Assembly (NCBI GenBank): GCA_002309875.1
Contig: DBYM01000004.1
Location: 2,924-35,408, forward strand
DNA length: 32,485 nt
Direction: 5' to 3'
Origin: Cyanobacteria bacterium UBA1186
GTDB lineage: Bacteria; Cyanobacteriota; Vampirovibrionia; Gastranaerophilales; Gastranaerophilaceae
Position numbers and translations under genes: made by a program
Part shown: positions 1 through 32,485 of the stretch, in pieces
Layout: every line of letters starts with the position of its first letter
How positions within the stretch are numbered: position 1 is the stretch's first letter
The notes under the pieces: model-generated
Told to the model about the DNA's origin: nothing
Seen by the model: only the letters and a program-made list of their open reading frames with translations
The model's database searches: none

Positions 1-207
1 ACGATGCCTGTATGTATGAATGCTGCCAATGAAGAAGCAGTTTTTGCCTTTTTAAACGGGCGCATTAAATTATATGAAATTATCAAGACAACAGAACTGA
101 TGCTTGAAAACCACACAGTAATCAAAAATCCTACGCTTGATGAAATCTTTGACACAGATAATGAAATCAGGATAAAAACCCGCGAACTGTTTCTAAAACT
201 TGCTTAA
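1..207 (+). CDS. dxr: 1-deoxy-D-xylulose-5-phosphate reductoisomerase, C-terminal fragment (gene starts before the window)
   Basis: PVCMNAANEEAVFAFLNGRI matches the DXR C-terminal P-x-x-x-NAANE-x-AV-x-x-FL signature. The frame is open from base 1 to TAA at 205-207. Confidence 0.9.
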   Translation, partial: TMPVCMNAANEEAVFAFLNGRIKLYEIIKTTELMLENHTVIKNPTLDEIFDTDNEIRIKTRELFLKLA

Positions 208-1309
208 AGTCGTCAATATTTGTGTCAGAAGTTAATGACAACCGTAGTCTTGAAGTCCCCTCAGGCACGGTTGGCGGTCTTATAGCCGGAATATAAAAGC
301 CTTTGGCCTTTAATTCCTCAGAAATAGTATTGGTTGCGTCATTCGAGCCGATAATTACCGGAATTATCTGACTTACCGAAGTCGTATTTAATCCGAATTC
401 TCTCAGTAATTCGTGTGCTTTCTCAATGATTGACTTTAATTTATCTCTCTGCATCTGTAAATAATGCAATTTTTCCGTAAGAAGCCAATTCGTCCACGCT
501 ATATTTATCGGCGGTATTGAGGTAGAAAATATAAATGAGCGTGCCTTATTAATCAAATATGTTATTATATCGTTATTTGAAACGCAAAATGCCCCAAATG
601 AACCAAGTGATTTACCAAATGTTGCAGTTATAATATCAACGTCTTTCCCGTATGACAGGCCCGTAAGATGATCTCCAAAAGCACAAAATGCATGCGCTTC
701 ATCAACCATTAATATGCAATTGTATTTATTTTTAAGGCTTATTAATTTATCAATATCAGCCGTGTCGCCGTCCATTGAAAACAATGATTCGGAAACAATT
801 ATTGCTCTTTGGTAATTGCTCCTTTTTTGTATTAAGAGTTTTTCAAGATTATCATAATCAAGATGTTTGTATCTGATAAAATCACCTTCAGAAAGGCGCA
901 TTCCATCGATTATACTCGCATGATTAAGTTTATCTGAAAAAATAACATCACCTTTGGCGCAAAGGGCAGAAAGAACGCCCAAATTGCACTGATAACCGGT
1001 ATTAAATACAAGGCAGGCTTCCTTCCCAAACATATCGGCAATCGTCTTTTCTAAATCAGTAAATTCGGAAGAACTGCCGCTGAGAAGCCTTGCTGAGGCT
1101 GAAGAAAAGCATTTCGAAATGTTTTTCGATAAGAATTCGCCAACAAGTTCTTGTTTTGTACTAATTCCAAGATAGTCATTTGACGCAAAATTTATGTAAT
1201 TAACTCCGTCAATTCTTATACAACTATCGGATTTATACTCAATTTGCGGTATTCTCCTTAATTGCCCAATACTATCCAACCTGTTTAATTCTTCTTTAAT
1301 TCTTTCCAT
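167..1309 (-). CDS. bioF: 8-amino-7-oxononanoate synthase (PLP-dependent, class II aminotransferase fold)
   Basis: Motifs NFASNDYLG, SARLLSG, FNTGYQCN, SDKLNHASIIDG, ESLFSMDGD, VDEAHA, TFGKSLG (PLP lysine) and IRPPTVPEGTSRLRLSL. Confidence 0.9.
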   Translation of the reverse strand: MERIKEELNRLDSIGQLRRIPQIEYKSDSCIRIDGVNYINFASNDYLGISTKQELVGEFLSKNISKCFSSASARLLSGSSSEFTDLEKTIADMFGKEACLVFNTGYQCNLGVLSALCAKGDVIFSDKLNHASIIDGMRLSEGDFIRYKHLDYDNLEKLLIQKRSNYQRAIIVSESLFSMDGDTADIDKLISLKNKYNCILMVDEAHAFCAFGDHLTGLSYGKDVDIITATFGKSLGSFGAFCVSNNDIITYLINKARSFIFSTSIPPINIAWTNWLLTEKLHYLQMQRDKLKSIIEKAHELLREFGLNTTSVSQIIPVIIGSNDATNTISEELKAKGFYIPAIRPPTVPEGTSRLRLSLTSDTNIDDFKQVLETVRGFLS

Positions 1310-2555
1310 TAATTTCTTTTTCTATAATACTTTTAGCCGTTTCTAACTGTATGTCTTTTGAATTTGAATCTATATAAAAGTCAAAATCATTACCTATTTC
1401 AATATCCGGTTTAATACCCAATTTATTGATATCAGTACCATTCGGAGTCAAATATCTTGCTATCGTAACGTTTAAACCTGTTTGATTCGGTAACGGCACG
1501 ACTTTTTGAACAAGCCCCTTTCCAAATGTCTTTTTCCCGACAAGTTTTGCTTTTTTATAATCTTTTAATGCGCCTGAAAGAATTTCACTTGCACTTGCAC
1601 TTGCGCCATTAACCAACACAACAAGGGGTTTCGTGCTGATATCGCTGCTCAGAAGATTCTGTTCGGGATTTGCATGAATTACTTTTTTATAACCGTTCTT
1701 ATAAATTATTTCAACAATTTCACCATGTTTGATAAAAATATTTGCAATAAACACCGCATTGTCCAAAAGTCCGCCCGTGTTACCCCTAAGGTCAATAATT
1801 ATTGAATCCGCATCTTTTGTGTTTCCCAATGCTTCCAAAAATTCACTTGGAGTTGTCCCGCCCATAAAACTAATTATTTGTATATAGCCTATGTGATTAT
1901 CAAGCATAGAACTTTTTACATTCTTAATTTTTATTTCTTTTCGCTTAATTTTTTTAACTATTTTTTTATCATTTCTTAAAATTGTCAGTTCAACCACACT
2001 ATTTTCGGGCCCGCGTACAAGAGACGCTACGTCAGAAACATTCATACCGTTAATGTCTTTACCGTCAACCGCCAAAATAACATCACCCTGCTTTAATTGT
2101 GCATTGTCAGCAGGAGTTGAAGGCATAACATTGAAAATCTCAATTTTGCCTGCATTCGAATATATATTAACCCCTATCCCAAATATTTTTGAAGATATAG
2201 ATGTTGCGAGGTCGTCAAAATCTTTCTTAGACATAAATTTTGTGTACGGCTCATTTAAACTCGCAACCATTGTATCAATAGCAACTCTTGCATCTTCGTC
2301 AGTTTCTAATTTACCCTGATATCTTGTTTTCCACCTGGACCAGTCCTGATGATTCATTGTCGGCTCGTAATATTCACGATATATTACCTTCCAAGTCTTA
2401 TCATATAACTTTTGCGGAGTTGAAACTTCGTTACTTTTAAGTGACTGCGTAGCAAAATACACGTTTGCACGGCTGAATGTGTCCTGAAAAACGCGATTAA
2501 ACATTACTAAAATAAGTATCAATAATAACGGTATTATTATCTGCTTAACTCTCAT
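1296..2555 (-). CDS. ctpA: Carboxyl-terminal processing protease, S41A family (N-terminal TM/signal, PDZ, catalytic domain)
   Basis: Hydrophobic N-terminus; L-x-EPYT; GIGV PDZ loop; IIDLRGNTGG; SASASEI (catalytic Ser); TFGKG (catalytic Lys). ATG 2555 preferred over the track's TTG 2573. Confidence 0.9.
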   Translation of the reverse strand: MRVKQIIIPLLLILILVMFNRVFQDTFSRANVYFATQSLKSNEVSTPQKLYDKTWKVIYREYYEPTMNHQDWSRWKTRYQGKLETDEDARVAIDTMVASLNEPYTKFMSKKDFDDLATSISSKIFGIGVNIYSNAGKIEIFNVMPSTPADNAQLKQGDVILAVDGKDINGMNVSDVASLVRGPENSVVELTILRNDKKIVKKIKRKEIKIKNVKSSMLDNHIGYIQIISFMGGTTPSEFLEALGNTKDADSIIIDLRGNTGGLLDNAVFIANIFIKHGEIVEIIYKNGYKKVIHANPEQNLLSSDISTKPLVVLVNGASASASEILSGALKDYKKAKLVGKKTFGKGLVQKVVPLPNQTGLNVTIARYLTPNGTDINKLGIKPDIEIGNDFDFYIDSNSKDIQLETAKSIIEKEINGKN

Positions 2556-2639
2556 ATGATTATTTAACCGCAATAATACACTTATATCAATATGCTCAAA
2601 GTATCAGTTAACATACTGATTCGAATAAAAATTAAAAGT

Positions 2640-3305
2640 TTACTGCTCGCTGAAACCGGGAGATGTTATCGGTAAACCTTTATATCCCTCATTTGCATAA
2701 ACAGTCTTCTTTATGTACTTATTTGTATAATTTCCCTTTTCAAGCAGTTGTTTTAATATGTTTTCACGTGTCACAAGCGAAGATTCAAGATTATTTGACT
2801 CGGGAAATCTCTTCAGCATTTCTGTCCAAACCGTTGCCTCCATTGTCCAGGCATAGGTTTCTTCACACAAAGAGTTATATTCGTCCTGATGCAGGGCCTC
2901 ATGGGCTAAAAGTGCCGCTAATGCTGCCGGTGGAGCAGATTCATGCTTGGGATTAATATAAATGTACAAGCGTCCTTTTCTCTTCCACCCGACCGCATCA
3001 AAACTGGAATAAGCCTGATTTAATTCGGACAAATCTCTGAATTCAATTTTAAAAGGCTTCTGAGTCAGATTATAACCTAAGATTGCCTTTCTTGAATAGT
3101 CTGCAGTTGTACCTTTCATCATATCCAAGGCAACGTGGAATATTTGATCATTTGCAATTTTTTTGTACTCAGGTGAAATCAACTCCAGGTATTCATCTGT
3201 ATATTTATCTGGAAGTTTAACGTCAGACGGGACCGGAACAAGCGCTGCGGCTGCGAATCCCGCATTAAAAGCCATCATCATTAATATAGTTAATATTTTT
3301 TTCAT
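2640..3305 (-). CDS. Exported hypothetical protein with HExxH zinc-metallopeptidase-like motif
   Basis: MKKILTILMMMAFNAGFAAA looks like a Sec signal peptide. LAHEALHQDEYNSLCEE gives HExxH plus downstream Glu. GAGAG lies upstream of ATG 3305 (track start TTG 3311). Confidence 0.7.
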   Translation of the reverse strand: MKKILTILMMMAFNAGFAAAALVPVPSDVKLPDKYTDEYLELISPEYKKIANDQIFHVALDMMKGTTADYSRKAILGYNLTQKPFKIEFRDLSELNQAYSSFDAVGWKRKGRLYIYINPKHESAPPAALAALLAHEALHQDEYNSLCEETYAWTMEATVWTEMLKRFPESNNLESSLVTRENILKQLLEKGNYTNKYIKKTVYANEGYKGLPITSPGFSEQ

Positions 3306-3327
3306 ATCCAAATCTCTCGCTTACATT

Positions 3328-3357
3328 ATTATATACTTTTGTCGATAATAAAGTCAA
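3328..3357 (-). promoter_or_regulatory. sigma70-type promoter for the HExxH protein gene
   Basis: Minus strand TTGACT (3357-3352), 18 nt, TATAAT (3333-3328). Confidence 0.55.
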
Positions 3358-3376
3358 AAAAAACTATTAAGAACTA

Positions 3377-3405
3377 TTGCCCTAACCCCAAAACGCTGGT
3401 ATAAT
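3377..3405 (+). promoter_or_regulatory. sigma70-type extended -10 promoter, probably producing a leaderless mRNA
   Basis: TTGCCC (3377-3382), 17 nt, TGgTATAAT (-10 at 3400-3405). ATG 3412 is 7 nt downstream with no Shine-Dalgarno. Confidence 0.6.
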
Positions 3406-3411
3406 GTGGAT

Positions 3412-4863
3412 ATGAGGGATTATGATTTTTACTATACTCAAGACGGGTCCGTCGGGTTGTATTCTTATGCTGACGACGATGTTTACCATTCCAAATATGG
3501 CGCGCTGACTGAAGCATGGCAAAAATTCGTCATACCCTCAGGTATAACCTCCCTCCTTAACACTAAGGAGAATATCCGTGTATTAGATGTATGCTATGGT
3601 GTTGGATATAATACAAAAGCATTAATGAGTTATGTAATCAGTGCAAATGAAAATCTTTTAAAAATAAAAAATAAAAAAAAATTTATAAATAATTTCAAAA
3701 AATCTTTAAAAAATTTTGGAGAAGAATTAAAAGAAGAAATAAGTATCGACACGATAGATAACAATAAATTTAAATATTGGCTGTCTAAATTATTATTATC
3801 TATCGAAACGGAAGAAGAAGAGACTGTATCTAAAGTTCATATAGACTGTTTAGATATAAATGAAGAATTAGTTAAAATTTCTCCTTATTTAAAAACATTA
3901 ATTACACCCCAGGAAATTTACACACTGATTGTTCCAAAAATTTTTGACTGTTTTGATTTATATTGGAAAATCAAAAATTTGATTTCAATTATTGGTTTAT
4001 TTTTTATGCCACATAACAAGGCAAAAATAACAGAGAAATTAAATTTAAAATTTAATAATGATTATGACAAATCAGACAGGGAGTATCGGATTCATAAATT
4101 CGTAAATGTAATCATAATAGACCAACTCTTAAAACTGTATAAGGACAACTATATAACCAAAGACATATTAAAAGTATTGAAAAATCATGAAAACAGGAGA
4201 TACCTGAATGTCCCCCTGGCCAAATATGCCATTTTAAAGCAGAAAATCAAGTATGATTTTATCTCCCGATTCAATTTAATCGTCAATTTACATAATATAT
4301 ATTATGACTATTTATCTAAACGATATAAAAATGCTAAATTTAAGCAGGTTAGCAGGCTGTTTGACGTGAATTTCTACGTAAATGATGCCAGAAAGACTAT
4401 TTTGCAGTTAGAAGGCGAATATGACTTTATGTTCCTCGATGCCTTCACATACTCTAAGGCGCCCGAGTTATGGACAGTTGAGTTTATTGCTGAACTGTAT
4501 AATAAACTTTCAAGAAACGGGGTTATTATGACCTACTCAACCTCAGCACTTGTCAGAAACACCTTTATAGAAAATAAATTTTATGTCGGTAAAATCTTAG
4601 ATGAAAAAACAGGAAAATTTATAGGAACAATTGCAGCAAAAGAAAAATCAATGATTGAACACCCTCTCTCAAACTATGAATTGGGACTGTGCTCAACAAG
4701 AGCAGGAATTCCATATCACGATACAGGACTTGGTTTGCCAAGAGATGTAATATTGGATAAAAGGGAATTTGTCTTTAAAAACAGTGATTTATTGACCTCT
4801 ACACAATATATAAAAAGACGCTTGCGCAAGAATAACGAGGACGATGATGATGGTGAAGAATAA
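3412..4863 (+). CDS. MnmD/MnmC2-like SAM-dependent tRNA (mnm5s2U34) methyltransferase with large low-complexity insertions
   Basis: TQDGS-x-x-LY...YHS-x-x-GALTEA-x-x-KF; motif I VLDVCYGVGYN; DAR; FLDAF-x-x-x-KAPELWT-x-EF; TYS-x-S-x-x-VR; C-terminal TRAGIPY-x-D as in cyanobacterial-type stand-alone homologues. About 200 extra K/N/I/F-rich residues lie in the middle. The track starts at GTG 3406. Confidence 0.8.
   Translation: MRDYDFYYTQDGSVGLYSYADDDVYHSKYGALTEAWQKFVIPSGITSLLNTKENIRVLDVCYGVGYNTKALMSYVISANENLLKIKNKKKFINNFKKSLKNFGEELKEEISIDTIDNNKFKYWLSKLLLSIETEEEETVSKVHIDCLDINEELVKISPYLKTLITPQEIYTLIVPKIFDCFDLYWKIKNLISIIGLFFMPHNKAKITEKLNLKFNNDYDKSDREYRIHKFVNVIIIDQLLKLYKDNYITKDILKVLKNHENRRYLNVPLAKYAILKQKIKYDFISRFNLIVNLHNIYYDYLSKRYKNAKFKQVSRLFDVNFYVNDARKTILQLEGEYDFMFLDAFTYSKAPELWTVEFIAELYNKLSRNGVIMTYSTSALVRNTFIENKFYVGKILDEKTGKFIGTIAAKEKSMIEHPLSNYELGLCSTRAGIPYHDTGLGLPRDVILDKREFVFKNSDLLTSTQYIKRRLRKNNEDDDDGEE
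3744..3813. repeat. Pair of TATNG-ANN-CNATA palindromic motifs, 57 bp apart
   Basis: TATCG-ACA-CGATA (3744-3756, perfect) and TATCG-AAA-CGGAA (3801-3813, imperfect). Confidence 0.5.
4285..4312 (-). other. Putative Xer recombination site (dif-like, 11-6-11 bp) inside the MnmD-like CDS
   Basis: Minus strand AATAGTCATAA-TATATA-TTATGTAAATT. Spacer plus right arm match B. subtilis dif (TATATA-TTATGTAAACT) at 16/17 nt. The inner left arm CATAA matches the E. coli dif XerC arm. Confidence 0.7.
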
Positions 4864-6136
4864 ATATGATGTAATTATTGCAGGAGGAGGAACATCAGGC
4901 ATAAGTTGCGCCTGGAATTGCGGTAAATTAGGGCTTGAGACATTGCTTGTCGAGCGAAACTCCTTCCTGGGCGGCTCTATAACCTCATCATTGGTTATTC
5001 CGGCAATGAAAACAAGTGAAAATGCGATAAATACCGATTTTTATGATAATTTTTATAATAATTTAAAAAATGTTGGCGGCGCTATTACTTATTCTGACGG
5101 CAATAGAGGCTGGTTTAATCCCGAATTAACAAAGATTATACTTGATTCAATGATGAAAGATGCAAATGTTGATGTAATATTTGAGTCATGTATAGACTCT
5201 ATACAGACAGAGAACAAAAAAATATTATCAGTAAATATTGATACGATATATGATGATAACTCATTAAATAACACAAATATATTATCGCAACCTATCGAAA
5301 CGAAATATGTTGTAGATGCGACCGGCGATTCTAAAATTTTTCAAAAATTAAATTTAGAATTTTTGAAAAAAAAGGAAAATGATTTTCAACCAATAAACTT
5401 AAGATTTATAATGTCTGGAGTAAATACAAAAAAATTCGCAGAATGGATAACAAAATTTGATACGAACAGGGAGGTTACAACAGCCTGTACAGAGGGCAGT
5501 TACACCTATGTATCTACTGCTTACACCTGGGATACCAATAAAAATTGGGCTCTAAGGCCTATATTCAGACGGGCAGTGGAGGATAATGTGCTTAAAGAAG
5601 AGGATACTAACTACTTTCAACTGTTCTCAGTCGCCGGAACACAGGATTCTGTAGCGTTTAATGCCCCAAGATTAACAATCACCGGCCTGAGCCGCTCTGA
5701 TTCTTATATAGAGGCGCGTTCAGCCATATTCAGGCTCTCAAATTTCTGCAAAAAATACCTTAACGGTTTTGAAAATTCATATATATCATCTATTGCAAAT
5801 ACTCTTGGCGTAAGGGTTTCAAACAGAATTCGCGGGAAATATGTATATAGTTATGAAGATTTAATATCAGGTAAAACATTTGACAGACCTGTGCTTGTGT
5901 CAAACTACCCAATTGACATACATTCCGATAAAAAGGATTCGTCAACACTGCAAAAAGTGTATAAAGAGTACCAACTCCCTTTGGAATCGCTTATGTCCGC
6001 CGATTATGAAAATCTATTTGCAATAGGCCGCTGCATTTCTGCCGATTTTAAAGCGCAAGCTGCCCTAAGAATAATTCCTTCCTGCTTTTCGATGGGAGAA
6101 GGGCTTGCTAAGTACCTTGCGGAGATTAAGCACTAA
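4844..6136 (+). CDS. FAD-dependent oxidoreductase (FAD_oxidored/PF12831-like)
   Basis: YDVIIAGGGTSG Rossmann motif; LVER-x-x-FLGG; VVDATGD; GVRVSNRIRGKY; YPIDIH; YQLP-x-x-SL...NLFAIGRCISA...ALRIIP-x-CFSMGEG. Overlaps the upstream gene end. The start is one of ATG 4844/4847/4850 after GAGGA. Confidence 0.85.
   Translation: MMMVKNKYDVIIAGGGTSGISCAWNCGKLGLETLLVERNSFLGGSITSSLVIPAMKTSENAINTDFYDNFYNNLKNVGGAITYSDGNRGWFNPELTKIILDSMMKDANVDVIFESCIDSIQTENKKILSVNIDTIYDDNSLNNTNILSQPIETKYVVDATGDSKIFQKLNLEFLKKKENDFQPINLRFIMSGVNTKKFAEWITKFDTNREVTTACTEGSYTYVSTAYTWDTNKNWALRPIFRRAVEDNVLKEEDTNYFQLFSVAGTQDSVAFNAPRLTITGLSRSDSYIEARSAIFRLSNFCKKYLNGFENSYISSIANTLGVRVSNRIRGKYVYSYEDLISGKTFDRPVLVSNYPIDIHSDKKDSSTLQKVYKEYQLPLESLMSADYENLFAIGRCISADFKAQAALRIIPSCFSMGEGLAKYLAEIKH
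5189..5309. repeat. Three TATNG-ANN-CNATA palindromic motifs / degenerate tandem repeat
   Basis: TGTATAG-ACT-CTATACA (5189-5205); TTATCAGTAAATATTG-ATA-CGATATATGATGATAA (5225-5259, 12/16 arm match); TATCG-AAA-CGAAA (5293-5305). Segments 5221-5252 and 5278-5309 are 23/32 identical, 57 bp apart. Confidence 0.55.
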
Positions 6137-7013
6137 TAAAATTATTGGTTATGGTATGAATATATTCAAGTAATTGCATGAAATAATCCATATCAGTATC
6201 GCCATTAAGCACCAAATCCGCATACTCTCTTGCCGGCTGAACATATCTGAGTCCTGCACCCAATATATAATCCCAATGTTTAAGTGCATTTTTTAAGTCC
6301 TGGTTTCTCTCCGTATAAGCACGTCTTAAGAATCGGTCTTTTCTTGTGTTCAAATCTGCTTCAACATACACTTTTATATCAAAAATGTCTTTAACGCCGT
6401 CATACATCGAAGCAATACCCTCAACAATAATAACCTTGTTGGTTTTAACCAATTTTGATTTTGGAAGTGATACCCCTGTTCCGTTGGGCAAATACTCCGG
6501 AGCATATATATCCAAACCTTCTGCTAACGTCTTTAAATCGTTCTTTAGTGTGTCCAGTTGAAAACTTTCCGGTGCATCAATGTCATAACCGTTATCTCTC
6601 AGTTTGTCAAAACTACCGTACTTGTTTATCAACGCAGAAATGTCGTTAAAATAATTATCCGTTGTTAAAATACTGACAGGCATATTAAAACTTTTGATAA
6701 CATCGTATATTGCACGGCATATTGTCGATTTACCTGAAGCAGATTCACCCGTTATGCCAATCATAATTTTTTTATCCGGATTAGATATTAATCTTCTTGA
6801 AAAATTCTGTATAAAATCATTTCTTACTGATGCAATAATAGGCTTAGACGCCGTGCTATCAAAAGCCTGCAGTTGCTTAAACTTTGCCTGTAAATAAAAC
6901 GCAAGCAATTCTCGGCCGTTTCTTTGTGAAAAATCAGGTTTTAAAAATTTATCGTTGGAGTTTAATTCTTTTTCAATAAGATGCTGCAAGGCATCTTTAT
7001 CATCTTCAATCAT
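6126..7013 (-). CDS. Uridine kinase / phosphoribulokinase-family P-loop kinase with N-terminal extension
   Basis: IGITGESASGKST Walker A; TDNYF; DIDAPESF (cf. Udk NFDHPDAF); VIIVEGI; FDIKVYVEAD...R-x-x-R-x-x-RR...ER; YVQPAREYADLV. Confidence 0.8.
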   Translation of the reverse strand: MIEDDKDALQHLIEKELNSNDKFLKPDFSQRNGRELLAFYLQAKFKQLQAFDSTASKPIIASVRNDFIQNFSRRLISNPDKKIMIGITGESASGKSTICRAIYDVIKSFNMPVSILTTDNYFNDISALINKYGSFDKLRDNGYDIDAPESFQLDTLKNDLKTLAEGLDIYAPEYLPNGTGVSLPKSKLVKTNKVIIVEGIASMYDGVKDIFDIKVYVEADLNTRKDRFLRRAYTERNQDLKNALKHWDYILGAGLRYVQPAREYADLVLNGDTDMDYFMQLLEYIHTITNNFISA

Positions 7014-7037
7014 ATTGCTATTCCAATTTGTCTAACT

Positions 7038-7065
7038 ATTATACATAGTAAAAATTTTTCGTAAA
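7038..7065 (-). promoter_or_regulatory. sigma70-type promoter for the kinase gene
   Basis: Minus strand TTTACG (7065-7060), 16 nt, TATAAT (7043-7038). Confidence 0.4.
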
Positions 7066-7095
7066 GGGCAAGTGTAAAATTGACATTTAATATGA

Positions 7096-8691
7096 TTAAG
7101 ATTCAAATAACTCGCTTATTTTATCCGCTATATCTTTAGGATCAATTTCCTGAGTAACTTTATTAATATCCTGCGCAGACTGATAGAGTTTAGCCGCTTC
7201 AACCTTATCCCCGACAATTGCAATGGACCTTGCCAAATTAAAGTGAGCAAGTGCATAACTCGGATTAGCCTCAATTGCTTTTCTAAAGAGTTCTATTGCC
7301 TTATTTACCCTGCCTAAATCGTCAAGATATATGACCCCTAAGTTATTATATGCAATATCGTAATTCGGATCATATTTAATAGCCAATTCATACGATTTTA
7401 TTGCTTCCTCAGTATCGGCCTTACCCCAATACAAAAAACCCAGGTTACAGTGTATTTTGGGATTGTGCGGCTGAAGTTCAAGAGCCTGCCTATATACAGT
7501 CAGGGCATTGTCATAATCCTCTTTATCATAGAATGCACTGCCAAGATTAACATAAATATCAATATCTTCAGGCGTAAGTACGTATGCAGTCTGATATGCA
7601 GAAATTGCAGCATCAGGGTCAGATTTATTTTCCTGATAAACAAAACCCATCGTTTGCGCAATTACACTAGTCCAAGAACGATTAGGATTAAGTGTTATTG
7701 CAGTCTGATAATTTGATATAGCCAGGTCAAATTCCCCTTTAATATAGTAAATATTGGCCACGTTAGAATACAAATCGGGAATATTCGGTGCCATCGCAAT
7801 CAGTTTGGTATAAACATCTATTGCCTGATTATAATCGCCCTGCTCCTCGTATGCCCTGCACAGGTGTCTGTATGCCGCAATATTAAATGCATCAAGCCAA
7901 ATAGCCATTTTATATTCGGTAATTGCGTCTTCGAAATAGCCCGTTGCCAGATAAATATCACCTAAAACGCAGTAAAGAGGGGCGAAGCCCGGGGCTTTTT
8001 CAGTGGCATCTGAGTACAGTTTTATCGCCTTACCATAATTTCTTAATTGTATTGCATAGAATCCGTTTATAAAAAGGAACAAAAAGCGTAAATAAGTTAC
8101 CGAACGCCATATATTTTTAACCGCTGTCTTATCGAACGGTATCAATAGTATTGATACTATCCTTTCATACAGGGATTTTAGTTTAACTCTTAAATTCTTG
8201 AATGATGCGGCATCATACAATTTGGATAAAAGATAATGCGAAGAAGATGCCCTCAGAGGTGAGCACTTAATAGCAGAGTCTGCGGCATCAATTGCATCAG
8301 TAAAATGAGCCTTTTTAACAAAAGTTTCTGCAATCATATAATATGCATCATAATATCTGTTCTTCTTCTCAAGTGCAGTTGTCAGGTAATTGAGAGCCTT
8401 ATCCAATTCCCCTTTATGATAAAAAGCAACTCCAAGTTTGTAATATATTTCAGGAGAATCAATTAAGGACTCCATTGCAAGTTGATACTCAGTTATTGCA
8501 TCATCAATATACTGACCGGAATTAAAAATATCCAAGTGCCATTCCAGATACAAATCGCCTAATCTGACGTGCAGCGATGCGTTTGAAGGGTCTTTCTGCA
8601 AGTCGATTTTACAGCGCTCAATCTGGTTATACATCTTGCTGTTTTTATGTACATCTGCAGTTTTATTTTCTTCTTCAGCTAATTTTTTCAT
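7096..8691 (-). CDS. Tetratricopeptide repeat protein
   Basis: Many 34-aa TPR units (e.g. YYKLGVAFYHKGELDKA, YVNLGSAFYDKEDYDNA, AYNNLGVIY, AHFNLA) and a hydrophobic central segment. ATG 8691 follows the upstream stop; the track start is 8703. Confidence 0.9.
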   Translation of the reverse strand: MKKLAEEENKTADVHKNSKMYNQIERCKIDLQKDPSNASLHVRLGDLYLEWHLDIFNSGQYIDDAITEYQLAMESLIDSPEIYYKLGVAFYHKGELDKALNYLTTALEKKNRYYDAYYMIAETFVKKAHFTDAIDAADSAIKCSPLRASSSHYLLSKLYDAASFKNLRVKLKSLYERIVSILLIPFDKTAVKNIWRSVTYLRFLFLFINGFYAIQLRNYGKAIKLYSDATEKAPGFAPLYCVLGDIYLATGYFEDAITEYKMAIWLDAFNIAAYRHLCRAYEEQGDYNQAIDVYTKLIAMAPNIPDLYSNVANIYYIKGEFDLAISNYQTAITLNPNRSWTSVIAQTMGFVYQENKSDPDAAISAYQTAYVLTPEDIDIYVNLGSAFYDKEDYDNALTVYRQALELQPHNPKIHCNLGFLYWGKADTEEAIKSYELAIKYDPNYDIAYNNLGVIYLDDLGRVNKAIELFRKAIEANPSYALAHFNLARSIAIVGDKVEAAKLYQSAQDINKVTQEIDPKDIADKISELFES

Positions 8692-8693
8692 GA

Positions 8694-9308
8694 CTATTCC
8701 CATTCTTCCGACATGTTCTCATACATGTACATATAATACAATAATGCTTGTTTGGCATTTTCTGTAATTGTAGTAAATACCGCCGTATATTCATTTTCAT
8801 ATATCGGGTCAATTTCACTGATTTCAGCCCTGAATTTTATTGTACCGTATCCCTCAGGTAAAATCAAAGCACAATCAATATTTTCACCTACTTCGAATTT
8901 TTTGTTAGAGTCAAATTTTATGTACTCCGTTGATAACTCAAACGTTCTTAACTTAATAATACCGTCGTTCTTAAATACCTCGAGTTTTTCTGTTGCTCTT
9001 GCAAAGGGGATTTCATCACCCGGAGTGAGTTTTAACGCATTATAATCCAATTCAATAAAAAAGACTTCATTATCCAAAGGCGAAGATATTACTATTGTAT
9101 TAAAATCTATTGTTCCCAACTTGGTAAATATCTTTGCAGTCAGTTCAGCGCCTTCATTAAAGAATTCAACATATCTCATGAAATATTGAGGCAACTGTAA
9201 TGCAAGCCTGTCGTCATAGACTTTCTCAATAATACAAGTCATTTCAACAATATTTGTTTCTTTTTGAAAGATTAATGCAATCTTTTGTCCTGCTGATATT
9301 AAGTCCAT
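8694..9308 (-). CDS. YcgR/PilZ-like protein (degenerate)
   Basis: N-terminal YcgR-like beta domain; the C-terminal barrel pattern F-x-VGE-x-I...L-x-LP...I...AEI...AVF-x-x-I-x-E-x-x-KQALL-x-YM is typical of PilZ. The RxxxR and DxSxxG motifs are absent. Confidence 0.55.
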   Translation of the reverse strand: MDLISAGQKIALIFQKETNIVEMTCIIEKVYDDRLALQLPQYFMRYVEFFNEGAELTAKIFTKLGTIDFNTIVISSPLDNEVFFIELDYNALKLTPGDEIPFARATEKLEVFKNDGIIKLRTFELSTEYIKFDSNKKFEVGENIDCALILPEGYGTIKFRAEISEIDPIYENEYTAVFTTITENAKQALLYYMYMYENMSEEWE

Positions 9309-9315
9309 AGTTATT

Positions 9316-9344
9316 ATTATAGATAATTATGCGTCAAAAGGCAA
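9316..9344 (-). promoter_or_regulatory. sigma70-type promoter, leaderless or near-leaderless, for the PilZ-like/TPR genes
   Basis: Minus strand TTGCCT (9344-9339), 17 nt, TATAAT (9321-9316). ATG 9308 follows after a 7-nt gap, with no SD. Confidence 0.55.
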
Positions 9345-9354
9345 CAAAAACTAT

Positions 9355-12300
9355 CTAATAGGGCATTTCTTCAACGAAAGCAGGAACTTTCGCATTTGGA
9401 GTTGGTAAATCCCTTTGTTTTAAAGATTTTTGCGAATATGAAATCCAGTTAAACAATTTAACAGATGAAGGTTTATCAATCACACCGTTAATGACAGAGC
9501 GGAACTCCTTAGTATTCTTCATAGGCAGTTGTGGAATTTTCTCATAATCTTCAACGGAAACGCTGCCCTTTGTTTCTTCACCCGTTAACATAATCATCAG
9601 TTTATTCAACGAGAATTCACCAAAGAAACCAAGCCCTGAAACAATTTCATCAGACAAACGCCCGAGTACTATCAGTTTACCGTAATCATTTTCAGGATTA
9701 TACTGTCCCTTTATAAACAATGACATCAAAGGCCCCTGAGACTGTATAAAGTTGATATTGGCAATGCCGTTCTGCACAGTTATGTCTCCCCTGAGATATT
9801 TGAATAATCCTGTATCTTTTAATGTTATTGCCTTTGTAATAACACTCAGAGATGTTCTCAGCATATTATCCGCTATTACGTTCTGCGCATACAGCAAATG
9901 CTCAAGTTTTCCTAACGAAGACATTCTGCCGTTGTGTATTTTGAATTTAATTTCTCCGTTTAAGGACTTTTTAGAATTCAGGTTCCCCTTAATTTTCGAA
10001 TCGAAATCCATTGTACCGCTTATTACATCATCTCTTGGAGAAACAATGTCAAATATCGGAGCAGCACTGACACCTCTTGCCATAATATTAGAATCAAAGT
10101 CTTCATCTTTAATATTAAACTGGAGATTTCCTGCCAATTTACCGTTATACGCTTCTGCGGAAATGTTTTTAAGACTGACAATATTATTAACCAAAGACAA
10201 ATCACTATTAACCTGAGCAAGATAGAGCGACGAGCCGTATATGCTTGCAGCAAGACGTTCCGAATAGAATTTACCTTCCTGAACAACAATGTCTGATAAT
10301 TTCATCATCGGACTGTCTTTATACATCAGGATTGTATCAGTATTCAAATACTTCGATTTGATGTTTATATTTTTGACTGTTAATTTATCCGCTATATCGG
10401 TCAAAAATACAGCATTCACGCCCACTGAAGAATCTCCGATTTTTACAAGCGGTGCATTGAGATTGGCAACGTTTTTATTAAAATCAACGTTACAGTTGGA
10501 TATCGACAACTGCGCGCCCTGATTAAAGAGATTAACTATTCCGAATTGTCCGATAATTTCAGGAGTTTTTATCGGTCCATTCAGGAATAAATCGCCTTTA
10601 GCCTGTATCATTGTATCGGCTATGTTCATATTTAGGGTTTGCGGAATCAGAATTCTTAAATTTTTAAATACAGGGTTATTAAAATCTTCAATATTACCGT
10701 TGATTACCAACTTTTTGCTGCCCTTAAGATTCGCTTTAAATTCGTTTGAAAATTTACCGCTGAAAGCAGAAATGCTTAAATCTTCAATTTTGACAGAATT
10801 CTTTTCGGATTTAGCCGATATATTTATAAGCGACGGCTCATCAAGAATATTCGTTTGTTCAACAAGTATCTGAGAATTTAAATTTTGTACGGCTTTGTTC
10901 CCGCCAAAAGTTATATTTAACGGGTACCTTGCGGAAATTGAATTTAAGAATTTTAAGTCTTTTGAATAAACCGCGCCATTAAGTGCCGAATTAAATATTA
11001 TTCCGTTATTACTGTAATTCAGAACATCACATTTTGCCGTAAGTTTTGAATTTGGCATATATATGCTTGTTTCCGGAATCGTTATACGATCGTGTTCAAT
11101 ATTAATCTTTAAAGACGGCATTTTAATTATTTCTGAAAATTCGGTCTTGCATAAAATATTGCTTATATTTGCACTGTTACTTTTGTTTGTATCCAAATTT
11201 ACAGAATCAGCCGATAACTCAAATTTGTCATTGATGACTTTAAGGTTATCAATATGCAAATTCTCTTTATGAACAATATTATCAAGTGTTCCGGTAAAAT
11301 TAGCAGCGAGCGATAGAATCCCGTTTTTGACTCCCCAGGATTCAGGACATAAATCAGCCAGAGCAACCTTGTCCATTATGGCTTCAACGTTAATATCTTT
11401 ACTGATTACCCCTTTTGCAAAGATCGGAGACTTATCCACATAGCCTGTTGCATTTACAATATTTATTGAATTACCTGAGAAATCGATGTCTGAATTTATC
11501 TTATCTATCTTTAATCCCGAGGCCTTTACTGATGCATTTGTTACCTTCATATATCCGTTTGATTTAATTTTATTAAGGTCGCCTTTTAAGGTGAAATTAG
11601 CATTTAGGCCTCCGTTAAGCGAATCAATTCCTTTGAATTTAGAGAAATTCGTTAAGATTTTCAGTTTTTTATACATTGTATTCAGGTCGATATCATCTGT
11701 CTTAACCTTCAAATCTACAATCGGTTTATCCGAAGTGTTCACATAGCCTTCAATATAAACCTTATTCTCTCCCTGAGCATATATATTAGACAGAACACTT
11801 GCCTTATCCCCAAGAAAAGTAACATATATAAAACTTTTAGGATTTCTGTGTCCGTAATCAAGCACAGACATATTATCAATATTGATTAAACCGTTTGTTT
11901 GGGTTTCACCGTCTGCGTTTTTCTTTATTTTTAAATCTGCTATTACATCAGTATGGAAATCCAATTCCTTAATCTGGCTTATAAATGATTCAAAATCAAT
12001 TTTCGCATTATCAACACTGCCCTGAAGTTCAAATCTCGGCAAAACAGCAACATCATAACCTATATGTTTCTTGTCATTGATACTAAAATCACCCTGTGCT
12101 TTAACCTGAAAATTTTTGTAATTTATTAATTTACGTGACTCAAAGTTTTGCCCTTTCAGGTTGTATTTATCACCATTCCTGAAGTTGTTATATGTTATAG
12201 AGTATTCTTTAAGTTTAATGTTCGGGATTTCCGAGAACGGCTTTTCTTCAAGTTTACTGAGTAAGTCCGGCAAATATTTGTCATTCGAATTTACTCTTAC

Positions 12301-12627
12301 ATTGAGTTTCTTTGCAACAATTTTATTTATTACCGGTTTCTTTTTGGCCACAGATGACCATGGAATATAGAATTTTACGATATCAAACTGAGAGAATTTT
12401 TGTCCGTCCTGATACATTACGTGCATAACAGGCGCTTTTACCTTTATTTGAGGGCCTATACGTAAAATTAATTTTTCAATATGGACATCGACACCGAATT
12501 CGTTCTTAACCTGTTCTTCTACGGTTGGAATAAAACTCGAAATACCAATCGGGACAAAACATATCGTAACAAATGCCGCTATAACCAATAAAATTGCTAT
12601 TATATATTTGCTATATTTTTTCATCAT
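9355..12627 (-). CDS. AsmA-like / TamB-YhdP-type large periplasmic beta-taco protein
   Basis: 1090 aa with an N-terminal TM anchor, long amphipathic beta-strand repeats, AYNGKLAG...SLNGEIKFKIHNG and an AsmA C-terminal-like region (LRGDITVQNGIA...GQYN). Confidence 0.7.
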   Translation of the reverse strand: MMKKYSKYIIAILLVIAAFVTICFVPIGISSFIPTVEEQVKNEFGVDVHIEKLILRIGPQIKVKAPVMHVMYQDGQKFSQFDIVKFYIPWSSVAKKKPVINKIVAKKLNVRVNSNDKYLPDLLSKLEEKPFSEIPNIKLKEYSITYNNFRNGDKYNLKGQNFESRKLINYKNFQVKAQGDFSINDKKHIGYDVAVLPRFELQGSVDNAKIDFESFISQIKELDFHTDVIADLKIKKNADGETQTNGLINIDNMSVLDYGHRNPKSFIYVTFLGDKASVLSNIYAQGENKVYIEGYVNTSDKPIVDLKVKTDDIDLNTMYKKLKILTNFSKFKGIDSLNGGLNANFTLKGDLNKIKSNGYMKVTNASVKASGLKIDKINSDIDFSGNSINIVNATGYVDKSPIFAKGVISKDINVEAIMDKVALADLCPESWGVKNGILSLAANFTGTLDNIVHKENLHIDNLKVINDKFELSADSVNLDTNKSNSANISNILCKTEFSEIIKMPSLKINIEHDRITIPETSIYMPNSKLTAKCDVLNYSNNGIIFNSALNGAVYSKDLKFLNSISARYPLNITFGGNKAVQNLNSQILVEQTNILDEPSLINISAKSEKNSVKIEDLSISAFSGKFSNEFKANLKGSKKLVINGNIEDFNNPVFKNLRILIPQTLNMNIADTMIQAKGDLFLNGPIKTPEIIGQFGIVNLFNQGAQLSISNCNVDFNKNVANLNAPLVKIGDSSVGVNAVFLTDIADKLTVKNINIKSKYLNTDTILMYKDSPMMKLSDIVVQEGKFYSERLAASIYGSSLYLAQVNSDLSLVNNIVSLKNISAEAYNGKLAGNLQFNIKDEDFDSNIMARGVSAAPIFDIVSPRDDVISGTMDFDSKIKGNLNSKKSLNGEIKFKIHNGRMSSLGKLEHLLYAQNVIADNMLRTSLSVITKAITLKDTGLFKYLRGDITVQNGIANINFIQSQGPLMSLFIKGQYNPENDYGKLIVLGRLSDEIVSGLGFFGEFSLNKLMIMLTGEETKGSVSVEDYEKIPQLPMKNTKEFRSVINGVIDKPSSVKLFNWISYSQKSLKQRDLPTPNAKVPAFVEEMPY

Positions 12628-12634
12628 TCACTTC

Positions 12635-13675
12635 TTATTTATACAAAATATTTAAACCGCTGTCGTTGTCAAAATAATACATATCCTTTTCGGATATATG
12701 CAATTCGACGAAATCTGAGCAAGGATAATCTATCGGAACTTTAGCAACACATTTCGCACCGTTCATATTAAAATAGATATTCCGCTCCCCGCCACTCATT
12801 TCAACAATATCAGCATTTACATTAACAGTCTTATCTCCACAAATCATCTTTTCGGCCCTTATACCGACAGTAAGTCTTTTTTGAGTTATATTATCAGGCA
12901 GCACAAATTCAACATCATTAATTTTTATTTTACCGCCGACATTTTCAACTTCAATAAAGTTCATAGTACCAATAAATCCTGCAACAAATTTGTTTTTAGG
13001 ATTATTGTATATTTCCTCAGGCGTAGCCGACTGTTGTATAACACCTTTATCCAAAACAACTATTCTGTCGCCCATAGTCAGTGCCTCAGTTTGATCATGA
13101 GTTACATATACGAAAGTCGTTTCCAATTTCTTATGCAAACGTTTAATTTCTGTTCTCATCTGAACTCTTAAGTTCGCATCAAGGTTTGATAACGGTTCGT
13201 CCATTAAAAAGACTTTTGGGTTTCTCACAATAGCCCTGCCCAAAGCAACACGCTGACGTTGTCCGCCCGATAACTGTTTGGGTTTTCTGTCAAGCAAATC
13301 TTCCAAATTTAAAGCCTTTGCCGCTTCTCTAACCTTTTCATCTATCGTTGTTTTGTCGTATTTACGCATCTTTAGACCAAATGCGATATTATCATATACA
13401 TTCATATGCGGATAAAGTGCATAACTCTGAAAAACAAATGCAATATCTCTGTCCTTCGGTAACACATTATTTACCTTTTTATCGTCAATAAATATTTCTC
13501 CGCCCGTAATATCTTCTAATCCTGCAATCAGACGCAAAATGGTTGATTTTCCGCAGCCTGACGAGCCGACAAGGACTATAAATTCTTTATCATTAATCTC
13601 CAGGTTAATGTTATCAATGATATTTCTTTTGCCGTCATAACTTTTTACAAGATTTTTTAAAATTAATTTACTCAT
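12635..13675 (-). CDS. CUT1 sugar ABC transporter ATP-binding subunit (MalK/UgpC/MsmX type)
   Basis: GSSGCGKST Walker A; [11 protein letters not shown]; [14 protein letters not shown]; [11 protein letters not shown]; YVTHDQTEA; C-terminal TOBE region. Confidence 0.95.
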
Positions 13676-13691
13676 AACTCTCCACGATACA

Positions 13692-14777
13692 TTAAACCTG
13701 CGGTATCAGCATATTGAAACTTGTACTCTTCAATATCTTGGATTCAACCCAGAAATCGCCTCTCAAAGCCTGTACAAGATTCTTTACGCAGGCAAGAGTC
13801 ATCGCTCTTAACAAGTTCTTTCTGTTTGCACTGTCAATCACTCTGTACGGGTCAAACAGCCCCTCCAAATCACTCTCTGAAAACAGCAGTGAACTGCAGG
13901 ATATCGATATATAAAACGGATTAATTCCTTTAAAATTTTTAACCTTTAAAAAGTCTTCATCAGGAATTGAAAGTTTTATTGTTATATCGCCCATCTCTAT
14001 TGTTCTTAATACAACCTCAAGCAGATTCTGAAGAATTGCCCTGAGCATATTGTCATCTGTTGATATTATACCCTTTGCGCCTTCATCAGCACTGATATCC
14101 CACCTTATTTCTTTACCTTTATACAACTGCTCATTATACTTAACTACCGAATTTATCAGATTTAAAGCATCGAATTTCTTACTTTCCGGAACGGGAAGTG
14201 CCGACTCTGTCTGAGAAAGTTCGATAAGTTTTGATACAAAGTACATAAGGTCAGTCGAATTTTTTCTTATGATATTAAGATATTTCTCCTGCTGAGAAGA
14301 CATATTACCGCCCAAACCGTCAGCCATTGCCTGTGAAAACCCAATTATAGACTGAAGCGGGGCTTTAAAATCGTTGGAAAGTTTTGAGAGAAAAATATTC
14401 TTTTCTCTGTTTACGGGAGTGTCAATATTTTCGCAAACTGTGTCTTCTTCGGACTCCTTTACCGTATCCCTGAAATCAAATACATAACCTTCGTTAATTT
14501 CTTTTACCGTGGTATCGAAATACATCTCCTTACCCGTACATTTTGTTATAAACGGTTTATTTAAAGAAATTGCATTGATTGCCAAATTTATCGGATTTTC
14601 AATGAAATCGGATATATTTGAGGTCATCAGATTTATTTTGGAAGTCTCAAATATCTCGGACGCTTTCTCGTTCACCCATTGTATTTTTCCGTCTTTAGCA
14701 CAAAAAACTATCGCATCAGGCAAGGCTTTTTCAACATCAATCTCAGTTGTCTTAAATAAAATTTTCTTAAAATCCAT
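13692..14777 (-). CDS. PAS-domain histidine-kinase-like protein, probably a catalytically dead pseudokinase
   Basis: PAS (LPDAIV...DGKIQWVN-x-x-ASEIF); HisKA-like [20 protein letters not shown] with Asn in place of the phospho-His; degenerate HATPase. AAGGA precedes ATG 14777 (track start GTG 14813). Confidence 0.75.
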
Positions 14778-14913
14778 ATTACAATCCTTAAAACTACAGA
14801 CATATTTTAACACAAAAGAAGTATAAACGATTGAGTTTTATTAAAAAATAGTTAAGTTTATTAATAAAACGTAATTTTTATATTAATATGCTAGTATAAG
14901 GACTTGTACGATT

Positions 14914-15963
14914 ATGAAATATAAAGATTATTACGAAACACTTGGCGTAAAACGTGAGGCAACAGAGGCCGAAATCAAATCGGCATATCGTAAACTTGCC
15001 AGAAAATACCACCCCGACGTAAATAAAACTAAAGAAGCAGAAGAGAAATTTAAAGAAATAAATGAAGCATACGAAGTGCTCGGAGATAAAGCAAAACGGC
15101 AAAGATATGACAGTCTTGGCGCGAATTGGCAGGGAGGTGCAGATTACACTCCCCCTCCGGGGTTTGAAAACTTCAGTTTTAATTTTGGGCAGGGAGGTAA
15201 TGCTCAGGGATTTGATTTTGGCGGAGCAGGCGGCTTCTCTGATTTCTTTGCATCATTATTTGGCGACATGATGAGCGGAGGAACAGCATCAAGAACTACC
15301 TCACAGAGTTTTGGCGGATTTGATTTCGGCGGAATGAATATGGGTAATATGAATTCAGGCAGAACGTCCGCTAGGAAACAAGCACAAGCGGGAGAAAATT
15401 TAGATATAACAAAGACACTCAATATAACAGCAAAAGAAATTTTTGATAAAAAACCCGTAAGCATAAGTTATACTGAAATGGACAAGTGTCATAACTGCAA
15501 CGGGAACGGATATTGCTCTCATTGCGGGGGAACAGGATTTGTATCAACTCCTAAAACCGTAAAAGTTAAACTGCCTTCTGAAGTTAAGGAAGGTCAAAAA
15601 ATCCGTCTGAAAGGCGAGGGTAAAAACAACAGTTACGGGCAAAAAGGGGATTTATACCTGATTATACACATTAAAGACCCCGAATACGAAATCGACGGAT
15701 CAACCCTGACAAAAGAGGTTGAAATCACTCCTCCTGAGGCGGTGTTAGGCTGTTCTAAAGATATTCAAACTCTACATGGCAAAATCAACATAAAAATTCC
15801 GGCCGGAGTTTCAAGCGGACAAGCACTTAGGCTCAAAGGGCTCGGGCTGCCGGAAGGCAAGGGCTACGGGATATTAAATGCCAAGATAAAGATTGTAATT
15901 CCGAATAATTACAGTAAGGAAATTAAAGACCTTTACAAAAAGATAGGCGAACTAAGTCAATAA
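14914..15963 (+). CDS. DnaJ/CbpA-like J-domain co-chaperone
   Basis: KDYYETLGV...[12 protein letters not shown]-domain; G/F-rich region with FSDFF; two CxxCxGxG motifs; DnaJ_C ([10 protein letters not shown]...GDLYL...LRLKGLG). Confidence 0.93.
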
Positions 15964-15965
15964 TA

Positions 15966-15999
15966 AAAATCGGAAGTTGAATACTTCCGATTTTGTTTT
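15966..15999. terminator. Intrinsic terminator between convergent genes, probably bidirectional
   Basis: AAAATCGGAAGT-TGAAT-ACTTCCGATTTT perfect 12-bp stem (15966-15994) with A and T runs on both sides. Confidence 0.8.
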
Positions 16000-16006
16000 A
16001 TGCAGA

Positions 16007-17533
16007 TTATAAAAATCTGTAGAAATTCTGTACCACTTTTGATAAGTCAACCGTAATAAAGAAGTCAGTCTGTCCGGTACCGTCTCTGTACGCCTGCAAA
16101 CCTGTTGAATTATCGGAGAACTTTTCGGCGCCCTCACGATAACTATCCCAGGCATGATTATCAGTGTAGTAACTTATCGTTTCAGTTACCCTTTTACCGT
16201 TATTTTCATATTGTATGCCCGCAGTCATTCTTGTTGTGTGTTTACTGTCACTTGAAGGTTCCTGCATAGCATTAATTGCGGCAGAATAGTAACTTATGCA
16301 CGCCTTTTCTGCCTTTGTAACCAAATCAGAATCATATGCTTGTGCCATCGATACCGAAATATCGTGTATTAAACTCTTAACATTTGCTATCGCTCTTGTC
16401 TTATATTTACTAAAGTCTTTACCGTATGCACCAAAATCAACCAATGCAACTGTCTGAGATTTTGTACCATTAATTAAATCCTGTAATGTTATATTCATTG
16501 AATCTGTCTGATGGAGATAATCTTCGCCCTCTCGTCTCTTGTCGTTTACATTGATACCTTTGCCTTTAACTGAAATTTGTACCTTTGATTTATCAACATT
16601 ATCAACTGAACTGTCTTTGACTATTTCGTCATTATTAACCGAATTTATCAATGATCCTTTAAAGTTAGCATTAAACTTATCGGTAACCTCTTCAACCGCA
16701 TTGGTCATATCTAAATACCAATTACGTCCCAATGTCCAATCCAGTTCATTTGTCAAATTATTATCAACTGCTTCTGATATAGCATCACCCAAAACACCCA
16801 TAACAGCATTGTTTGCTGCATCTGTATATTCAAGTCCTGCTTCTTCAAAACGTTTCTTAACCGCTTCAGTGAACTTGTCTTTTAAATCAATCGTAAGATT
16901 ATTTACGGCTATATACCTTGCCTGACTCCTACCTTTTTCTTCAGGTGTCAGTGCGTCAGAATACATAATATACAATTTTGAATTATTGTAATTTTTTACT
17001 TCATCAAGATTATCTTTTTGAATATCTAGGTCTTCAAAATTAGAGATTGCTTTCTTGTAATCAATTTTTTCCTGTTCTTTGTCTTTTTCAGGCTCAGGGT
17101 CTTTTATATCTTCCCCGTTTTTAACTTTGTCATAAGCATCTTGAAGCGCTACCTTAAAATCATCTGCAATAGTTGATGCTTTGCCTGTATATGAATTAAC
17201 CCAATTCTTAACGTAGTCTAAAATCTTATTGACTGCTTCGGGTAATTTTTCTGCGTCAAAATCATTTTCAAGATTGCTTTCGTAAGAATTCAATATCTCC
17301 TGCAATTCGGCTTCTTTTCTTCCGACTTTTGCCTCACTCCAGGACAATTCGCCGTCACCATTCAAATCTAATGTTGACAGTTCAAGAACATCTAGTCCTC
17401 CTGCGCTCTCTTTGTAAGCGGTAAATTCTTCCTGCGAAACCTTTTTGTTCTCGTCAGTATCCATCTCCTCAAATGTGCTCTGCGAGAAGTTTAGCGGTAT
17501 TTTCCACGCTGTTAATTTTCCGAAATCTGTCAT
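16007..17533 (-). CDS. Acidic hypothetical protein with an N-terminal EF-hand pair
   Basis: 508-aa ORF with AGGA SD. EF-loop patterns DTDENKKVSQEEF and DLNGDGELSWSEA. The rest is unrecognised. Confidence 0.7.
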   Translation of the reverse strand: MTDFGKLTAWKIPLNFSQSTFEEMDTDENKKVSQEEFTAYKESAGGLDVLELSTLDLNGDGELSWSEAKVGRKEAELQEILNSYESNLENDFDAEKLPEAVNKILDYVKNWVNSYTGKASTIADDFKVALQDAYDKVKNGEDIKDPEPEKDKEQEKIDYKKAISNFEDLDIQKDNLDEVKNYNNSKLYIMYSDALTPEEKGRSQARYIAVNNLTIDLKDKFTEAVKKRFEEAGLEYTDAANNAVMGVLGDAISEAVDNNLTNELDWTLGRNWYLDMTNAVEEVTDKFNANFKGSLINSVNNDEIVKDSSVDNVDKSKVQISVKGKGINVNDKRREGEDYLHQTDSMNITLQDLINGTKSQTVALVDFGAYGKDFSKYKTRAIANVKSLIHDISVSMAQAYDSDLVTKAEKACISYYSAAINAMQEPSSDSKHTTRMTAGIQYENNGKRVTETISYYTDNHAWDSYREGAEKFSDNSTGLQAYRDGTGQTDFFITVDLSKVVQNFYRFL

Positions 17534-17650
17534 ATCCTAATCCTTTTTCTTTATTCTTTATTATGCTTAACGGCATAATTTGGCTAAAACTTTAATGCAA
17601 AAACATAAAATTTTACAATTCTTTACAATTAATTTTTTGATGTAAATATC

Positions 17651-17679
17651 TTGACACTAATATGGTTTATGGTGACAAT
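17651..17679 (+). promoter_or_regulatory. sigma70-type promoter of the gcv operon
   Basis: TTGACA (17651-17656), 17 nt, GACAAT (17674-17679). GGGAG SD before ATG 17703. Confidence 0.55.
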
Positions 17680-17702
17680 ATTTATAGTTAGGGAGAGAGT
17701 TA

Positions 17703-18812
17703 ATGACAAAACGAACATTTTTACACGATAATCACGTTAAATTGGGCGCCAAAATGGTTGATTTCGCAGGCTGGGAAATGCCTGTGCAATACACATCAAT
17801 AATAGAAGAACACAAAACAGTCAGGGAAGCGGTCGGATTGTTTGATGTATCACACATGGGCGAAGTAATTTACAAAGGGAAAGATGTACTCAAATTCCTT
17901 AACAAGGTTCTCCCGCAAAGGATTGAAAAACTGACTGACGGCAAAGCCGTATATTGCCAATTACCAAACAAACAAGGCGGACTTATTGATGATTTAATAG
18001 TATATAAACTCGAAGAAAACAAGTATCTTATAGTCCATAATGCTTCAAGAATTGACGAGGACGTTAATTGGCTGAGTTTAAATATCGGAGATTTGGACGT
18101 AGAAATAATAAACGAATCTCATAATTATTCGATGATTGCAGTTCAGGGGCCAAAAGCCTGCGAATTTATGAATGCTATGGGTGTTCAGGAATTGCCGAAA
18201 TTCTTTTCAATCGCAAAAGGGCAACTGTTTGGTACCGAATTATGGATTTCAAGAACAGGATACACCGGCGAAGACGGCGTTGAACTTGTTATTAAGAATA
18301 AATTCGTAAGCAAGATTTGGGACAAACTTCTTGAAGAAGGTAAAAAGATGTCATATCCCGTTAAACCAATAGGCTTGGGGGCAAGGGACACCCTGAGACT
18401 TGAAGCAGCACTTCATCTTTACGGAAATGATCTTGATGAAACGACAACACCGATTGAAGCAGGTCTAAGTTGGTCTGTCCCAAAAGATAAGGACGAAGAT
18501 TACAACGGAAAATCTGTTATAATGGACCAAATCAAAAATGGAGTATCAAAAAAACTTATAGGTCTGAAGATGATTGACAGAGGTATTCCGAGACACGGTT
18601 ACGAAGTCTTTTATAACGGTGAAAAAATAGGTACTGTTACAAGCGGCGGGATTTCGCCAACAAGCGGAAATAACATAGCGATGGCTTATATTAAAAATCT
18701 TGACAATTTAACTGTAGGCTCTACAATTCAAGTATTAATAAGGGAAAAATACTACAATGCTGAGATAGTTAAAAGACCATTTGTTGAAAAAAGGAATAAG
18801 ACTAATATATAG
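17703..18812 (+). CDS. gcvT: Glycine cleavage system aminomethyltransferase T
   Basis: GAKMVDFAGWEMPVQY, EEH-x-x-VRE-x-VGLFDVSHMGE, SRTGYTGEDG, GLGARDTLRLEA, RGIPRHGY. Confidence 0.97.
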   Translation: MTKRTFLHDNHVKLGAKMVDFAGWEMPVQYTSIIEEHKTVREAVGLFDVSHMGEVIYKGKDVLKFLNKVLPQRIEKLTDGKAVYCQLPNKQGGLIDDLIVYKLEENKYLIVHNASRIDEDVNWLSLNIGDLDVEIINESHNYSMIAVQGPKACEFMNAMGVQELPKFFSIAKGQLFGTELWISRTGYTGEDGVELVIKNKFVSKIWDKLLEEGKKMSYPVKPIGLGARDTLRLEAALHLYGNDLDETTTPIEAGLSWSVPKDKDEDYNGKSVIMDQIKNGVSKKLIGLKMIDRGIPRHGYEVFYNGEKIGTVTSGGISPTSGNNIAMAYIKNLDNLTVGSTIQVLIREKYYNAEIVKRPFVEKRNKTNI

Positions 18813-18823
18813 GAGAATAGTTA

Positions 18824-19201
18824 ATGAACGAAAGTATGTTATGCACAAAAACTCACGAATATCTTTTAGAATTGAGCGAAAACACATATGAAGTCGGCAT
18901 CACCGATTATGCTATTGAACAACTCGGCGATATTGTATTTATTGAATTACCCGAAGTCGGCTCAGAGTTCGTTAAAAATGAGGTTTTTGCAACAATCGAA
19001 TCGGTTAAAGCAGCATCTGAAATATATATGCCTGTAGGGGGAAGAGTTATTGCGGTTAATGATAAAGTCGCAAACAGCCCTGAATTAATGAATGACGAAA
19101 CCAATGAAGAAAAATGGCTTGTTAAAATCGAATCTGCTGCAGACCAGGTTGAATTTGCAGACTTACTTGACTACTCAGATTATAAAGAAGAAATTGAATA
19201 A
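18824..19201 (+). CDS. gcvH: Glycine cleavage system H protein
   Basis: TKTHEY...VGITDYA-x-EQLGDIVFIELP...ESVKAASE (lipoyl-Lys). AGGAG SD. Confidence 0.96.
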   Translation: MNESMLCTKTHEYLLELSENTYEVGITDYAIEQLGDIVFIELPEVGSEFVKNEVFATIESVKAASEIYMPVGGRVIAVNDKVANSPELMNDETNEEKWLVKIESAADQVEFADLLDYSDYKEEIE

Positions 19202-20439
19202 TGAAGAATTTTATTGCCCATACGAATGACGAACGCAGGGAAATGCTTAACAGTGTTTCCTGCAACACTATTGAAGATTTGTTTAAACAAATTCCCGTGA
19301 TTTTCAATGAATTTAAAATGGATAACCCGTTGAGCGAACTTGAAACACAGAAAAAAATCAAGGCTCTCGCTCGTAAAAACGGAACAGAATATTCATCGTT
19401 TTTAGGCGGCGGAGTTTATAACAAGTTTATCCCGGCAGGAGTAAGTTATCTTGCGGAAAGAATGGAATTCTTAACCGCATACACTCCTTATCAGCCTGAG
19501 ATATCACAGGGAACTCTTCAAATAATCTATGAATATCAGACAATGATTGCACGGCTTACGGGAATGGATATCGCAAATGCTTCAATGTATGACGGAGGCT
19601 CTGCATGTGCCGAATCAATCTTAATGGCACACAGAATTGCCCGAGGAAAATTAAATAAATGCCTGGTGTCAAATTCTGTTAACCCTGAATACAAAGAAGT
19701 TATTAAAACATACTGTTGGGCTCAGGGAATTGAAATTGAATGGTTTGACAACCTCCCTGACTCCTGCAAGGATTATTTCGCGGTACTTATTCAATATCCA
19801 AACTATTATGGAGAGATTTGCGAAATTTCGAAACCTGATACAACATTAATAGTTTGTGCAAACTTATCGGCTCTCTCAGTCATAAAACCTCCTGCTGATG
19901 CTGATATAGTTGCGGGAGATATTCAGCCGCTCGGTATTGCAGCAAGTTTTGGCGGACCTCATGCGGGGTATATGGCCTGCAAAGAACAATATATGAGGCA
20001 AATGCCGGGCAGATTGGTAGGTGCGACCGTTGACAGTGACGGTAAAAAGGCTTACACTCTCACAATTCAAACGAGAGAACAGCATATTAAAAGGGAAAAA
20101 GCAACAAGCAATATTTGTTCAAACCAATCTCTGATAGCACTTATGGCTACATTATATCTCAGTCTGCTCGGAGAAAACGGATTCAGACAAGCCGGAATAC
20201 TTTCAGCCAACCTTGCCCATAAGTTATCAGAAGGTTTAAAAAGCAAAGGAATAAAGACTTTAAACAAGAATTTCTTCAATGAATTTGTTATTGAGACAGA
20301 TAACTCTGACAAATTCCTTGCGAAATTAAAAAGCAACGGTATTTTGGGCGGCATTAAGATTAATGAGAGAAACATTCTCGTCTGCACTACTGAATTAAAT
20401 TCAGATGAAGAAATTGAAAATTATATTAAGTCTTGTTAA
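19201..20439 (+). CDS. gcvPA: Glycine dehydrogenase (decarboxylating) subunit 1 (alpha)
   Basis: SFLGGG-x-Y, EFLTAYTPYQPEISQGTLQ, ANASMYDG, GGPHAG, RQMPGRLVG, TREQHIKREKATSNICSNQ. 412 aa, with a TAATG overlap with gcvH. Confidence 0.95.
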   Translation: MKNFIAHTNDERREMLNSVSCNTIEDLFKQIPVIFNEFKMDNPLSELETQKKIKALARKNGTEYSSFLGGGVYNKFIPAGVSYLAERMEFLTAYTPYQPEISQGTLQIIYEYQTMIARLTGMDIANASMYDGGSACAESILMAHRIARGKLNKCLVSNSVNPEYKEVIKTYCWAQGIEIEWFDNLPDSCKDYFAVLIQYPNYYGEICEISKPDTTLIVCANLSALSVIKPPADADIVAGDIQPLGIAASFGGPHAGYMACKEQYMRQMPGRLVGATVDSDGKKAYTLTIQTREQHIKREKATSNICSNQSLIALMATLYLSLLGENGFRQAGILSANLAHKLSEGLKSKGIKTLNKNFFNEFVIETDNSDKFLAKLKSNGILGGIKINERNILVCTTELNSDEEIENYIKSC

Positions 20440-20469
20440 AATCATTAAAAACAATTACAAGGAGTATAA

Positions 20470-21738
20470 ATGGACAGATTCATCGGAATTATAGGAATAA
20501 TAACTATATTTCTAATATGCTATGCACTATCAAATAACAGAAAAGCAATCAACTATAAAACCATCGGACTTGGATTTTTACTTCAGGTTTGCTTTGCAAT
20601 ATTTATTTTTAAGGTACCGCTTGGACAAAAAATCTTCTTGTTAATAGGTGCATTTATCCAGAAAATTCTTGTTTTTGCGTACGAAGGGGCGGCATTTGTT
20701 TTCGGACCTTTGATGAACAACACAAGACTTGAGGAATTATTTACCTCTAACTATTCGATATTTGCACTTCAACTTATTGCTTCAAGTATTTTTATGATGG
20801 TTTTGGTGAATATTCTGTACTACTACGGAATTATGCAAAGAGTGGTCGCAATTCTCGGTAAGGCAATGAATAAAATTATGCGCGTATCGGGTGCAGAAGC
20901 GCTTTCTAACGTAGCAAGTGCATTTGTGGGACAAATCGTTGCACAAATTATGATTAAACCATATTTGGAAAAACTTACACGCTCGGAACTTTTAGCATCA
21001 ATGTCAGGCTCAATGGCTTGTATTTCAGGTGCGATAATGCCAATATATATCGGAATGGGAATTCCTGCAACATATATTTTGGCATCATCAATCATGGCAG
21101 TTCCGGGTGCTTTAATCTTAGCAAAAATCGTTTATCCGGAAACAGGAGAGCCTGAAACCCGAGACAATATAAGAATATCAAGAAGACGTACATTCGCAAA
21201 TGTATTTGACAGTATTTCTTCGGGGGCTTCGGAAGGTATGAAAGTTGCCATAAATGTAGTCGCAATGATACTCGCATTAGTTGCACTTGTTGCCTTCATT
21301 GATTGGATTTTAGGCCTTTCAGGGAACTTCCTGTATAACTGTGTACCCGGATTTTCGCATTTTGCATTTTTACCCGACCTGTCACTGAAATTTATACTCG
21401 GCAAAATCTTTGCCATATTTGCGGTAATTATCGGGGTGCCGTTACATGATGCTTCTACGGTAGGGGCGCTTATGGGAACGAAAATTGTTCTTAATGAAAT
21501 GGTTGCATACGTTGATTTATCACATATCGCTTCAACGTTGAACACAAAGAGTTTTATGCTTGCAAGTTTCGCTCTTTGTTCATTTGGTAACTTCGGCTCA
21601 ATCGCCATTCAGATAGGCGGTATCGGAGAATTGGCACCAAATCAAAGAAAAAATTTGGCAAGGCTCGGTCTGAGAGCATTAATATGCGGTACCCTCAGTT
21701 GTTACCTCTCAGCGGCTATCGTTGGCATACTGATATAA
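20470..21738 (+). CDS. nupC: Concentrative nucleoside transporter (CNT/NupC family)
   Basis: Multi-TM protein; LS-x-NRKAINYK, GAAFVFG, SGAEAL...FVGQ, IKPYL...TRSEL, GTKIVLNEMVAY, FALCSFGNFGSIAIQIGG. AAGGAG SD. Confidence 0.92.
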   Translation: MDRFIGIIGIITIFLICYALSNNRKAINYKTIGLGFLLQVCFAIFIFKVPLGQKIFLLIGAFIQKILVFAYEGAAFVFGPLMNNTRLEELFTSNYSIFALQLIASSIFMMVLVNILYYYGIMQRVVAILGKAMNKIMRVSGAEALSNVASAFVGQIVAQIMIKPYLEKLTRSELLASMSGSMACISGAIMPIYIGMGIPATYILASSIMAVPGALILAKIVYPETGEPETRDNIRISRRRTFANVFDSISSGASEGMKVAINVVAMILALVALVAFIDWILGLSGNFLYNCVPGFSHFAFLPDLSLKFILGKIFAIFAVIIGVPLHDASTVGALMGTKIVLNEMVAYVDLSHIASTLNTKSFMLASFALCSFGNFGSIAIQIGGIGELAPNQRKNLARLGLRALICGTLSCYLSAAIVGILI

Positions 21739-21743
21739 AAATC

Positions 21744-22838
21744 TTATTTGCAACTGATAAAAGCATTCAGATAACGCATCAGTTCATTAAACGTAATGTC
21801 ATTAGGAGTATTTGTTCTGTTCTTGAGGTAGTCGGTTATCGTTGACATAATTTCCAAAAACGTACCTTCAGTCAGGTTGCCGTCTAAATAATCGGAATAT
21901 ATGCCGAGCAGGTACGCATATGTATCTTCACCGCCATACATCTTTATCTGAATAAATGCATCTTTAACCTTTTTGTTTTCAAAATTCACATTTAATATGT
22001 CATAATATATTTTTGCATCTTTTAACATGTTCTCCATAATCACTTTTGGCGACTGATAAATCATCATAGTGTCGAAGTAATTCGTGAACATTTCATACAA
22101 ACGTTTCTTATCGTATTCTTTGAAATTGAATTTTGTGACAAAATAATCTTTGAAAAAGAGTTCGATATCCGATTTTTTGCCCTTATATATTGCCTCAAGA
22201 GCAGCCCATTCGTCTTTAATACCGTTAGACTTCAGATAATTCTCAATCAACGCAGGCTGATTTAATTCCCTCTTATCCTTATTCAGGTTGTAGTACAGGT
22301 CTCTGTACGGAATCTGTTCGGTATCAACAACTGTAACCCTGATTTTCTGAAGCATTTTAAAGATATTTGAAGCCTGAAGTTTTTCTTCCTTAATCTGACT
22401 CCAAAAACTATGCAGCAAAATAAACATTGGGTGTTTCTTTTCGATTCCCGACAGACGTTCTCCGTAGATTATTTTTTCATATATAGACTGAGATTCTTTA
22501 GGCAGTCTGAGTTTTGTTTTTGTCCCGTTAAGCAAATATTTGCTTCTTATAGTCCTGATGGCTTTATCGTTTCGCTGAGAAGTCTTTTTATAACACTCAC
22601 ATATGGCGTGTAATAACAATGAAAGGGATAACAGTCTGTTTAAGCCGTCAATAATTGTATATTGCTCAGAAGTACTGCAGAACAGGTACATTACACCAAA
22701 ATCAATGCGATAAGTGAATTGCTCGTCCTCAGACATCAGATCAAGAAAATTCACAAGCCTATTATCAACCTTTGCATACTCCAAAGCCGTTAAAATTTTT
22801 ACACTATTCAAAAACTCTAATAAATTTAGGATTATCAT
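21744..22838 (-). CDS. Degenerate DUF262 (GmrS-like, ParB/Srx fold) domain protein
   Basis: FG-x-M-x-L...YTIIDGLNRLLSLSLLL-x-AI resembles DUF262 IIDGQQRLTT. LYYNLN...L...LIENYL resembles IF-x-x-LN-x-RG...L...DLIKN. No C-terminal HNH (DUF1524) is seen. Confidence 0.6.
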   Translation of the reverse strand: MIILNLLEFLNSVKILTALEYAKVDNRLVNFLDLMSEDEQFTYRIDFGVMYLFCSTSEQYTIIDGLNRLLSLSLLLHAICECYKKTSQRNDKAIRTIRSKYLLNGTKTKLRLPKESQSIYEKIIYGERLSGIEKKHPMFILLHSFWSQIKEEKLQASNIFKMLQKIRVTVVDTEQIPYRDLYYNLNKDKRELNQPALIENYLKSNGIKDEWAALEAIYKGKKSDIELFFKDYFVTKFNFKEYDKKRLYEMFTNYFDTMMIYQSPKVIMENMLKDAKIYYDILNVNFENKKVKDAFIQIKMYGGEDTYAYLLGIYSDYLDGNLTEGTFLEIMSTITDYLKNRTNTPNDITFNELMRYLNAFISCK

Positions 22839-22841
22839 TAA

Positions 22842-23483
22842 TTACTCTGTTAATATAAACCCGCCTGACGGCACGTTTTTCAGTTTATCGCCCTCAATCT
22901 TCGATCTCAAATTTTTGATATATTTATAAACGTAATCTCTCGGCAATTCGAGGAGTTCAGCCAAATCCTTGGCGAATACGGGTTTCCCGATATTATTAAG
23001 AAAATATTCAAAAACAAGTTGTTCACGGTCAGTTAAAGATTTTTTAAGAACAATATTCAATTCCGTCTGAGACGAATATTCTTCAACTTTATCCAAAACG
23101 GTGTCTGCTTTGGTTTCAGCCTTCGAATTACCAAGTGTTTTATTAATAATATCTTTTATTTCACTGTTTCCTGTCTTATTTTCACTCGTTTTGGGAATAG
23201 CATTTAACTCTTCGAACATTTCCTTCTTATTTATGGAAAAAGGTGTATGTGAAATCTGTCTTTCACGTCTGAAGGCTCTTTCCGCTATCGCTGAGAAACT
23301 GTCGCTCACACTGTTGCTTGAATTTGATGAAGTGCCTTTTGTCATTACTATATCAACAACGTCATTTGTAGATTTACTCTCTTCAACAGTTTTCCCTAAT
23401 CTCGCTGCAAACTCCTCTAATGTTATTTTCTCTAAAGAGCTTCTCCATTGTCTAATCTCTTCCTTAGTCAAATAATTAGGCAT
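22842..23483 (-). CDS. Hypothetical protein with C-terminal winged helix-turn-helix domain
   Basis: LTDREQLVFEYF...GKPV-x-AKDLAELL...VYKYIKNLRSKI...V-x-x-GGF resembles OmpR-type/wHTH domains. Low-complexity linker. AGGAG SD. Confidence 0.7.
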   Translation of the reverse strand: MPNYLTKEEIRQWRSSLEKITLEEFAARLGKTVEESKSTNDVVDIVMTKGTSSNSSNSVSDSFSAIAERAFRRERQISHTPFSINKKEMFEELNAIPKTSENKTGNSEIKDIINKTLGNSKAETKADTVLDKVEEYSSQTELNIVLKKSLTDREQLVFEYFLNNIGKPVFAKDLAELLELPRDYVYKYIKNLRSKIEGDKLKNVPSGGFILTE

Positions 23484-23613
23484 TCAACACATCTCCTATT
23501 CAACTGTGATAGTCTTACTTAATTCCCCGTATGGATTAATATACTATAATGTAACACAAAACATTTTAAATTTATCAAAATATTTCACGATGTAAAGATT
23601 TTGTTGCAAAAAT

Positions 23614-24204
23614 TTAATATTCCTGAACAATTCTTCCCGGCAGGTGGTTCTGTTGTACGGTACTTAAAAGAGCTTCTGCACCTGCCTTGCTTTTAAATAT
23701 CCCGACCTGAAGCGTATAGTTGTTAGAGCCTATACACTTAACAATCGGATTTAAATTTGTACCCGATTCCTGAATAATATCTTTTGCTACTTTTGCCTGT
23801 TCGGCAGAAGTATAAGAGCCTATATAGACTTTGTACATCGGGTCCTGAGCCAATGTTCTGACCTGAACCTTGGGTTTATCTTCCTGTACAGGCAACGGCT
23901 CGGCTTTAACTTCAGGCTCAGTCTGAACATCTGAAGCACGTTTCATTATTTCCGAAAAATCGCGGCCTCTGTCCTCATCTTGGATTGCAGCCAATCTGTC
24001 ATCAACATTTACTATTGTTTCAGGTATGTCCTGATCTTTCTTATAATCTCCTATTGAAACGTCAACCGTTGGAGAGAATGATTTTATAAGAATAGTAAAG
24101 ACTAACAGCATACCGAAAAATGAAAGAGCAAAAATCTTAAGCAATGAATAGTCTTTGCTTTGAGCGCTCTTTTTCATATATTTTTTGTAACCGTTATTCG
24201 TCAT
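23614..24204 (-). CDS. Membrane-anchored SPOR-domain protein
   Basis: Basic cytoplasmic N-terminus, a single TM (IFALSFFGMLLVFTILI), a P/E-rich linker, and SPOR repeats YKVYIGSY-x-S-x-EQA and YTLQVGIFKSK-x-x-AE-x-L. Confidence 0.8.
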   Translation of the reverse strand: MTNNGYKKYMKKSAQSKDYSLLKIFALSFFGMLLVFTILIKSFSPTVDVSIGDYKKDQDIPETIVNVDDRLAAIQDEDRGRDFSEIMKRASDVQTEPEVKAEPLPVQEDKPKVQVRTLAQDPMYKVYIGSYTSAEQAKVAKDIIQESGTNLNPIVKCIGSNNYTLQVGIFKSKAGAEALLSTVQQNHLPGRIVQEY

Positions 24205-24207
24205 CTT

Positions 24208-24762
24208 TTATACACCACGTACTTTGGTACCCGCCATTATTATATCATCAATTTCTTCAGAATATCGTTTCATAATTTCAAGAGCAAATTCTTTTACATC
24301 TTCAATACCCAATTCACTCGATAATCCTGCTGCTTTAACAGGCGCACCCTCAGAAATAATATTTAAACCGGTATGTATAAGCACTGAAGTCACCGATTTT
24401 GTCGCTATTGATACCGATAATTTACCGCCGTTAATAATCAAATCATCACCTTTTCGGGAAACTGCAATTCCTCTTTCTTCCAAAAGTTCCTTGATTATGC
24501 AAATCAGAAGTCTTTGCCTGAAAACGCCTTCCGTCATGGATACCCCGAACTGCTCCGTTATAAAACTCAGCATCAATTTACTGTAAATAGGCTCATTATT
24601 GATAACATCTTCTATATCGACCATTTCCGTCAACTTAACTTCACACTCGCCGACAAATGCAACTATAGAATCTCCCTGAATGTTGAAATTCTTGTAAATC
24701 CAATGCGGAGAAAGTTGTAGTCCGTTATATTTGATTTTATCCTCAATAAATTTAGTCTTCAT
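24208..24762 (-). CDS. DUF366 family protein (biotin/lipoate ligase-like fold)
   Basis: YNG-x-QL-x-PHW-x-Y-x-x-F-x-I-x-GDSIVAF-x-G-x-C-x-V...MVDIED...QRLL...R-x-GDDL-x-x-x-GGKLSVSIA...IHTGLN is the pattern I recognise as DUF366. Confidence 0.8.
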   Translation of the reverse strand: MKTKFIEDKIKYNGLQLSPHWIYKNFNIQGDSIVAFVGECEVKLTEMVDIEDVINNEPIYSKLMLSFITEQFGVSMTEGVFRQRLLICIIKELLEERGIAVSRKGDDLIINGGKLSVSIATKSVTSVLIHTGLNIISEGAPVKAAGLSSELGIEDVKEFALEIMKRYSEEIDDIIMAGTKVRGV

Positions 24763-25432
24763 TTTCGAACAATATATCTACGTATTTTTGGCAGCCATTT
24801 GCCAATAAGGCCTCTTTCAAGTGATAGCAGGATTCGCACTTGCCGCAATGTTTTTCCCCTAATCTGTAACAACTTCTTATATACTCTAAAGGAACGGCAT
24901 CTCTTACTGCAATTTTTACTATATCATTCTTGTTATAATTAATCAAGGGTGCCAGAACCTTTGGTTTTAGAAGGGTTGAGAACTCAAAAGTTTTGTTTAT
25001 GGCCACTCTGAAATCTTCGGTATTGTCGGGGAACGTCAGTCCTTCCTCTTTATTTGCACCAAAAATTATATAATTGTATCCGTAACTGTCGCAGAATGAC
25101 GCGGCGATATTCAGAAAAAGACCGTTTCTGTTGGGTATCCAGACTGATTTCATACTGTCTGATGTCATAAAATCCGAGGTTGGAATCTCCTCACCGGAAA
25201 CCAACGATGAATTAGTAATATCACGAAGCCAGGGTAGTTCTATAATTTTGTGGCTTACTTCGTAATGCTCGGCAATTTTTTCAGATGCGCTTATTTCATT
25301 TTCAGCGGACTTTTGCCCGTAATCAAATGTTAAGGCAAGTTCAACATCGCAATCCATATGTTTTTGCGCATAGCTTAATGCGACAGTTGAATCCAATCCT
25401 CCCGAGAGCAATATTATAGCCTTATTCTTCAT
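24752..25432 (-). CDS. queC: 7-cyano-7-deazaguanine (preQ0) synthase
   Basis: LLSGGLDS PP-loop; FDYGQ; W-I-PNRN; FPDN; SCY...HCGKCESC zinc site. GAGGA precedes ATG 25432 (track start 25444). Confidence 0.92.
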   Translation of the reverse strand: MKNKAIILLSGGLDSTVALSYAQKHMDCDVELALTFDYGQKSAENEISASEKIAEHYEVSHKIIELPWLRDITNSSLVSGEEIPTSDFMTSDSMKSVWIPNRNGLFLNIAASFCDSYGYNYIIFGANKEEGLTFPDNTEDFRVAINKTFEFSTLLKPKVLAPLINYNKNDIVKIAVRDAVPLEYIRSCYRLGEKHCGKCESCYHLKEALLANGCQKYVDILFENED

Positions 25433-26369
25433 CGTTATCCTCATATTCTTCCATTAAAGATTGTGCTTCTTCCCGCAAATAATCAGAATATATGGGCAAC
25501 TCAAGCACTTCGTTCAAAATATCTCTGCCGACAAGATTATATAAAGCAACTAGGGCATTCCTTTTAACCTCATTATCCTCATCATTTAAGCAGGGCCTTA
25601 TAAGTTCAACGGCATCTTCGTCTTCGCTATTCATAATTGCTTCAATAGCATTGATCCTTACAAGCGGAGAGGAATCCATCAGTGATTTCTTTAAAGCATT
25701 TATAACTCTCTTGTTATTAAAATTCAGTTTACCAAGTGCTTCAACAATTTTTTCTTTCAGAAATGAAAATTTATCAAACAAACCCTGTTTTGACTCAAGA
25801 ATTGCTATAAGAGGGTCTATTGCACTTGTGTCACCGAGCATTCCGAGTGCAAATGTAGCGGATTCTTTCAAATATACAGACTTTTCCTCCTCGTCTTCCA
25901 GAACGTCTATTAACGGCTTGACCGCATATTTATCTCCAATCCTGCCCAAAGCATCGGCACACGCAAGTCTGACCTTATAATGCTCGTCTTTATTATTCAG
26001 GCAAGACAGAAGCCGCAATACCGTGGAGTTATCCTTATAATTCGCAACGGCTTTAACACACATTACTTTATAATTAATAATTTCATCATCATCATTACAT
26101 TTCAGCGCTTTCAGAGTATCGCACAGAATACCGAGTGTTGAAGGATTTCTGTGGCTATCCGTAAGTCTTACAACCTGAATCAAGATTTCGTAATCCTCAA
26201 CGTTGAGCAGCATGCCATTGTATATACTTACAAGGTCTTCCTCATCATACGTGTCTTCAAGCGTTGACAGGTTCTTTGCAACCACGGAAGACGGCATACT
26301 CCCATAGCCTAAAACCTTTAGTATTGCATTATAATCCAAAACACTATTTCCCACTCCCTTAGAATACAA
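25422..26369 (-). CDS. HEAT-repeat (PBS-lyase-like) protein
   Basis: Repeats VRLACADALGRIGD-x-x-AV-x-PLI, LKESATFALGMLGD-x-x-AIDPLI, VRINAIEAI and VKRNALVAL. Confidence 0.85.
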   Translation of the reverse strand: MYSKGVGNSVLDYNAILKVLGYGSMPSSVVAKNLSTLEDTYDEEDLVSIYNGMLLNVEDYEILIQVVRLTDSHRNPSTLGILCDTLKALKCNDDDEIINYKVMCVKAVANYKDNSTVLRLLSCLNNKDEHYKVRLACADALGRIGDKYAVKPLIDVLEDEEEKSVYLKESATFALGMLGDTSAIDPLIAILESKQGLFDKFSFLKEKIVEALGKLNFNNKRVINALKKSLMDSSPLVRINAIEAIMNSEDEDAVELIRPCLNDEDNEVKRNALVALYNLVGRDILNEVLELPIYSDYLREEAQSLMEEYEDNDEE

Positions 26370-26505
26370 TAAACACCGCTAATAATCAATTTTTTGAAAT
26401 TAAACTTTTTAGTTAACAAAACTTTACATTTGCAAGAAAAAAGGCAATTTTTGAAAGTGAATATACTTTATATATACATAAGGCAGTTAATAAGGAGCTT
26501 CACGC

Positions 26506-26709
26506 ATGAAAGAAGAAGAATTGAATGCGGCTATGTCAGTCGTATCAGACCCCATAAAAAATGTTTACAGACTTGATTCAAGAAAAGAAATCGAAGAAAT
26601 TAAACGCATTTGCAGAATTTTCAAGATTGCGGAAGAACAGGGAAATAAACACAGAATGCTTTCTATAAAAAATCTTGCAACATTCAGATTGGTTTTAAGC
26701 AACAATTAA
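26506..26709 (+). CDS. Small hypothetical protein (67 aa)
   Basis: TAAGGAG SD at the usual spacing, and a strong terminator right after the stop. Confidence 0.6.
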   Translation: MKEEELNAAMSVVSDPIKNVYRLDSRKEIEEIKRICRIFKIAEEQGNKHRMLSIKNLATFRLVLSNN

Positions 26710-26726
26710 TAAACTATAATTCAATG

Positions 26727-26757
26727 AAAAAGCGGACTTCTGAAGGTCCGCTTTTTT
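26727..26757 (+). terminator. Rho-independent terminator
   Basis: AAAAAGCGGAC-TTCTGAAG-GTCCGCTTTTTT. Confidence 0.85.
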
Positions 26758-26875
26758 ATTTGTTAAAAAATATTAAGCAAAAACCCTAAAAGTGTAAAAA
26801 TTACATATTTTCTGATTTTTATAGTAAGATATAAAAGTTAGTAAAAATGGTTAAGCCATGAAGGAGGCACATGAA

Positions 26876-27334
26876 TTGGCAGTAATTTCATCTTCTATTG
26901 AGGCTCTTGAAACAGAACATCTTGAAAGAGTTAACTTGGGACAGCACGTTCTTGCAGAGTTTTTTGAATGTGATTCAAATGTTTTGAACAGTATAGATAA
27001 AGTAGAGAAGCACATGATTGATGCAGCACTCGAATGCGGTGCAACTATTGTACAAAAATGCTTTCATATGTTTAACCCCTATGGAGTCAGCGGAGTTGTT
27101 ATTATTTCCGAAAGTCATTTGGCTATTCACACATGGCCGGAATTAGGATATGCGGCAGTAGATTTATTTACATGCGGTACAAAATGCGATCCGAAAATCG
27201 CTTATGAGTTTTTGAAGAAGAAATTTAATTCGAAGAAAGCCTCATTTACAGAACTTAAAAGAGGTATAATAGACCGAGAAACCCTAAAACTTGCAGAGCA
27301 GCCTTTTGAAGTGGCCGAACAGTTTGAAGAATAA
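26876..27334 (+). CDS. speD: S-adenosylmethionine decarboxylase proenzyme (class 1B, pyruvoyl)
   Basis: LGQHVLAEF...GATIV...F-x-PYGVSGVVIISESHLAIHTWPE-x-GYAAVDLFTCG, with the E-S self-cleavage site. TTG 26876 is 8 nt after AAGGAGG; the track's ATG 26858 lies upstream of that SD. Confidence 0.9.
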   Translation: MAVISSSIEALETEHLERVNLGQHVLAEFFECDSNVLNSIDKVEKHMIDAALECGATIVQKCFHMFNPYGVSGVVIISESHLAIHTWPELGYAAVDLFTCGTKCDPKIAYEFLKKKFNSKKASFTELKRGIIDRETLKLAEQPFEVAEQFEE

Positions 27335-27335
27335 T

Positions 27336-27364
27336 AAAAAAACGCTTAACAAAGCGTTTTTTTT
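27336..27364 (+). terminator. Rho-independent terminator
   Basis: AAAAAAACGCTT-AACA-AAGCGTTTTTTTT directly after the speD stop. Confidence 0.8.
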
Positions 27365-27410
27365 GTAAAGATTTGGGCAATTTTTGCAGGTTTTGTGTTT
27401 TATATATAGT

Positions 27411-30182
27411 ATGGTTAGAAATGTGTCAGACATATATTCGGTTATGTTTAGAAGTCTTCCGGTGAATAATATGCCAAAAGACAAGAAAACAAGCCCGTCT
27501 TCTCAGGAGTTATCCAACATAACTCCCGATTTTAATATTAAAATCCCGCAAAAATACGCAAAGTTAGGAGAGAAAACCCTGCCAAACGGATTGGTTATCC
27601 ACTCATATGTACTTGCAAACGGACATAAAGTCAGTATAGTTCCTATGCAGGGCTCACCTGCCACGGTTAAAAATTACGTAAATGTCGGCTCAATGAACGA
27701 AACTGACGATATTAAAGGAATCAGCCATTTCCTTGAGCACATGGCCTTCAATGGTACAACAGGTGAAAACGGATATACAAAACTCGTATGGGGTGATTCC
27801 TTTAAAAAAATTGAAGAACTCGGCGGGTGGACAAATGCAAGCACGAACTATGCAATCACGGATTATGTAAATTCAACTCCGCTTTTGAACGATAAAGACA
27901 TTAACGAGCAGATTAAAATAATAGCATCAATGACAGAAAATTTGGCATTAACAGATGAGATGATTGAAAAAGAAAAAAATCCTGTTTGCTCGGAAATAAA
28001 TATGATTATGGACAGGCCCGAAACAATTGCCATAGACCAAACCGTTCGCTCACTGTTTAATATCAGAAGTTCTGCCGATGAACTCGTTGCAGGCAGTACC
28101 GAGCACATTCAAAATCTTAACAGAGACAAGGTTAAAGCCTATTACAACAAATACTATACTCCCGACAATATGAACCTTGTAATCACGGGCGATGTAAACC
28201 CTGATGAAATTATAGAAACAGTCGCAAAAGAATTCAGGTCGCAAAAAGTATCAAACGGTCATAAATATGAGGAAAAACTAGTACCGTTAAGAAGTACCGT
28301 AAGAAAAGACTTTATATCCGATAAAGCAGATTCCGCCATAATTACACTTGGATTTGAAGGCCCTGCGAGCAACGATGCCAAAGCACTTGCTATAACAGAT
28401 ATTCTGGATGCATATCTTGCAAGTGAAAGTTGCGGTATCAGAAGCCAATTGGACAAATTAAACACCTACGGATTTGGTTATAACGAAAAAATCAGTTCAA
28501 ATCCTTATAACCCGACTATCAATATTTACACTTTATCCTGTTCCGAAGATTCGGCAGATAAAGCATTAAAAATACTTTTTAACAAATTCTCCGGACTTCA
28601 GGCGCCCGATGAGAAAACATTAAATTCAATTAAAAAGGGCCTGCTGATGGATTACCAGGATAATTTTCAGTACAGTCAGGCCGTAAATAATGCAATAGGG
28701 AAGGCCGTTTTAAGCGGTAATTTGGAATATTTGACCGAATACGAAAAAATTATCAAAAGTATCACAACTGAAGATATAAATGATGCAATCGGCAAATACT
28801 ACAATATTAACAAGGCCGCCCTCACGGTAGTCCACCCCGAAAAACCAATAAAAGAAACAAGTTTTAAAGGAAGAAACCGCAAACCCGTAAATATGGAAAA
28901 TGTTGAACTGTTAAACCTTGATAATAACTACCGGGTAGCATTTCAGGAAGACAATAACAAGAACATTACATACAGAATGGTACTCTCTTATGATTTACCG
29001 AAAGGCATTAATCCTGTTGCTGCAGATATATTGGGGATACTATACGATAAAGGTTATAACGGCATAACTGAGGAAGAATACAATAAGTTCAACGAAGATA
29101 ACAACCTTTATCAAAATATACTTGTATCTAATAACAAACTGAATTTATTAGGATATTCAAATTATGAAAATTTTGACACCAATATTAAACTCGGAACAAA
29201 ACTCCTGCATAATCCGAAAATAAATCAGAAAGAATTTGATACTGCCGTAAACAGAATCAAAGATATATTATCCCGAGAACAAGATACTTCGGAAAGTATC
29301 TTAAGTGATTATGAATACCACAATAACCCCTATATTTCTTCAAAAGAACAAACCCTTAAAAGTCTTGAAACAGTGACAATAGATGATGTGAAGAAACTTC
29401 ACGAATATATTATGAACAATTCTCAGGGAATAATTCTGATGAACATACCGAAAGGGGACGAAAATCTAAAGAAAGATGCAATAAGTCAATTTAACCGTCT
29501 CGATTGCGTTAAGCCGCATGAATACAAACTGAATAACGTTTATGTTCCCGAAGACAAACCTGTTTTATTAACCAAAGCAAGAAGTATCTCTCAGGCAGAT
29601 ATTACACAAACTTATAAATATAAACTTGAAGATACAATAAAAGAATTTGCCGCAATAGAAGTTATGAATAAAATACTTTCATCGTCCGATTCAATAGGAC
29701 TGTTCAACAGCCTGAGAGAACGAGACCATTTGGCATATTCGGTACATTCCGAAACATCGTACGTTGAAAATACAGGTTACATCTCCTTAAATATACTTAC
29801 TACTACGGACAATAAAGATACCGGAGAAATTTCTTACGATAATTTACAAAAATCAATAAACGGATTCCATCGTCAAATTCAGATGTTACTTGATTCCAAA
29901 TATACGGACGAGGATTTGGAAAGCGCTAAAAAGAAACTTAAAGCCGGACTTTTGAACCAGGAAGGTACGGATAATAAACTGTCTTCCTTATGTGCAGGAC
30001 TGCAGTCTAAAGAAGGTATTGATTACAAAAACAAGTTATACTCAGTCATTGACACAATTTCAAGGGAAGATATTGATAATTACGCAAAGAAAATATTTGC
30101 AGCCAAACCTGTATATTCAATAGTAGCAAGCCAAGATACCATTGATGCTAACAGAGATTTTTTGGCCGACCTAACTGTATAA
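27411..30182 (+). CDS. M16 (insulinase/pitrilysin) family zinc peptidase, fused two-half form
   Basis: VGSMNE...GISHFLEHMAFNGT (HxxEH), GGWTNAST, EKEK-x-x-V-x-SEI, YY-x-PDNM-x-LVITGD. The second half has LF-x-x-LRE...LAYSV. The start is uncertain (TTG 27384, ATG 27411 or later). Confidence 0.92.
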   Translation: MVRNVSDIYSVMFRSLPVNNMPKDKKTSPSSQELSNITPDFNIKIPQKYAKLGEKTLPNGLVIHSYVLANGHKVSIVPMQGSPATVKNYVNVGSMNETDDIKGISHFLEHMAFNGTTGENGYTKLVWGDSFKKIEELGGWTNASTNYAITDYVNSTPLLNDKDINEQIKIIASMTENLALTDEMIEKEKNPVCSEINMIMDRPETIAIDQTVRSLFNIRSSADELVAGSTEHIQNLNRDKVKAYYNKYYTPDNMNLVITGDVNPDEIIETVAKEFRSQKVSNGHKYEEKLVPLRSTVRKDFISDKADSAIITLGFEGPASNDAKALAITDILDAYLASESCGIRSQLDKLNTYGFGYNEKISSNPYNPTINIYTLSCSEDSADKALKILFNKFSGLQAPDEKTLNSIKKGLLMDYQDNFQYSQAVNNAIGKAVLSGNLEYLTEYEKIIKSITTEDINDAIGKYYNINKAALTVVHPEKPIKETSFKGRNRKPVNMENVELLNLDNNYRVAFQEDNNKNITYRMVLSYDLPKGINPVAADILGILYDKGYNGITEEEYNKFNEDNNLYQNILVSNNKLNLLGYSNYENFDTNIKLGTKLLHNPKINQKEFDTAVNRIKDILSREQDTSESILSDYEYHNNPYISSKEQTLKSLETVTIDDVKKLHEYIMNNSQGIILMNIPKGDENLKKDAISQFNRLDCVKPHEYKLNNVYVPEDKPVLLTKARSISQADITQTYKYKLEDTIKEFAAIEVMNKILSSSDSIGLFNSLRERDHLAYSVHSETSYVENTGYISLNILTTTDNKDTGEISYDNLQKSINGFHRQIQMLLDSKYTDEDLESAKKKLKAGLLNQEGTDNKLSSLCAGLQSKEGIDYKNKLYSVIDTISREDIDNYAKKIFAAKPVYSIVASQDTIDANRDFLADLTV

Positions 30183-30932
30183 ATTGCTTCTGAAACTTTT
30201 AATTTGTTCTATTTTTGACCTGTAATCGCCCGACAAAAGTTCTTTTACGGATTCATTAAGCATCTCGACCGAAAGTTTTATATTATCATTGTTCAAATTG
30301 ACCATATCTTCCGCCATTTGTGTATTGGAAAGAGCCAATCTTGTCGTATCTTTAAACCCGGAAGATGCAAGCATTTGAGCCAATTTGTTTCCCTTAATAT
30401 TATTACACAAAGCCTGTGCTATAAGCATCGGCATATGAGAGATAAGAGCGACAGCCTTATCGTGTTCTTCGGGAGATGTTATAACAACTTTAGCGCCCAA
30501 ATCATTTATAATCTTTTCTAGAATTTCCTGTTCAGGCAAAATTATCCCGTTTATGGGAGTTATGACCCATTTTGCACCATGAAACAATTCGGGAAAAGAT
30601 GCGGACCAACCGCTATTTTCAGTCCCTGCCATCGGGTGGGAAGGAATAAATTTATAATTATAAGTTTTGGCTGATACAAACCCCTTAAGACTGCACACAT
30701 CAGTCACAATCGTTTTATCCGTCAATATTCCGTTTAATTTATCAAGGATTTCTAATGTTACACTCATTGGTGTACAGACAAAGACTAAATCACAATCCTT
30801 CAGTGTACCGTAATCTTCACTTACACCTTGTTCTTTTACCGAACGGGAAACACCTGTAACATTATATTTCCCCTTTAAAGCCTTAAATATTGAGCCTCCA
30901 ATCAGGCCCAAGCCAACAACACCTATCTTCAT
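30171..30932 (-). CDS. tyrA: Prephenate/arogenate dehydrogenase
   Basis: KIGVVGLGLIGGS, TDVCSLK, HPMAGTE-x-SG, EEHDKAVALISHMP, LASSGFKDTTR. Confidence 0.93.
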   Translation of the reverse strand: MKIGVVGLGLIGGSIFKALKGKYNVTGVSRSVKEQGVSEDYGTLKDCDLVFVCTPMSVTLEILDKLNGILTDKTIVTDVCSLKGFVSAKTYNYKFIPSHPMAGTENSGWSASFPELFHGAKWVITPINGIILPEQEILEKIINDLGAKVVITSPEEHDKAVALISHMPMLIAQALCNNIKGNKLAQMLASSGFKDTTRLALSNTQMAEDMVNLNNDNIKLSVEMLNESVKELLSGDYRSKIEQIKSFRSNLYS

Positions 30933-32188
30933 ATTAAATCCTTATGATGAAATTGTTTTCTGCCTTCAACGTAATCACTCACAATATCTCCGTTACCCTG
31001 AAGTTTATATTTATAGATTGTAAGGCCATCCAGACCGACAGGACCGCGCGCATGAGTTTTATTGGTAGAAATACCTACCTCAGCACCAAAACCATACCTA
31101 AAACCGTCTGCAAACCTTGTTGAAGCATTATGATATACCCCCGAAGAATCAACCATATTCATGAACATTGCAGCATTTAATCTGTCTTCAGTAATAATGG
31201 CTTCCGTATGCCCTGATGAATATTCATTTATATGCTCAATTGCCTCTTCCAAAGAATCAACAATTTTAACGGACAATATCGTATCGGAATACTCTTTATG
31301 CCAGTCTTCAGGTTCATATATCAAGGTTATTCCCGCCTTCTCCAATTGTGAAAGAAGAGTTTCTCTGCGCATAAAACGTTTGTGAATTAAAAGTGTTTCA
31401 ACAGAGTTGCAGGCACTCGGATATTGTGTTTTTGCGTCAATTATTATTTTTTTAGCCTTATCCAAATCTGCCGATTCATCAACAAAAATATGACAAATAC
31501 CGTCAGCGTGACCTAAAACGGGTATTCTTGTATTCTCTTTAACATAGTTTACGAGTTTATTTCCGCCTCTCGGTATCATCAAATCAATATATTTGTCCTG
31601 TCTGAGCATTTCGGCGACTTCTTCGTGCGAATATATCTGACTGAGGACATTTTCAGGGAAACCGTCAACCTTAAGCAATGCCTCCTGAATAAGTTCCATA
31701 ATTTTTTTGTTCGTATTTAAGGATTCTTTCCCGCCTTTTAATATAACTGCATTAGCGGATTTAATTGCAAGCGCGGAAATCTGAACAATAACATCGGGCC
31801 TTGCTTCAAAAATAACACCTATTACACCAATGGGGCAGGTAATTTTACTCAATATCAAACCGCTGTCCAAACTTCTCTGCATCAAAATTTTTCCGACAGG
31901 GTCTTCAAGATTATAGACATCAACAACACCCTTAATCATATCCCGCATCTTATTTTCATCAAGTTTAAGTCTGTTATAGACGGATTTTGTTATTTCTCCC
32001 CTGTCTAACATAGCCTGAGCATTGTCCAGGTCAATCTTATTGGCATTTAATATCTCGGACTTGCCGGATTCCAGCGCTTCAGCAAGAGCCATGAGTGCCT
32101 TATCCCTGATATTTCCCGTTATTGATGCAAGTTTCTTAGATGCAGTGTCCGCATTTTTTGCAATATTAAGTACGCTATTTTCTGCCAT
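30929..32188 (-). CDS. proA: Gamma-glutamyl phosphate reductase
   Basis: PIGVIGVIFEARP, AVILKGGKE, IPRGG, GICHIFVD, YPSACNSVETLL, SGHTEAI, NASTRFADG-x-RYGFGAEVGIST-x-KTHARGPVGL. ATG 32188 preferred over the track's TTG 32206. Confidence 0.96.
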   Translation of the reverse strand: MAENSVLNIAKNADTASKKLASITGNIRDKALMALAEALESGKSEILNANKIDLDNAQAMLDRGEITKSVYNRLKLDENKMRDMIKGVVDVYNLEDPVGKILMQRSLDSGLILSKITCPIGVIGVIFEARPDVIVQISALAIKSANAVILKGGKESLNTNKKIMELIQEALLKVDGFPENVLSQIYSHEEVAEMLRQDKYIDLMIPRGGNKLVNYVKENTRIPVLGHADGICHIFVDESADLDKAKKIIIDAKTQYPSACNSVETLLIHKRFMRRETLLSQLEKAGITLIYEPEDWHKEYSDTILSVKIVDSLEEAIEHINEYSSGHTEAIITEDRLNAAMFMNMVDSSGVYHNASTRFADGFRYGFGAEVGISTNKTHARGPVGLDGLTIYKYKLQGNGDIVSDYVEGRKQFHHKDLI

Positions 32189-32396
32189 TACGATATTCCT
32201 CAACAAGTCTGCAATACTGCAATCTTCTTAAATTTATCATAGTTGAGAATTTTTTTCTTAGCAAGTGTTCCCTGAGAGACCTGGCAGGTAATTCATCTTT
32301 TATTGTCGGTCTGTTCACTACATATCCCGACAAATCCATGAACGGTACGGTATTTCTGTAATCCATATAAGGACTTCTTCCCTCATATTCGGGCAT
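32175..32396 (-). CDS. Small hypothetical protein (73 aa) overlapping the proA start
   Basis: GGAG SD upstream of the ATG. Fills the tRNA-proA gap, and its stop lies just past the proA ATG, as in coupled genes. Confidence 0.5.
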   Translation of the reverse strand: MPEYEGRSPYMDYRNTVPFMDLSGYVVNRPTIKDELPARSLREHLLRKKFSTMINLRRLQYCRLVEEYRNGRK

Positions 32397-32453
32397 TTAT
32401 GCTCTCCATAAAACGATGTGTGATAATTGTAGTTTAGCAGTCTAAATATAAAT

Positions 32454-32485
32454 CACGCGTGGAGGGATTCGAACCCCCGACCTTT
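32454..32485 (-). tRNA. tRNA 3' half (truncated by window edge), probably tRNA-Arg; no encoded CCA
   Basis: Minus strand AAAGGTC-GGGGG-TTCGAAT-CCCTC-CACGCGT-G gives variable loop, T-arm, acceptor strand and discriminator G. The anticodon is outside the window, so the identity is inferred. Confidence 0.85.

Follow-up and report, generated by a model that had tools for sequence, protein, structure and literature searches.

A candidate dif site carried in frame by a predicted tRNA methyltransferase gene in Gastranaerophilales

The window analysed here, a 32,485-nucleotide stretch of a contig from Cyanobacteria bacterium UBA1186 (Gastranaerophilales, an order of non-photosynthetic kin of cyanobacteria), contains an MnmC2/MnmD-like methyltransferase gene that carries a 28-base dif-like site and adjoins an FAD-dependent oxidoreductase gene (Table 1). 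The methyltransferase exceeded the PF05430 cut-off, and its match to NF033855 (E 3.3e-23), split by two inserts, reached 82.7 bits against a cut-off of 136. The solved MnmC2 3VYW aligned to residues 9-82 and 317-455 (E 1.1e-18), and the site falls in the long insert between these segments. Members of the MnmC2/MnmD family methylate nm5s2U34 in tRNA, and the product is a predicted tRNA methyltransferase. A homologue with 58% identity came from Candidatus Gastranaerophilales bacterium. Three orthologues (G059, G054, and G045; L154, L155, and L037) stopped 60-70 residues early, without the C-terminal extension. The share of words recovered from two RNA runs was just 0.05-0.06, which gives no evidence on expression. 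Elsewhere in the window, positions 21744-22838 on the minus strand matched a GmrSD N-terminal domain just under the cut-off (E 1.5e-7), next to a 213-aa ORF without annotation.

Table 1 Features of the locus, with the related microvirus prophage.
Feature	Position	Strand	Remarks
MnmC2/MnmD-like SAM-dependent methyltransferase gene, 483 aa, two inserts, carries the site	3412..4863	+	PF05430 E 1.9e-19
Palindrome copy at -545, hypervariable insert 1	3743..3757	.	17.7 bits
Palindrome copy at -488, insert 1	3800..3814	.	15.3 bits
dif-like 11-6-11 site	4285..4312	-	predicted XerC arm 4312-4302, spacer TATATA 4301-4296, predicted XerD arm 4295-4285
Invariant 18-nt core TTACATAATATATATTAT	4288..4305	+	codons L-H-N-I-Y-Y
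Degenerate palindrome abutting XerC arm	4312..4326	.	ATCG half kept in relatives including intergenic copies
FAD-dependent oxidoreductase gene (PF12831)	4844..6136	+	constant XerC-side neighbour in family f1; next gene in 28/28 g38 loci
Palindrome copy at +947, inside FAD oxidoreductase gene	5235..5249	.	14.9 bits
Palindrome copy at +1004, inside FAD oxidoreductase gene	5292..5306	.	18.9 bits, best match in genome
Microvirus prophage of G080, 4.56 kb	G080:C27:7105-11676 (L425)		

Re-reading both strands confirmed what the first-pass annotation had reported, namely an 11-6-11 element that lies in frame within the methyltransferase gene (ORF 3406/3412-4863 on the plus strand) and is translated as NLHNIYYDY. 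The plus strand reads AATTTACATAA-TATATA-TTATGACTATT and the minus strand AATAGTCATAA-TATATA-TTATGTAAATT; the arms were assigned from the conservation pattern and from published dif sites. The site is single in its own assembly (1.61 Mb, 78 contigs), where the runner-up 28-mer agrees at 21/28 positions. The exact 18-nt core was found in 229/301 genomes of the order, as one copy in 228 and as two in a single lysogen (G080), and occurs above chance given that a reversed control pattern hit 0/301. A loose dif pattern with two mismatches recovered nothing over its control. Inverted pairs of dif-like sites with the XerD-type arm inward enclosed about 250-600 bp of non-coding sequence in G037 (L157-L159) and G005 (L160-L161), and two of the G037 interiors resemble each other. 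These pairs may be miniature elements mobilised by Xer, similar to pdif modules. Several assemblies (G379 at L404 and L409, G293:C11, G387:C47, and L273) are broken or inverted no more than about 250 bases away from the site, which would be expected with elements moving in and out at this position.

Orthologues of the methyltransferase were matched in 53 of the 61 relatives searched. For codon comparison we used the 30 best loci, consisting of the gene itself and 29 from its genus (50-62% identical). The codons TTA CAT AAT ATA TAT TAT were the same in 30/30, so that all six synonymous choices within LHNIYY are invariant, while a single codon was kept in only 5/156 columns elsewhere in the alignment with at least 90% conserved residues. 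Related genomes share ancestry, and these and the following conservation figures are counts, not statistical tests. Among the 21 genomes of other families with a match, we read 20 orthologues picked by protein from nine families; the site was in frame in 20/20 and its inner 15 bases were exact in 19/20. Changes in the outer arms or spacer of these orthologues altered the peptide to V/G/I-HNIYY, LHNICY, or LHNIHY. Across the order, the site was in frame in the orthologue in 104/105 genomes read, in a set that combines loci picked by protein with loci picked by pattern and does not include G080 or the intergenic cases; the sole miss was a locus cut by a contig end. The stretch ATAA-TATATA-TTATGTAA was 92-100% conserved per position in the 104 genomes, and the XerC arm of the coding copies varied freely outside its inner four bases.

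The two inserts differed in how they were constrained. Insert 1 (residues 83-142) had an amino acid identity of 0.33 with the same codon in 0.82 of cases where the residue was kept, compared with 0.52 and 0.61 for the larger insert (161-285) and 0.70-0.75 and 0.50-0.55 for the methyltransferase core. The suggestion that the insertion exists mainly to carry DNA signals is only partly right: it suits the behaviour of insert 1, and the larger insert behaves like constrained protein.

Genus g38 separates the site from the gene. The exact 18-mer was present in 0/17 of its genomes, and a variant with one base changed in the spacer was present in 38/38. The g38 methyltransferase has 268-269 codons, is without the insert, and lies on another contig than the site. 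Of 30 fetched g38 loci, 28 held the spacer variant, in every case just upstream of the FAD oxidoreductase gene; a stop-free frame of some kind crossed 5/28 copies. This persistence between genes, where the methyltransferase has lost its insert and moved, places the constraint on the DNA. In G203 and G166 the site likewise lay immediately upstream of the FAD oxidoreductase gene, and in G234 the distance was 1.65 kb; a query with the UBA1186 gene found no methyltransferase in these three genomes. It was intergenic in g38, g44, g34, g46, and most loci of other orders outside family f18. A quick tree placed g38, with moderate support, among the rows of family f1 (SH-aLRT 90, below the 95 mark), and loss of the insert in g38 was therefore likely secondary.

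A 16-base pattern matched 82/151 genomes of the class, with one match for the control. By family, matches were found in 28/30 genomes of f12, 8/14 of f18, 3/30 of f13, 0/9 of f15, and 0/12 of f16. Of 12 loci read from other orders, those of the three f18 genomes had the site in the methyltransferase frame; at the other nine, no methyltransferase contained it. A Vampirovibrio-like family of a different order thus shares the in-frame position. The eight f18 genomes with the site had the gene intact in five, split in two, and not clearly present in one. Methyltransferase sequence on two short contigs spans the site in G379 (f14), and a named Vampirovibrio sp. contig holds the first half of the gene, ending past the site; named Vampirovibrio and Obscuribacterales records also bear the class-type site. 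We infer that the in-frame placement is older than the split of two orders. Matches to the class-type site also came from about 2,100 database stretches spread over many phyla. Among 71 class-type loci with enough flank, 11 were crossed by a stop-free frame of at least 150 codons, and of all 120 such loci only two matched the host methyltransferase. In other classes of the phylum, 5/78 genomes matched versus 3/78 for the control, which is chance level with the pattern used.

We used GC skew to place the site relative to the replication terminus. In G140, a single contig of 2.02 Mb, skew was positive in 7/7 blocks at 700-840 kb and negative in 6/6 at 842-960 kb, and the site is at 851,890. The opposite switch lay at 1.76-1.84 Mb, where the antipode of the site is 1.86 Mb, and 1/20 blocks genome-wide was off pattern. 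Cumulative skew in G240 peaked within about 30 kb of the site, with a mixed region at 0.33-1.1 Mb. Ten further contigs had a G-rich left flank in 10/10, and a right flank that was lower in 8/9 and negative in 6/9. Skew switched across the site in G050 and still did so across the g38 sites of G165 and G198; the switch was weak in G166, and there was little or none in G354 and G377 from other orders. The contig of UBA1186 had no clean switch, being C-rich on both sides (-0.044 in the 6.3 kb left of the gene, -0.079 and -0.057 to the right), and with a fragmented assembly and a short left flank its own terminus cannot be placed. A terminus at the site by skew thus stands for G140, G165, G198, G050, and most of the ten additional contigs, with its own contig uninformative and G354 and G377 weak. 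The xerC and xerD genes were near the antipode of the site in G240 and in G103, where skew was sampled in two blocks. We dropped dnaA as an origin marker. It was not opposite the site, lying 287 kb away in G140 (G140:C1:1139007) and 173 kb in G240 (G240:C1:2198071), and was at neither skew switch in G140; oriC and dnaA may thus not be linked in Gastranaerophilales. Counts of KOPS in 20-kb samples were too few for polarity.

Three relatives carried prophages at the site. In G080, a member of the same order, two copies of the site enclosed a microvirus of 4,556 bp with genes for a capsid (PF02305, E 5.6e-153), Rep, and a pilot protein, and one half of the methyltransferase gene followed at each end. 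In G421 and G427, elements of 9,987 and 10,145 bp, respectively, encoded a P2 double-jelly-roll capsid (PF18628/PF25513; Atlas TM 0.79), and that of G421 also an ATPase with a weak A32 match. Each of these two had an intact site at one end and, at the other, a copy in which the XerC arm and spacer were the same and the XerD arm was degenerate (HDIYY). No tyrosine recombinase matched at a meaningful E-value in any of the three elements. The prophage junctions point to strand exchange at this position, and we infer that these integrase-less phages entered by host Xer recombination. Integration cut the gene in two, leaving pieces of 130-169 and 179-198 codons, and bore out for these three genomes the expectation that Xer-exploiting elements would disrupt the host gene. 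The related 10-kb prophages with a P2 capsid belong to a Vampirovibrio-like family (L426, L427, and L255). Because their phage end supplies an in-frame start before the second half of the gene, a split two-piece enzyme is possible there. On other contigs, G080 had several dif-like sites with one mismatch, two of them with common flanks (L414, L416). A second one-mismatch site in G166 (G166:C36:5163, L181) adjoined phage-like genes, terminase- and capsid-like by eye, and is possibly an attachment site.

The UBA1186 genome encodes an XerC-like and an XerD-like recombinase (TIGR02224 at 313 bits and TIGR02225 at 317 bits, just under the cut-off), and two Xer paralogues were present in 40/41 genomes. 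FtsK was not found in this genome (84% complete). Searches that were positive in 8/14 control genomes located the FtsK gamma domain (PF09397) in 0/101 genomes of the order and the FtsK motor (PF01580) over the cut-off in 2/121, both partial, with 13 more weak short matches. Outside the order, partial motor matches over the cut-off occurred in 3/5 genomes, so we make no claim of FtsK absence there. The XerD residue matching E184 of E. coli XerD, an FtsK contact according to the consulted part of PMC5052618, was Glu in 3/30 and Lys in 20/30 XerDs. Since the same part of that study describes contact residues that diverge among species with FtsK, this pattern is weak support for independence from FtsK.

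A palindrome, ATCG-N3-CGAT, flanks the site. Genus g1 has its longer form, (A/C)TATCG-WWW-CGATA(T/G), at about -545, -490, +25, +920, and +975, and g38 has it at about -920 and +740; most of these copies lie within coding loops. The degenerate copy beside the XerC arm supplies a Ser codon TCG in 29/30 orthologues, and its ATCG (positions +26 to +29) was kept in 27-28/28 intergenic g38 copies. A matrix trained on 115 copies from relatives belonging to g1 and g38 put 4 of the top 8 matches in the UBA1186 genome within 1.0 kb of the site, a result not fully independent because the motif was first noticed in the window. At 81 loci, some of them near-duplicates, from genera, families, and orders not used in training, it gave 91 matches in 235,753 bases (0.39 per kb versus backgrounds of 0.027 and 0.021), nearly all of these matches being in family f1. 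Within f1, copies clustered within about 1.2 kb of the site, with an extra copy near 2.2 kb in G165 and G198. Outside f1 the palindrome was not enriched except at +25, and it therefore cannot explain FtsK-independence across the order. Distant copies, when examined, suggested no candidate binding protein. One of these (15.9 bits), at G000:C14:10335, is intergenic and upstream of an ORF reading as FtsZ by eye.

We consider the site very probably dif, where XerCD is predicted to bind and resolve dimers, as the first-pass annotation had proposed; the single copy, the invariant synonymous positions, the skew switch in relatives, the XerC/XerD pair, and the prophages at the site all point this way. 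If instead HNIYY were a protein motif and its palindrome a by-product of AT-rich codon use, LHNIYY in 120/120 top homologues would be explained, as would site codons that are mostly the commonest ones in the host gene. However, comparable L, H, N, I, and Y columns elsewhere vary (invariant in 2/55), arm and spacer substitutions do change the peptide, and both 3VYW and the g38 orthologue are without the segment. The intergenic copies refute this account in practice, and it retains next to no probability. The missing FtsK and the Lys-rich E184 position could also mean that a phage-exploited terminus site serves Xer or another protein in chromosome organisation, such as SMC unloading or decatenation, and not dimer resolution. 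XerD indeed unloads SMC at the B. subtilis terminus (Karaboja et al. 2021, as given in the consulted part of the review PMC11894783). Yet both arms, the 6-bp spacer, and both recombinases have been kept, the prophage junctions point to strand exchange, and archaeal XerA/dif appears to be FtsK-free in the portion of PMC5357621 consulted, leaving a chromosome-organisation role alone improbable.

Under the dif reading, host XerC and XerD would bind the site and resolve chromosome dimers at the terminus predicted by skew, and dif would sit in frame in a loop of the predicted tRNA methyltransferase that tolerates (L/V/I/G)HNIYY. With FtsK not found in the order, something else would have to activate recombination. 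Our preferred guess is an XerC-first reaction, which in family f1 would be steered by a putative protein on the ATCG-N3-CGAT palindromes, much as accessory sequences act at plasmid cer/psi sites. Such accessory control is possible but doubtful, and XerCD that is constitutive or otherwise activated is at least as likely. Somewhat better than even, in our estimate, is that the palindrome is the target of a factor that organises the terminus or regulates transcription and plays no part in Xer control, with XerCD constitutive or activated by an unrecognised protein. The restriction of the motif to one family when FtsK is missing order-wide favours such a factor, as do scattered distant copies, of which one precedes ftsZ; on the other side, copies bracket the site at 0.4-1.2 kb, reappear in different genes in g38, and include a half-site abutting the XerC arm. 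The full proposal, in which Gastranaerophilales have a two-recombinase XerCD/dif system without FtsK, a palindrome-bound putative protein controls it in f1, the main gut family, and dif has been in frame since before two orders split, is possible but has less than even odds in our estimate. The host gene seems expendable or able to move, and its in-frame carriage of the site may therefore be a tolerated legacy and not an adaptation.

These results provide a candidate dif, which could also mark the terminus, in a class whose phylum yielded none in an earlier survey: in the consulted part of Kono et al. (PMC3025954), no dif was found in the five Cyanobacteria tested. They also suggest that a chromosome-maintenance site can ride in frame in one enzyme gene across orders, and annotation filters that discard coding hits would miss such a dif. 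If dif has been in frame since before the two orders split, every integrating Xer-exploiting phage breaks the host gene. The prophages connect lysogeny with the loss of a predicted tRNA-modifying enzyme. A recombinase pair, a site, and a candidate accessory motif make it possible to test how dimers are resolved by bacterial XerCD when FtsK is missing. If palindrome control is true, it would be a chromosomal counterpart of cer/psi accessory control with the palindromes written into protein loops. A literature search covering few subscription papers found none on dif, intragenic dif, or FtsK loss in Gastranaerophilales or Vampirovibrionia.

In the parts of Carnoy & Roten (PMC2731167) and Kono et al. 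(PMC3025954) consulted, the dif/XerCD systems of Proteobacteria and Firmicutes share with this one a 28-bp 11-6-11 site with a conserved XerD arm and a variable XerC arm, present in single copy near a skew switch, together with XerC and XerD. The Bartonella quintana dif (Table 1 of PMC2731167, as far as consulted) has a 16-nt core, CATAATATATATTATG, in common with the site. Published dif sites are non-coding in 96.3% and 93.92% of cases in the consulted sections of these two surveys, respectively, and the coding cases named there are sporadic, in hypothetical, phage, or one transporter gene; their supplements list coding-region cases that may bear on novelty. The site described here, in contrast, is carried in the reading frame of a single conserved gene throughout one order and in part of another, and unlike dif/XerCD activated by FtsK gamma, it belongs to an order in which FtsK was not found.

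The prophages resemble IMEXs, which in the consulted parts of reports on dif-type double-jelly-roll Vibrio prophages (PMC12715192) and enterogokushoviruses (PMC7062461) are integrase-less, non-tailed, and situated between the host dif and a dif-like phage copy; the degenerate XerD arm of the phage copies in G421 and G427 is a further likeness. They extend Xer-exploiting microviruses and double-jelly-roll prophages to Vampirovibrionia and differ from known IMEXs in these hosts and in splitting a host enzyme gene. As described in the consulted portion of the review PMC5357621, cer is XerC-catalysed and controlled by accessory DNA (PepA/ArgR/ArcA), and cer/psi do without FtsK, as archaeal XerA/dif appears to and as we propose for Xer recombination here. 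Unlike plasmid cer/psi, the site is chromosomal, and in place of a 180-bp block the motifs proposed as accessory are short palindromes at 0.4-1.2 kb on either side; unlike archaeal XerA/dif, there are two recombinases and not one. Short repeated sites concentrated at the terminus also recall MatP/matS and XerD/XDS (PMC11894783, consulted in part), but the palindrome differs in being limited to about 1-2 kb around the site and in lying in coding loops.
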